Source: Blastocladiella emersonii ATCC 22665 | Taxonomy: Eukaryota > Fungi > Blastocladiomycota | Direction of reading: 5' to 3' | Assembly: GCA_025594325.1 (NCBI GenBank) | Contig: JANHCV010000005.1 | Coordinates: forward strand, 124,001 to 188,000 | Length of the DNA stretch: 64,000 bases | In this document: positions 1 through 64,000 of the stretch, in pieces | How the letters are laid out: each line of letters starts with the position of its first letter | Position numbering within the stretch: position 1 is the first letter of the stretch | Notes under the pieces: generated by a model | Database searches by the model: none | What the model was told of the DNA's origin: nothing | The model's input: only the letters and a program-made list of their open reading frames with translations | Program-made: the position numbers and the translations under genes

Positions 1-512
1 GGTCCCCGCGTGGCCCAAGGTGCGCCGCGGCGCGACCCGGCTCGGGCGGCTGCTCGCGCACAGTCCGGCGCTCGGCGAGGAGAAGCTTGTCGAGCAGCTG
101 TGGTGCCTGCTCAAGTACGTTCCCGCGCGCACGCCCTCGCTGGGATGGCCACTCACTCCCGCGCCTCCAACGTAGCGACCCAACCCGCGCCGACCCGGCA
201 GACCTGCCCGACACCGGTGTCGCGCGCCACATCGAGCTCGGCCTGTCGTCCATCTTCGTCCCTGCGTCGTGCACCGCGACCGAGACCCCCGCCGACTACG
301 GCACCCGGTCCTCGACCATCGTTTTGGTGAGACCGCAGGGCGACACCGTGTACCTGGAGCGCGAGTGGACCGGCGCGCCGCCCGTGCGCGCGCCCAACTC
401 GGTGCTCGGCGACGTCGACCGGACCGACGTCGCGCGGCGCCGCGTCGACCAAGACGCGAATGTGGTCGAGTGGCGGTTCCAGATCACTGCCGCGCAGCAG
501 TCCCGTAGATAG
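1..512 (+). CDS. TANGO2/NRDE (DUF833) family protein, 3' part (gene begins before the window)
   Basis: ORF 87..512 contains LSSIFV and YGTRSSTIVLV...YLER, typical of the NRDE/TANGO2 C-terminus; stop TAG at 510-512. Confidence 0.8.
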   Translation, partial: SPRGPRCAAARPGSGGCSRTVRRSARRSLSSSCGACSSTFPRARPRWDGHSLPRLQRSDPTRADPADLPDTGVARHIELGLSSIFVPASCTATETPADYGTRSSTIVLVRPQGDTVYLEREWTGAPPVRAPNSVLGDVDRTDVARRRVDQDANVVEWRFQITAAQQSRR

Positions 513-556
513 ATCGTGTCTCGCAGAAGACGCACGCAGTCTGTATACATCCCCCT

Positions 557-2312
557 TCACCCGCGCTTGACGCGCAACACCCCGCTCTCCGCAATCTCGC
601 CGTCGATCGCGGTCCGCACCCACCCGTCCTTGGTCCCGCGCGCGCCCGTCCCCGTGCTCGTGCGCACCCACACCTTGCCGCGGCGGTGCGCGGCCTCGGC
701 CTCGTCGCCCGCCACCAGCTTGAGCTCGGCGTGCGTCAGGACCGCGCCGACCGTCGTCCACCCGTCGGTTTCCGGGTGCGCGATCACGCCCGCGCCCGCC
801 GTCATGCTCGTGCACCCGAGCACCGCGCGCGGGCCCCACGCGCGGACCACGCTGACGCCTGCGAGTGCCGCCCACGTCTCATCGTCGCTGTCGGTCCCCG
901 CGACGTCGTCCTCGTCGAGCAGGTAAACGACCTCGCGCAGCCACTCGCCCGTCGCCTTTCCGCGGAACGACTCGCCGAACGCGAGCCGCTGCAGCGGGAG
1001 CATTTCGGCGTACGTCGGCCGCACGCCCGCGCGGCGCACCGCGGACAGGTGCTGCCGCGCGTACGCCGACAGCGGCCACGTCAGCGACGCGAGGTGAGAC
1101 GTCGGGAGCGAGGCCAGGGATTGGGAGAGCGCGGAGCGGCCGGCAGAAGTCGAGGTCACGGCGAGGTGCGGCGCGCGCGAGGTCAGGAGCGCGGGCGAGA
1201 TGGGGTCGCGCGTCAGCAGGATCGACGGACCGCGCGAGAGGAGGCACATGAGGTAGATCGTCGACGACTAGACACCGCGGGGTTAGTCTGGGCGTCGCTG
1301 TGCACGAGAGCTTCGCAGCGTACCATGGTCGACTTCTCCGACCGCTCCACGAGCGTGAGATACCCCTGGCCCAGCTGATCCGCGCGCATCGTCGCCGCCG
1401 CCACGCCCGCAAGCGCAGCCAGCGCGTCGGCCGCAACAAAGTCGTTGACCCACTTGTCGCGCGGCGCGAGCGGCGTCGGCTCGCGCACGCCCGAGGCCGG
1501 CGCGGCCGCGGCGAGGGTCTCGAGGACCGAGACGGACGCGAACCCCGCGGGAACCGTCTCCGATTGCGGGATCACGACTGGGACGTGCTGCAGCGACGCG
1601 GCGGCGAGAACGGCGTGCGCCGAGGCCGGCGCGAGGATCACGGCGGGACGTTCCGAAGCGGTGGCGGCAAAGTACGCTACGAGCGCGGCGGGCGTGATGG
1701 GCTCGGCGGGGACGAGCTGCGACAGGCCGTACCCGATGCACGCTAGGTTCGCCAGCTCGGAGCCCAGCGTGCCGGGCGCGAGGAGGTTGAGGACGGGCGC
1801 GCGCGGCGTGGCGTCGTCGTTGTCGGTGTTGCCGACGAGGGCGCGGAGCGCCGAGCCGAGGTTCTTGACCTGCGTGTACAGCTCGTCTACGGATCGTAAG
1901 CCAGTCGTGTCGCGGTACCCTCAAGCGACGATCACGTACTGTAGGTCAGCGGCTTCCCAGCATCACCAACGACCTCGACCGTCTCGTTGGTCCCGGGCGT
2001 GCGGAGGTGGTGCGAGACCACGTCCCAGAGCGACGTGCGGTCCGTGAACCCCTGCGGGACGCCGGGCTCGGCCCACGGCGCATACACCAACGGTGCGTCG
2101 TGCGGCGCGGCCACGGACCGGTACACGGCCGTCTCGCCGACGTTGCGCGTCGCCGCGGGTACCGCCTGGCGCAGGAGGCGCCGCACGCGGAACGCGACCG
2201 CGTCCGTGTCGGGCGACGTCGTCGGGCCGAACGCCCACAGGAAGCCCAGTGCGCCAGCGAGGAAGAGCGTCGATTCGTTGCCGCCGATCAGGTCCAGCAT
2301 GGTTGGTTGCAT
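557..2312 (-). CDS. Divergent long-chain acyl-CoA synthetase-like (AMP-binding fold) protein, spliced, probably catalytically inactive
   Basis: Hydrophobic N-terminus; VYRSV..APL; spliced TYNELYTQVKNLGSAL; C-terminal TVGAVLTHAELKLV...GKVWVR...DGWVRTAIDGEIAESGVLRV resembles the ACSL VG..E.KL / GE..VRG / DGW..TGD.G motifs. Introns near 1893-1941 and ~1250-1320. Confidence 0.6.
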
Positions 2313-2452
2313 TGGGTGTTTACAGGGCAGGGAGAGAGAGGGAAGGGCGCGGGTCGCGCTGAGAGTTTTGACCTTCGTCGCTCCCAGCTCAGGGGTCCCG
2401 ACGCGTGGCTCAAGTGCACCGTGTCCAATCCAAGCTTCCAAAGCCTCCACAT

Positions 2453-3753
2453 TTATTCGTCGAGGATGACAGCGTCGCCGGCCGCGACGAACGGCATGCG
2501 GAAGGCCTCGTAGATGCGCGTGGCCTTCTTCTCGCCGATGCCCGGACAGTTGGCGAGGTCGGTCACGGACGCCTTGACGATGGCCGCGAAGCTCTACGCG
2601 ATCGATGGGACGAGGGTGAGAGTCTGCGTGGTGTGAGAGCGAGGAATGGGAACGTACGCCAAACTGCGACGCGAGCGTGACCACGTCGGTGCGGTTGACG
2701 CCCTTGACCTGGGTCAGGGCCTCGGTGAGCTACAGGCCGATCATCAGTACGCGTCGCATCGCGGCAGCATCCACAAGAAGGCGTACGCGAGAGAGATAGT
2801 CCGTCTCCTGTCGGCCCATGAGCACCTCGGGCGGCTTGAACTCGATCGACTTGTAGATCTCGAGGTACCGCGCGCACTCCTCGTTGGACCACGCGAGGAG
2901 CAGCGTCAGGTTGCTGTCGATGCAGGTGCGCGTCAGCTCGCGGACCGACGACTGGTAGTCGGCCTAGCACCCGGTAGTGTCAGTTGCTTGACCTAATCTG
3001 CCACGAGTAAGGAGCACGAACCACGTCGACGAGCACGAGGAGGATGCGCAGGTCAAACGACCCGCTCATGCCGCGCAGCCGCTGCACGAGGTACTCTGGG
3101 TGCAATCGGTGGTACTGGATCGACAGGAACAGGGCGCCGGCGGTCGCGCCCAGCACGAAATCGGCCGGCGTGTCGCCAAACTCGAGCGGGACCGAGTGGA
3201 TCAGGCTCACGACCGGGTTCTTGCGCTGGCGCCCGTTGACGAGGATCGCGTTGCTCGACGCCGCCGTCGCCCGCGCCGACCCGGGAGCGGGGGCAGGAGG
3301 CGCGCCGGTCGGCAGCTCGGGCAGCTTGAACAGGTCCTCGCTCTGCAGCAGCTTGCGCTTGCGCACAAACTCGGCGCGCGCGTTCGGCGGACCGTTCCCG
3401 CCGGCGGGGCCAGCGGGTTCGGCGCCCGGGTAGAAGGCCGAGGGCGCGCCGTTGGCGCCGGCGATGGCGCGCTGCTGCCACGCCGGGCGCGGTTGGAAGC
3501 CCGGCCCAGCTCCCGCTGGACCACCAGCTACCGGCTGCTGCTGGGCAGGCGGCTGCGGCTGTGGTGGTGGCGGCTGGAAGGCGGGCTGCATCGGCGGAGG
3601 TGGCGGCGCGTCGGCGCGCGGCGCACCCCGCGGCGCATCGAGGACCGAGGCGGCCGATGGGACGACGAAGCGTCGGCGCGGCGGCGGCGCAGACCCGCCG
3701 GCATTCCCACTGCCGTTGCCTGAAGTTTCATGCGAGTTGGATGAAGGATTCAT
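2453..3753 (-). CDS. ERCC1: DNA excision repair protein ERCC1/Rad10 (multi-exon)
   Basis: ILVNGRQRKNPVV...ADFVLGATAGALFLSIQYHRLHPEYL...RILLVLVDV; later exons LLLAWSNEECARYLEIYK and the HhH motif LANCPGIGEKKATRI; TAA at 2453-2455. Confidence 0.95.
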
Positions 3754-3827
3754 GGTATATGGTTCATGGTTGAGAGGAGTTCATGTCACGGCACGCTCAG
3801 TGTTGACTCACAGCAGCCCGACCTGGC

Positions 3828-4280
3828 TCACGAAGCGGCCAGCGACGACTTGAGCGCGGCCACGGCCTCGTCGGGCGAGACGCCGGCGACCTCGACCGTC
3901 TTCTCGCGCGACTTGTGCCCGCGGACCAGGGCCACGTCCGACTTGCGCGCGCCGAGCACGCGGCCGACAAAGGCCACGACCTCGGCGTTGGCCTCGCCCT
4001 CGCGCGCAGGAGCCGCAATCTATCCACGGACTCGAGGGTCAGCAAGAAGCTTGGGCGGGTCGTCATTGCGCGAACGAACCTGTAGCTCGACGTGCGCGGC
4101 GCCCTCGGCCGCGGCCACGACGCGCGACTCTTTCGCGGCCGGCTTGACGCGGACGTGGACCAGCACGGCGCCGGGCGTCTTGGGGTGCGCCTGGACAGCC
4201 GGGAAGGTGGGCGGTGGTGGGACCGCCGCGGCCGCCGTCGCGCTCTGCGCCTTGCCCTTGGCCTTGCGCGCGGGAGGCAT
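3828..4280 (-). CDS. UPF0235/DUF167 (YggU/C15orf40-like) protein, 2 exons
   Basis: VHVRVKPAAKES...ELQ | IAAPAREGEANAEVVAFVGRVLGARKSDVALVRGHKSREKTVEV is the DUF167 signature. Confidence 0.9.
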
Positions 4281-4623
4281 CGGCACCGAAGCTCGGCTCA
4301 CAGCACGCGCCGTCGTCGTCGAGAAGAGTGCACCGAGTGTGCGCGTCCCACGGCCGGCCATGGGGGAGACATGATGCGGGTTGATAGATGATGCCACCCT
4401 GAACGGGTTCTCACGGGCGCACGTGGGCGGGCGCAGATGAACGGCGCGCTCCGTTCCCACGCCCCGCCACGGTCCCACGGTCATTTCGCTCACCGATCGC
4501 TGCCTCGAGCCGCCAAACGTCCTTGAAGCATACGAGCAAGGACGGGTATAAAGAGGCCCCGCCGCCCCGCCGACCCCCGCTCGTCCGAGCTTGGCTCGCC
4601 GTGACCGACCATCTACGAAGCAA

Positions 4624-7600
4624 ATGGCGCGCTCCTCCGGCCGCCGACCGCGCCCTGCGCGCGGGGCGCTCGCCCTCGCCGCCGTCGCCACGGTCGCCCT
4701 CGCCGCCCTCCTTGCCGCTTCGCCCGCCCTCGCCGCCACGGCGCCCAAGACGGGCTCGCCCACACCCGCGCCCACGGCCTCGAATGCCGCCCCCGCCGCC
4801 GCCCCGACCGAGCGCGAGCGCCGTAACCCCGTCCCTGGCACGACGCTCTCTCGCTGCAAGCATGTGTTGTCTGGTTGCTGACGCAGTCCTCTGCATCCCA
4901 CCTAGTTCCCAACGGTGGTGGCGGCGCGGTCAATCCGTGTTCGCTCACCTACATCAGCGTGGCCAGCGGCCTCCTCGCCTCGTGCACCACGCGAATGTGC
5001 GTCACCTACGGCATCTCGGGACCCCGCACCGTGTCGGGCCTCATTCTCCCCGTCTCGACCGCGGGCGTGGTCTCGGTGATCCCCACCTTCGTCTACTCGC
5101 GCCAAGGCTTTGGGGCGGTTACGACCGTGGTCACCAACTTTGCGCCGCCCGCTCCTACGGGCACCCTGACCATGCTGCACTCGACCGTGGCCATCGGAAA
5201 CCCAACGGTGCCTTTTACCTACTGCTTCACGGCACGCGCCGGCAACATGGCCGCCGCTCCCGGTACCATCTACCCGGTTGTCGACGGCGTAACGTACGTT
5301 TCTTCGCCACTGGCCGCTGTCACGGCAACTAACCGAAACCACTCCATAGCTGCACGCTCGCTGCCCGCACCCCCGTCATCAACGGAGGGACTTGCAACTC
5401 CGACTGCGTCGTCGCCACGCCGACCCCGACCTTTGACTGCCCCGCCGCCTGCGCCGCCGTCCAGGGCACCACCACCACCTCGCTCGGCTACACGACCACG
5501 GCCACCCGTACCCTCGTCACCCTTTTGCCCCAGACGGGCGCCGGCGCCGCCTGCCCGACCACGACGACGCCGTGCCCTTGCGCTCCGACGGCCTGCGTCA
5601 CGGGCGTCACGATCCAATCCACCACCACCGACATTGCGTGCTCGACGACCCAGGGCACCGTCACCACCAAGACGCTCAAGACCTTCGCCACCGTGGCCAC
5701 GTCGGCCCGCTTCGGCGGTACCTGCTCGCTAGGCGCCACCACCACCAACTTCGAGACCAAGTCGTGCCCGCCGCTGCCCACCAACTGCGTCCCGAACACG
5801 GCCATCCCGCCCGTCTTCGACTGCTCCTCGGCGTGCCGCGCCACCACCGCCTCGAACCCGACCCTCACCTCGTCCTACCCGTACACGGTCACCCCCGCCG
5901 CCAACGGCGGCAGCACCTGCTCCTCGGCCACCTCGACCTGCGCCTGCGCCAAGACAGACTGCGTCCTCGGCCCCGTCACCTCGCGCACCGACCCGATCGG
6001 CGCGACCTACGATTGCGCCACCGTCACGGCCACCACATCGTTTGTTTACGGCGCCGAGTACCGCACCACGCCCGTCCTCACGTCGGCCGCGCACGGCGGC
6101 TCCGCGTGCCCCATCACCACGGTCGCCACCTCGACGCTCTCGGCCTCGTGCGCGCCCGTCAACTGCGTCGTTGCCACGGTCACCCCGCTGGCGGACCGCT
6201 GCTCGACCGCCTGCTCGGCCCTCATCACCCCGCCGCCCGGCCCGCCCGCCGAGAATCGCGTCGCGCGTACCCTCACCCTCACGTTCAACGCCGACACCAC
6301 CCCGACGCCCGCCGCCCGCGGCGGGTCCGCGTGCCCGACCCTGACGGCGACCTGCGTCGCGCCGTGTGCGCCCTACAACTGCGTCCTCGGCGCGAACGCC
6401 GCGACCGAGGTGATTGGCCAGGAGGACTTCAGCTGCGCCACGGTCGAGGCCCCCGCCCCCGTCGAAACCACGTACCTGACGCGCCGCACCACCAGCGCCA
6501 TCCTCACCTCGGCCCATTTCGGCGGTACCTGCTCGTCGGTCGCCGAGACCAAGTATTCGACCTCGTGCGGCTCCGTTGACTGCACCCCGAGCGTCACGCC
6601 GACTCCGGCCACGGCCTGCGCCGACGCGTGCGCGGCCGACGAGACCGCGGTCGCCGATAACGCGGCGCCATACACGGCCACGCTCACAGTCAACTACCCG
6701 CCCCTCACGTCCGCCAACCGCGGCGGCGCCGCGTGCACGCCCGCCACGATTCCGTGCGACTCGGCGTGCTCGGCGGTTGATTGCACGCTGGGCGCGGCCA
6801 CCGCGTCCGAGACGTTCGGTCCCGCCACGTACGACTGCCAGGACTCGGACCTGGCAACGTCGACCACGTTCCGCGAGATCCGCAGCACCTACGCCATCGC
6901 CCGCTCGGCGCGCTACGGCGGCCGCGAGTGCACCACGGTCTCCAAGTTCCCGACCGCCACCGTGTGCCCGCCCGTCGACTGCACGCCCGAGGCCACGCCG
7001 ACCAATGAGCTGATCCCCGACGCCGAGTGCTCGGCCGCGTGCGAGGCCCACGCCACCGCCTACAACGACAACCTCGGCTTCACGCCGACGCTCTCCAAGT
7101 CGTACCCGAACACGGTCCGTGCGGCCGTCCGCGGCGGCAGCACCTGCCCGCTCGCGACGCGTACCTGCCCCGCGTGCGCTCCGACCAACTGCGTGGTGGA
7201 CCAGACGAGCGTTGTCGACGTGCAGGCCACGGGTCCCGCCGATTTCGATTGCGCGACCGTGGTTGCGACCGCCCCGGTCGAGACCACGTACCGCACCGCG
7301 ACGACCACCTTCGCCACGGCCCCGCCGCGGTTTGGCGGCTCGACTTGCTCGGACCACACGACCATTGTCAAGTCGTCGACCACCTGCTCGGCCGTCGACT
7401 GCGTCGGCTCGTACCCGACGGACCTCGCCGAGCGGTGCGCCGCGCGCTGCGTCGCGGACAATGCGCAGGAGGCCAACTACCAGCCCACGCTCACGCTCCC
7501 GTACGACGTGACGCTCACGCCGGCCAACCGCGGCGGCGTCGCATGCCCGACCTCGACCCACTACTGCCCGCAGTGCAACGCCGTCGACTGCGTCCTCGGC

Positions 7601-10153
7601 GCCGCCACGGCCTCGGCCACGTTCCGGTCCAACCCCGTCGACTGCAACACGCTCGCCGGGCCCGAGCCGCTCACCACCACGTGGTTCTCGGCCGAGACGA
7701 CGTACACGGTCGCGACGGGCCCGCGGAACGGCGGCACATGCGCGCCGACGAAGACGTCGACCGAGGTCGCGACGTGCACGGCCACGGACTGCGCCCCGAG
7801 CCCGATCGCGCCCGCGGCGTTTGACGCCGAGTGCGCGCGCAAGTGCGGCGTGCTCGCAACGGTGCTCCAGGACAACGCGGTCACGGCGCCGACGGCCACG
7901 CTCGAGCCGACGGTCGCGACCGCGGCCAACTTTGGCGGCAAGACGTGCACCGCGTCCGAGTCGGCGTGCCCGACGTGCGCGGGCATCGATTGCCAGCTCG
8001 GCACCGCCACGGTCATTGACTCGCCCATCTCGACCGACGGGCCGTCAACGTACGACTGCAAGACTGGCGACGCGGTCGTCACGCACGCGACGCTGTACGC
8101 GACGGTCGTCACGGCCACGCCCGCGCGGTTCGGCGGCAAGACGTGCGCGGGCAGCACCGTGTCCACGGGCACGCTGACCAAGGACTGCCGCCCGACGGAC
8201 TGCGTCGTCTCGGGCGACCCCGTGTTCGATTGTGCGGGTGCGTGCGCCGCGGCGACGGAGCTGGCCGAGTACGCGCCCGTCCTCGAGACCACGTACCCGA
8301 GCACGCCCACGGCCAAGGTCAACTCGGGCTCAGCGTGCCCCACGGCCAAGACCACGTGCCCGACGTGCGACCCCGTCGACTGCGCGCTCAGCGCCGACCC
8401 GTACGCCGAGACGACGCGCGACGTGCCGGTGCAGTGCGCGACGCTCTCGGGCTCGACGAGCGCCGCGACCAAGATCGCCAACAAGACGTACTCGGTCTCG
8501 CGCGCCGCCAAGCTCGGCGGCAAGGCGTGCGGCCCGACGACCTCGGTGTCGACGGTCGGGTACAAGACGTGCGGCTGCGACGCTGAGGTCGGCGACACGG
8601 CTACGCTCGCGACCAACTGCGCCCCGGCGTGCACGTACACGGCCAAGGTCCAGAGCGCCGACGGGTTCTACTACTCGGACGGCACCAAGGCGTGCACGAC
8701 GGCAACGCGCGACGGATGGTACGTTTTTCGACGGGTGCGGCCCGCTGGACTGGGACACTAATCCTGCCCCGCGCGCGGATTCGTAGCACGAGCATCAACC
8801 CGACGCCCTGCAGCTCGCAAATCCCCAAGACCGACTGCGTTCTCTCGGCGACGCCCTCGTGCCCCACGGTCACCTGCCCGACCGGCTCGCCGGTGGCCTC
8901 CACCACGAACATCAACTGCCAGTACTCGGTCCTGACGTCGGCGGCCAACGGCGGCGCCGCGTGCGGCGCAACGACCACGACCACGGACATTGCCCTGTAC
9001 CAGCTGTCGACCACGTCGTGCTCGGCGTCCACGATCAAGGCCTCGGCGACCACTGGCACGCTCGTCACCACGACGTGGTCGGGCAAGGTCGTGTCCACGT
9101 CGACCTACGTCGGCCCTACCTCCCTCGCCTGGTACGGCTTCATGACTCGCTGCTAGTGTTGACTCGCCGCTGACACCGACCCGGGAAATCTGTAGCACCA
9201 AGACGATTTCGAACACGGCCGAGCTCGCGTGCGAGACGACGGTGGTCTCAGCGGTCAAGGAGTCGTGCGCCTCGAACCCGCTTGGGACCAGCACCGACTT
9301 CAACGCCGTCTTCTACAACGCCTTCACGCAGTCGTCGGGCCGATCCGAGGGCCGCCTGGCCATTGGCGGCGCCGCGTCACTCACGGGCTACTCGATCGCC
9401 GACAGCGTCCCAGCGCTCGCGTGTGATGTGGCGGCACTCGTGGTCGGCGGCACGCTCAAGTTCCCGTCGGGCCGCGTCTACTCGGGCTCGATCCGCGTCG
9501 CGTCCAAGGCCGGCTCGTCGGTCGGCGACCCGGTCCTCACGGGTCTGCAGGGCTGCGCGACGTACGGGCTCGCCTCGCCGACCATCGCGTCCGTGTTCGA
9601 CTTTGACGCGCACCGCACCGCCATGGTCGCGCTCGCCAACAAGCTGACGTCGCTGCCCGCGACGCTCGAGATCGCGGCGTCGCCCGCGTGGGGCGCGCGC
9701 GTGGTCGTGCGCAAGGCGCAGCCGGCGGCGGGCGACAGCTTTGAGGTGCTGCCCATCGCCAAGCCGTCGGCGGGGTCGACGGACGTGCCCGAGATCAACT
9801 GGGACTCGGTGCTCGCGCTGGTTGGCACGTCGCGCACGCTCATCGTCAACCTCGACGCGGGCGTCACGGTCCGCGGCAACGACTACACCAAGCTCGTCAA
9901 CTCCGGGATCCCCGTCGTGTGGAACTTTGGGGCCACGGTCACCACGGCCGAGATCAAGTGGGTCACGCTGCCCGGGTTCGTGCTCGCGCCCGGCGCCAAG
10001 GTTTTGGGGTCCGGTACCGTCAACGGGTTCGTCGTCGCCAAGAACCTCGACGGCGCTGCTACGCTCTCGTTCGCACTCGCCAAGGGCGCCATGGGCAAGC
10101 TGTGTGTCCCGCCGGCGGGCCCCGCGGGTCCAACCACGGTCACCCTCGCTTGA
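4624..10153 (+). CDS. Giant (~1,750 aa) secreted Cys/Thr-rich protein: TSP1/spondin-like tandem repeats plus C-terminal choice-of-anchor-A-like domain (putative adhesin or wall protein)
   Basis: Signal peptide (ALALAAVATVALAALLAASPALA); introns at about 4820/4855-4903, 5295-5350, 8717-8787 and 9131-9195 join the ORFs in frame; recurring DC...C...T...A.(N/R/H/F)GG..C units; C-terminal DFNAVFYNAF...SEGRLAIGG...LIVNL...VVWNF...GFVLAPGA domain. Confidence 0.8.
5350..9000 (+). repeat. Intragenic degenerate protein repeats: ~17-19 units of ~65-75 aa alternating between two subtypes
   Basis: Motifs INGGTC, RFGGTC, ANGGSTC, AHGGSAC, ARGGSAC, HFGGTC, NRGGAAC, RYGGREC, VRGGSTC, RFGGSTC, NRGGVAC, RNGGTC, NFGGKTC, RFGGKTC, NSGSAC, KLGGKAC and ANGGAAC recur, each followed by a (V/T)(D/N)C. 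Confidence 0.85.
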
Positions 10154-10719
10154 TAACACTCGCCGCTCCTCCGCGTGGCCGTGCGGCCACCCAGTTTTGC
10201 ATATCCTACCACCTGTATTTCACGCTCGCCTCTATTCCAGCACACGTAATTGAACAATTTTATTTGCGATCTGCCGCCTCGTCTTGTGTTAACTCCGAGT
10301 AGCGGGACCAAGCTCTGCGCCAACCTTGTCGCAGCAAGTCCCGATGTTCACGCGCGCGAGACATCCCTGTGCTCGGCAGCTACAGATGTGGCGCGGCGCG
10401 TCCTGCTATTCAAGCCGCCGCAGGTTTCGACTGGGCGAGCGATTCCTTCGCCATGGCAGCAAGGACGCGGGCAAGCATTCTGGGTGCAGCCTCGACTCTG
10501 CTCCTTGCTCCGCATGTGGCCTGTGCAGCAAGATTACAGGGCGAGATGTGCAGGAAACGAACGATTTCGTGCGCACGCAATTGCGAGGTGCGAGACGCGT
10601 TGATTTATCACGTGTCGGGCACGGGCTGTGAGACAGCCTGCGAGGCAGCGCCGGCAGGGGGGCCTGGCGCCGGATCACCCAAGCGCCGACTTCACTCCCA
10701 CGCCCTCCTTGCCCACACC

Positions 10720-10810
10720 CATGATAGACCGGATGAAGCATATGCAAATGCCGCCGGTCGCGCTGCGTATCCCGGAGATCGTGGAGCGAGTGCTCTGCTT
10801 CGCGGTCTGA
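10720..10810 (+). pseudogene. Possible F-box-like gene fragment
   Basis: MQMPPVALRIPEIVERVLCFAV* resembles the 'AL.IPEI...IL' start of fungal F-box-like proteins; it is truncated and lies in a lower-GC intergenic stretch. Confidence 0.25.
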
Positions 10811-11054
10811 AGAAGGGAAGCGAGAGTGGACTAAAACGCATGTGCCATGACACAGCGATCACTCCAACTCGGTCCAGTAGCTTGACCGCGCCGCTGGTTT
10901 TCCCATTGCGTTGGGCTCATCTGCGTCGGGTCTTTCAGGCCGCGAGACGCGTTCGTTTATCACGTGAGGCGTGAGACACTTTGGTTTATGGTGCCCAATC
11001 AGGTCATGGTTTGCAACATGTCTCAGAAATGAATGTTTCCTCGTTTATTGCTAT

Positions 11055-12727
11055 TTACTGTTTAAGCTCCTTGACGGCGGTCCCGTCGGCGGCGGTGCTT
11101 GCCGCGGCGACGAGCGGGCCAGCGAAGGCGCGCTGCGTGCACTTGATGGTGTTGTTGAGCCACCTTGTGAAGCCGACATCGCGGGGCTACATCGTTCGCG
11201 TCGTGTGAGCAGCAGTTCATTCGCTTAGATCGAGCGGGCGCGGGACGTACCGTGTCGAGGCCCATGAACTGGCGGTGCTTGAGGATGTGTCGCATCTCGA
11301 GAAAGTCGACCCTGTCCGGGTCGGCGGGGTTGGCAAACACCTTGAACAGGGCGTCGAGAACGTTCTTGTTGAGGTCGCGCCCGGTGGCGGCGTAGATGCC
11401 GCGGGCGAGCTCGTCGCGCGAGACGAGGAACGTGCCGTCCTTCTGCGCGTTGGTCGCATCGCGGTGCTTGTCCATGTACAGGGCCATTTCGATATCGTCG
11501 AGGCGGCGGACGGCATCGTTGACGACGACGAACTCGGCAAAGGTGACGCGGTCCTCGTACGCGGGCATGGCGTGGAGCCGCTTGCTGCACTCGAGGACGA
11601 GCGGCAGCTCGGCGTACCCGAGGAGCAGGGCGGCGACCTCGCGTACGGCGATGGTGTCGGTGGCCGGGTCAACGGGCAGGTGGTAGAACTCGAGCTTGAG
11701 CACCTCGTGCTTGAGCCGCTGCATGAACCCGCGGAACTCGAGCAGGTGCAGCGGGCGCTTGCCGTCGGGCCCGAACAGCAGCCGCAGCACGCCGTGGCAG
11801 TGGCGCACCGACAGCACGTCCTGCTCGCGGCGGCCCATGCGGCCAAAGAAGCCCGTCTCGTCGGCCTCGGCGTCGATGAGCTGCGCGAACTCCTCGCGCG
11901 TCAGCAGGCCGTCGCCGTTCTGGTCGAGCGCGCGGAAGGCGAGGTCGAAGTGCTGCTCGGGGACTGGGGATACGGTGAGTTTGGGTTCGGCCGGTGAGGA
12001 GAGCGATTGGACGTACTGAGAAGGAGGGCGGTGAAGAACATGTACTCGGGGAAGGAAATGAGCCCGTCGCCGTCCGTGTCGGCGAGCTTGAAGAACTGGA
12101 GGGCCGAGGCCGTCTTCATGCGGCGGTACGTCTGGTTGTGGTTCAGGGAAGCGAGTGAGGCCAAGTACGACACAGAGTTCGGGATGGCAGAAGCGTACGT
12201 CGTCGACCTTGCCCGCGTGGAAGCGCTCAATGTAGGGCTGCAGGCTGCGCACAAAGTCCTCGGGCGACATGTAGTCCTGGCCGTTCTTGGACTAGACGTC
12301 GGATGCGGGTCAGCTCACGCCGCGGCGGGACTCGAGTAAAGGCGCAGCGGGACACGCACGCGGGTCGCAAAGTACTGGAACACCTTGAACGGGTGCGAGT
12401 AGGCGCGGATCCGGTTCTCGTAGTTGCCGATCTTGCGTTCCTTCCATTCCGACAGGTACTAGGAGCGGCGCGCAAAGCCGAGGCATGAGTCTACACGCTC
12501 CCTCAACGCGGCGGGCGGGTGCCGCGTACCTGGCGCACGCTCCACGGCGCGTCCGAGGCGTCGCGGTCGAGCAGCACGGGGCCCTGCAGGGGCTGCATGA
12601 CCCACTCGGGTGCGGCCTGGGTGGCAGCGTAGCCGAGCGCGGCGACGACCGGGGTCGCGACGAGCAGGCGGCGCCACGCGCGCGACGGCGCCGAGGTGGC
12701 CGCGGTGGCGGCGAAGCGGGCGGCCAT
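11055..12727 (-). CDS. MICU1: Mitochondrial calcium uptake protein MICU1-like (EF-hand regulator of MCU), multi-exon
   Basis: Mitochondrial-type presequence and TM segment; exon ~12365-12460 reads KIGNYENRIRAYSHPFKVFQYFAT (the MICU1 'YENRIRAYS' motif); EF-hands DTDGDGLISFPE and DQNGDGLLTREE; C-terminal PRDVGFTRWLNNTIKC resembles MICU1 PKDMGFTRL..WKC. Confidence 0.9.
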
Positions 12728-12965
12728 TCCGGGGGTTACTGCTGGGTGCAAGACGCAGTCAGAGATGCATGGGGCGCTATACGCCAGTTGTATGATGATG
12801 GAGGAGCGGGGAGGAGAGAGGAAGGGCGCGGCGCGGTCCCCGTTCTGGACGTCTTCTCTTCGCCGGCCGCGGTTCGCACCCGCTCTCCCCTCGCCGCGAA
12901 CTCGCTCCCGCACTTGGATGGATCACGCCGCCTAACTCGGCGCAACGAGGATATAAACCACTACC

Positions 12966-14645
12966 ATGCAGCTCGGCAAGTCGCCCTACGTGACGTCGTT
13001 CGACATCACGACCTACCTCGAGGACTTTCTGTCCAGTGCGCGCGCTTCATGTCGGGACCCGACCCCATCACACCCGCTGACTGGACCCGGTCTGCGTAGG
13101 CCTCGACAACCTGCCCTCCGAGATCCAGCACCTGCTCTCGGAGCTGCGAGAAAAGGACGTGCAGTACCACGGTCCGTCCGCCCTGTCCGCCCTCAACCCC
13201 CGAACCGAGCCTAACCCATCTTACAGCCACCATGAACACGATCCTGCAAAAGCAGCTGACGCTGCACAAGTACTGGCAGCACAACTCGCCCGCGTCGCAG
13301 GAGAACCGCGTGCAGGACGCCATCCGCGCCGGGTACGCCGCTGCCACCGCCCTCGCCGAGGAGAAGACGCTGCTGTCGCGCAAGCTGCTCGAGCTCGTCG
13401 ACCGCCACATCAAGCGCATGGACACGGACCTCTCGCGCGTCCGCGACGACTGGGCTGGCGTCGCCGCGGCTGCCAACGACGCGGCGGCCGCTGCGCTCAC
13501 GGGCGCGTCACCCGATATGGGCCGCGGTGCTGCTGACACGCCAAGAGGTGGAGTTGCGGCGGCCTCGTCGTCCCGGAGTACGGCTCACTGCCCTACCAGG
13601 CCCCGAAACAACACCATTAACCCACCACTGCTCCCGTGTAGAACGCAAACTCGCCGCGTCGGGTCTCCCACTCGACGGCCCGATGCGCACGCCCGTCGCC
13701 CCCGCCTCCGCATCCTCCTCGTCATCCGCGCGCCGCCGCCGCCCGCGCCGCGACACCGACGACCTGGTCCCTTTGCCGACCGCCATGGGCAGCGCGATCC
13801 ACGGCGCGCTCGCCGCGGGCGGCGTCGGATGGCGCCAGGGCTCCGGTGGACGTCCGCCCGTGATGCCGCCGCCGCCACCGCCCGCGCAGGGCCCGGGCGT
13901 CTCGCTGTCGATCCTGCCGTCGTCCGCCGTCAAGGCACCACGCCGCCGCCCGGGCGCGACCAGCCGGCGCGCTGCCCTCGCTGCGTCGGCCGCCGTCGTG
14001 GCAGCCGCCAGCGGCGACGACGCGCTGTCGCACGACTTTGACGACGACATGACGGGCTCGGCGCTCGGCAGCGTGCTGCCCGAGGACTTTGACGACGACG
14101 TGGTGACGGGCGGCGGGGACGAGGACGAGGACGACGAAGACGACGATGCGAGCGCGCTGCCCCTCGACGACGACGAGGACGACGAGGATGACCGCGGCAC
14201 GCTCGACTACGACGACGATCTCGACCCGGACGACGCCGAGCTCGCGGGCGGCGCCGCGTACGTGCCACCTGCTGCCGCGGCCGCCGCGGCTGTCGCCCCG
14301 CCCGCATCCGGCGGCCGCGCGCGCAGCGCGAGCAGTAGCAGTGGGAGCGCCGGGCGGCGGTACGGCGGGGTGCGGCAGCGCGGGAACCAGGCGGCGGCGG
14401 CGCAGCACCACCACCATCACCACCACCAGCAGCAGGAGGCTGTCATCGAGGAGGAGGCCAACGACGACACGCCGTACTGCTACTGCCGGCACCCGAGCTA
14501 CGGCCAGATGATCGGGTGCGACAACAACAAGGCGTGCCCGTACGAGTGGTTCCACTACGGATGCGTCAACCTCAAGGGCCCGCCGCCCGAGACGTGGTTC
14601 TGCCCCGACTGCCGCAAAACGCTGGGTCTCGCGGCGAATCCGTGA
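12966..14645 (+). CDS. ING family (Yng2/Pho23-like) PHD-finger chromatin protein
   Basis: N-terminal ING domain (YLEDFL...LDNLPSEIQHLLSELREKD...LAEEKTLLSRKLLELVDRHIKRMDTDL) and canonical PHD YCYCRHPSYGQMIGCDNNKACPYEWFHYGCVNL...WFCPDC. Confidence 0.93.
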
Positions 14646-14730
14646 TGTTTGGGGGAAAGAGAATGAGCTACGTATATACTACAACAAGTTCGAATGACGG
14701 CTAGGGAGTGCGTGGGCCAGGTAAGCGTCG

Positions 14731-17700
14731 TTACGCGCTGCCCGCCGCCGCCTTGGCCGCGGCCTTGGCCTGGTTCTCGGACGCCTTGGCAATGGCCTGC
14801 ATGACCACGTTCTGGTGCTCGGCGGTAGCGCCGGCCGTGAGCTGCTGGTACACGGCGGGGCTGGACGCCTGGAGCGCCGTGAAGGTGGCGGCGAAGGTGA
14901 CGTAGGGGTCGACGTCGTCGAGCGGGGTCTCGAGGTTGAACTCCTCGTCGAGGTCCTCGTCGTCGCTCCAGTCCTCGTCGTCGTCTGCCCACTCGTCGCC
15001 GCCCAGGTCGGCGCGCGCGCGGGCCGCCTGGCCCGCGAGGTGGTGCAGGCCGAGATCCTCCTCCTCGTCCTCCCACCCGTCGCCGTCCTCGTCGTCGCCC
15101 TCGACCACCTCCTCGGCGTCGTCGCCCGCGGCCTCGGCGGTATCGAGGTCCGCGTTGTTGAGCCGCTCGAGCTCCTCCTCGGGGATCTCGTCGATGCCCG
15201 TGAAGAACTTCTCCTGCTCGGCGCGGTTGGCCTCGGCCTTGGGCAGCGTCGACAGGTAGTTGACGAGGGCGCCGAACAGCTGCGGCAGGCCCTGGACCAC
15301 GACCGCGGGCAGGTGCTCGGCGGGGACCGCCGACAGCACCGTGCACAGGGTGATGACGCCGAGCTTCTTGTCGTGGACGCGCGCCATCTTGCCGACGTTG
15401 CCGATCCACGCCGTGAAGAAGGCGGCCGTCATGCCCTTCTCCTCGAGCACGCGCAGCGTGAGCGCCGGGTCGTAGTAGAGCGCCGTGATGCCGACCTCGA
15501 TGGCCGCAATCAGGAACGCCGTCGTCTTGATGGCGCCCGTGCCAATGTGGTGCATGGCGAGGTCGAGGAAGTGCGGCACGAGGTGGTCAATGGACGAGGT
15601 GCCGCGGAGGTACATGAGCATGTTGTGCATCAGGCCGCACCCGACGACGCGGTCGGCCTCGCCGAGGTCCGTGTTGGTCAGGCACAGGTTGATCATGTCG
15701 ACCATGGCCTGCTGGAGCTGCGGCGTGGTGGCGAACTCGCGCTTGCCGTACGAAATGTAGTTCTCGAGCGCGGCGCCCATCTCGCACACGTAGTCGGCCG
15801 CCTCGGACTGCGCGATCTTGTGCAGGCGCTCGAACATGGACCACATGGTCGGCGACACGGCCTTGAGGCTGAAGGTGCACGTGTCGATGAGCTCGAACAC
15901 GTCCGGGTACAGGTCGATGATCTCGTGGTCGAGCACGTAGATGAGCGACGGCAGCATGGCGTTCTCGAGCTGCAGCACAATCTCCTGGTTCTCGTGCACG
16001 CTGAGGACCAGCGTCTGCATCGTCTTGATGACGCCCATGGCCGCCATGGTCTTGTCGGTGGCCGCGTCAAAGTCCATGTCCTGGATGTTGGTCTCGTCGT
16101 AGCCGGCCTCGAACGACTCCTGCGCGTCGGCCATGATGCGCACGAACGTGGCGCCGAGCTGCGTCGCGAGCTCGACGGCGAAGGGCGCCACCTCGGCCGA
16201 GAACTCCTCGACAAACTCCTCCATGACCGTCGACAGCACGTCGAGGTCGATGGTGTTCTGCAGGTCGAGCATCGACTTCATGATGGCGGCAATGTGCGGG
16301 GCCATGGCGTTGCGCACGTGCGGCGTGTGGATCATGGGCTTGAGCGCGAGCGCGGCCTCGACGCGGAGCGGGAGGTCCTCGCCCTCGCCGAGCGCGGCGA
16401 TCGCGGCGTGGAACGCGGTGAGCGCGTGCTGCGGCTGCGAGTACTCGACGTCGGCGAAGGCGGCGACCGTGTCGAGGGCGCGCGCGCGCATGTACTTGAC
16501 GGGCGACGCAAACTCGGGGAACACGAACGACACGAGGAACTCCTCCATCTGCGCGTGCACGGGGCTCTTCTTGCTCAGGCACTGGTTGGCGAGCAGGCCG
16601 AGCATGCGCAGGGCGCCCTCCTTGGCGACGAGCGTCGCGGGGGTCGGCGCGGCGGCGTGGGCGAGCATGACCTGGTGGATGAACTGCACGATGCCCGCGA
16701 AGGTGGCGTTGTTCCGGTTGGTGGCGAGCGACGTGAGCAGCGAGGCGCACCCGGCGCCGGGCGACTTGAAGTCGTCCATGGGGTCGACCTTGCGGTGCAC
16801 GTACTCGGTCGGGTCGTCCTCCCACAGCTCGCGGTCCTCCTCGGAGATGGACAGCTCGGGCAGGATGAAGTGCTCGACGAGCTGCTGCGCGTACGGCTTG
16901 AGGATGGCCCACGTCGCCTTGTTGAGCAGCGCGTCCGAGTAGAAGTTGGCCATGAGGTACTTGACGCGCGGGGACACGAAGGCGCCCGTCTGGATCGACT
17001 GCTCGGTGAGGGCGAGGTACGACCGCAGCAGCGTCGGGACAAAGTTGGCCATGAACAGCTGCGAGAAGGGCTTGTACTTTTTGTCCTCGCGGAAGTTCTC
17101 CGACTTGGAGTTGCCGTAGCGCGAAAAGAGGGTGTTGAAGATGTTGAAGGCCCACTTCTTGGCCTTCCACCACGGGTGCGCGGCCTTGTCGTCGGCGTCG
17201 GCGTTGGCGCCGTAGATGGCGTCGGGCACGACCTTGGCGATGATGCTGCTGAAGAAGTGGCACCAGCCCGTCAGGTTGGTCGGGTCCATGTGCGACTTGG
17301 ACAGGTCCGACTGGATCGAGGCAAAGTAGGTGCGGGCAATCACCTTGACCATCATGGCGGCCTCGGTGTGGTCGTGCTGCACGAGCTCGGTGCCGATCTG
17401 CAGCAGGTACGGGAACACGGACTTGACGATGGCGTTGAGCGGGCCGCGCTCCTTGCGGCCGCGGTACTGGAAGATCTTGACCACCTCCTGCATGGCGAGC
17501 AGGCCGCCGTACACGGCGTTCATGTCGGCCGTGTGCTGCAGGTACTGGCCGACCTGGTCGATGAAGGCGGGCCACTTCTCGGGGAAATCGTGGTTGAGCA
17601 TGAAGTGCAGCGCCGTCACGAACTGCGCGCTACGCGAATGGTGGAGCCGAGTCAGCACGGTCCATAGCCGTAGCGGCGAGCAGAGCGGTCGCACCGAATG

Positions 17701-17987
17701 CTCTGCGAGGCCTGCACGATCGCAGCGACCATCTGCTGGCGGACCACCTCCTTGTCGGCGTCGGGAATCTGGTCGAACCAGCCGCCGCGGACCTTGTTCT
17801 TGAAGGCGACGGCGGCGGCCATGCGCAGGCTCTGGTCCTGCTCGCTCACGGCGATCTGCAGCGCCGACGGCACATAGCCGGGGAGCTTTTCGAGGCGCTT
17901 GACCTCGAGCTCGGCCTGCATGCGCGTGGTCGGATCCGCCGACAGCGTGCTGCCCAGCGCAGCGTAGAGGGGCTGGAGATCGGCCAT
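14731..17987 (-). CDS. Importin-7/8 family karyopherin (Nmd5/Sxm1-like)
   Basis: IBN_N domain (LSADPTTRMQAELEVKRLE...AAVAFKNKV), DFPEKWP, HPWWKAKKWA, ELWEDDPTEYVHRK, RVHDKKLGVI and an acidic C-terminal tail; one intron near 17628-17708. Confidence 0.92.
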
Positions 17988-18639
17988 GGTTGTCGATGCG
18001 TAGCGGGTTCGGTGGGGAGGGAGAGGAGCGGCACACGGGGCACTCGCGGGCGAAGCACAGAGGGCGAGAGGGACGTTCGAGCGCGCGCTTCCAGACGTGA
18101 GCGTCGCCGCAAAGGCCAGAGGGGGTAGTGCGCGGGGCGGGCGCGGCGCAGCAGCCAGGGGCTTCTGCTTCGGCGGCGGCGCGGCGGCGGGCGGACGCCG
18201 GGTGGCGTGGCGGAGCTCAAACGGTGCGTGTTTGATCGCGTCACGCGACCTCAGCGTGCCCTGTTGCGAGCCGCTTTCGCTCCCTCGCTTTCGCGGCGTA
18301 GACGTTAATCATGAAGCAAAATGAACTTGACTTGTCGCAATGAGTGAATGAAGTGCCTGGGTGCTATTTTAAATGCCGGTGTCGATTCAGTCGCGACTCT
18401 GGTCAGACCGCGGCGAATCCGAACATTCGGCTGCGTGAACGTTAACCCTCAAAGCGATTGATTTTGCCCTGTACACAGTACCCGCGGATCACGAGCCGCA
18501 TGTCCACAGCGGACCGATGTGTACGCATGCTCGCTCAGACCTGGCCCCCTCTCTCAACGATCAAGGCTTCATGTCAGTGGGCTGCTTGAGCTTTACCGAT
18601 TGATCTCATCGAAGATGTCCTGTTGTTTTCCGCTGCAGC

Positions 18640-18870
18640 TGCGTGCCAACCCCGCCCGCCAGTTCGCTCGACTTGCTGGTGCGGCGAAGCGGCGGAGCCG
18701 ATGCGCTTTCAGAGCAACTGATTGAGATGATTCTGGGTGATCTACAAGGAGCGCACGGACTTTCTCGAGCTGTTCAAGCGGACTGCCGAAACTTCGCGAA
18801 CTCGTCATTGATGTGGCCATCGAGGCCGCTGGAAAGATGAGCGGCCGGATCGCCATGCTTGAATGATGGT
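18640..18870 (+). pseudogene. Possible decayed F-box/LRR-like fragment with a frameshift
   Basis: EQLIEMILGDL in one frame; FWVIYKERTDFLELFK followed, after a +1 shift at ~18778, by GLPKLRELVIDV (LRR-like); stops interrupt all frames. Confidence 0.25.
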
Positions 18871-19208
18871 TGGCCACGCTGAGCCCGAGATCGCGTCTCG
18901 GCTCGCGGGTTCAAGTGCATTTTCGTGCCGCAACACTTGTCGACGCAGCGAACGGGGACCTCAACCTGATCCGCTGGTGGTGCTGCGCTCGCTATCCTGT
19001 CGCGATACGCTCCTAGTCACTCGCACTAGACGGTTCCAGCGCAAACGGAATTGCCAATATCGTCTAACGGTGGCTTCAACGAGATGGGAAGCTTGATGCT
19101 GAGGCGACGCGACGCGACACGACGCGTCTGTGAGTCGGCGCTGATCGTCACGCGTCGCGTTTCACCTCGTCCGCGTCGCCGCTTCGCTCCCCTCCACCAC
19201 CGGCTTCC

Positions 19209-19680
19209 ATGGATCATCCTGGACCTGCCGCCAACATACCGCAACACGTCGATCGGCTGATTCCGGTGACCTGGCGTGCCGTAAGCCGCGTCGCCTTGGT
19301 CATCCTAGTACTCGGCGCATTTCTCTTCTTCTGGACCTTCTTCATCCTGCCTCGCGACGCGGGCGAGTCGTCCCCGGACAAGCTCGGCTCCAGTAGGGAT
19401 CAGTTACTCTTCATGGCTGTTGCCCTTCAAATGCTCGCCGTTCCCGTCATAAATCTGCCAACTTCGTTGGTCACCGCGGCCAGGAGCGGACGAACCTCTG
19501 AGGTACACGGCATGAATAGACCGCTGGCCGCCATCACTTCTGACGATCACGGTTTGTTCAGTTGGGCACGCTTTCAATCTGCATGGACCTGACACTCGTC
19601 ACCATCGTCTGGATCCTCTTGCACTTTGTGACTGCGATGGTCGCTCACGTCGCTCACACTACCATTTCGGACTGATCACG
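19209..19680 (+). CDS. Hypothetical multi-pass membrane protein (spliced; 3' end uncertain)
   Basis: Hydrophobic segments VALVILVLGAFLFFWTFFIL and LLFMAVALQMLAVPVINL; intron 19503-19561 (GTACAC...CTGAC...TTCAG, phase 0) continues in frame into LGTLSICMDLTLVTIVWILLHFVTAM. Confidence 0.4.
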
Positions 19681-20248
19681 TACGCGCTCCACTCCTCCGC
19701 AACTCTACTCAGTGCCACCGATCCTGAGCACGCCTTCTAACCCGTCGATCGAATGCCAGTGTCCTGCCGCATGCCCTCCCGCGCGCGTCCACCATGGCCG
19801 CTTGCCCTACCGCATAGTCTACCGTGCTGCTCGCGCCCGCTGCAACCAACCTGGCGGCTCCTTGAAGTTGTCCGCGCTCGCCAATACTGCTCGACTTCGA
19901 CAACGCGACGCGCCAGCTTGGCAGACGTGCCCATCGCGTCGCGGCCAAGCTGTACCGTCGCGGTGGCGGCTCCCTCCCGTTTTTCCTGTATTCCATTCCT
20001 GTCGTGTCCTGTATCCGTTTACGCTGGGCTGCGTGAACAAGAGTGATAAACCTGTATCTTTTCCAACGTGAACCTCGTACTTTGTGTAGCGGCCATGGTC
20101 ATGGCCCGCGGACGAGACCTTCGCGGTAACGACGCGTCGTCCGCTTCCACGAGAATCCCTCTGCCGCTAAGAGTGGTCGCTATGGGAAGAATGTATACAC
20201 AAAAAGGGACTAGTAGCTGCGCGAGACCGCTCGACTCGACGCGCCGCC

Positions 20249-21364
20249 TTAGTGGCCGGCCTGGAGCCCGTTGGCGTACTGGAGCTCGCCCGAGTTTTCG
20301 TACTCCCACATGTCGACGCCGACGACGCACGACTCGCGGACGACCGCGTCCGAGTCCTGGGCAAACTTCTGGAGCAGCGGGAGGCACTCCGGGGTGCCGA
20401 TCGAGCCGAGCGCCTCGGCCGCCTCGTGGCGGACCATGCCCTGCTCGGACGCGTCCATGAGCACCTTGGACAGCGACGGGACCGACGCCGGGTGCTGCAG
20501 CTGACCGAACACGTAGGCTGTAGATGGAGGGAGGTTCGGACCGAGGTTCGTTAGTCAGCACGCGCGTGTCATTCCGAACCAAGGTGAAACCCGTACCGAT
20601 CTCGTGGCGGAACAGGGCCGACTTATCGCCGAACCCGTCAGCGAGAGCGAGGACAGCCTCCTCGTTGCCGAGGTTGCGGAGCGAGAACATGGCGCGGTAC
20701 CGCTTGAAGAGCGGGAGCGATGCGTCGAGGAGGATAGCGCGGAGGCGGGGCACGTCGCTCGCCTCGTCGATGGGGAGCGGCGGCGCCGGGTCGACGGACG
20801 CGTACGCGGACTCGGACCGCTTGCCCTCGTCCTTGCCCTCCCACTGGAGCAGGTCGAGGGCGAGCTCGCACGTCTCGCGCACCTCGACGGGCGCGGCCGC
20901 GTCGTCGCGGTACCGCTGCAGCAGCGGGATCACCGACGCGTCGCCGATGGCGCCGAGCGCCTCGGCCGCCTCGTGCCGCACCATCGGGTCCTCGCCCTCG
21001 GTCTCGAGCACCGACGACAGCACGGGGATCGCCGCGGGCAGCTTCATCTGGCCGAGGACGTACGCGAGCTCGTGCTTGAGCAGCGCAGACTCGTCGGCGA
21101 AGCCTAGAACGGCCGGGTGGCGGCGGCACGTCAGTGGCCTGTGCGCCAGCCGGCTTGCAAGCAGCGCTCCGTCGTACCCTTGCCGATAGCATCAATGGCG
21201 TCCGCCGTCTTGAGCGCCTTGAGGGTGAAGAGGGCGCGGAAGCGCTCGGCCATGGGGAGCACCTTGTCGAGCAGGGCGGCGCCGAGGCGCTGCACGGTCG
21301 CGGGGTCGTTGCGCGCGGCCTCAATGGCGGCATCGCCCGAGGGGAAGTCGTAGTCGACGGCCAT
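20249..21364 (-). CDS. DOHH: Deoxyhypusine hydroxylase (Lia1)
   Basis: HEAT-like repeats with [61 protein letters not shown] and [16 protein letters not shown]. Confidence 0.96.
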
Positions 21365-21741
21365 TTTTTCGTTTCGTTTTCGTTGATGCGTAGGCTCACG
21401 TCCGTCGTGGTTCCGAGTCGGAAGAGCGAGAGAGCGGCCGAGTCGCGACTCGGCAGCAGGCCGCCCCGATGGCGCCGATTGCGGCTCATCGACTGCACCC
21501 CACGTGATGCGTTGGAAGGGACGGCCAGGGTGGCGCAGAATCTGATGTCTACCGCATCATCGGATACTGGCTTTTTCCGTGCGGACGTGAGCGGGGTCGT
21601 TGGCCGGAACCGGGGCCAGCGCGAGGAGAGGCGAGGGAGGTGAGGAGGAGGGTCACATCAGGGCGGCCATCACGATCACGAAGGAACGGGGCCAGCGGCG
21701 CCACGGCTGCAGGCCATATATAATTTAGGAGGGACAGGGAC

Positions 21742-24244
21742 TCAGTGCGGCAAGCACTTGCGGATCGTGTCGAGGGCAGCGGCCTGCTCGCGGACCGTGG
21801 CCTCGAGCTCGAGGTTCTGCTCCTGGAGCCGCGAGATCTCGGTCTTGGCCATGGCGAGCTGCTCGGCAATGTGGGTCGCGCCCGTCTCGGCCTTGAGCTG
21901 CAAGTTCTCGGCGTGCAACGCCGTGCACACGGACCGCAGGTCAGCGTACTTGGCCTCGAGGTCCGCGACCACGCGCTTGAGCGTGCCGGCAAACTCGTTG
22001 GTCAGCACCTGCGTGTAGTCGGTCGAGGTCGACGGCGGCGCCACGAACGCGAACGTGTCCTCGATGCCGCGCGGCGGCGGCAGCGGCAGGGTGAACTCGC
22101 GGTCGCGCTCGCGCTCGCGCTCGGCCGGCTGGTCCGGCGCGTCGCCCAGGTACGACTGCCCCTGCGCGCGCGAGTACGAGTACGACGAGCTGTGCCGCTC
22201 CTGCTCCGATTGCCGCCGCCGCTTGTAGCTGATGATGGTCTCGGGGCTCGGCGACCGCGACTCGACGCGCGCACGCCGCTGCACGGGACTCGCCGCCGCC
22301 GAGTCGCCCATGGACGTGACGCCGTTGTGCGCGCGCCGGGTCTTGCGGTTCAGGTCGCGTTGCTACAGTGGAGGGCGCCGTGAGACTTTGTCCTCCACGC
22401 GGAAGATGCACGTACAGGAAGGCAAGGACGTACCAGGATCGCCGCCGCGGCCGCGAGCACCGCGGGACTCGCCGCGGCCTTGGCAGCCTCGTCGCTCATG
22501 ACCTTGCGGAACATGATCCCGACCCACGTCTTCATGGGCACCGTAAGGTTGTCGAACTCGGCGTACACCTTCTGCCCGTCGAAGGCGACCCAGATCCCGC
22601 CCTTGCCGTCGACGTGGATCGCCGAAATGTCGCCCGTGACGCGCTTCTTGAGGTTGCGCGCCGTCACCTCGGCGAACCCCTCCTGCAAAAAGTACATGGG
22701 CGGCCCGCGGTTGCACACGGGCTCGAGCGAGATGTTGCCGTGCCCGTGGCCCGACCCGCTTGCCGCGGGGGGCAGCAGCGTGTTGTGCGACGGGTGCACC
22801 GTGAACGGCGCCGTCGGGTCGAACGGCGGCGCCGGCGTGCCCTGCGACTGCATCGCGGCGACCACGGCGACCGCAGCCGCGGCGGCAGCCGCCGCCATCT
22901 TGGGCGACGGCGCGCCGGACCCGTCGCCGCCCTCGACCACCTGCTGCTGCTGCGGGTGCTGGAGCTGCTGTTGTTGCTGCTGCTGCTGTTGCTGCTGGTC
23001 GACGGGCGACTTGTGCTGCTGCTGCTCGGCCCCGTCACCCGGTCCCGGCTGCGTCATGGCCTGCGGCGCAATCGATCCAGCGGAATTCCCGGCACCGTTG
23101 GTCGGGTCGGCGCCGGGGTGCCCGTATCCGGGCGACATGCCGCGGAGGTACGGGTGTGCGCCCATGACGGGGACGGGGTACCCGCGGGGCGACGGGATCG
23201 GCGGCATGTAGTGGAACCCGGCGGCGGCCGAGAAGAGCATCGAGTGCTGCGAGGCCGCCATGTTGGGCACGGGCACCGCGGGCGCGCCGGGGACCCCGCG
23301 GTACGTCGGCGACGCGGGCGCGGGCGCGGGAGCAAACTGCAGCGGGACGAGCCCCGTGGTCGTTGCGCCCGGGTACGGCTGGTACCCGAGGTGCGCCGGG
23401 TGCGCGTGGTGCATGGTCATGGCCATGGGCGCCGAGTGCAGCGGTGGCGGCGGTGGTGGGAGGTGCGGCAGCGTGGTCGCAGGCGGGAGCGACGGGCGCG
23501 ACATGGGGATGCTCGTGGCGACCGCCGCGAGCGACTGGCCCGAGCTGGACACGGCGCCGGCGGGCGGCGACGACTCGGGGACGTGGATGACGGCCGAGTC
23601 GGGAATGCCGAGGCTGCCATTTGCGGAGCCGCCGGCGGTCGGGTCACCGCGGCCGTGGCCGTGGCCCGCGTCGGCCTGGGCCCGGGCGGGCGACAGCAGC
23701 TCCTTGATCGAGCCGGGGTCCTGCTGCGCGCGGTGCTGCGACTCTATGGCGCGACGACCCGGAGGGGTGGTGGGTCAGATGTGGGTGCGCTAGTCGTCGG
23801 CCGTCCGCGGCGCGTACCGGTCGCGGCGTGCTGCTGCTGCTGATGGTGCTGCTGCTGGTGCTGCTGGTGCTGCTGCTGCGTGTACTAGACACATGTCCGA
23901 GCGGTGAGACCGCGCTGGAAGTCTCTCTCGGTCATCAAGGCGCGCACCTCGGCCATGCCGGTCTGGTCGACGGGCGACATGTGCTGCTGCTGGACCTGCT
24001 GCTGAGCCTGCTGCTGCTGCTGGACCATGACCATCTCCTCGGCCGCCATGGCGTTCGGGTCGTTCACTGATCCGGGTCCATCATAATCATTTAGGCGAGG
24101 ATTGCGCGGAGATGAGCATAAATCACGAAACATGACCAGCGCGCGCGCGCGTGTCCGCGTCTGCATCCAACTCGATCCATCCACAATCCACATGCACGCC
24201 AGACATCGAAAATGAGCCAAAATACCGTTTGGATTAGCCTCCAT
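21742..24244 (-). CDS. Multi-exon polyQ/Pro-rich hypothetical protein with a central unknown globular segment and a C-terminal coiled coil (start uncertain: 24244 or 24049)
   Basis: In-frame splice joins link ORFs 23885, 23644, 22350 and 21742 (MAE|YTQQQH, AAT G|AG SQH, AAIL|QRDLNRK); Q/H tracts; C-terminal heptads LKRVVADLEAKY...LEATVREQAAAL. Confidence 0.6.
22940..23025 (-). repeat. (CAG/CAA)n microsatellite encoding polyQ; further tracts near 23830-23880 and 23980-24022
   Basis: Plus strand shows (TGC/TGT)n runs, translated as QQQQQQQQQQLQHPQQQQ. Confidence 0.85.
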
Positions 24245-24470
24245 GATTTGCAGGTACTCGGACACGTTCCCCGCGGTATCTGGCGGAGAAAGGGAATCCC
24301 GGGGAGAGCGAGGGACAACAAAGCCGCCAATCGGCGCAATCGCGAAACGGCAGGGTTAGCGTCACGATGCATCACATGATGCGCCGGAACGCGACTACTC
24401 GTCGCGTCGCGCTCGCGTCGTGCAGGCCGGCCGAAAGTAGCAGTGGTGAAGTCGGTGCAGCGGGCGGTGA

Positions 24471-27400
24471 TCACGCCTGCGACCGCGTGCGCGGCGGCGA
24501 GCAGTACTCGGCCAGCTTGGTCCGCTCGTCGCAGCAGTTGGAGACCCAGTCGATGCTGATGAGCCGCTTGACGATGCCGAGGATCCTATTCGCGCGCGTA
24601 TAACCGAGTCAGTCAACCGCCCGTCCCCACCGCCACACCGAGAAAAGAACGTACGAGACGTCGACCGACGAGTCCTCGATGAGGATATGCGTGATCTCGC
24701 GGGCGCGGGCGTGGATATCGCTGGTGACCTCGGCGCCGTACATGACGAGGCGGGCGACGGCGAGCTCGAGCTCGGGCGCGCTGCGGCGCGGGCGGACGCG
24801 CCCGGGGACCGCGTACCAGTGCGGGTACACGACCATGCCGGCGAACCAGCGGAGCGGCATCTCGGAGTCGTTGAAGTAGCGGGCGCGGACCTGCTCGATG
24901 CGCTTCCACTTGGCGCGGCGGTTGCGCACAATGACGTCGCCGTACCCGTTGGTGCGGGCGTCGTAGGGCGCGAGGGCGTCGTCGCGGTCGGTCCCCGCAA
25001 ACGGCATGGCGAACAGGTCGCGCGACGCGCACTGCACGGTCAGGGGCTGGACGCCGAGGAAGGCGGCGGTCTCGGCGGCCATGCGCGTGGTCACGGCGGC
25101 GACGTGGTTGTCCATGTGGTCGAGCAGCTGCTTCATCTCAGCGTTTGTCTTAATGGGCGCAAAGTCGTTGTCGCCCCACTCGTCGAACTCGCGCATGTAC
25201 CGCGCGTTGGTGTCGCCCGTCATGGACAGCATGTCTTCGGGCACCGGGTCGACCCACCGCTTGTTGGCGACGCACCGCGCAATGTGCCGCGCGTGAATCA
25301 CGTCGTAGTGCCCGCCCTTGATCAGCTGCTGCACGGCAAACGACCCGACCGTCGTCGTCACCACGAGCAGCCCGGGCTCAACGTCGGGCTTGCCGTCGTC
25401 GCCCTCGTCAGGATCGGGTTCCTCTGCCATGGGCAGGTCGGCCGCCGTCAGCGGGCCCGCGCGGCCCGACCGGTGCAGGTTGGCGATGCACTTGCCGCCG
25501 TGCTCCTGGATGAGCTTGTGCAGGTCGTGCGACGACATGCCGTTGATCTTGGCGTCAAAGTCAGACGGCGCGGGTTCGTCCTTGACGAGCGCCTTGAGGA
25601 TGGTCGCGCGCGGCGGAATGTGGACGAGGAACTTGCGCCCGGCAAACACCTGGGCGACGTCGTCGCGCGCCTCGAACTGGAAGAACCCGGAGTGGATGTC
25701 GCGGATCCCGCGGCGCGGGCCGAGTTTCGCGCCGGCGCGGTTGCGGCGCACGCGCTTCGGGTCGAACAGGTCCGTGGTCGGCGACCGGACGAGGCGGCCC
25801 ATGGTCCGGTCCCAGATAGCGACTACATCCCCAAGAACCATGGCGTCAGCCGCGCCCTTGTCGTTGCGGACGCGGCGGACGCGCGGGAACCGGAGCGTCG
25901 CCGAGGCCGCGAAGTCGCCCGACGAGATGATCTCGGCGGCGAGCACCTCGAGGACCAGCGAGTTGTCCGGGTGGATCAGCACGTCGGCGCGCTCCTTGGG
26001 CGAGCCCGTGAGCTGGACCCACGCCGGGTCGGGGTCGCCCGGCCGCATTGCAATGATGTGCGGCTGCAGCCGCGCGTTCATTTCGTCGAGCTGGTGCAGC
26101 GAGTAGCCGGACCCGACCCGGCAGAAGGAGCGCCACCGGTCGGAGCCGTCCTCGCAGGCGCCCGGGTCGCGCAGGCCGAGGAGGAAGTGCGACAGGCGCT
26201 TGTCGCGGCGGCCCTCGCCCCACGACGCGCCGATGATGGCGAGGTCCATGGACTCGAGCAGCTCGGCCTCGTAGTCGATCTTGACCTTGAGCCAGCAGTG
26301 TGGGCGGTCGCCCGGGATGTACATGCTGTCGGGGTCCTTGACGACGAGGCCCTCGCCCTTGCTGTGGTACTGGCCGATGAGCGCGGCGAGCACGTCCTGC
26401 GGCGTGGTGCACTCGGTGACGGGCAGGATCTCGAGCCAGCCGCGCTTGGAGACGAAGAACTCGTTTAGGGCGGCGAGACGGTGGCGCAGCTGGTGGCGGA
26501 TCAGCGACTTGCCGTTGAGGTACAGCAGGTCGAAGACGTAGAAGCGCGGGTGCGAGTCGGCCATGGCGTCGCCCGTGGTGTTGCCAAGCTGCGCGGTGCG
26601 GAGGGTGCCGAACGGGAGCACCTCCTGCGACCTGGTGTCGACGGCGACCATCTCGCCGTCCAGCACGAAATCCTTGACGCCGGGGCGGAAGAAGTTGCCG
26701 ACGTGACGCGTCCACGAGCCCGAGTTGGCGTCGGTGCCGTACTCGGTCCACTCGGTGATCTTGCGCGAGTAGAAGCGGAACTGGCCGTCCTTGTAGTGCA
26801 GGGTGATGCGCTCGCCGTCCACCTTCTCCTGCGAGTAGAAGGGGGTGGCAAACTTTTTGATGCGGGCGGGCAGGATCGAGAAGTCGTCGGCCTTGAAGCC
26901 GAGCATCGGGTAGAAGGGCGTCATGACGGCGATCTCGAGGTCGCTCTCGGCGACGCGGGTCTCGGGGTCAATGAGCTTGGCGACGGTCTCGAGGTCGCTG
27001 CTGGTGGTCCACAGGCGGAAGGCGTCGGGGTGCCAGATGGCGAGCACGGTGCGCTCCGAGATGCCGAGCTTGAGGTCCTTGAGGATGATGCGGAGGAACC
27101 AGGTGAACTCGACGGGCAGCAGCGTGTCGAGCGACCACTTGAGGATGGCGTCCTTTTGCGGGAAACTGGTGGCGGCGGCGAGCGCGTCGAGCTTCGCGTC
27201 GAGCGTGAGCAGGAAGACGCCCGGGTCGCCCGGCATGCGGCGCACGCTGGAGCGCGGCTGGACGACCTCGAGGGCGACGGCGGGCAGGTCGCCGTGCGCG
27301 GCGGACCCAGACGTGGGCGATTTCCAGTACTTGAGCTTGGTGGCGTCGGCCGACTTGGGCTCGAGGTTGAGGGCGAGCGTGATGGCCTTGGACAGGGCGG

Positions 27401-27668
27401 CCTCCTTGAGGTTGTACCGCCCGCGGGCGCGGTCCTGCGGCGGCAGCAGCATGCGCAGCACCATGTAGGCCTCGCGGACGTGTTTCCGGCGGCGCACCTC
27501 GCCGAGGTACGACTCGCACAGCGCCGCCTTGTGCCTGGCGTCCTTGGCGGTGCGCAGCGCCTCGAGCAGCTTGACGAGCGACGTGAAGGTCAGCGGCGCG
27601 AGCGCGTGCGCCCGTTCCGCATTGAGGTGGTCGAGTTGGAGTTCCATGGGGGTGGCTTCATTATTCAT
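24471..27668 (-). CDS. LIG4: DNA ligase IV (NHEJ) with C-terminal BRCT domains
   Basis: DNA-binding domain (YNLKEAAL, WFLRIILKDLKLGI), adenylation motif QEKVDGER, VLDGEM, EGLVVK, WLKVKIDY, LRFPR and two BRCT regions; last exon ends IDWVSNCCDE...SQA* at 24471. Confidence 0.96.
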
Positions 27669-28009
27669 TCATCGGCGAGCGGGAGGAGAGGGGAGAGAGG
27701 GGGCGGAGCGACGCGTTCGTAGGGACTCGATCCCGCGGCCGCCTCGCGCCGTGGTCCCGCGTGACGCGCGCTGCACGCTCTCCCCCACCGGCCCCCGCCG
27801 CACCGCGCCGCGTCCGCCGCCCCGCCCGCCTTCGATACTATCACTCGCTCCCTCCAGGGCTCCGCCACAAAACGCACGTCACTGCCCGCAACGCACTCGG
27901 CGCAACGCGCTCGCCGCCCTTCACGGCACTCGACGCATCGAACCAACGACGGACACGCCCTGACTCCAACCACGACGACCGACCAACCGACGACTTGCAC
28001 CCCCCCACC

Positions 28010-29659
28010 ATGACGCACCCGTTCCCGAGCGCGATGCTGCTGCAGGTGGTGGCGCACACGCTGGCGCAGGCGGGGTTCGCGGGGTTCAAGCACTCTGCGC
28101 TCGAGGTGCTGCTGGACGTGCTGGAGCGGTACCTCGGGGCGGTCGCGGCGCGCGCGGCGGGCGCGGGCGAGACGGCGGGCCGCACCCGCGCCACGCTGCA
28201 CGACGCGGCCTACGCGCTCGACGCCATGGAGATCGACGTGGTCCAGCTCGCCGAGTTCGTGCAGGCCGGGTGGACCGCCAAGCTCGCCAACCTCGACGTC
28301 GACCTGCGCCTCGACGGCGTCGCCACCCTGCCGATCCCGCACCGCCAAATGGACCCGGGACCCAACGCCGTCCCGACGCTGCCGCCCGCCTACCCGCTGC
28401 GCGTCCCCGCCGCCGTCCTCGCCGGCCACGCCGCCCGCGATCCGCTCCAGCGCGAGCGCCTGTTCGTCGAGCCCGTGGACCCGCCCGTCATCCACGCCCT
28501 GCGCGCTCCCTCCGCGCCCATCGCGCCCGCTGCGGCCGAGCCACCAAGGCAGGCCTCGGCCGAGACGGGTACCGAGGACGATGCAGCGCCCGCCGCCGAG
28601 GAGGGCCTCGAGGTTGACCTGGCCCTGCTGCTCTCGCTCGACCGCGTGCTGAACCCGCCCCCGCGCCCGGCCATCGCGTCGCACCCGCACATCCCGACGC
28701 ATCTCCCCGCACTCCCCGGCTCCTCGGCGTTCGCCTCGGCCGCCGACACGGCGGGCTCGAACCTCCTGCGCAGCGCCTCGTCCAAACCGGGCGCCTCGTC
28801 GTCGACGGGCACCGCAGCGTGGGCCACCACCGTGCAACCGCCATCGCCCAAGCGACGAAAGTTTGGCTCCTCTTCCGATACCCCAACCTCCACCCCGCTC
28901 GACCGCAAGGCGCTCCTCGAGATGCACCGCAAGGGCCACCGCGTGCCCCGGCCCGAGCGCGCCAACGCGGCGCTCAACGGCCACGCGGTCCCGCCGTCGC
29001 GCCCGAACCCGAACCCGTCCGCGTACCTGCGCAAGGCCAAGCCGGGGGCTGCCGCGGCAGCAGGGTCCAAACCGTCGTCGCTCGCGCGCGCCATTGCTGC
29101 TGCCAACCGCGCGAGCGCCGCGGTCCCGGCCCCAACCCCGCCATCGTCGGCCACAGGCGTCGGGACCGCCAACGCCGTGCCAGCGCCCGCCAAGCCTGCG
29201 GCAGGAGCAGCAGCCGCGAGCGCGTGGAACCCAGCGGCGGGCACGAGCACGTCGGTCCTGCGCCTGCTGCACCGGAAACCTGTCTCGCTCGCGACCGCGC
29301 CCGACGCGCTCTTCACACGTGGCGACGGCGGCGAGCTCGACCCGCTCCTCCCGAACCTGGCGCTGGTCGCCTCGTCGACGTCGGCCGAGGACCCGCCCGA
29401 CGAGGACAACAAGGCCGGCACCGAGGAGATCCACTGCATCTGCGACCAGGCGCGCGTCGACGACGCCGGGCTCATGGTCGCGTGCGACAGCTGCGGCGTC
29501 TGGTTCCACGGCAAGTGCGTCCATATCACCGCCGCCATGGTCCACGACGGGCTCACGTGGTACTGCCCGCGGTGTATCAAGGCGGGCAAGCTGCACGAGA
29601 TCAAGGCCGCCGCCGCGGCCGCCGCGCCAGGAGCGCTCATGGCGGGCGGTGCCAAGTAA
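28010..29659 (+). CDS. TAF8/TAF3-like histone-fold (bromodomain-associated, BTP) protein with C-terminal PHD finger
   Basis: LLQVVAHTLAQAGF...SALEVLLDVLERYL...GRTRATLHDAAYAL (BTP); HPHIPTHLPALP (TAF8-like proline motif); IHCICDQ...MVACDSCGVWFHGKC...WYCPRC (PHD). Confidence 0.8.
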   Translation: MTHPFPSAMLLQVVAHTLAQAGFAGFKHSALEVLLDVLERYLGAVAARAAGAGETAGRTRATLHDAAYALDAMEIDVVQLAEFVQAGWTAKLANLDVDLRLDGVATLPIPHRQMDPGPNAVPTLPPAYPLRVPAAVLAGHAARDPLQRERLFVEPVDPPVIHALRAPSAPIAPAAAEPPRQASAETGTEDDAAPAAEEGLEVDLALLLSLDRVLNPPPRPAIASHPHIPTHLPALPGSSAFASAADTAGSNLLRSASSKPGASSSTGTAAWATTVQPPSPKRRKFGSSSDTPTSTPLDRKALLEMHRKGHRVPRPERANAALNGHAVPPSRPNPNPSAYLRKAKPGAAAAAGSKPSSLARAIAAANRASAAVPAPTPPSSATGVGTANAVPAPAKPAAGAAAASAWNPAAGTSTSVLRLLHRKPVSLATAPDALFTRGDGGELDPLLPNLALVASSTSAEDPPDEDNKAGTEEIHCICDQARVDDAGLMVACDSCGVWFHGKCVHITAAMVHDGLTWYCPRCIKAGKLHEIKAAAAAAAPGALMAGGAK

Positions 29660-29691
29660 GATGGGCGGGGTGTGCGATGATAGTGGAATAC

Positions 29692-30406
29692 ATGGATCTC
29701 TTGCGACTCCGACTCCGACTCCGTGCAACGGCGCTCGCCCTCGCCGTCCTCGTCGTCGTCTTCGCGGGCGCGGCGGACGCCAACACCTTCATCCGGCGCA
29801 TCCGGCCCGACACGGAGACGCACAAGCTCCCCGCGGGCGAGGACCTGCCGTCGTCCGCCGTGCCACTCGTGCTGGGCGAGGGCACGCGGGTCACGGTCCC
29901 CATCGCGTTCGCCGTCGACGACTCGGCGTACCCGAGCGGACCCGTTCGGCGGGTTCCCCTCAGCGACGCGGCGGCGTGGGTCGCGCTTCCCCCCGGCGAC
30001 GAAGAGAGTGTGGCGGACCTGCGCGTCAGCTGGCCCGCGAGCACGCCCGTCGATATCGACTACGCGCTGTTCCGCGACTGCCGCGGTAGCAAGTGTACGC
30101 GGCTCGTGCGGCTGCGCGGCGTGTGGGACACGTACACGCGGCGCGACGCGGGTGAGGTCCCGGGCGCGGCGACCGTGTACCTCGGTACGGCTTTTGAGTG
30201 TACGGCCAGAGGCAAGGAGCTCACAGCGAGATGTAGTCTACGAGCGCGCGGTCCTCGGGGTGCTCCCAGCGACGGCGGTCCCGCTGATCCCGCTCCTCGC
30301 GGTCGTCGTGGGCGTCGCGGCGCTGGTCGTGGTCCCTCGCGTGCTCCGGCTCGTCGACGAAGCCGTCCTCGAAGACAACGACAACAAGGGCACCAAGTCC
30401 GAGTGA
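29692..30406 (+). CDS. Uncharacterised signal-peptide, single-pass membrane protein (2 exons)
   Basis: Signal peptide ALALAVLVVVFAGAADA; LRVSWPASTP motif; intron ~30186-30236; TM segment VLGVLPATAVPLIPLLAVVVGVAALVVV. Confidence 0.65.
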
Positions 30407-30456
30407 TGTGTGCAGTGCAGTACGCGATACATTTTCATTCCCCTTGCTTCCCACTC

Positions 30457-31634
30457 TCACCCGTCGTTGCGTCGGAACTGGCTGAGGAGCGACTCGCGGC
30501 GGTCGTTCCAGTCGCCCGAGTTCCTTGCTGCCGCGCCGGATGGCGGCTCGCGCGCGCGGCCGCGGCCGCGGCCGCTTGTGCTGCGGAGTAATGGCGTGGT
30601 CGCGGACGCGGGCGCGCGCAGCTGCTTATCGCCCGTTGCGCCGGCGAGCACGCCCGAGTCAGTGCGGCGGACGGGCTCCCACGGCTCGGCGTCGGCGTCG
30701 TGGTCCTCGACGCTGCCGTACCACGGGCCGTACGGCATCGCGGGGACGGGCGGCGGTGGCGGTGGCACAGCCGCGCCTAGATTCGGCGACGTCGCGGCGG
30801 CAGCGCCGAGCACAGGCGACGTGGGCGAAAAGTAGGAGCTGATGGGCCCGTTAGCGTAGCGCACGATGCCGGACCCCTGCGACCGCGAGTGCACGAGGCC
30901 GCGGCCGCTGCTGGCGCCGAGCGAGTCCTGGCGCTGCAGCGCCGACTGGTGCGCGCTGTACTCGGTGAAGATGCGCACGTACTCGCGCGCGACCAGGCGT
31001 TGCCGGCGCAGCTTGTAGTACGTGTAGAAACCGCACAGCGTCACGAGCAGAACCACGGCGAACAGCGTGGCGAAGATGGCGAGCAGGAGTGCCGATTGCG
31101 TGACTACACCGATGTCGCGCGATGTGAGCTGGGTCGGGCGAGCGATGGAGACGCCACGACGACGTACAGTAGCACTGGCCCGACATGTAGTCCCACTTGC
31201 TCGAGCACTGCGCGTTGGTCGTTGGACCCCAGGAGTCGCCCGGGATGCACACGTTGTCCTAGAGACTGCACGCCGCGCTGTGAGCTCCCACGTCGCGCAC
31301 ACGCAGATCCCGGAGCGTGTGAGACGCACCGTGACACACCACCCGCACCGCTCGTTGCGCAGGCACACGAAGCACGACGAGAGGCTCGCGCACGTCGAGT
31401 TGAGCACGGCTACAGCAAACGGGACCGGCGGTGGCCCGGCCAATGTTAGATTCGCGCCGCGATGACCGCGAACGCAGCAGCAAGCGCACCGTCGGGATCG
31501 GACGGCGACAGCGGCAGGTCCATGTCGGGCATGATGAAGACGGGCGGCGGCTGCACGCCCGGCGGCGGCAGTTCAGTGCCGGACGGCCATGATAGCGCCA
31601 GCGGAGGCGGCGGCGGCGGCGTGGCTCGGGGCAT
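30457..31634 (-). CDS. PSI-domain (PTTG1IP-like) single-pass membrane protein, multi-exon
   Basis: CASLSSCFVCLRNERCGWC...CIPG.SWGP...C..KWDY..GQC followed by TM LLLAIFATLFAVVLLVTLCGFY, a basic stop-transfer segment and a disordered tail. Confidence 0.7.
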
Positions 31635-31949
31635 GGCGTGCGTGGTATCAGTCGAGAGGGATCGGGCTAGCGCGGAGTCCTGGCTGCATGGGGCGCTATG
31701 GCGCCGAGTGATACATGTAGTAGTGAGTGTGTTGCAGGAGGGAGGGAGAGGGAGAAGGTTGCGTCGCGGACCTCGGTGTCACGCCGGCCTTCGCGCCGCG
31801 CCGCGCGGTCACTGCCAAGGGAACTGTCGCTGCCGACCGACGACGCCCGCGCCGTGCCGACCCCCTCGCCTTGTTGACGCCGACGCCGACTTGGCTCCCT
31901 ACGCATCCCTCCACTCGCTGCAACGTATCAACCACGACGGACCAACGCG

Positions 31950-33392
31950 ATGGCAAAGAGCGGCATGGATTCTGTATGCTCGTCCCTTCAGCCTTGCTTC
32001 AGCTCGCTCAGCCCCGCTGACACCCCTCTCACACAGAGCCGCTGGCAACACGACCTCTTCACCGAGACGACCTCGCCCGACCGGTCCTCGCTCTCGCTCG
32101 ACGACCGCCTGGGCGGGCGCGGCGGCCGCAGCTCGCGCAACCGTGACCGCGGTGACCGCCGCGACCGCGACGACGCCCGGCCGTCGTTCTCGACCGCTCA
32201 GCTCCGCCGCTCGGCCGACGACAATGTCGGCGACTCGTACCGCATCGTCGTCGAGGGCCTCCATTTCGAGGTCACCGAGGCCGACCTCAAGGTATGACCT
32301 GCGCACGCTCGACCAGCTCCAGCACCTGCCCGACCCCCCGCAGCAACCGAACCCGCATGTTTACCGTCATCGCCTTCGTGTCCCTGCGATTGCTCGATTT
32401 AGGTGCGCCGTCGCTGCATACCAATCGCCACGCGCATCCTCGCTGACCTCGTACCCCGAGTCCCGTAGGAGCTCATGGACCCCTACCGCGCGACCAAGGT
32501 GGCGCTGCGCTACGACTCGACGGACCGGTCGACGGGCGTCGCCGACATCGAGTTTGCCTCGCGCTCCGACGCCGACGCCGCGTGCGACCGGTACCACGGC
32601 ATGCTGCTCGACAACAAGCAGATGACCCTGCGCGACTGGCACCCGCGCTATGACGGCCGCGGTTTCGGCTCCACCGCGCGCATGTACAACCGCTCGGGCA
32701 CACGCGAGTGGGACCGTGACCGCGACCGTGAGTGGGATCGCGCGCCCAAGGACGGGTACCGGACGTCAGAGTACGTGATTTCTGCGGAGTCGGCCACTGC
32801 GGCGAGTGCTAACCGTAGGCCGCTGTGTAGTTTGCGCCGCTCCGGCGACAGCTCAAGTCGCCGGGACCGCGACCGCCCCGACGCGCGCACCACGATCCGC
32901 GAGAGCGCGCTCGACAGCCGCCTCGGCGGTCCCGCGACGCGCGCCCCGCGCAACCCCGCACCTGCCCCGGAACCCGAGCCCGAGTCCGACCTCGAGCTCG
33001 CACCCGTACACGCGCACGAGGTCATCGACACGACGGCGCCCGACCTCGAGGACGGCGAGTACCGCGTGCTGCGCCGCCCGCCCGCCGAAATCATCACCAA
33101 GGAGACCCAGCTCAACTCGCGCCTCGGCACCTCGGCTGCCGCCCCGCCGCCCAAGCGGTTCGTCGACGAGGACGAGGCCGCCAACTGGGGCCGGCCCGAC
33201 CGCCGGCAGCGCAACCGGAATGAGCACGATAACCGTTGGGAGGGCCGCGGGCGCGGCGGGCGGAACGATACCGCGGACCTCGACCGCGACCTCGAGGAGT
33301 ACATGAAGGCGGCGGCCGCCGAGCCGGCACCCGCGGCACCCGCGCCCCCGATGGTGGTGGCGCAGCCCGACGAGGACGCCATGGAGCTCTGA
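31950..33392 (+). CDS. Aly/REF (Yra1/THO4-like) RRM mRNA export adaptor
   Basis: WQHDLF motif; RRM (IVVEGLHFEVTEADLK...YDSTDRSTGVADIEF...YHGMLLDNKQM); RG-rich regions; C-terminal DLDRDLEEYM. Confidence 0.82.
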
Positions 33393-33809
33393 TGTGATGA
33401 GCAGAGGAGAATGAATGCATGACAGTTTTGTGATATTTATGATCCGACGACGCGTCTCTCGGGTGGCGTTCAGGGACCCGGCGCGATTGGCCAGCGCGCG
33501 CTTGGCCGCGTGCAGCTGCAGATGCAGCTTGCCCCCGCACCGATTTTCAGTCGTCTCTCGCTGGCCCCGGTCCCTGGATGCCGGCCACTCGGTCCAGCGA
33601 TCGACGACGAGAGCGGCCGTCGTCGACCAGCGCCCTCTCCTTCTTCTTTCCCTTCTGGCCCCGGCCGCCGTCCATCGTCGCGCGCGCTCCACCGTGGCCA
33701 TCGCGACCACGACCGACCCTCCGACCACCGACGTCAGTTCTAAAACGGTCCGTTTCAACGGGCACAGCCACACACGCCCCTATCGCCGCCTAACCTTGAC
33801 CAGCGCGGC

Positions 33810-34263
33810 ATGAAGACAGAGATGACGCGGCAGACCCCGCGCGGCTCGCAGATGATCGCCGCGTCAGCGCAGCCCATGGCCGGCGTGTGGAGCGGCGTCT
33901 TCAGCCTGCTGCGCAAGCGCAAGTTCCCGTCGAGCATCGCGGCGCGCCAGCACCGCAAGGAGATCGGGTCGGGCTCGGGCTCCGCCTCATCGTCGCTCCG
34001 CAGTAGCAGCGTGGCCGCGGGCGAGTACCCGACGCCGCCGGGCAGCTCGGCCGCGTCGTTCGTGTCGCTCGACGACCTCGACCGGCTACGCGCCGAGGTC
34101 AGCGACACGGAGAGCGAGGGCGAGAGCAGTGGGATCGTCGACTCGTTCGACCTGCTGTCCGTGGCCTCGGCGGCCGAGGGCGACGGCGAGGCGACCGCGG
34201 CCAAGGCCAGGTCCAAGGCCATCCAGCTCGCGCCGCGCCATGACAGCGGTATCGTCATCGCGG
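33810..34263 (+). CDS. Ser-rich exon, probable alternative N-terminal extension of the PRS gene
   Basis: Donor GTACGT at 34264 (phase 1) and acceptor CTAG at 34702 give an in-frame join to PRS (IA|DPPRPHHHQ...ICANMPSNS). Confidence 0.45.
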
Positions 34264-34773
34264 GTACGTGGTCCCTCGTCACACTCTATCCTCGGTGGTG
34301 CAGAGGGTGGAGGCGAGGCGAACGTCGGTCGCGAACACGGCCGCCGAAAAATCATGCACGGGCGAAGCCGGAACCGGCTCCGGTTTCATCCTGTCGCTCC
34401 GCCCCGCGGTTCGCTGTTCGCCCGCTGCGGCTCGGCCCCGCTCCGCCCCGATACAAAAAGGCTGCGGCCCCCTCGCCCCTCCTCTGCACCGCGCCTCTGC
34501 CCTTGTCGTCGCTTGCACCGTTGCGCGTCCAGGTGTGTGTGTCCCGCGCGCGCACGCCCGCCAGCCATGGCCACCCACCCGGCGGCCATGGCAGCGAGAG
34601 CGTCTCCCGCCTTCCTCGCCATGCATTCCGCCACCACCACCATGTATCAACGCTCCGACGAACGACCGTGCTGACGGCCTTCTCTCCTCAATGAACTGCT
34701 AGACCCTCCGCGACCGCATCACCACCAGCCACTACCCGAAGTCGACCTCGACGCCATCGAGATCTGCGCCAAC

Positions 34774-35739
34774 ATGCCGTCCAACTCGATCAAGATCTTT
34801 GCCGGCAACTCGCACCCGGAGCTCGCCAAGCTCGTTGCGCGGCGGCTCGGGCTCGACCTGGGCCGCGTGGTGGTGGGCAAGTACAGCAACGAGGAGACGT
34901 CGGTGACGCTGGGCGAGTCGGTGCGCGACGAGGACGTGTTCCTGGTGCAGTCCGGATGCGGCGAGATCAACGACAACCTCATGGAGCTGCTCATCATGAT
35001 CAACGCGTGCAAGTTTGCGTCGGCGCGCCGCATCACGGCGGTGATCCCGTGCTTCCCGTACGCGCGCCAGGACCGCAAGGACAAGTCGCGCGCGCCCATC
35101 TCGGCCAAGCTCGTCGCCAACATGCTGACCGTGGCCGGGTGCGACCACGTCATCACCATGGACCTGCACGCGTCGCAGATCCAGGGCTTCTTCGACATCC
35201 CCGTCGACAACCTGTACGCCGAGCCCTCGGCCCTCAAGTACATTCGCGAGAACGTGGCCGACTACACGGCCAACGCCGTGATCGTGTCGCCCGACGCGGG
35301 CGGCGCCAAGCGCGCGACCGCCATTGCCGACCGCCTCGGCATCGACTTTGCCATCATCCACAAGGAGCGCAAGGTGGCCAACCAGGTGTCGCGCATGGTG
35401 CTCGTCGGCGAGGTGACGGGCAAGACGGCCATTCTGGTCGACGACATGGCCGACACGTGCGGCACGCTCGGCCACGCCGCGCAGACGCTCGTCGACCATG
35501 GCGCCGTGGCCGTGTACGCGATCGTCACCCACGGCATCCTGTCGGGCAAGGCGCTCGAGTGCATCACCAACTCGCCGCTGACGCGCGTCGTGGTCACCAA
35601 CACGATCCCGCACGCGGCCAAGAAGGCGGCGTGCCCCAAGATCGACACCATCGACATCTCGGCCACGCTCGCCGAGGCCATCCGCCGCACCCACAACGGC
35701 GAGTCCATCTCGTACCTGTTCACGCACGCCCCCGAGTAA
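34774..35739 (+). CDS. PRS: Ribose-phosphate pyrophosphokinase (class I PRS)
   Basis: [59 protein letters not shown] and [12 protein letters not shown]. Confidence 0.97.
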
Positions 35740-36303
35740 GTTGGTTGTTGTTGTTGTCGCCGTCGTGTCATGCAGTTCCCCTACCCTCTCTAGTCTGGCT
35801 ATTATATAATTTCTCTCTTGGCGTGATCTCGTTCGTCTCGTGGCCCTCGGCCGGCTCAGCGTGAAGAGTAAGCTTCCCGACCCGCACACCCGACTCAACC
35901 CGTCATGATCCCGTCTCGCCGTGACGCTGGCGTAGCGGAGAGCTCTCAGTGGTGCAGGACGCAAAGATAGCGCGCTGCGCCGCGCCGAGGAGCACACGCG
36001 CGGGCGAGTGGAGTGGCAGGCGGCGAGGCGGCAGCGTTCCGAGCGCCTAGCGACCCGGTCAGGTGACCTCGCCGGACCCGCGATGCACGGGCACGTTACC
36101 GGGCGCCGCTCGGGCCGGCCGGCCGCGTGCATGCGTGCGCGCGGCAGCGGGCCCACGGGGCGTGCGTGCGGGCAGGCACCCGGCCCGCCCCGCCCGCTCT
36201 CCCCTCCCCTCCCCGCTGCCCGCGGCCCAAATCCGCGCCGGCCGCACATTCGCTTGCTCCCTCTCTTTCGGGCCCAGATTTTCGTGTGACCCACCCCATC
36301 AAC

Positions 36304-38354
36304 ATGTCGACGGAGGCTTTCAACGGCGGTATCGGTATCGACCTCGGCACCACCTACTCGTGCGTGGCCTACATGACCCCCGACGGCCGCGTCGAGGTGA
36401 TTGCCAACGAGCAGGGCAACCGCACCACCCCGTCGTACGTCTCCTTCTCGGAGGAGAAGCTCGTCGGCGATGCCGCCAAGAACCAGGCCGCCATGAACCC
36501 CAAGAACACCGTCTTCGACGCCAAGCGTCTGATCGGCCGTCGCTTCGACGAGCCCTCGGTCAAGAGTACGTCTGCGCCGCCCTCCTGATCCGCTGCTCGG
36601 TCGCTTGCTCGTCCTGCGCTTGCCCTCGAACCGCTCGCTCGAGCAGCCGGCCGAGCAAGCGAGCGACCATACCGCAAGCCTCACGTGCGACCGTTGCTAA
36701 CCACCATCACCTCCCTCCCCGCCCCGCAGAGGACATGGCTCTCTGGCCCTTCACCGTCGTCGACAAGTCCGGCGCCCCCTACATCGAGGTCGAGTACATG
36801 GGCGAGACCAAGACCTTCTCCCCCCAGGAGATCTCCGCCATGGTCCTCGTCAAGATGCGCGAGATCGCCGAGATGAAGATCGGCCAGACCGTCTCCAAGG
36901 CCGTGGTCACCGTGCCCGCCTACTTCAACGACTCGCAGCGCCAGGCCACCAAGGACGCCGGCTCGATCGCTGGCCTCGACGTGCTCCGCATCATCAACGA
37001 GCCCACGGCCGCCGCCATCGCGTACGGTCTCGACCAGAAGAACAAGGAGGCCAAGGGCGAGAAGAACGTGCTCATCTTCGACCTCGGCGGCGGTACCTTC
37101 GATGTGTCGCTCCTCACCATCGCCGACGGTGTCTTCACCGTCAAGGCCACGGCCGGCGACACCCACCTCGGTGGCGAGGACTTCGACAACAACCTCGTCA
37201 ACCACTTTGCCGCTGAGTTCAAGCGCAAGCACAAGAAGGACCTGACCTCGGACAAGCGCGCCCTCCGCCGCCTCCGCACCGCCTGCGAGCGCGCGAAGCG
37301 TTCGCTCTCGACCCTGGCCAAGGCCACCGTCGAGATCGACTCGCTCTTCCAGGGCGTCGACTTCTACTCGACCATCACCCGCGCCAAGTTCGAGGAGATC
37401 AACTCGGTCCCCTTCAACTCGACCATGGACCCCGTCAAGCAGGTCCTCAAGGACGCCAAGTTCGACAAGAAGAACGTCGACGACGTTGTCCTCGTTGGCG
37501 GCTCGACCCGTATCCCCAAGATCCAGGCCCTCCTCTCCGAGTTCTTCGACGGCAAGGAGCTCAACAAGTCGATCAACCCCGACGAGGCCGTTGCCTACGG
37601 TGCCGCCGTCCAGGCCGCCGTCCTGACCAACACGGCCTCGGCCGCCACCTCGGACCTGCTCCTCCTCGACGTCGTCCCCCTGTCGCTCGGTGTTGAGATG
37701 GAGGGCGGCATCATGGGTGTCGTTGTCCCCCGCAACACCCCGATCCCCACGATCAAGAAGCGCGTCTTCACCACCACCCACGACAACCAGACCACGGTCG
37801 AGTTCCCCATCTACGAGGGCGAGCGCACCCAGACCAAGGACAACAACCTGCTCGGCGAGTTCACCCTCTCGGGCCTGCCCCCGGCGCCCCGCGGCGTCCC
37901 CGAGCTCGAGGTCATCGTCGAGGTCGACGCCAACGGTCTCCTCAAGGTCACCGCCATTGAGCGCACCTCGGGTCTCTCGGCCAACGTGACCATCGCCAAC
38001 AAGGCCGGTCGCCTCAACGCCGACGAGATCGACCGCCTCGTCAAGGAGGCCGAGGTGTACAAGCGCGCCGACGCCGAGCACACTGCCCGCATCGAGGCCA
38101 AGCAGCAGCTCGAGGAGTACATTTACCAGGTGGAGGCTACCATGCAGGACGCCAACGTCGCCCTCAAGCTCAAGAACTCGGACGCCATCATCGAGGAGCT
38201 CGGCGAGGCCATGGAGTGGCTCGACCTGAACAAGGACGCGTCCAAGGACGAGCTCATTGCCCGCAAGAAGAAGGTCGAGCGCACCGTCACCAAGGCCTTC
38301 AACGCCATGTACGCCCAGGACGCCAAGAAGGGCGGCCGCCGCGCTCGCAAGTAA
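36304..38354 (+). CDS. SSB1: Ribosome-associated Hsp70, SSB type (intron 36566-36729)
   Basis: [37 protein letters not shown] and [14 protein letters not shown]; ends RTVTKAF...GGRRARK without EEVD, which is diagnostic of SSB. Confidence 0.95.
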
Positions 38355-38750
38355 AGCACTAGTGCTTTCCTCACTCTCCCTCTCCACTCCCTCGCTCGTC
38401 GTCGATGTTCTGTGTCGCTGATAAATGGTCGAGTAAGTTGATTAGTCGTTTTTGTCTCACTTCTCTCTCTTGTTTGGTCTCTGAGCTCGTCAGTCTCGGC
38501 CTTGCTTTCGACGCTCTCTAGCTGAGCCGTTGTTCAGGCTCTAGCGACCGGACTTGAGCCTGCAAGCGGACTTTGAGTCGGCCATGGCCAAGGCGATGGA
38601 CGCGAGAGCTGGCGGCGCTCACGGCCACGGCTGCCGTGTGCGCCTCGAGTCCACGGCGGCATGCAGCCTTCTTCCCTCGCACTCGCACTCGCATACACAC
38701 ATGAGAGACATCGTGTTGCAGTTGCTCTATTCTCGCGTAAATCACGCTCT

Positions 38751-39750
38751 CTACTCGTCAAAATGCTTCGCGGGCCAGAACTTGCGCAGCTTGCCCGCCT
38801 TGTCGCCCGTCGCCGCGATCGCCTGCACCTCGTCGTCCGTGAGCTCGACGTGCGCCGAGGCCAGGAACTCGCGCACGCGCTCGATCTTAGCGGACGTGCT
38901 GACGACGAGGGCGCCGACCTGGCGGCTCCACGCGAGTAGGACCGTCGACCGCGGGACGCCCGTGCGCTGGGCCGCCGCGTCAATCGCCGCCAGGAACGCG
39001 CGGCCCTCGTCAGTCTTCTCCAGCGCGTCGTCCTTGGCCGCGCTCACGAGCAGCGGGGCCAGCGGGCCGTAAGCCGCGATCGGGATCGACCGCGCGCCGA
39101 GGTACGCGCGCAGGTTCGGCTGCGGGAGTTGGGGATGGTACTCGATCTGGTTGATGGCGGGCAGGGGGGAGCCGAGCTGGTCCAGGTCCGCGGGGCGGAA
39201 GTTGGACACGCCAATGTCGCGCACCAGGCCCGCGGCGCGCGCGGACTCGAGCTCGGCCCAGACCTCGCGCAGCGACTTGGTCAGGTTCGGGACCGAGTCG
39301 AGGAACGGGCTACGCGGGCGGGTCCGAGGTCAGGTCCTGCCGCGTCGCGCGAGTCGCAGCGAAGAAGACGTACGAGTGGATGAGGTACAGGTCAAAGTAC
39401 TCGACTTGGCACGCCTTGAGCGCGCGCTCGATGGTCCCGCGGACATCGACGAGCCCGTTCTGGATCTTGGACGTGATGAACAGGTCCGCGCGCGTGACGC
39501 CGTCCGTGTTCTCGGCGAGGTACTCGGCGACGGCCGCGCCCACCTCGGGCTCCGTGTTGTACATCTCGGCCGTGTCGATGTGGCGTACGCCCGCGTGCAG
39601 CGCCGCCTTGATGCACGCCACGAGCTCGGCGTTCAGGGCAGAGGCGGCGGGCGAGTCGGACCGCTTGAACCACTTGGTGCCCGTCCCGTACGCGAGCGCC
39701 GGCGCGACGCGGCCGGATGTCAGGGTCACGGTGGGCGGGGCAAAGGTCAT
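38751..39750 (-). CDS. Aldo/keto reductase (2 exons)
   Basis: ALAYGTGTKW, RHIDTAEMYNTE, DLFITSK, YFDLYLIHS, RDIGVSNF, INQIEYHP and TSAKIERVREFL. Confidence 0.93.
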
Positions 39751-40031
39751 GGTCGTGTTGATTCGTTGCAAGAATCTGATGGTGGGTGTTGGGGGGAGAG
39801 AGAGCGAGGTGCGGCGCAACGCGACGGCTTTTGTACGCGCGCAAGTCGCGCGGGCGTTGCGCCATCCAACGACGATCAGTCAGCCGATACCGCGGGATGA
39901 GCCGCACGCGACAGCAAGGCGGGACGACGAGGACGAGGTGTGAATATATATAGACGGCCACGAATGGGAGGGGGTAGAGTTACAATGCAATCGGCCGCCA
40001 GGGCCACGATGGAGGGGGAGGAGGGAGGGGT

Positions 40032-41181
40032 CTAGCACGAGCAGCTCGAGTCGGAGAAGCCGCGCTGCGGGTCGTGCAGGTTAGTCGGTGTTGGGCGGTG
40101 CGACGAGCTGCCGTACTGGATGCCCGAGTTGGTCTTTTCCGGGTCGATCTCGCCTGCGAGTGGAGGTGAGTGAGGGTCCGCGGGTCAGCGGTGAGGGGAG
40201 GGAGGACGCGTACCGGCCTCGATCTTGGTCAGGATTGTCCGAGCGCACTTCATGAAGGCCTCCTCGACGTTGTGGGCGGTCAGGGCGCTGGCCTCGAGGT
40301 AGACGAGTCCTAGACGGTGAGGATGGTGAGCGAGAGGGGCATGGGTCGGTCTGGGCCGAGCGGCGGCGTACCGTGCTCCTGGGCAAACGCGTGGGCCTCG
40401 TCGGCCGAGACCTGGCGCTCGACGGCGAGGTCCGACTTGTGGCCGACGAGCAGGATGAAGATGTCGGGGCTGGCGAGGGTCTGTGCGTCGTTGAGCCAGT
40501 TGACGAGGGACCCAAACGAGTCTCGGCTGGTCATGTCAAAGACGAGCAGGGCGCAGGCGGCGCCGCGGTAGTAGCTGCGGGTCACGGAGCGGAAGCGCTC
40601 CTGGCCGGCCGTGTCCCAGACCTGCAGCTTGACGCGGTGGTTGCCGACGGAAATGATCCTGCTGCCAAACTCGACGCCGATGGTGTGCGACGAGTTGTGC
40701 TTGACTAGACACGGGGCGGGGTGGGTGAGGTCAGGGACGCGTCGCACGGCCATAAGAGACCCGCGGCGTACATTTCCCCTCGACGAAGCGGTGCAGGAGA
40801 CAGGACCTAGAGGCAGGAATGCGCCACAGGGGCGTTACGCGTCAGAATCGCGTGGTTGCCGTGGCTGGGCGCACAGGCGCCCCACGGTGTGCGAGACACA
40901 CGGCGCTCGCGAGTCCGAGGCGCCGGCAGCGGCAGACGTACTTGCCGGTCCCTGCCGCTCCAATGATGAGGAACTTGAGCAGAAAGTCTACCCGCGCGAG
41001 AGAGGCCGGTGCGCGGGCGGGTCAGCACGCGTCGAGTGATGGCGGGTGATGGTTGGACGGCCGCGGCGCGCCAGCAGCAGAGGTTCCGGCGCGTGGCGGC
41101 GGCAGGCGCGCGCCGCGAAGGACCGGCCGTGTGCGTGGTGATCCACAACCGCGTGCGGTACTCACCGTAGGCGTCGGACAT
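40032..41181 (-). CDS. RAB4: Rab4/Ypt4-like small GTPase (multi-exon)
   Basis: [16 protein letters not shown]|SCLLHRF; [12 protein letters not shown]; [20 protein letters not shown]; GHKSDL; YLEASA; C-terminal CSC prenylation motif. Confidence 0.88.
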
Positions 41182-41671
41182 GGCGGCGGTAGCAGCTCGG
41201 TGTGTCGGTGCGTGGTGTCGGATGCGTGGTGTTGATGCGTAGCGGTGCGTTGCGGGCAGTCGGAGCGTGGTCCGAGCCGAGACTGATGATGGCGGCGGGG
41301 AGCGCGGCGATGGGAGCCGGTCCGATTGCGGTTGCTCAGCACGGCGGCGGAACCGACCGAACTAGGCGCGCGCTGAAAAAAGCGCCGCGAGGGAAGGCGG
41401 GTCGACGCGCCGGGCCCGTCACCTGACGCGGAGCCGCCACGCACCTGATGTCTCGCTCCCCTTTTTTTGCAGTGCGTTCCCACCGCGACGCGTCGCGCGC
41501 GGATTGCACTTGTCTCCGCCCCGCGAGAGGCACGCGTCCGCCGCCGTTGCAACTCGCCGCACTCGAACCGCGCCGCCCTGCGCGCCGCCTGCGCACTCCC
41601 GGATCCGTCATCGCGGCCCCGCCCTCCCCTCGACCCCTCCCTCCCTCCTTGACCTCAACCGCACCACCACC

Positions 41672-44235
41672 ATGCCGCCCAAGCAGGCCACGCTCACCCA
41701 GTTCCTGACCGTGGGCAAGCGGCCCGCTGCAGGCACTGCGAGCGCCCTCAAGAAGGTAGCGCGCGCTTGTGTCCCCGAGCGATGATCGATGCATTCACTG
41801 ACCGCCAACCCCCGCCCCACAGCTCGATACCGCCATGCTGCAGGCCGCCTCGAGCGCGACCTCGCTCGCCGGCTCCGATCCGGCCGCTGCCGCCGCCACC
41901 GCGACGGAGCCGCCCAAGAAGCGCGTGCGCATCAACGCCCAGCTGCCCACCTCGGAGCCCGACCTCCACGATACCGCGCCGCTCGCTTCGGACGCTGTCC
42001 CGCCCACCCCGCCCGCCGACGCGGCGCCGCTGCCGCAGCAGCCGATGCGCGTCGACCCGCCCGTCTCCCGCTTCTCGTCTCGCCTGCGCGCCCTTGAGGA
42101 CCGCACACAGGCCCGTCATGACCTGCTGCGCGCGCGCTTCGGCACTACCCTCTCGGGACCCTCTGCCCTCCATGCCGCACAGAAGCGGTCCATTAGCCTC
42201 GCTCTCGATGACGATGTCGTACCCGAGAGCGCCCCGGCGCCGGCCGCGGCAGCTCCCGCCCCGTCCACCGCCATGGACGTGGACCCCGTCGCTCCTGCTG
42301 TCCCAACCACTGCGCCCGCGCCTGCTCCAGTTCTCTTGACCCGACCCGATGAGCCCCGCGTCGGCCGCGCGCTCCAGCTCCTCGGCAGCCCGCGCAAGTC
42401 GGTCGATGTCGGATCCGCCTCGCCCGCTACTGCCGACGCCGCCCTCCTACCCACGCCCGCCACTACGACGGTCCCCGCTCCCTCTGCAGCGGCGGCAGCC
42501 GCGGCTCCGCTCAAGAAGCCCTCGTCGCTCCGCGCCCGCCTCGCCGCCCTCGAGGAGGCCCGCAAGGCCCGCGATGCGCCCGTCCTCATCCGCACCCCGC
42601 CGCGTGCGACGGCCGTCGACGAGACCAAGCCGTCCTCACCATCGGCTCCCACCTCGCCGACCGCCGCCGAATCGACCACCTCCGCCATCCTTCCGCACAT
42701 CGCCGACCTCATCTCGCCCACCTCGCCCAACGCCGTCTCGGCCGCGCCGCGGTCGGCGTCCGCCGCTGCCGCGATCCCGCGCGTGTCGTGGTCGCGCGTC
42801 GCCACCGACATTGACCAGCGCAAGTACCCGCTGCCCGCCGCCTTCGAGCACCTGGTCCAGATCTTTGACGCGCTCGAGCGCACCGTGCTCTTCAACCTGA
42901 CGCGCGGCGAGACGGCCGGGTTCCACAAGATCCAGCGGCCCGTCGAACTCGTATGCCACCGCGCCTTCTCGCTCGACCACCTGCGCGCCATCAAGGCCGT
43001 CTTCCCCGACGCCTACACGTACGAGCCCCTCCGCGTCCTCCACCAGGGTGCGCGGATCGACTCGGTCAACCTCGAGTTCAACCCGCACTGGGAGACTGCG
43101 TCCGCGGCGCCCGCGACGCCGGTCGCGCAGATCAAGGCGGCGACGGCGGATGCTGCTGCGGCGTCGCTCCCGACCCCGTCGACGCCGCCGCGCCCGATGC
43201 ACCCGGCTGCTGCGGCCGCCGTAGTCTCGGGCCCGTCTACGCCCGCGTCGTCGCGCCGCCCCTCGCTCTCGACCCACGCCCAGTCCCCTTCTACCACCAC
43301 CCCGTCGCTGTCGTCATCAGCGAGCCTCCTCGCCATGCCCGTGTTCCGCGCCACCGAGATGCCCAAGCGCCGCGTCGAGCTGCGCCGCCGCCTGATCCGC
43401 CTCGTGTCCGACGCCCACGCCGCCTTCCTCGCCTCCATCGACGCCACGGCCACGTGGAACCCGCACCTCGCGGGCGCGGGTGCCGTCGACGGCGTCTCGC
43501 CGTGGCACCCGCGCTTCGACCTCGACGCCGTCGCGCTCCCGAAAGCCGAGCTCCCGCGCGTCCCGCGCATCGGTGACCCCGGCATGCCGTCGCGCGTCGT
43601 GATCCCGACGGCTGCGTCGGTGCGCGCGGACGCGGCGGCGGCGCTTGCGGCGGCCAAGGCCAAGATGATGCCGCCGGCACCGGCAACGGCTGCACCCGTC
43701 CCCGATGCGCCAGCGGCACCGGCCCCGGCGCCCGCGACGGCGGGCGGGAAGAAGGTCAACGCGCGGTTCGCCAGCCTGCTGCAGCGCGTGCGCGAAAAGG
43801 AGAAGGTGACCAAGGAGCTTGCGGCGGCGGGGCTCACGCCCGAGCAGACCCAGCGCAAGCTTATGCTGTCGCGCGCCGGTATGGTCGTGGATATCATGGC
43901 GACGTACGTCATTACTCTCCCGCTACCCCCCTTGTCGGTTCCCTCACTGACTGACCGTCCCTTGTGTGCGTAGCTTCTTCCACCACATCGGCAAACCCGT
44001 GTGCCTGCTGTCCCAGCTCGCGCAGAAGGTGGCCGACAGCTACCCGAACATCATGTCGGTGGCCTCGGCCACGGCGCACGTCGAGCTCATCGCCACGATC
44101 GTCCCCGCGTGGTGCGCCGTCGAGACGCTCGGCGTCAAGAAGTTTGTCCGTGTCGCGTACGCCGCCATGGAGCTCGCCGCTGTCAAGGCGCAGCTCGAGG
44201 CCGCGCGGAGCGCGATCGGAGCAGCAGCGAAGTAG
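41672..44235 (+). CDS. CDT1: DNA replication licensing factor Cdt1 (3 exons)
   Basis: N-terminal PIP-like QATLTQFL; central LPAAFEHLVQIFDALER...FHKIQRPVE...FSLDHLRAIKAVFPDAY (CDT1 domain); C-terminal winged helix (HVELIATIVPAWC). Confidence 0.88.
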
Positions 44236-44328
44236 GGATAGAAACGGCGTCGTGCGGTCGTGTTCAAAGGGCGGTATGTACAGGGAGGGAGGTGCGGGAG
44301 GGCGAGTGGGAGAGCGAGGCGAGCGGCG

Positions 44329-44525
44329 TCACGCGATGTTGATGCGAGCCGAGATGCGCTGGTACTGCTCCTCCTGCAGCTTGCGCCGGCGCAGCCGGAT
44401 GACCCACAGCGCAGCCGCGCAGAGGGCCGCGTTGAACAGCTACGTCGGGCGGGGGTCAGCGGGGTTTTTGACGACCGGCGATATCGCAGTACCAGGAACG
44501 TGATAAAGCGGCCCGGTTCTTCCAT
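44329..44525 (-). CDS. Putative 47-aa single-pass membrane microprotein (2 exons)
   Basis: MEEPGRFITFL | LFNAALCAAALWVIRLRRRKLQEEQYQRISARINIA*; intron 44492-44440 GTACTG...GCTGAC...GTAG, phase 0. Confidence 0.5.
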
Positions 44526-44899
44526 TTGCAGCGAGTCAGACCTCGGTGAGGCGGGGGTTACATGGAGGGTGAGGCCGCCAATGGAGCGGCGGCGGCGGGC
44601 GCCCATGTCTCGTGGCATGTCTCGCGCACACGTGACCCGCGACGCGTCCCTCGACGCGTCCATCGACCCGGCCATCAACGCCTCCATGTGCTCAGATTCG
44701 GGTTTGAGTCTTGGCGCATGTGACGGAATGACTGGGGTGTCTTGCTTGAACGTGGTCAACGTCGTTCGGCAGGGCCGCACAGGGGCAGCGGCGTCCCATT
44801 TCATTCGTTGACTTTGACACGAACATGGCTCGAGCTGTTTGAACACGTAACCGGGATCGTTCCCCCAGCACTTAACTTCGAGGAGCGACGACTAAACTA

Positions 44900-45170
44900 A
44901 AATCTCAACGTGGTGCAGGTGGCTGTGCTGTAGTATAGGAACGTCTGAAGAGCGCCTCGGGGGAAACGGCGTTCTAGGCAGGAAGCCCGTGTACGTAGAC
45001 CGGTACAACTGGTGGTAACGGAACGTGAGCTTAAAGAGAGCTCACGTCCGCGGCGGGGGTGCGGCCACCTTTTGAGGGCGACAGGAAACGGGCGGCGAGT
45101 CAACAGCTGCGGCCGGGCGCGAACAGCCGTGTTCGCGGTGGTGGGAAATGTGGCGCGATCGGCGCTACGC
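44900..45170. ncRNA. Candidate structured non-coding element (unassigned)
   Basis: Several adjacent hairpins in an ORF-free, lower-GC interval; no known RNA family could be confirmed by eye. Confidence 0.2.
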
Positions 45171-45381
45171 GCGCGCGCGTGACCCAAGCATCACGCGCGT
45201 CGCGCGACAATAGACAAGCTCATACATAATCAGGCACCGAGATCGCAAACCGCGAGCTTCTTGTGCGACAAGAGCCTTCTCCAAAGTTCCTCGCTGCATC
45301 ATGTCTGTTCCATGTTGGGCCTAGGTCTCAGTTGGCTTCGTTTTCATTTTTTAAGCTTAAAGTACACTATTTACCAGAAGC

Positions 45382-48355
45382 TCACGTCAAAGAACCTGCT
45401 ACCGTAGCCTCACCCGCGCCGATCTCGACAAACGCCGACGTCTTGTTGCGCAGCAGCCACCGCCGCTTGGTGACCCGGACCTCGAGGACGGGCACCGCGC
45501 GCACGCGGCACGCCGCGACGTGCACGTACGCGGCCTCGCCGGGCCGCAGCTGCTCGCGCATGCGCCGCATTAGCGCGCCGTGGAGGTCGGCGAGGTCCGC
45601 GGCCACGGCCTCGGGCTGCCTTTCAACAACCCCCGCGAGCGGGTGCCGCGGCCGCCCGTCGACGCCGTACGCGGGCTGGCCGAGGACGCGCAGGTCCGTG
45701 AGCTCGACGAGCGGCTTGCTCGCCTCGAGGTGCTGCTGCGGGAGCCCGGCGTGCGCGCCCGTGTTGGCGAGGACGACCGAGTGGCGCGTCCACACGACGC
45801 GGACGACGAGCGCGACGCGGACCGCGCGGTGCCCGAGACAGACGGCGCACCGGACGCGGCCCGAGTTGGCGCAGGACGCGCACACGTCGACGGCGAGCCC
45901 GCCGCACGCGCCGCACATGGACCCGTCGCGCGAGGTGCCCGTGCCGCGGCACGCCGCGCAGCACCGCAGCCGGTCGGCGCACGCGCCGCACGACATGAGC
46001 CCGCGCACGTTGCACGTGTAGCACGGCATCAGGAGCGCGGTCCCGGGTACCTCGACGCTGACGGCGTGCGCGTTGGTCTGCACGTCCGGCCCGTGCAGCC
46101 GCTCGAGCGGCGGGCAGTGCGCGCGCACGTCGAGCTGCCACGGGTGCGGTGGCGGCGCGCCTCCGCTGGCCGCGGCGTGCGCGGCGAGCTGGTTCGCGAT
46201 GCTCGGGATTGTGGGTGCCGCCGGTCTTGCCGTGGACGCCGACGCCGTGGACCCGAGACTGCTCGAGCTGCCCTTGGAGTGCAGGACCGCGCTCGACCCG
46301 GTGCTGCCCGACATTGAGTCGTCCGAGTCGCCCGCCGCGAGCGACATGAGCGACGCCATGCGGGCGGGCGCGCGGACGACCGAGGCGGACCCGCTCCCAA
46401 TCGAGCTCGACGACGGCGTGTTCTTGCGGAGCGCGCGCGATGAGGAGGTCGAGGTCGAAACACCCGAGTCGCTGCTCCCGCTGCTGCTGCTGCCGCCCGT
46501 GTACGGCTCGGCGATCCACTGGTACGCGCGGCGCTCGTCGAGGACCTCGGCGATGCCCCATACGACGTACGACCCGCGCTTCTCGGCGGTGCGGCGGCCG
46601 CGGACTGACGTGTGCCGCATCAGCGTCGGGAACCGGCGGAGACCTGCCGCGCCTGCGCCAGCGGCAGCTGCGGCAGCCGCAGCACGGGTCGCCGGGTCCG
46701 AGGTGCTGACGGTGGCGCGTTTGTTGCGGTAGACGGACGCGGGCAGGTCGTTGTCGTTGAGGTCGGTGGCCGTCGCGCGGATCGGGCTCGGCGGGACCGC
46801 GGCGGTCGGGTCGGTCGGGTACTCGTCGAGCGCCACGGGCTCGTAGTTCTGCAGGGTCCCGTGTTGGTGATGGTGGTTGCTACGAGGGCGGAGGGTGTGA
46901 GCCTTCTCGAAACGAGGGGACGCGCGATACGCGAGGCGTACCTCGTGTTCGGCGGCGTGTCCGCATCAGAGCGAAGCGCGGCGGCAATCTCGGGGTCAAT
47001 GGCCGTCGAGTCCATGGGGCAGGCCGAGGTGGTCTCTACAAGTGAGGCGAGGTCAGGTTACGGCGGCCGAGGCCCACTCGCTGGCGGAGAGCCGTACCCT
47101 TGAGCAGCGAGGCGCCCTCGTAGCCGGCAAACACGGGCAGCACGGCGCCGACGTCGGCGACCGAAAGGACGGCGAGCTCGTCGAGTACGCCGAGAAGTTT
47201 GCTGAGCGACGGGCGAGTGGACGAGGCCAGCGACGATGGCGAGTCCTCGGATGTCTGCGAGCGACGGGGCGACGAGGGAAGCGATGATGTACGACGTGGG
47301 CGGCGGATCATGACGTGTTAGATCATCGTTCAGGAGGAGCGGGAGAGGTCGGTGGCTCAGTCAAAGGGTGTTGTTGATGGCGGCGACCAGGGCGGCGACC
47401 AGGACAGCGACCACGACCACGACCACGAATGGGCTCGCGACCGAGCACCACTCGCGAGACACGCGCCAGCCGAGTGGACTCAGGGACGCGCGCACGCGAA
47501 AGCACTCGGGTCGAAACAGGAAGGTGTGAGCGGGGCGAAGCGTACCAGAATGTAGTCGCAGCTGCCATCGAGCCACGGCGCGTCGAGCAACGGTCCCGAC
47601 GGCTGCACCGCCTCACGTCCATGCCGCTCACGCGCAGCGACGACAGCGCGGTCGAGCTCCGGGTTCCCCGCGCCGCGCGTGTTACGCTCGCGCGCCCGGC
47701 TCCGGCTACGGCTCCGCGCGTCGCGCGAGCGGTGGCGCGGGTTGCCGGTGCGATTGCTCAGGTTGCTGCTGCCGCTTGCCGTCGAGGTGAAGGTCGACGA
47801 GCGCAGGCGGCCCGATGGCGGTTCGGCGGCGGCGGGGGCAGGCGCGGGTTCAGGCTCGGGCCGAATTTCACGCGCGAGCGCGGACGAGATGGTCGGGCGT
47901 GACGGGGTCCGTGCGCGCGGCGGCGACGGCGACGGCGACGGCGACGGGGTGCTAACGCGCGCGGGCTTGAGCTGCGGCGACGCGATGGAGCCCAGCGGGA
48001 CTTCGTCGTCGTCGTCCTCTTCATCTCGAACAACGGGTCGCGCGGCGAGTGGTGGTGCGGACGCAGACCGCGGGACGGGATCGAGTGGAACGAGCGCGGG
48101 CGGCGGCGGCGGCGGGTACGCGAATCCAGCCGGCAGCGGCGGCGAGGCCGCATCGACACGCGCAGCGGGCGGCAGGGCGCGCGGGAGCGGATCGGTGATC
48201 TCCTTCATGGTGGCGAGCAGTTTCTCGTACTGGTCGAGCGGCGAGGGAGGAGGGGCAGGTGCAGCCGCGGCGGAATCGGTTGACTGCACGGCCGCGCGAG
48301 CCACGTAGACGGGCAGCTGGAGCGCCGGCTGCGGCGAGTGGGTGGTGCCCGGCAT
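45382..48355 (-). CDS. SSUH2-like protein (DnaJ-type CxxCxGxG zinc-finger repeats) with a long disordered N-terminus, multi-exon
   Basis: PHPWQLDV...VEVPGTALLMPCYTCNVRG..CGAC...CAACRGTG...CGACGG...CASCANSGRVRCAVCLG...VVRVVW...VPVLEVRV parallels SSUH2/C3orf32; in-frame joins through introns at ~47552-47254, ~47104-47040 and ~46940-46881. Confidence 0.7.
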
Positions 48356-49062
48356 CGTGTCGTGCTCACGCGCGCGTGCGTGTGGGACGGAGCGGCGAAG
48401 CGGAGGAGGCGGAGCGTTTCGGGCGGGAGAGGAGGAGGAGGCTCAGCGCTGCAGAAAGCGGGCGAGCTGGTGCGGGGAGCGGGCGAGGAATGGAGCGCGC
48501 GCGCGCGCCACATTCGCCGATCGCGATCCGGCACCACTCGGCGGGGCGTGCTGCGCCACGCGCGAGACACGGCGGCCTTGGCGCGGCGCGCCGAGTGGTG
48601 CTCGCATCACGCGCGAGTATGCGGTTGCGGGGCGTGGAAGGACTAAGCCGCACAGCGAGCGATCAGGCAGATCGGCGTTGCTGTATTTCAGTCGCTGCGG
48701 CCGACGGGCGCGAGCGTGGCCGCAGTCGGCCGTGCAGCCCCGACTTTGTGCCCTCACGGATCGGGTCACCCGCGAGGCAAGACCATGCTCGGAAAGCGCG
48801 TTGCATTCACTGACATGGGCAGGAGCGAGTTCGCGAGCGATCCAGGCAGGCGGGCAGAAGCGACGAGCAAAGCCACAGCGCGCGCGCGAAAACCGGCGAG
48901 ACCGTCGGCGGCGTGACCCCAGGTGACGCGAAACCGGAAGATCAAAACGCAACGCAGATCACCTCGCGCGCCGCAATGGATCGTTGACCCCACCCTCCGC
49001 GAGCCCTAGCGCCGTGCCACGAAGCAAACGCATCTATCGCACTCGGTGCAACATCACGGAAA

Positions 49063-50013
49063 ATGTCGACCCGCGCCGCCTCGACGTCGGTCGGCTCGGT
49101 GCTGCGCGCCTCGAAGCTGGCGCGCTTCGACCCGCGGCTGCCGCAGGTCTACACGCACGTCATGGGCGACTGGGGCGCCGTCAAGGCCCCGGTCCCGGCC
49201 AAGCTGCCCGCGCAGCACCTGACGTTCCGCGCCCTCGACTCCAAGTTCCACGTCCCGGACTTCCGCACCGCCGACGCCAAGGTGCAGGCCGTCGCCCGCA
49301 TCACCGAGCAGCTGCCGACCGCCATCCTGCCCGACACCCCGCGCCTCGGCCGCGCCGACGCCACCAACCTCGCCGACCTGTCGGACGCCCAGTTCCGCGC
49401 CTGGCTGCGCACCGTCGGCCCGCGCAACCTGACGGACCCGAAGACGTGGGGCCGCGACCTCAACGTCACCATGGAGCCCGCCAAGATCAACCGCGACGCC
49501 CGCGTCAAGGGCCCCGTCTACACGGCCGTGCGCCACCACGACAGCAACGCGGGCGAGACCGACGCCGCCGGCACCCCGTCCAACTACATGGCCACCCGCA
49601 CCGTCGTGCACGGCCGCGTCCTCAACTCGCACGGCACCGACTCGGCCACCGTCGCCCTGTCCGGCTTCGTCGTCGACTACGAGGGCAACAACTCCAACCT
49701 CAACAAGAAGCTCGTCGAGTTCGAGGTCGACCACGCCACCTGGGACCGCGCCGGCCGCCCCATCATCAAGCTCGCCGAGCGCCTGCACCAGATCAAGGGC
49801 ACGCGCCTCGATGTCGACCGCCGCTTCACGCGCGGCCCTCGCCCCCTGGGCGCGGCTGGCGCGAACCCCCCCGAAGCCTCCGCCGTGCAGGGCCTCCTCG
49901 CCAAGCTCAAGATCAACAACCTCGCGGCCGGCTCAGTCACTCCCACCGCGTACGCTCAGAAGAAGGTGGCGGCAGCAGCTTCCTCCGTGAGCCGTGCCAA
50001 GAGCGAGGAGTAA
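49063..50013 (+). CDS. MRP51: Mitochondrial small-subunit ribosomal protein bS1m (Mrp51)
   Basis: VLRASKLARFDPRLPQVYT...GDWG...LDS...PDF matches the fungal Mrp51 N-terminal signature. Confidence 0.78.
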   Translation: MSTRAASTSVGSVLRASKLARFDPRLPQVYTHVMGDWGAVKAPVPAKLPAQHLTFRALDSKFHVPDFRTADAKVQAVARITEQLPTAILPDTPRLGRADATNLADLSDAQFRAWLRTVGPRNLTDPKTWGRDLNVTMEPAKINRDARVKGPVYTAVRHHDSNAGETDAAGTPSNYMATRTVVHGRVLNSHGTDSATVALSGFVVDYEGNNSNLNKKLVEFEVDHATWDRAGRPIIKLAERLHQIKGTRLDVDRRFTRGPRPLGAAGANPPEASAVQGLLAKLKINNLAAGSVTPTAYAQKKVAAAASSVSRAKSEE

Positions 50014-50140
50014 CTAGCGTCCGCCCCCCACCCCATTGTCCCCGATACTAGTACACTTGTTGATTCTCCGTCGCTGCTACTCCGTCGACCATACTGGGAG
50101 AAAGTAACTAATGAGCTAAGTATACTGATCGCCGCTCCTC

Positions 50141-52166
50141 TCACTGCTGCTGCCGGGCCGACTCGACCGCCGCGGCCGCCTTGGCCTTACCCGCGCCATC
50201 AAGCTGCGCGCGAATGTACGGCGCGCCGAGCAGCTCGAACATATCCTGGAGCTCGTCCAGCGGCACGTTCCGCGTCCCGCGGGCCTTCTGCGGGAAGATG
50301 TCGAACTTGACGAACGCGAGCTCGCGGGCCTGGTCGAACGCGGGGCGCACCGAGACGCTGCGCGCCTCGAGCTCGGCGTCGCCGACGAGCAGGATAAAGT
50401 TATACCCGGCGTCCTGCGCGGCGCGGATCTTGTGCTTGAGCGTGTGCGTCGACAGGTCCACATCGACCGTCAGCGGGGCGTGCGTGGCGTCGAGCGCCGA
50501 CAGCTCGGCGTGCATGGCGCGCGACCACCGCTCGCCGCGCGACGGGATCAGGCGCGTCGCGTCGACGGCGGCGCCCGACAGCAGGTCGCGCACTTTCTGC
50601 GCGTACTCGAGCAGCTGCGGCCGCTTGTGGTGGATCGGGATCACCACGGCGTGCCGCGGGCTCAGCCAGAACGGCCAGTGCCCGCGGTAGTGCTCGGCCA
50701 GGATCGCGAACATGCGCTCGACGGAACCGAGCACCGCGCGGTGGATCATGACCGGCCGGTCGACCGAGTTGTCGGCGTCTACTCGCGCGGGGACGAGGGA
50801 GTGAGTTTCTCAAACCCGTTCCCGCGAAAACGTGAAAACGTACTCTCGTACTCGAGCCCGAACCGCTGCGGGAGCTGGAAATCGAGCTGGACGGTCGCAG
50901 TCTGGTGCGATCGGCCGGCGGCGTCCTGGACGCGCACGTCGATCTTGGGCCCGTAGAAGGCGCCGTCGCCGGGGTTCTCGCGCCACGCGCGGCCGTGCTG
51001 GTCGAGCACGCCGCGCAGCGTGGCCTCGGCCGCGTCCCACTCGGCGACGGACCCGATGAACTTGTCGGGGCGCGTCGACAGGGCAAACTCCCACGAGGTG
51101 AACCCGAACAGCGTGTACACCTCGTCGATCATGCGCAGCGTGGCGGTCATCTCGGCGGCGATCTGGTCGCGGGTGCAGAAAATGTGCGCGTCGTCCTGGT
51201 GGAACCGGCGCACGCGCGTCAGCCCGCTGAGCGCGCCCGAGGCCTCGTTGCTATGCGGACGAGAGGTGTGAGCGAATGCGGCGTGGTTTAACGCGCACGC
51301 GCGCACGCGTACCGGTGGAGCGGACTGAAATCAGCAATGCGGAGGGGCAGGTCCTTGTACGAGTGGCGCGTCGACTTGAACAGCAGGCAGTGGCCGGGGC
51401 AGTTCATGGGCTTGAGGCCGTAGAGCCCGGCCTCGGCGTCGGCGGCGGCCGCCGCAGGCTCTGCGTGGTGCGCGTGGTGCGCGCAGCCCTCGTGGCTCTC
51501 CCACTTGACCGCGGCAGCGTCCTCGGGCGCCTCTACCGCCGCCGCTGGCGCTTCTGCCTTGGCAGGAGCCGGCACCGGTGCGGGGGCTGCGGGCGCAGCC
51601 TGGTCGCCCTGGCCGGGCAGGACGGTGAACATGTCGTCCTTGTAGTTATCCCAGTGGCCCGAGGCCTGCCACAGCGGGCGCTTGTAGAGCAGCGGGGTGA
51701 TGACCTCGCTGAACCCGAAGCGGCGGTACTGGGTGCGCATCAGGTCCATGAGCCGGTACACGATGTGGGTGCCGTGCGGCAGGAAGAAGGCCGAGCCCGG
51801 CGACAGATCGTGGAAGTTGAAGAGCTTCTGCATCTGGCCAATCGACCGGTGGTCGCGCCGCCACGGCTCGTTGCCCGGCTCGGCCTCCTTGGGTTTGGCG
51901 GACGGCTTCGCCTTGGGCTTTGGCGCAGCGGCGGTGGCGGCCGGATCGGCGGGCTTTGCGGCAGCGGCAGGAGAGGAAGCAGCAGCAGAGGCCGCCGTCG
52001 TCGCGTCGCGGTTGACGGCAACATTGGCCTTCTCGAGCGCGCGCGGTGTGGTGTGCGCAAAGGACCGCTGCTGCACCGGCACGGCGGCCACGGCGCGGGC
52101 GGCGGTAGCAGGGACCGACCACGCGCGGGAAACTGCTGCCGCGGGTCGGATGGCGAAGCGATACAT
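50141..52166 (-). CDS. MST1: Mitochondrial threonyl-tRNA synthetase (multi-exon)
   Basis: Presequence; [76 protein letters not shown] and [13 protein letters not shown]. Confidence 0.95.
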
Positions 52167-52423
52167 GGGTACGGGTGTGTGCGAGGGTGCAGGAGGTCAC
52201 GAAGGACTGACGAGAAAATGAGGAGGAGCAGCAGGTCGAGGCGCGGTCGCGTGGCATCAGCTGACGCTCGCCCCGCTCAACAGCCGTCACCGTCGACGGG
52301 TCCGCCGGCGAGCGAGCGCGGGCCCGCACGCACCGCCGCCTGCCGCCGCCGCGCTCGCTGGAATCCCGGCGCACCTTGATCCCCTCGCCGCCCTCACCGC
52401 CTGCCGCCGTCGTCGTCGTCGCC

Positions 52424-52856
52424 ATGTCGTCCATCCTGCGCACCGCCACCCGCCGCACCTACGCCACCGCCGCGCGCTCGTTCATCCCGCCGAACGTCGC
52501 TGCCGCGCCCGCGGCCGGCGCCGCCGACTCGACGGCCGAGCTCGGCGCCGAGCTCAAGCCCATCGTGTCGCTGTACCGCAACCTGCCCAAGGGCAACGCC
52601 GCGCAGGACCCGTCCAAGCTCACCGAGGGCTTCTTCGTCAACTACCGCAACAAGCACTTCCAGAACGGCAAGGAGACGGGCGCGCCCCTCGCCCACGTCA
52701 TCCTGCTCGTCTTCGGCATCGGCTACACCATGGCCTACCACTCGCACCTGTGTACGCTTTTCCTGGCGCGGATTCGGCTGGTTCGCGCGCGCGTGATGCT
52801 GACCCGTTGCCGTGTCCCCATCTGTAGCGCACCACAAGAACAAGGCGCACCACTAA
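52424..52856 (+). CDS. ATP17: Mitochondrial ATP synthase subunit f
   Basis: FIPPNVA...VSLYRNLPKG...YRNKHF...TGAPLAHVILLVFGIGYTMAYHSHL|HHKN; TAA at 52854-52856. Confidence 0.9.
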
Positions 52857-53851
52857 GCGTGCCCGCCTCGTCGCTCGCCCGGCCGCGCGTGCGTGCGTGT
52901 CGCTGACGGCGATGCTGCCGCCGCTGCCCCTCGCTGCCGGCCGTCGCCGCTGTCGCACCCGCGCACCCTCACATATCTCTCTCCCTCTCCTCTCTCGTCT
53001 TGCCATCACCCCCCCTCACCGCGTTTGAAACATGACCCTGTTTATCGATCCTCCCGCATCGCATCGCGTCGTCTCGCAGTGTGTTGTTCTCGGCGCATCC
53101 TGAGGGGTGCCCATCATCCTCGCGCGCGTGTGCGCGGCACGCGACGCCGACCGCCATCGCGTCCCGCGTCGCCGCCCTTCCTCTTCACCACCACCTTCGC
53201 TTTTGGGAACTCGTAAAAACATGATTCAGCAGTGTCGTCGTCGTCGCACGAGTGCTCGTTGTCTTGCTGGCGCGTTCCGCGGCCGAGATCACGCCGCGAT
53301 CAGCGACGCTGGCAAACAGCTACCAGATGCACCGCCGCCCGGGGAGAACGGACGCGCCGTGCAAAGCCACGATGAAGGGGCCTGTGAGGAAGCGAGGCGA
53401 GTCGCTGGTCGCTGGTCGCCGCCGCCGTTCGTCTCAGTCGGGGAGGCGTAAGCGCTGGATCGGCGTGGCTTGTCGCTACCGTCGGCTCCTCGAGGTTCCC
53501 TCCCTCTCTCCTCCCCTCCCTTTCGTCAGCACCAGACTACGCTACGCTAGAGCCCGCAGACTCGCGGCGCGCACCACGTAACTGCTACGCATCAACACCC
53601 ACGCAGCTCCGACGGAACGGCTGTGCCTGACAGACTCTTGCGAGTGCCCGACAACCACCGCACGGCTGACGAGGAACCGCTCTCGCTGGCGAGACTTCTT
53701 GCTTCTGTGCTCTTCTGCTCTGCGACATCGACTGGTGCTGCGCTGCTCTCCACTGCGCCACACCGACCTTCCCCATCGCCCACCGGGTCCACCGATTCCA
53801 GCGACCCGAACCGACTCGGCCGACCCCTCATCCATCCCTCGCAATCCCCGC

Positions 53852-54992
53852 ATGCTCGGACGTAAAGGCGGCGAGCGGCCCTCCCTGCGCGTCGTGGTGA
53901 ACACGGCGCCCGCGGCGCCGGCAGCGCCCGTGACGGCGCACGGGCCGGGGACCGCGCTGGCGGCGGTGGCGACGACGGCGGCGTTCGGCGAGCTGCGCCG
54001 GGCCGACCTGGAAGAGGGCGAGAAGCTGGGCGAGGGCGCGTCGGGCGCCGTCGTCAAGTGCGTGCACCGGCCGACGGGCCTGACGCTGGCGCGCAAGACG
54101 GTGGCGCTGGACCCGAGCTCGACGCCGGCCGTGATCCGCGAGCTGACGCTGATGCACGCGTTCGAGAGCAAGTACATTGTCAAGTACTACGGGTGCTACA
54201 CGGACGACGACGACCCGCGCTCGCTGTGCATCTGCATGGAGTACTGCGACCTCGGGTCGCTCGACCACATCTACCGCCGCGTGTACGCCGCCGGCGGGTA
54301 CTTCACGGAAGACCTGCTCGGCACCATCTGCGTGGCCGTCCTGCGCGCCCTGCGGTACCTGCACACGCAGCACCGCGTGATCCACCGCGACATCAAGCCG
54401 TCCAATATCCTGGTCACGACCGCGGGTGACATCAAGCTGTGCGATTTCGGCGTTTCGGGCCTGCTCGTCGAGTCCATGGCCAACACGTTCGTCGGGACCT
54501 CCTTCTACATGTCGCCCGAGCGCATCCAGGGCAACCCATACACCGTGAAAAGCGATATTTGGTCGCTCGGCATCACGCTGCTCGAACTCGCCCTCGGCGC
54601 GTTCCCGTACCCGTTCGACGTGTCGACGTCCGCCACGGTCGTCGCCGAAGGGTGCGGGACGTGCGACAAGCCGCAGCACCTGCCCATCTTCGAGATCCTC
54701 GACTACATCATCAAGGAGCCCGCGCCGTCCATCCCGCGCGAGCTCATCCACTCGCCCGCCAACCCGAACGGATATTTGAGCGACGGGTTCCGCGATTTCA
54801 TCACGCGCTGGTACGCTCGTGTCGCTTCTTCCCGTTGCTGGACATCCTGCTTACCCTCCCCGCGCCGAGTGTAGTCTCGTCAAGGACCCGGCAGCACGGC
54901 CATCGCCCGAGATGATCATGCAGCACGGCTTCGTGCGGTACTGGGAGTCCAAGTTTGTCAACACGGCCGAGTGGGCCGCCATGCTGCGCTAG
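53852..54992 (+). CDS. MAP kinase kinase (Ste7/Mkk1 class)
   Basis: LGEGASGAV, LARK, HRDIKPSNILV, KLCDFGVSG and activation loop SMANTFVGTSFYMSPERIQG; N-terminal docking-like RPSLRVVV; intron ~54811-54873. Confidence 0.93.
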
Positions 54993-55060
54993 TAGACCCT
55001 CGCCTCGCTTCACCTTCATCCCTCACCTGTAATACATGCACACTACTTACTACTTACTTC

Positions 55061-55595
55061 TTACGCCATATCCATTGTCCGAATCAGCGCCTCGTTCTCA
55101 GCCGCAATCTTATCCACGACGCTCGCCGCACCGGACCCCTGGCTCTGCAACCGGTGCAGCGCGACGGCGAGCCGCGCGCGGTCGTGCTTGAGCGCGGCGA
55201 TCTGCGACTTGCGGATGGTCCCGCTGCAGTTGAGGACGAGCAGCCGGCACTTGTGCGCGCCGCCCAAGCCGGTAATGAGCGACAGCGCGCCCCACAGCGT
55301 CCGGTAGTAGTCGCGGCCGACACGAGCGACGCCGATGCCCGTGAAGCTGCTAAAGTAGCGGACTGGAGGGGAAATTTGTGAGTGAGAGAGGGGCCGAGGT
55401 GCTGGAGCGAGCAGCGACAGGAAGTGTACCGGAGAAGTTGGACAGGACCAGCCCGAGCCCGTGCGGGCCGAAATGGATCTCGACGGCGGCGCGGATCCGG
55501 CGCTCGAAGTCCTCCTGCGTCACAGACGTGTCGACGGTATTGTCCTGCCCGTAGTCGAGCGAGAAGACGAGGTACCGGTACTTGTAGCGGACCAT
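55061..55595 (-). CDS. POP5: RNase P/MRP subunit Pop5
   Basis: MVRYKYRYL...HFGPHGLG | VRYFSSFTGIGVARVGRDYYRTLWGALSLI...VLNCSGTIRK. Confidence 0.9.
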
Positions 55596-55878
55596 GACAC
55601 TGGATTCTGGGAGACACGCGGGTCAGCGGCACGTTGCATCTACTCGTTACATGGTCATGGCAAGGCATACATGGCAAATTGATGGGCTCGAGGGAGAAGA
55701 AGGGGAGGAGCAGGTCGCGGCAACCATCACGTGTGCGCGACACGGCGAGCGGGCCCGACGACGGCGAACCGTGCGGCGATCCTCCTCCCGTGCTTCGCGT
55801 CGTGTTGCATGTATTCCGTCCCGAGCGCCGATATCGCGTTCCGAGTTGCTGCACTGATCCAACACCAAGCTCGACACC

Positions 55879-56492
55879 ATGAAGCTCGTCCGGTGAGTCT
55901 GTCTGCCGGTCTCCCACGACAAGACGCGCGCGGAGAGCAGAACGCTGACCGGCCGCACTGGTGCCCCGTGTGTCCACCTCGCCTCCGCCGAGTGTAGATT
56001 CTTGATGAAGCTCAGCAATGAGACGGTGACGATTGAGCTCAAGAACGGGACCGTGGTGCACGGCACCATCACCGGTGCGTTGTCCGCGTTCCCACGGAAC
56101 ACTCGGTTCCCGCGCTTGCTGACCGCGTCGGCGGTATGCGTGTAGGCGTCGACATGACCATGAACACGCACCTCAAGACGGTCAAGATGACGGTCAAGGA
56201 CCGCGACCCGATCTCGCTCGACCGGCTGGCGGTGCGCGGCAACACGATCCGGTACTACATCCTGCCCGACTCGCTGCCGCTCGACACGCTGCTCATCGAC
56301 GATACGCCCAAGTCCAAGTCCAAGAAGCCCCCAGGCCGTACGTCCCTTCACAATTCATTTCCCGCCCGCTTCGCTCACCTCATTCGTGCGCTCTATGTAG
56401 TCACGCCTCCCGGCGGCCGCGGTCGCGGGCGGGGACGCGGGCGCGGCGGGATGCGCGGGGGTCGCGGCGGCGGTCGTGGCCGCGGCCGCTAA
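55879..56492 (+). CDS. SMD1: Small nuclear ribonucleoprotein Sm D1 (4 exons)
   Basis: MKLVR|[25 protein letters not shown]|[11 protein letters not shown]...[22 protein letters not shown] plus an RG tail. Confidence 0.97.
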
Positions 56493-56569
56493 GCTGCAGT
56501 CGGCTCGTGCGCTCCCAAGGAGCCAAAGCTGTCCATGTAATTTGAAATTGGTTTTGATTGACGGTCTGT

Positions 56570-57530
56570 CTAGTGTCGCCGGTACGTTCCCGCAGTCGCG
56601 CTCGACGCGGGAACGAAGCTGAGCGTCCTTGGTCCCGCGGAAGCTGCGGCCGCGGCCTCTTGCTGTCGCCGCTGCTGTGCGCGCGCGGTGATCTCGGTCT
56701 GCTGCTTGGCTAGGAATCGAGGTGTTAGTCGATGTTTCCCCTGCGAACACAGATCAAGACGCACCCAGGAGATCAGGCAACGGCACCACCCCCTTCTCGC
56801 CAACGCGGTTGCTCAGCGCGGGCCCGAGCCCTGTGCCGTACTCGTCGAGCCCCAAAAACTCGACCATGGACCGGTACAGCGCCGGGTTCCCGAAATCGCG
56901 CGCGCCCACGACCGCGTCGTTGAAGTGGATCCCCTTGGCCTTGAGCCGCGCCCACTCGGCCACTTTGGCGGCCAGCGCCGGGTCCGGGTCCCCCTTTGGC
57001 GCGGGCGGCAACGTCACGGACGAGGCGGGGACGAGCAGCGACGAGGAGGGGACTGGGATCGACGGCAGTGCGTGGATCCACGGTGCTGCTGCCGCGGCGG
57101 GCTCTGGTGGTGCGGGCTCGGGCGCAGAGGGCCGCGCGGCGGCGAGGTGCGCCGCGACAAAGTCGGCGTACGTGTACATGTCCGACACGTTGGCCACGGG
57201 AGCGGGGATCCGCCATGTCGATGGGTCGAGGGCGAGCGGCGCAAAGGGCAGAAGCGGGATCTCGTCATCGTCCTCGTCGTCCTCATCGTCGACCTGCGCG
57301 GGCAGCGCAGGGCCGTACGCCGGCGCAGCCTCGTCAACGCCATCCTCAACGTCGGGCACGTCCTCGACCGACGCCTCGGGCACGACTGCCACCGGTCCTG
57401 CCGGCGCCGCAGGAGTCGCAGGAGCAGCGGCCCGCGGCGGCAGCGGCGGCGGCGGCGCGGCCACCTCCAGCTCGCTCTCGCTGTCGTCGTCCGAGTAGGC
57501 GACGAGGCCGAGCCGTTTGGCTGCTGACAT
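56570..57530 (-). CDS. SAP30-binding protein / HCNGP-like protein
   Basis: LGLVAYSDDDSE N-terminus; DPALAAKVAEW...GIHFND...DFGNPALYRSMVEFLGLDEYGT. Confidence 0.87.
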
Positions 57531-57786
57531 GGTGTTGATGCGTTGCAGGGACTGAGTCGTGAGGGTGCCGGCGGGGAGCGGGGCGGCAGCGGAGGCGGAA
57601 GCGGCCCGGAAGCGAGCGGCGCGGGGCATCGATCACGTTGAGCGCTCCGACGCGTCAGCCGGATTCAGGATTCAACTCGCCCGCCGCCCGCCGCGCTTCC
57701 GCTCTCCCCACGTCAAATGCAACGAATGTATATTTAGCTTGCATGTATCAGCGCCCCCGCTACTAGCTTCAAAGAATCAGCAAACC

Positions 57787-59304
57787 ATGTCCGACCGCGC
57801 CTCTGCCGCCCGCCGGCGGCACAACGGCGGGAGCGCCTCGCCGCCCCCACCCGTAGCGACCTCTACAGGCTCCGGCAGCACAGCTGTCGGTGCCGGCGGG
57901 CGGTCCGCGTCGCCGATCCCGCCCGTGAACGCGCCGCGCAGCCCGCTGCCCATCATCGGCAAGCTCAAGTCCATGGACCGCGGGCGCGACTCGACCACCG
58001 CCGGCGTCACGTCCGCGACGTCCGACTCCGAGTCCAACTGGGTCCAGTCCGACACGGGCGACGTGCGGAGCGGCGGCGAGGACGCGGACGGCGAGGCCGA
58101 CGCGAAGCCCGTGCAGCTGCTGGCGTCGGCGCCGCCGGCGGCCAAGTGGCGCAACTGGTGGATCCGGACCGTGTGGACGCTGATCATGGTGGCGGCGTTC
58201 ATCGTGATCCTGCTCGCGGGCCACGCGTGGGTCGTGCTGCTGGTCGTGCTGCTGCAGCTCGGCGTGTTCCGCGAGGTGATTGCCATCGCGCATGTCCCGT
58301 CCAAGGAGAAGCGGCTGCCGTGGTTCCGGCTCATCAACTGGTACTTTTTGGCGTCGACCAACTATTTCCTGTACGGCGAGTCGCTGCTGCAGCATTTCGC
58401 GCACGTCATCCCGCCGTTCCTGCTGCCGCTCGCCACGCACCACCGGTTCATCTCGTTCCTCATGTACTGCGTCGGGCTCGTCTTCTTCGTGCTCAACCTC
58501 AAGCGCGGCTTCTACAAGTTCCAGTTCTCGCAGTTTGCCTGGACCCACATGGCGCTGCTCCTCGTCGTCGTCCAGTCGCACGCCATCATCAACAACATCT
58601 ACGAGGGGCTCATTTGGTTCTTCCTCCCCTCGTCGCTCGTCATCGTCAACGACGTGTTCGCCTACATCTGCGGCTTCTTCTTTGGCCGCACCCCGCTCAT
58701 CAAGCTGTCCCCGAAGAAGACGTGGGAGGGGTTCGTCGGCGGCGCCCTGTGCACACTCGTCTTTGGGTTCCTCGTCTCGGCGCTGCTGATCCAGGTCCCC
58801 TACTTCATCTGCCCCGTCACCGACCTGTCCGTCAGCTACTGGTCCAACGCGACGTGCGCGCCCAACCCGGTCTTCCTGCCCAAGACGTACGTGCTGCCGG
58901 CCTCGCTCCCCGCGCCGCTCGCGGGGCTCGCCCTCCGCATCGCCCCACTGCAGCTGCACACGCTCGTCTTCTCGCTGTTCGCCTCGTCGATCGCGCCGTT
59001 CGGCGGCTTCTTCGCGTCGGGCGTCAAGCGCGCCTTCAAGATCAAGGACTTTGGGGATACGATCCCGGGCCACGGCGGGATCACGGACCGGTTCGACTGC
59101 CAGTTCATCATGGGCACCTTCTCGTTCATCTACGTCACCACCTTCATCGGGCGGCTCGGCGCCGCCGACGTCCTCCAGCGCGTCCTCGTGCTGTCGACCG
59201 ACGAGCAGCTCGCCGTGCTCCGCCAGCTCACCGAGATCCTGCGCGAGGCCGGCGCGGTCGGCGGGGATGCTGCGGAAGCGTGTCTCGCGGCCATCACCAC
59301 ATAG
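57787..59304 (+). CDS. CDS1: Phosphatidate cytidylyltransferase (CDP-diacylglycerol synthase)
   Basis: KWRNWWIRTVWTLIM, LIKLSPKKTWEGF and IAPFGGFFASGVKRAFKIKDFGDTIPGHGGITDRFDCQ. Confidence 0.97.
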   Translation: MSDRASAARRRHNGGSASPPPPVATSTGSGSTAVGAGGRSASPIPPVNAPRSPLPIIGKLKSMDRGRDSTTAGVTSATSDSESNWVQSDTGDVRSGGEDADGEADAKPVQLLASAPPAAKWRNWWIRTVWTLIMVAAFIVILLAGHAWVVLLVVLLQLGVFREVIAIAHVPSKEKRLPWFRLINWYFLASTNYFLYGESLLQHFAHVIPPFLLPLATHHRFISFLMYCVGLVFFVLNLKRGFYKFQFSQFAWTHMALLLVVVQSHAIINNIYEGLIWFFLPSSLVIVNDVFAYICGFFFGRTPLIKLSPKKTWEGFVGGALCTLVFGFLVSALLIQVPYFICPVTDLSVSYWSNATCAPNPVFLPKTYVLPASLPAPLAGLALRIAPLQLHTLVFSLFASSIAPFGGFFASGVKRAFKIKDFGDTIPGHGGITDRFDCQFIMGTFSFIYVTTFIGRLGAADVLQRVLVLSTDEQLAVLRQLTEILREAGAVGGDAAEACLAAITT

Positions 59305-59368
59305 CGACTCGGAGTTAATCAATCAATGTGGAAAGAAAATGGAATGAGAATCGACTTTTATCACACTA

Positions 59369-60791
59369 CTAAGGCGCGAACACAATCTCCTTGGCCGTCG
59401 CCGTGTCCATGCGCGCGGCAAACTCGACGACGCTGTCGAACGCGTCCGTGCCCGCGTACTCGGCGAGCCGGGTGACGTGTCTGTCCTCGAGGACCATGAT
59501 CGCGCGCTTCTCGTCCGCCCCGACCACGCGGTGCATGGCCGCGTCAGGTACCCCGTCGCGCGTCCTGGCCTCGCCAGTGAACGTGGCAAACCCGCGGTCA
59601 CTCTCGCGCAACCGGCGCTGCACGTCCGCGTCGTCGAGCGGGACCCAGTCGTATGCGACGGGGTCGAGGAGCGCCGAGGGCCGGAACTGGCCCTTGTACT
59701 CCATCTTGGTGCACCGCGGCACGTAGAAGCCCATGTAGAGGAACATCGGGTCGGCTTGCGCCCGCGCGCGGGCGGCGGCCTCGTCGCGCGCCAGGACGAG
59801 CTCGACGAGCGCGCTCAGCTTGCCGAGCGACAGCCAGTGGAACCGCGGGTCGTAGAACAGGTACACGGACGACACGCACCACGGCAGCAGGTCGATGACC
59901 GAGACCGCGATCAGGACGTCGTCGAGGTAGTAGTTGAGGTGGAAGGTGCCGAATTCGGGGAGCGGGGAGGTAGGGTGGCCGGCGATAACCGACAAAGACC
60001 GGCCAGCGGCGCGCGAAAAGTGCGGGTTCGCGTTCAGCGGCGACGTGACGAGGAACCGCGTGAACGACTTGACCGTGTTCTTGCCCGGCGCGTCGCCGTG
60101 CACGGCCTGCTGGTACGCGTCGTACAGGGCAAACTTGGCGGGAGTGCATGATGCGAGCTCGAGTTCCGTCTAATTTGAGGGTTAGCGCAATCCGGCGAGG
60201 AGGGGTTGAGGGAGAGCGTACCCGAAGCGTGTGCTTGCCGCCTTGCACGGACAAAAGGTCGTGGACGGCGGTGTGCACGTCAAAGGGCGCGTTCTTGGCG
60301 GCCGATCGCGGTGCGACCACGCGTCGTGGTGGCGCAGCCGAAGCAGCAGCAGAAGCGGGCTCATTGGCGTCGGGTGCGCTCACGTCCATGTGCACGGCCG
60401 ACAGGACCGCATGCGGGTGCTCGACGTGGCGCTCACCGGCGACCTCAGGCGACCCAGCCCCCGCATCCGAAGCTGCCGGCGGGTCCCAATCCCCCAAGAG
60501 GTATCGCCGGGTGCGGTTGAGCAGCAGGCGGTGCTGCTTCGACGCGCGGAACTCGGTCACGTCGAGGCGGATGGCGTACTGCGGGCAGCAGGTGCGGGCC
60601 ATGGCGGGCTTGTACAGGTACTGTCCCGAGCGGCGCCACCCGCGGTCGATGAGCCGCTGGTAGTGCACCGGGCGCAGCGTGTGCGCCCACGCGCCGTAGC
60701 TGAGCGACGTGTCGGCGTGCGAGTGGCAGTACCCGCACTCGTGCTCGGAGGGGCCGATGGGTGACAGGATCGACGGGTTGCGGATGCTCAT
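59369..60791 (-). CDS. ATE1: Arginyl-tRNA--protein transferase 1
   Basis: ECGYC, YQRLIDRGWRRSGQYLYKP...TCCPQYAIRL, GTFHLNY, IAVSVIDLLP, VSSVYLFYDP, LSLGKLSAL and YMGFYVPRCTKMEYKGQFRPS. Confidence 0.96.
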
Positions 60792-61082
60792 TCTTCGCGG
60801 TGGTGGTGATTCATGGGTTACAGGCGGGAAGAGGAGGAGCCGGATTCGGCGCCCGCGAAGCAACGACGCGTCGGACAGTGGGCGGCGATCGCGATGGGCG
60901 TGGCAGGGAGGCGCGGTGACCGCTCAGCCCGCCGGCCTGCTCCCCGCCGCGGCCATCAACTCTGCCCTGCCCTTGACCGCAGACCCCCAGCGACTGCCAC
61001 GGGCACCACGTAACTTGACGCAACGCACCGCGTCCGCCCCGATCACACCATGCATCACCCGCTGACCCTGGCCTCGCGCGCG

Positions 61083-61634
61083 ATGCGCCCCGCGGCGGCG
61101 CTCCTGCGCATGGCCGCGCCGACGCCCGCGGGCCGCGCAGCCGCCGCCAACGCCGGCGCGAGCAAGAAGAAGGGCTCGACGGCGATCGGCGGCGACTCGC
61201 GGTACCCGCTGCTCAAGGAGTACCTGATCGCGCCGCACGCGGCCCCCGCGGCGCCGTCTGAGGCCGATGCCGACGAGCACGCCGTCATCGAGCGCGCGTG
61301 GAAGCTCGCCGAGTCCCAGCGGCTCGCTGCACTCGAAAAGGACCGCGCCGCCAAGTACGCGCGCCTGCGCGAGGCCATGCTCGAGCTCGAGAAGGCCGAC
61401 CCCGTGCGGTTCGCTGCCGCGCTCGAGAAGGACGGCGAGGATATGTACTTCCCGCGCCTCCTCAAGGCACCCACCGAGACCCCCGCCAAGTCCGGCTGGG
61501 ACTACCGCGTCGAGTCGGCGTCGCCCGCGGCCGCGGCTGCGGCAGCCGGCGCTGTGCCGGGCAGCAGCAAGGCCGGCAAGGGCAAGGCGGGCAAGGGCGC
61601 CAAGGCCGCTGCCGCCGCCCCCAAGTCTGCATAA
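61083..61634 (+). CDS. MRPL28: Mitochondrial large-subunit ribosomal protein mL40 (Mrpl28)
   Basis: EHAVIERAWKL...LREAMLELEKAD...FPRLLKAPTETP...GWDY. Confidence 0.8.
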   Translation: MRPAAALLRMAAPTPAGRAAAANAGASKKKGSTAIGGDSRYPLLKEYLIAPHAAPAAPSEADADEHAVIERAWKLAESQRLAALEKDRAAKYARLREAMLELEKADPVRFAAALEKDGEDMYFPRLLKAPTETPAKSGWDYRVESASPAAAAAAAGAVPGSSKAGKGKAGKGAKAAAAAPKSA

Positions 61635-62076
61635 CCTACCCCTCTCTGTGTCTATTGCCTCCCCCTCCCCCTTTTGATATACTAGCTCCTGATTCACTCG
61701 CCCGCTTCGAGCTCGCATCGCTTGCAGGCACGGTCCAAGCTTGCTGCTTCGCCCACGTGATGCAAAAGACTTTGGCGCAGGCCGCGGCGCTCGCGCTCCG
61801 CCGCCGCCGCCGTCGACTCTACTCTATTCGCCACTCTCCGCTCGCCGCCCATCGCTCTGCATGCTATCGCGCCCGTAACGTGCGCCCACTGCCCGCAACC
61901 GACTCGCCGCGCACGATCGACGGCCTCCCCCGACAATACGACACTGAGAAGCGACCCGACCCGCGCCACCCTCATCATCATCGCTTAGAGAACGCCATCT
62001 TTCGCGAGGTATACACCGTGCTCGCGGCACCCTCGCCCTCCATCATCTCACTCCAACGCACCGCGCTAGCTAGACC

Positions 62077-64000
62077 ATGCCCACGCTCGCGCACCCGCTC
62101 GACGACGCGGTGCGCAAGGTGGCGGTGCCGAGCCCGCTGCTCAGCCTGCTCGCCGACTGCGTCGTGGCCGCGCGCCAGTGGAAGATCGCCTACGCCGCGC
62201 ACGAGCCCAACGTGCTCGCCGCAGAGTACGCCCTGACCCAGGCCGCCGTCGCCCTCGCCGCCCTCGTCGACCTGCACCACGCCGCCGCCCGCCGCGCCGC
62301 CCACCGCGACTCGGTCGGCTCCATCTACCAGGTCCCCGTCGGCCCGAGCCCCGTCACGTCTACGCTCGGCCCGCCCGCCCTGCTGTCCGCCGACCGCGCC
62401 GCGCAGGCCGCCGACCTGCTCGAGGCGTTCCGCGCCGCCGTCGCCAAGGTCTCGAGCAATGGCACCGCGTCCTCCTCGAGCAACGAGCCCGCGATCCTCG
62501 GCACCTCGGCCCGCATGGCCGCCAGCGTCGTCGACATGGCCGCGCACCTCGCCGATCTGCTGGTCGCGCTCGCCGACGGCGTGCAGCTCGACTTCTTCGC
62601 GCCGGTCCCGCCCGCCGTCGACCCGGCGCCCGCGGGCTCGCGCCAGCACCCGACCGTGTGGCCGCTGCTCGACACGATCGGCCCCGCCGCCATGACCGCC
62701 AACGACTGGCCGTCGCTGCTCGCCGCCCTCAAGGCCGCGACCGCCCGCATCAAGGTCGCCAACCCGGCGCTGCTCAACTACCTGACCTTCTTCGCCGCCA
62801 ACCCGCTGCCGCCGTCACGCGCCATCCCCGTCGACTTCCAGGGGCTCCCCGACTTCTTGCAGCTCCCGCACCAGCACGCCGCCGTCATCGACTTTTGGTG
62901 GAACCACAACCGGTTCCCGCCGCTGCAGCCGTTCCCCGCCGTCGCCGCCGCGCTCGCCGAGTACCTCCGCCCCGACCCGCTCGCGCGCGAGCTGTGGAAC
63001 AAGTTCCGCCAGTGCGCGCTCGACGGCAGCAGCGGTGCCGCGAACGGGGGGACCGGCGGGGGGCTCGTGTGGCTCGCCGACGACCTCGGGTCGCCGCGCA
63101 TGGACCCGGGCCAGCAGCTGACGCCGGCCGACCTCGCGCAGATCCTGCCGGCGGACGCGAGCTACGACACGTCGATCGGCGATTGGCTCGTGTGGCGGCT
63201 GCTCGGGTGGCTGTACCTGGCGCTCGAGACCGAGAACCAGCTGTACGCGATGCGCAAGCAGCTACCGCTCACCGAGCACGCGCGGCCCGTCGCCCTCATC
63301 CAGGCCGCCATGAACCAGCTGCGCGCGCGGTACGGGTACACGCGCGACGTGCACGCGCGGCTCGCCATGCTCGCCCTCAAGCTGCTGCACCGGCCCTACC
63401 CGCTCTTCGCGCCGCGGTTCCACCAGGTCACCCACTTCCTCAACTCGCTGCACGCCCAGGTCGCCGACCTCCTCGCCCGCCCGTACCTCGACGCCGACGC
63501 GTCGGCCTGGCGCCGCGTCTACGACTCGGTCACCAAGGCCGTCCGCGGGTGGGGCGCCGCCCACGCCATCGCGGTCCCGCCCGAGGCCGCGCGCGCCGCG
63601 ACCGAGGGGTCCGCGCACCTCCCGACGGACCTCGGCCCGATGCTCGCGCGCGTCGCCGACCACGCGCGCGGGCTCGCCGGCCGCTTCTTCATCAACCCGG
63701 TCTCGCTCACCAAGGACCCGGCGACCGCGCCCGACGCGCTAAGGTGGATGGGGATCCCCGTGTCCACGACGCCCATCGCGCCCGCGACCTCGCTCGTTCT
63801 CGCGCCCGCGCTGCTCGACGCGACCGCCCGCGCCATGGCCCTCGCCGCGCACGCGTGGGTCCACGTCATCTACGGCGTCACCATCGTGCACGGCCACTGG
63901 GCGGTTGTGACGGAAGCCGCGGCGCCCGTCGCAGACGACCACGACCGGTCGCAGCTCGACGTGCTGGCCGAATGGACCGACGCCGACCGGCTCGCGCTCG
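62077..64000 (+). CDS. Large hypothetical protein (>640 aa, runs off the window end; missing from the ORF track)
   Basis: I read an open frame from ATG 62077 (MPTLAHPLDDAVRKVAVPSPLLSLLADC...) to the end of the window without meeting a stop, with the same strong GC3 bias as neighbouring genes; no recognisable motif. Confidence 0.75.
   Translation, partial: MPTLAHPLDDAVRKVAVPSPLLSLLADCVVAARQWKIAYAAHEPNVLAAEYALTQAAVALAALVDLHHAAARRAAHRDSVGSIYQVPVGPSPVTSTLGPPALLSADRAAQAADLLEAFRAAVAKVSSNGTASSSSNEPAILGTSARMAASVVDMAAHLADLLVALADGVQLDFFAPVPPAVDPAPAGSRQHPTVWPLLDTIGPAAMTANDWPSLLAALKAATARIKVANPALLNYLTFFAANPLPPSRAIPVDFQGLPDFLQLPHQHAAVIDFWWNHNRFPPLQPFPAVAAALAEYLRPDPLARELWNKFRQCALDGSSGAANGGTGGGLVWLADDLGSPRMDPGQQLTPADLAQILPADASYDTSIGDWLVWRLLGWLYLALETENQLYAMRKQLPLTEHARPVALIQAAMNQLRARYGYTRDVHARLAMLALKLLHRPYPLFAPRFHQVTHFLNSLHAQVADLLARPYLDADASAWRRVYDSVTKAVRGWGAAHAIAVPPEAARAATEGSAHLPTDLGPMLARVADHARGLAGRFFINPVSLTKDPATAPDALRWMGIPVSTTPIAPATSLVLAPALLDATARAMALAAHAWVHVIYGVTIVHGHWAVVTEAAAPVADDHDRSQLDVLAEWTDADRLAL

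What the first reader, a model, noticed from the sequence alone, without database searches (positions are those of the whole stretch)
4624..10153. Giant secreted protein: Trp-less thrombospondin/spondin-like repeat array fused to a bacterial-type choice-of-anchor-A domain
Seen in the sequence: a signal peptide, an unknown ~130-aa N-terminal module, ~17-19 Cys/Thr-rich repeats alternating between two subtypes (each ending in an NGG..C-like motif), and a terminal ~300-aa domain beginning DFNAVF...SEGRLAIGG. There is no TM helix or GPI-type tail. Established knowledge: the R.R....P.NGG..C motif characterises spondin-type TSP1 repeats of animal and apicomplexan adhesins, and choice-of-anchor-A (ice-binding-like beta-solenoid, collagen-adhesin related) domains are mainly known from bacterial surface proteins. 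Here the WxxW layer of TSP1 appears replaced by Thr/Tyr. Inference: a disulfide-stiffened, O-glycosylated stalk presents an adhesive or ice-binding head, possibly an undescribed zoospore/rhizoid attachment system of chimeric (HGT-derived) origin.
Basis: partly seen in the sequence, partly recalled or inferred. Interest (0 to 1): 0.8.

Follow-up and report, generated by a model that had tools for sequence, protein, structure and literature searches.

The report
Fungal secreted Trp-less TSR stalk protein
The water fungus Blastocladiella emersonii encodes a real 1,752-residue secreted protein: a long rod of 18 thrombospondin-type repeats that have lost their hallmark tryptophans, ending in a surface-binding domain best known from bacterial adhesins, which makes it a rare candidate adhesion protein from an early-diverging fungus.

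Summary
Window 4624-10153 (+) is one 5-exon gene. My splice model translates exactly to NCBI protein H9P43_004698 of Blastocladiella emersonii ATCC 22665 (1752 aa).

The protein has these parts, in order:
- a signal peptide
- a fast-evolving N-module of about 145 aa with unknown fold
- 18 Cys/Thr-rich repeats in strict 6-Cys/4-Cys alternation
- a Cys-containing linker
- one C-terminal choice-of-anchor-A domain (PF20597 8e-32; TIGR04215 5e-27)

It has no TM helix and no GPI tail.

Pfam's own TSP1 models miss the repeats. A profile built only from them retrieves spondin-type TSP1 proteins from 1.84 billion sequences: 25 of 30 tested hits pass Pfam's PF19028 cutoff. Alignments are in register, and profile-profile probability is about 93%. 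Fold evidence is consistent but not significant.

Catenaria anguillulae has the same linkage, TSR-like repeats followed by four CAA domains, with introns at matching positions. The fusion is therefore old within Blastocladiales.

The function is inferred, not shown: a secreted fibrillar adhesin or wall lectin. CAA domains already act in diatom adhesive trails and in Acanthamoeba cellulose-binding cyst-wall lectins, and occur in other fungi.

HGT origin is unresolved and ice binding is unlikely. The scan noted the paralogue separately (s1-283677). This is a new variant of known kinds.

The parts
4624..4822 (+). Exon 1. It encodes the signal peptide (aa 1-37, nt 4624-4734) and an Ala/Pro-rich linker (to aa 66).
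   Evidence: ATG at 4624. The hydrophobic core at aa 14-32 has KD 2.33, with an ALA|A cleavage motif. The model is identical to P0001.
4823..4905 (+). Intron 1 (83 nt, GTAACC...CCTAG, CTGAC branch-like site).
   Evidence: This is the only GT..AG choice that joins frame 1 to frame 0 and reproduces P0001.
4906..5401 (+). N-terminal module (aa 67-213; exon 2 plus the start of exon 3, interrupted by intron 2 at 5294-5349). It is beta-rich with 7 Cys and ends in a half-repeat motif, RTPVINGGTCNSDC.
   Evidence: No Pfam or NCBIfam hit at E<=1 for the stop-free piece 4827-5729 that covers all but its last four residues. AF2 failed (pLDDT 37). It is only 49% identical between the two paralogues. No homologue was detected at the Catenaria locus.
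5402..9021 (+). Array of 18 TSR-derived repeats (aa 214-1397), interrupted by intron 3 at 8719-8786.
- 6-Cys (A) repeats start at nt 5402, 5783, 6161, 6578, 6977, 7397, 7787, 8198 and 8576.
- 4-Cys (B) repeats start at nt 5591, 5957, 6377, 6779, 7187, 7586, 7988, 8378 and 8833.
   Evidence: Repeat dissection and alignment A1. The profile retrieves PF19028 proteins. Alignments are in register. hhalign gives 92.8% and 93.5%. The AF2 model of A3-B3 has three long strands in the B repeat at pLDDT 80-88.
8719..8786 (+). Intron 3 (68 nt, GTACGT..GTAG). It is phase 2 and splits a Cys codon (TG|C) inside repeat A9.
   Evidence: The Catenaria homologue has an annotated intron at the same position and phase..TRDG|C|TSINPTPC against ..TRQG|C|PSAATTSPC.
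9022..9277 (+). Cys-containing Ser/Thr-rich linker (about aa 1398-1461), interrupted by intron 4 at 9132-9195 (64 nt, GTACGG..TGTAG, phase 2, split Cys codon).
   Evidence: An equivalent split-Cys junction is inferred in Catenaria at L002 9045-9126.
9278..10060 (+). Choice-of-anchor-A / pAdhesive_15 domain (about aa 1462-1722).
   Evidence: PF20597 at 8.4e-32 (111.5 bits against a cut-off of 23.8), covering profile positions 1-250 of 254. TIGR04215 at 4.8e-27 (95.3 against 29). It is 31-34% identical to each of four Catenaria CAA domains.
10061..10153 (+). Short C-terminal tail (..SFALAKGAMGKLCVPPAGPAGPTTVTLA) and stop codon. It is not hydrophobic.
   Evidence: Mean KD of the last 20 residues is 0.61. 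A similar ..SFAL....GCVP.. ending follows the last Catenaria CAA domain.

Best explanation
This is one intact gene of Blastocladiella emersonii (H9P43_004698). It encodes a secreted extracellular fibril with no membrane anchor.

Shown here:
- After the signal peptide comes a variable N-terminal module.
- Next is a stalk of 18 disulfide-bonded repeats descended from spondin-type thrombospondin type-1 repeats (TSRs). They have lost the Trp/Arg ladder and the C-mannosylation and O-fucosylation motifs. They alternate strictly between a 6-Cys and a 4-Cys form.
[quoted passage not shown] This is the putative adhesive domain of bacterial fibrillar adhesins.

Inferred:
- The protein works as a fibrillar adhesin or lectin.
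- The TSR rod would be roughly 90 nm long if each repeat spans about 5 nm, as in solved TSRs. It probably carries fungal-type O-mannose on its many Thr/Ser. It holds the two end modules apart.
- The CAA domain binds a polysaccharide or surface. Candidates are cellulose of plant debris, or the fungus's own chitin/glucan wall, as the CAA of Acanthamoeba Jonah lectins does.
- The fast-evolving N-module supplies a second, more variable contact.
- Together these would tether encysted zoospores, germlings or rhizoids to substrate, or build a fibrillar outer wall layer.

The TSR-like + CAA fusion predates the split of Blastocladiella and Catenaria.
For: Gene and secretion:
- The splice model is identical to P0001.
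- The signal peptide is the only TM-grade hydrophobic segment, and there is no hydrophobic C-terminal (GPI-type) tail.

TSR descent:
- An HMM built only from the nine AB units found 34 proteins at E<=1e-3 among 1.84e9.
- The best non-self hit is from Catenaria (3.7e-18).
- Of 30 hits tested, 25 exceed Pfam's cut-off for PF19028 TSP1_spondin, and no other Cys-rich family appears.
- Alignments put DC, CxxxC, GGxxC and the terminal Cys in register.
- Reversed or shuffled hits score at most 3.5 bits against 36-82 bits forward.
- hhalign pairs A repeats best with 6-Cys TSRs (92.8%) and B repeats best with 4-Cys TSRs (93.5%).
- Canonical TSR HMMs place weak (1-13 bit) matches on the repeats across the array, in register, and on none of the controls.
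- Trp-less Abeoforma repeats (P0011) are hit by both sides.
- The AF2 model of a B repeat shows three long antiparallel strands at pLDDT 80-88. Its top Foldseek hits are TSP-1, properdin and C6 TSRs.

CAA domain.

Conserved architecture:
- At the Catenaria locus, TSR-like exons are followed by a 1502-aa stop-free ORF with four PF20597 domains (2.3e-121).
- Two introns sit at matching split-Cys positions.
- The six Blastocladiales CAA domains group together with SH-aLRT 100.

Function by analogy:
- The Jonah lectin, whose candidate carbohydrate-binding module is its CAA domain, binds cellulose and localises to the Acanthamoeba cyst wall (PMC6541295).
- CAA-bearing Trailins sit in diatom adhesive trails (10.1101/2023.03.06.531300).
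- Secreted TSR proteins act in Phytophthora spore attachment (Robold & Hardham 2005, cited in PMC3869178).
Against: - Pfam TSP_1/TSP1_spondin models give no hit at E<=1, and a PDB sequence search with the repeat profile found nothing at E<=10.
- In the reverse direction the full-sequence score of canonical TSR HMMs is cancelled by bias correction.
- Whole-protein E-values sum many weak, non-independent repeat matches. Single-domain scores are only 12-35 bits.
- The TSR sets used for hhalign were taken from the hits of the same search.
- Structural matches are not significant (Foldseek E about 2; VIA Z<=3.1).
- The A repeat is modelled poorly (pLDDT about 60).
- There is no expression, localisation, binding or glycosylation data.
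- Which end contacts the cell is unknown.
- The single-gene reading of the Catenaria locus rests on an inferred intron.
Confidence: 0.6

Rival explanations
1. The protein is a structural wall or cyst-coat component rather than a substrate adhesin. The CAA domain binds the fungus's own chitin/glucan, and the TSR rods form a protective fibrillar outer layer, as Jonah lectins do in the Acanthamoeba ectocyst.
For: - Jonah(1) lectins have the same order of parts: signal peptide, a Thr/Lys/Cys-rich region, then one CAA domain. They have no anchor and sit in the cyst wall (PMC6541295).
- The B. emersonii protein also lacks an anchor, so retention needs a wall-binding module.
Against: - There is no localisation or binding data for this protein.
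- A stalk of about 1200 aa and a divergent second end module suit a bridging role better than a packing role.
- This rival overlaps with the main explanation rather than excluding it.
Confidence: 0.25
2. The repeats are not TSR homologues. They are an independent Cys/Thr-rich repeat that converged on a similar Cys spacing and GGxxC turn.
For: - Pfam and PDB sequence searches are blank.
- The Trp and Arg layers that define the TSR core are absent.
- The reverse HMM search is not significant after bias correction.
- Fold matches are not significant.
Against: - Hits of the repeat profile are almost exclusively PF19028 proteins, although EGF-like and other Cys-rich repeats are far commoner in databases.
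- Register is kept across four to six Cys plus DC and GG.
- Subtype-specific best matches hold: A with 6-Cys, B with 4-Cys.
- Single-Trp and Trp-less intermediates exist: P0018, P0013 and P0011.
- Controls are flat.
Confidence: 0.15
3. The C-terminal domain is an ice-binding/antifreeze head, and the protein protects the cell against freezing.
For: - Pfam names PF20597 'putative ice-binding-like adhesive domain'.
- Predicted diatom CAA structures resemble ice-binding proteins (10.1101/2023.03.06.531300).
Against: - No CAA domain has been shown to bind ice. The same paper notes that a close structural match, ComZ, comes from a thermophile.
- The Jonah lectin, whose candidate binding module is CAA, binds cellulose (PMC6541295).
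- B. emersonii is a mesophilic pond saprotroph (own knowledge).
- No solved ice-binding protein is detectable by sequence.
Confidence: 0.03
4. The whole stalk-plus-head architecture was taken over from a bacterial fibrillar adhesin, rather than being a eukaryotic TSR array fused to a transferred CAA domain.
For: - Several profile hits that carry PF19028 repeats look bacterial. P0022 starts like a lipoprotein. P0023 and P0034 have bacterial-looking signal peptides, and P0034 also a C-terminal tail that resembles a type-IX (Por) secretion signal (judged by eye).
- CAA is overwhelmingly bacterial.
Against: - None of the 26 CAA proteins or the TSR hits sampled combines both domains (precomputed Pfam lists).
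- The nearest CAA relatives found are at most 32% identical.
- The gene has spliceosomal introns shared with Catenaria.
- The closest repeat relatives outside Blastocladiales include eukaryotes: Lagenidium and Abeoforma.
Confidence: 0.07

Closest known systems
Spondin-type thrombospondin type-1 repeats (Pfam PF19028 TSP1_spondin; F-spondin, apicomplexan TRAP/MIC2, oomycete TSR proteins such as Lagenidium giganteum DAZ96625.1)
   Same: - Repeats of about 55-70 aa that start with DC and have a CxxxC pair, a ..P/A..GGxxC turn and terminal Cys.
- 6-Cys and 4-Cys forms occur at the same positions.
- The repeats are arranged head to tail in secreted adhesive proteins.
- The match comes from the profile search, in register.
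   Different: - There is no WxxW layer (1 Trp in 1184 residues) and mostly no RxR layer.
- There is no CSx(S/T)CG O-fucose site and no C-mannosylation site.
- The B-strand region is longer and Thr/Tyr-rich.
- Pfam models do not recognise the repeats.
- The strict A/B alternation is not seen in the canonical proteins inspected.
Acanthamoeba castellanii Jonah(1) cyst-wall lectins (PMC6541295)
   Same: - A eukaryotic, secreted, anchorless protein.
- An N-terminal Thr- and Cys-rich region is followed by one CAA domain.
- The Jonah lectin was shown to bind cellulose and, less well, chitin.
   Different: - Jonah proteins are 44-58 kDa with a short Thr/Lys/Cys region that is not known to be TSR-like.
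- They come from a different supergroup, and their CAA sequences could not be compared here.
- The fungal protein has an 18-repeat stalk and an extra N-module.
Diatom Trailins (Craspedostauros australis adhesive-trail proteins; 10.1101/2023.03.06.531300)
   Same: - Very large secreted eukaryotic proteins that combine a CAA domain with long Pro/Thr/Ser-rich regions.
- They localise to material that attaches the cell to the substratum.
- Their CAA domain is inferred to be of bacterial origin.
   Different: - Trailin spacers are low-complexity PTS regions, not disulfide-bonded TSR-type domains.
- That study reports CAA as largely restricted to bacteria, rotifers and diatoms, so the Blastocladiales genes were not part of it.
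Phytophthora PcVsv1-type zoospore adhesive (Robold & Hardham 2005, Curr Genet 47:307, cited in PMC3869178)
   Same: A long secreted array of TSRs in a zoosporic organism, released during spore attachment. It is the nearest functional analogy for the stalk.
   Different: - It has canonical Trp-containing TSRs and no CAA domain.
- It is from an oomycete, not a fungus.
- The repeat number (about 47) is from my memory of that paper, not checked here.
Bacterial choice-of-anchor-A proteins / fibrillar adhesins (TIGR04215, PF20597)
   Same: The same head domain at high significance, within the general stalk-plus-adhesive-domain design.
   Different: - Bacterial members carry PEP-CTERM, SdrD_B, CarboxypepD_reg or DUF11 modules and a sorting signal.
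- The fungal protein has a eukaryotic signal peptide, introns, a TSR-type stalk and no anchor.
- Identity is at most 32%.
Catenaria anguillulae locus MCFL01000002.1 837030-854125 (ORZ40967.1 plus the downstream PF20597 gene)
   Same: - It has orthologous parts: one A and one B repeat, homologues of the variant last pair (A9, B9), and a linker with the same split-Cys introns, followed by CAA.
- It has the same C-terminal ..FAL...GCVP ending.
   Different: - It has only four repeats instead of 18.
- It has a Gly/Ser/Thr spacer and four tandem CAA domains instead of one.
- No detectable N-module homologue was found.
- It is currently annotated as two separate genes.

Membership tests
Thrombospondin type-1 repeat (TSP_1 PF00090 / TSP1_spondin PF19028) | Significant match to the family's curated HMMs | tested here: not met
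   hmmscan of the 1142-aa repeat ORF and of all other pieces gave no TSP1 family at E<=1. NCBIfam also gave none.
Thrombospondin type-1 repeat (TSP_1 PF00090 / TSP1_spondin PF19028) | Conserved Cys framework (6 Cys, or the 4-Cys spondin variant) with an N-terminal DC, a CxxxC pair, a GGxxC turn and C-terminal Cys | tested here: met
   A repeats have 6 Cys and B repeats 4 Cys, at invariant columns. HMM alignments to PF19028 proteins keep these positions in register. B repeats lack the second Cys of CxxxC and one C-terminal Cys together, as 4-Cys Lagenidium TSRs do.
Thrombospondin type-1 repeat (TSP_1 PF00090 / TSP1_spondin PF19028) | WxxW(xxW) tryptophan layer stacked with an RxR layer (the CWR core) | tested here: not met
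   There are no WxxW motifs and one Trp in the 1184-residue stalk. Arg occurs at B-strand positions in only a few repeats.
Thrombospondin type-1 repeat (TSP_1 PF00090 / TSP1_spondin PF19028) | Reciprocal profile similarity to bona fide family members | tested here: inconclusive
   Forward direction is strong: 25 of 30 hits are PF19028 proteins, E down to 1e-12, controls are flat, and hhalign gives about 93%. Reverse direction is weak: 1-13 bits per repeat in register, with the full score cancelled by bias correction.
Thrombospondin type-1 repeat (TSP_1 PF00090 / TSP1_spondin PF19028) | Elongated three-stranded antiparallel fold | tested here: inconclusive
   The AF2 B repeat has three long strands at pLDDT 80-88, while the A repeat is at pLDDT about 60. 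TSP-1, properdin, C6 and CCN3 TSRs top the lists, but with Foldseek E about 2 and VIA Z of 2.3-2.8, no better than unrelated rows.
Thrombospondin type-1 repeat (TSP_1 PF00090 / TSP1_spondin PF19028) | TSR-specific glycosylation motifs (C-mannosylation WxxW; POFUT2 site CxxS/TCG) | tested here: not met
   There is no WxxW. The residue before the second Cys of CxxxC is A, R or K in all A repeats. PMC10481521 reports only GT10 fucosyltransferases in Blastocladiomycota.
Choice-of-anchor A domain (TIGR04215 / PF20597 pAdhesive_15) | Match to the curated models above cut-off over nearly full length | tested here: met
   PF20597 scores 111.5 bits (cut-off 23.8) over profile 1-250 of 254. TIGR04215 scores 95.3 bits (cut-off 29) over profile 1-246 of 255. 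The conserved EGRLA.GG, LVVGG and APxA motifs align with bacterial members.
Choice-of-anchor A domain (TIGR04215 / PF20597 pAdhesive_15) | Ice-binding-protein-like beta-solenoid fold | not tested
The fold is taken from Pfam's description and from predicted diatom CAA structures (10.1101/2023.03.06.531300).
Choice-of-anchor A domain (TIGR04215 / PF20597 pAdhesive_15) | Accompanied by one of several bacterial sorting or anchor signals (the origin of the name) | tested here: not met
   There is no C-terminal hydrophobic or sorting segment. Bacterial relatives carry PEP-CTERM and similar signals. This is expected for a eukaryotic member.
Fibrillar adhesin (stalk of repeated domains + adhesive domain + cell anchor) | Repeated stalk domains plus a terminal putative adhesive domain | tested here: met
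   There are 18 repeats plus CAA.
Fibrillar adhesin (stalk of repeated domains + adhesive domain + cell anchor) | Demonstrated adhesion and cell-surface attachment | not testable with these tools
   This needs localisation and binding experiments. No anchor is visible in the sequence.

The most novel reading that the evidence does not exclude
Blastocladiales carry a lineage-specific extracellular attachment system built on a structurally new TSR subclass. This would be a TSR fold that folds and stays rigid without the Trp-Arg core and without C-mannose or O-fucose, held only by disulfides and a Thr/Tyr-rich sheet. Its CAA head would be a polysaccharide lectin that fixes encysting zoospores or rhizoids to plant debris. 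It would be the first molecularly defined adhesin of a zoosporic fungus, and a natural experiment on what the tryptophan ladder is for.
Probability: 0.3. Interest if true: 0.75.

Novelty: new variant of a known kind. Interest (0 to 1): 0.55.

Why it matters
**Fungal adhesins.** Adhesins outside the Dikarya are almost undescribed (PMC6023273). How zoospores, cysts and rhizoids of zoosporic fungi attach is not known at the molecular level. This gene and its Catenaria counterpart give a concrete, conserved candidate.

**TSR structure.** The protein is also of structural interest. TSRs are defined by a Trp-Arg ladder whose C-mannosylation supports folding (PMC6954052). Here an 18-repeat array appears to have dispensed with that ladder, in a lineage reported to lack O-fucosyltransferases of the POFUT type (PMC10481521).

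**CAA domain.** The finding adds Blastocladiales to the eukaryotes that use the enigmatic CAA domain, alongside diatom Trailins and Acanthamoeba Jonah lectins. It also shows CAA on a new kind of stalk.

**Limits.** The parts are each known, the gene is already annotated (as hypothetical), and the function is entirely inferred.

Tried and rejected
Searches and models that gave nothing useful:
- Pfam and NCBIfam scans of all exon pieces detected only the CAA domain and no TSP1.
- A PDB sequence search with the repeat profile found nothing at E<=10. With the C-terminal 355 aa it returned only noise.
- Fold searches with the A3-B3 model (Foldseek PDB, VIA second look and VIA wide) listed TSR structures near the top but without significance. 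I do not count this as proof of fold.
- The AF2 model of the N-module plus first repeat, from a 2-sequence alignment, had pLDDT 37 and is unusable. The N-module fold stays unknown.
- tblastn of the N-module against the Catenaria locus found nothing at E<0.6. My idea that the N-module is a TSR with a 100-aa insertion rests only on motifs at its two ends and is not supported.
- Word-seeded homologue searches with the CAA domain returned only bacterial or metagenomic proteins, at most 32% identical over full-length (84-93%) coverage.
I could not collect named bacterial relatives or other eukaryotic CAA sequences, so the HGT question stays open.
- Literature searches found no TSR or adhesin work on Blastocladiella or chytrids.

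Readings I rejected:
- Separate genes or an annotation artefact. The frames, the paralogue and Catenaria all agree on one gene.
- The paralogue being an allele or a syntenic duplicate. It has different neighbours and a mosaic identity pattern.
- Ice binding as the main function.

Full report
**Observation**

The window is about 70% G+C. Between 4500 and 10300 the + strand holds a chain of stop-free stretches in changing frames. Reading the junctions gave four short GT..AG introns:
- 4823-4905
- 5294-5349
- 8719-8786
- 9132-9195

Their donors are GTAACC, GTACGT, GTACGT and GTACGG, and they have CTGAC/CTAAC-type branch sites. The five exons (4624-4822, 4906-5293, 5350-8718, 8787-9131, 9196-10153) give 5259 nt. 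Their translation is identical, residue for residue, to a database protein of 1752 aa: H9P43_004698 of Blastocladiella emersonii ATCC 22665, annotated 'hypothetical protein'.

**Anatomy**

- Signal peptide. Residues 1-37 are a classical signal peptide, with an Arg-rich n-region. Its hydrophobic core has mean hydropathy 2.33, the only TM-grade segment in the protein, and an A-L-A|A site follows. The last 20 residues are not hydrophobic, so there is no TM helix and no GPI-type tail.
- N-module. Residues 67-213 form a beta-rich module with no family match.
- Repeats. Residues 214-1397 are 18 repeats of 60-72 aa. They alternate without exception between a 6-Cys form and a 4-Cys form:
  - A: DC-x10-12-CxxxC-...-GGxxC-x6-7-C-x1-3-C-x4
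  - B: DCVLG...-(Y/F)DC-...-TSAxxGGxxC-x11-13-C-x4
  - The last pair (A9, B9) is a variant.
- Composition. The stalk is 27% Ser+Thr, 7.5% Cys and has one Trp. The whole protein has a single N-glycosylation sequon.
- Age of the array. AB units are only 28-42% identical to each other, so the array is old rather than a recent tandem expansion.
- Linker. A linker of about 65 aa, with four Cys, leads to the C-terminal domain.

**C-terminal domain**

- PF20597 pAdhesive_15 at 8.4e-32, covering 250 of 254 profile positions.
- TIGR04215 at 4.8e-27.

The conserved EGRLA.GG, LVVGG.L and APxAxV motifs align with bacterial members. The nearest relatives that the word-seeded searches could reach are bacterial or metagenomic proteins. 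They carry PEP-CTERM, SdrD_B, CarboxypepD_reg or DUF11 companions and are at most 32% identical over full-length (84-93%) coverage. No solved structure is detectable by sequence.

**Are the repeats TSRs?**

Negative results come first:
- Pfam's TSP_1 and TSP1_spondin models give nothing at E<=1.
- The repeat profile finds no PDB sequence at E<=10.

Positive results:
- I built an HMM only from the nine AB units of this protein and seven units of its paralogue (A1) and searched 1.84 billion representative proteins. It found 34 proteins at E<=1e-3.
- The best non-self hit is a Catenaria anguillulae protein (3.7e-18). The next hits score 1e-12 to 1e-10.
- Of 30 hits scanned with Pfam, 25 exceed the curated cut-off of PF19028 (spondin-like TSP1), one falls below it and four have no family. 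No other Cys-rich repeat family appears.
- One hit is named: a 'Spondin-like TSP1 domain-containing protein' of the oomycete Lagenidium giganteum.
- The HMM alignments are in register. The repeat's DC falls on the DC that precedes the WSxWS strand. CxxxC falls on CSxxCG. ..GGxxC falls on ..GGxxC. The terminal Cys fall on the terminal Cys.
- Reversed or shuffled versions of all hits score at most 3.5 bits, against 36-82 bits forward. Composition and Cys density alone do not explain the matches.
- Profile-profile comparison pairs A repeats best with 6-Cys TSRs (92.8%) and B repeats best with 4-Cys TSRs (93.5%). The crossed pairings score 59% (A with 4-Cys) and 89% (B with 6-Cys), and A against B 67-81%.
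- Intermediates exist. One metagenomic protein has repeats NCVLGPW...CSKLC...TPAINGGTC with a single Trp (P0018). Another has single-Trp 4-Cys repeats (P0013). The ichthyosporean Abeoforma whisleri has a Trp-less, membrane-anchored array (P0011). Both my profile and HMMs built from canonical TSRs recognise that array.

Caveats:
- The whole-protein E-values add up many weak repeat matches that are not independent. Single-domain scores are 12-35 bits.
- The TSR sets used for hhalign came from the same search.
- In the reverse direction, canonical TSR HMMs place matches of only 1-13 bits on the repeats. The matches are in register and absent from controls, but the summed score is cancelled by bias correction.

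I conclude that the repeats are remote, derived members of the spondin-type TSR superfamily, with about 0.8 confidence. They have lost the Trp and Arg layers. They have also lost both TSR-specific glycosylation motifs: there is no WxxW, and the residue before the second Cys of CxxxC is A, R or K, never S or T. B repeats lack the second Cys of CxxxC and one C-terminal Cys together. That is what one expects if those two form a disulfide, as C2-C6 do in thrombospondin-1 TSRs (from memory of Tan et al. 2002, not checked here).

**Fold**

AlphaFold2 on A3-B3, using the 16-row repeat alignment, gave mean pLDDT 73. The B repeat scores 80-88 and has three long antiparallel strands. These lie where TSR strands A, B and C would be, with GGxxC in the B-C turn. 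The A repeat scores about 60, with a doubtful helix.

Foldseek's top rows are thrombospondin-1 TSR2-3, complement C6, properdin and midkine, but at E of 2-6. VIA-align gives Z of 2.3-2.8 for TSP-1, properdin and CCN3 TSRs, no better than unrelated rows. The fold evidence is consistent but not discriminating.

**Relatives and history**

*Paralogue.* B. emersonii has one paralogue, P0002 = H9P43_002437 (1759 aa), on another contig with different neighbours. Similarity is mosaic:

| Region | Identity |
|---|---|
| N-module | 49% (protein) |
| First repeats | 79% (protein) |
| Central repeats | 95-99% (protein); DNA reaches 99% at 6847-7146 |
| CAA domain | 76% (protein) |

Detectable DNA similarity starts at 5347, the end of intron 2, about three bases before exon 3. 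This pattern suggests gene conversion within the stalk, faster evolution of the two end modules, or both. The scan's note s1-283677 describes this paralogue with the same reading. Its 5544 letters equal the paralogue's gene span.

*Catenaria.* The TSR-like protein ORZ40967.1 is annotated as a 339-aa partial protein. It holds one A repeat, one B repeat, and clear counterparts of A9 and B9. An annotated intron sits at the same place and phase as B. emersonii intron 3: ..TRQG|C|PSAATTSPC against ..TRDG|C|TSINPTPC.

Its annotated end runs through a GTGTGT donor into a hydrophobic read-through. Splicing L002 9045-9126 instead (82 nt, frame-correct, again a TG|C split Cys) joins it to a 1502-aa stop-free ORF. 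That junction matches B. emersonii intron 4. The ORF contains a Gly/Ser/Thr spacer and four tandem CAA domains (PF20597 2.3e-121, four stretches). Each is 31-34% identical to the B. emersonii domain. The last ends in the same ..FAL...GCVP motif.

*CAA tree.* In a maximum-likelihood tree, the two Blastocladiella and four Catenaria CAA domains form one group (SH-aLRT 100), apart from 27 bacterial or metagenomic domains. The TSR-like + CAA linkage therefore predates the split of the two genera. Afterwards Blastocladiella expanded the stalk and Catenaria expanded the head.

The tree is unrooted in effect, and its outgroup sample is small and biased. It cannot say whether the CAA domain came by horizontal transfer.

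**Mechanism**

Shown:
- The protein has a signal peptide and no TM helix or GPI-type tail, so it is predicted to be secreted and anchorless.
- It has a long disulfide-rich repeat stalk.
- It has a CAA domain at the C-terminus and a variable module at the N-terminus.

Inferred from named precedents:
- CAA is the putative adhesive domain of bacterial fibrillar adhesins (Pfam).
- The Acanthamoeba Jonah lectin, whose candidate binding module is its CAA domain, binds cellulose, binds chitin less well, and sits in the cyst wall (PMC6541295).
- CAA-bearing Trailins are confined to diatom adhesive trails (10.1101/2023.03.06.531300).
- Secreted TSR arrays take part in Phytophthora spore attachment (Robold & Hardham 2005, cited in PMC3869178).

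My best reading is a fibrillar adhesin or lectin. The rod would be about 90 nm long if each repeat spans about 5 nm. It would hold a polysaccharide- or surface-binding CAA head and a second, fast-evolving end module apart. This would either bridge the cell wall and the substrate or form a fibrillar outer wall layer. Heavy O-mannosylation of the Thr/Ser-rich stalk is plausible but untested. Ice binding is unlikely.

**Comparison with what is known, and novelty**

Each part is known. CAA domains have been reported from diatoms, rotifers, Acanthamoeba, Neocallimastigomycota (called 'oomycetes' in PMC6541295), Mucor (PMC11943222) and a stramenopile flagellate (PMC7852580).

What I did not find described:
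- the combination of a TSR-type stalk with a CAA head
- a TSR array lacking the whole Trp/Arg core in a fungus
- any adhesin candidate in Blastocladiomycota (PMC6023273)

PMC10481521 reports only GT10 fucosyltransferases in Blastocladiomycota. That fits the missing O-fucose motif. I could not check for DPY19. I rate this a new variant of known kinds, of moderate to good interest. Its value depends on experiments.

**Limits**

- There are no expression or localisation data.
- The N-module fold is unknown (AF2 pLDDT 37).
- There is no structural model of the CAA domain.
- Eukaryotic CAA sequences from other groups could not be fetched, so origin by HGT stays open.

Noticed in passing
window 5347-10113 vs L001 10718-15492: The two dispersed paralogues (H9P43_004698 and H9P43_002437) show mosaic DNA identity: 77-80% at both ends and up to 99% in the central repeats (6847-7146). 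Similarity starts at 5347, the end of intron 2, about three bases before exon 3. This looks like gene conversion within the stalk between non-syntenic copies.
   Followed up: partly
L002 8001-13561 (Catenaria anguillulae MCFL01000002.1): The public annotation seems to split one gene in two. The 339-aa 'partial' TSR-like protein ends in an intron read-through. The downstream 722-aa PF20597 gene is only part of a 1502-aa stop-free ORF (L002 9053-13558) with four CAA domains behind a long GGSGTGG spacer.
   Followed up: partly
P0011 (Abeoforma whisleri EP00121_P011490, 1068 aa): This ichthyosporean protein has about 14 Trp-less, Arg-poor TSR-like repeats (..CPVDCVDKEVV..C.C....VYTNYEIVTPAQNNGAQC..) and a C-terminal TM segment. 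Pfam sees no TSP1 in it, but HMMs built from canonical TSRs do. Trp-less TSR derivatives are therefore not unique to Blastocladiales.
   Followed up: partly
P0018 (ENA metagenome contig, 618 aa): It has nine almost identical 55-aa TSRs with a single Trp (NCVLGPWTDSTSCSKLC...TPAINGGTC). Their start and GG-turn motifs are strikingly close to the B. emersonii repeats. The source organism is unknown.
   Followed up: no
window 8717-8787 and 9130-9196; L002 around 8606-8690 and 9043-9127: Both downstream introns of the gene, and their Catenaria counterparts, are phase-2 introns that split a Cys codon as TG|C, directly after a Gly or Ala. The intron positions are more conserved than most of the protein sequence.
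   Followed up: partly
P0022, P0023, P0031, P0034, P0036: Several PF19028 (spondin-type TSP1) proteins among the hits look bacterial: one starts like a lipoprotein (P0022), others have bacterial-looking signal peptides, and one (P0034) has a C-terminal tail resembling a type-IX secretion signal. Spondin-type TSRs seem to occur in bacteria too, which bears on where such stalks come from.
   Followed up: no
window 10154-11054: Between this gene and the MICU1-like gene on the minus strand, G+C drops to about 0.60 (against 0.69-0.72 over most of the gene, 0.665 at its 3' end). Another scan note (s1-078415) reads an F-box-like relic here. I did not examine it.
   Followed up: no
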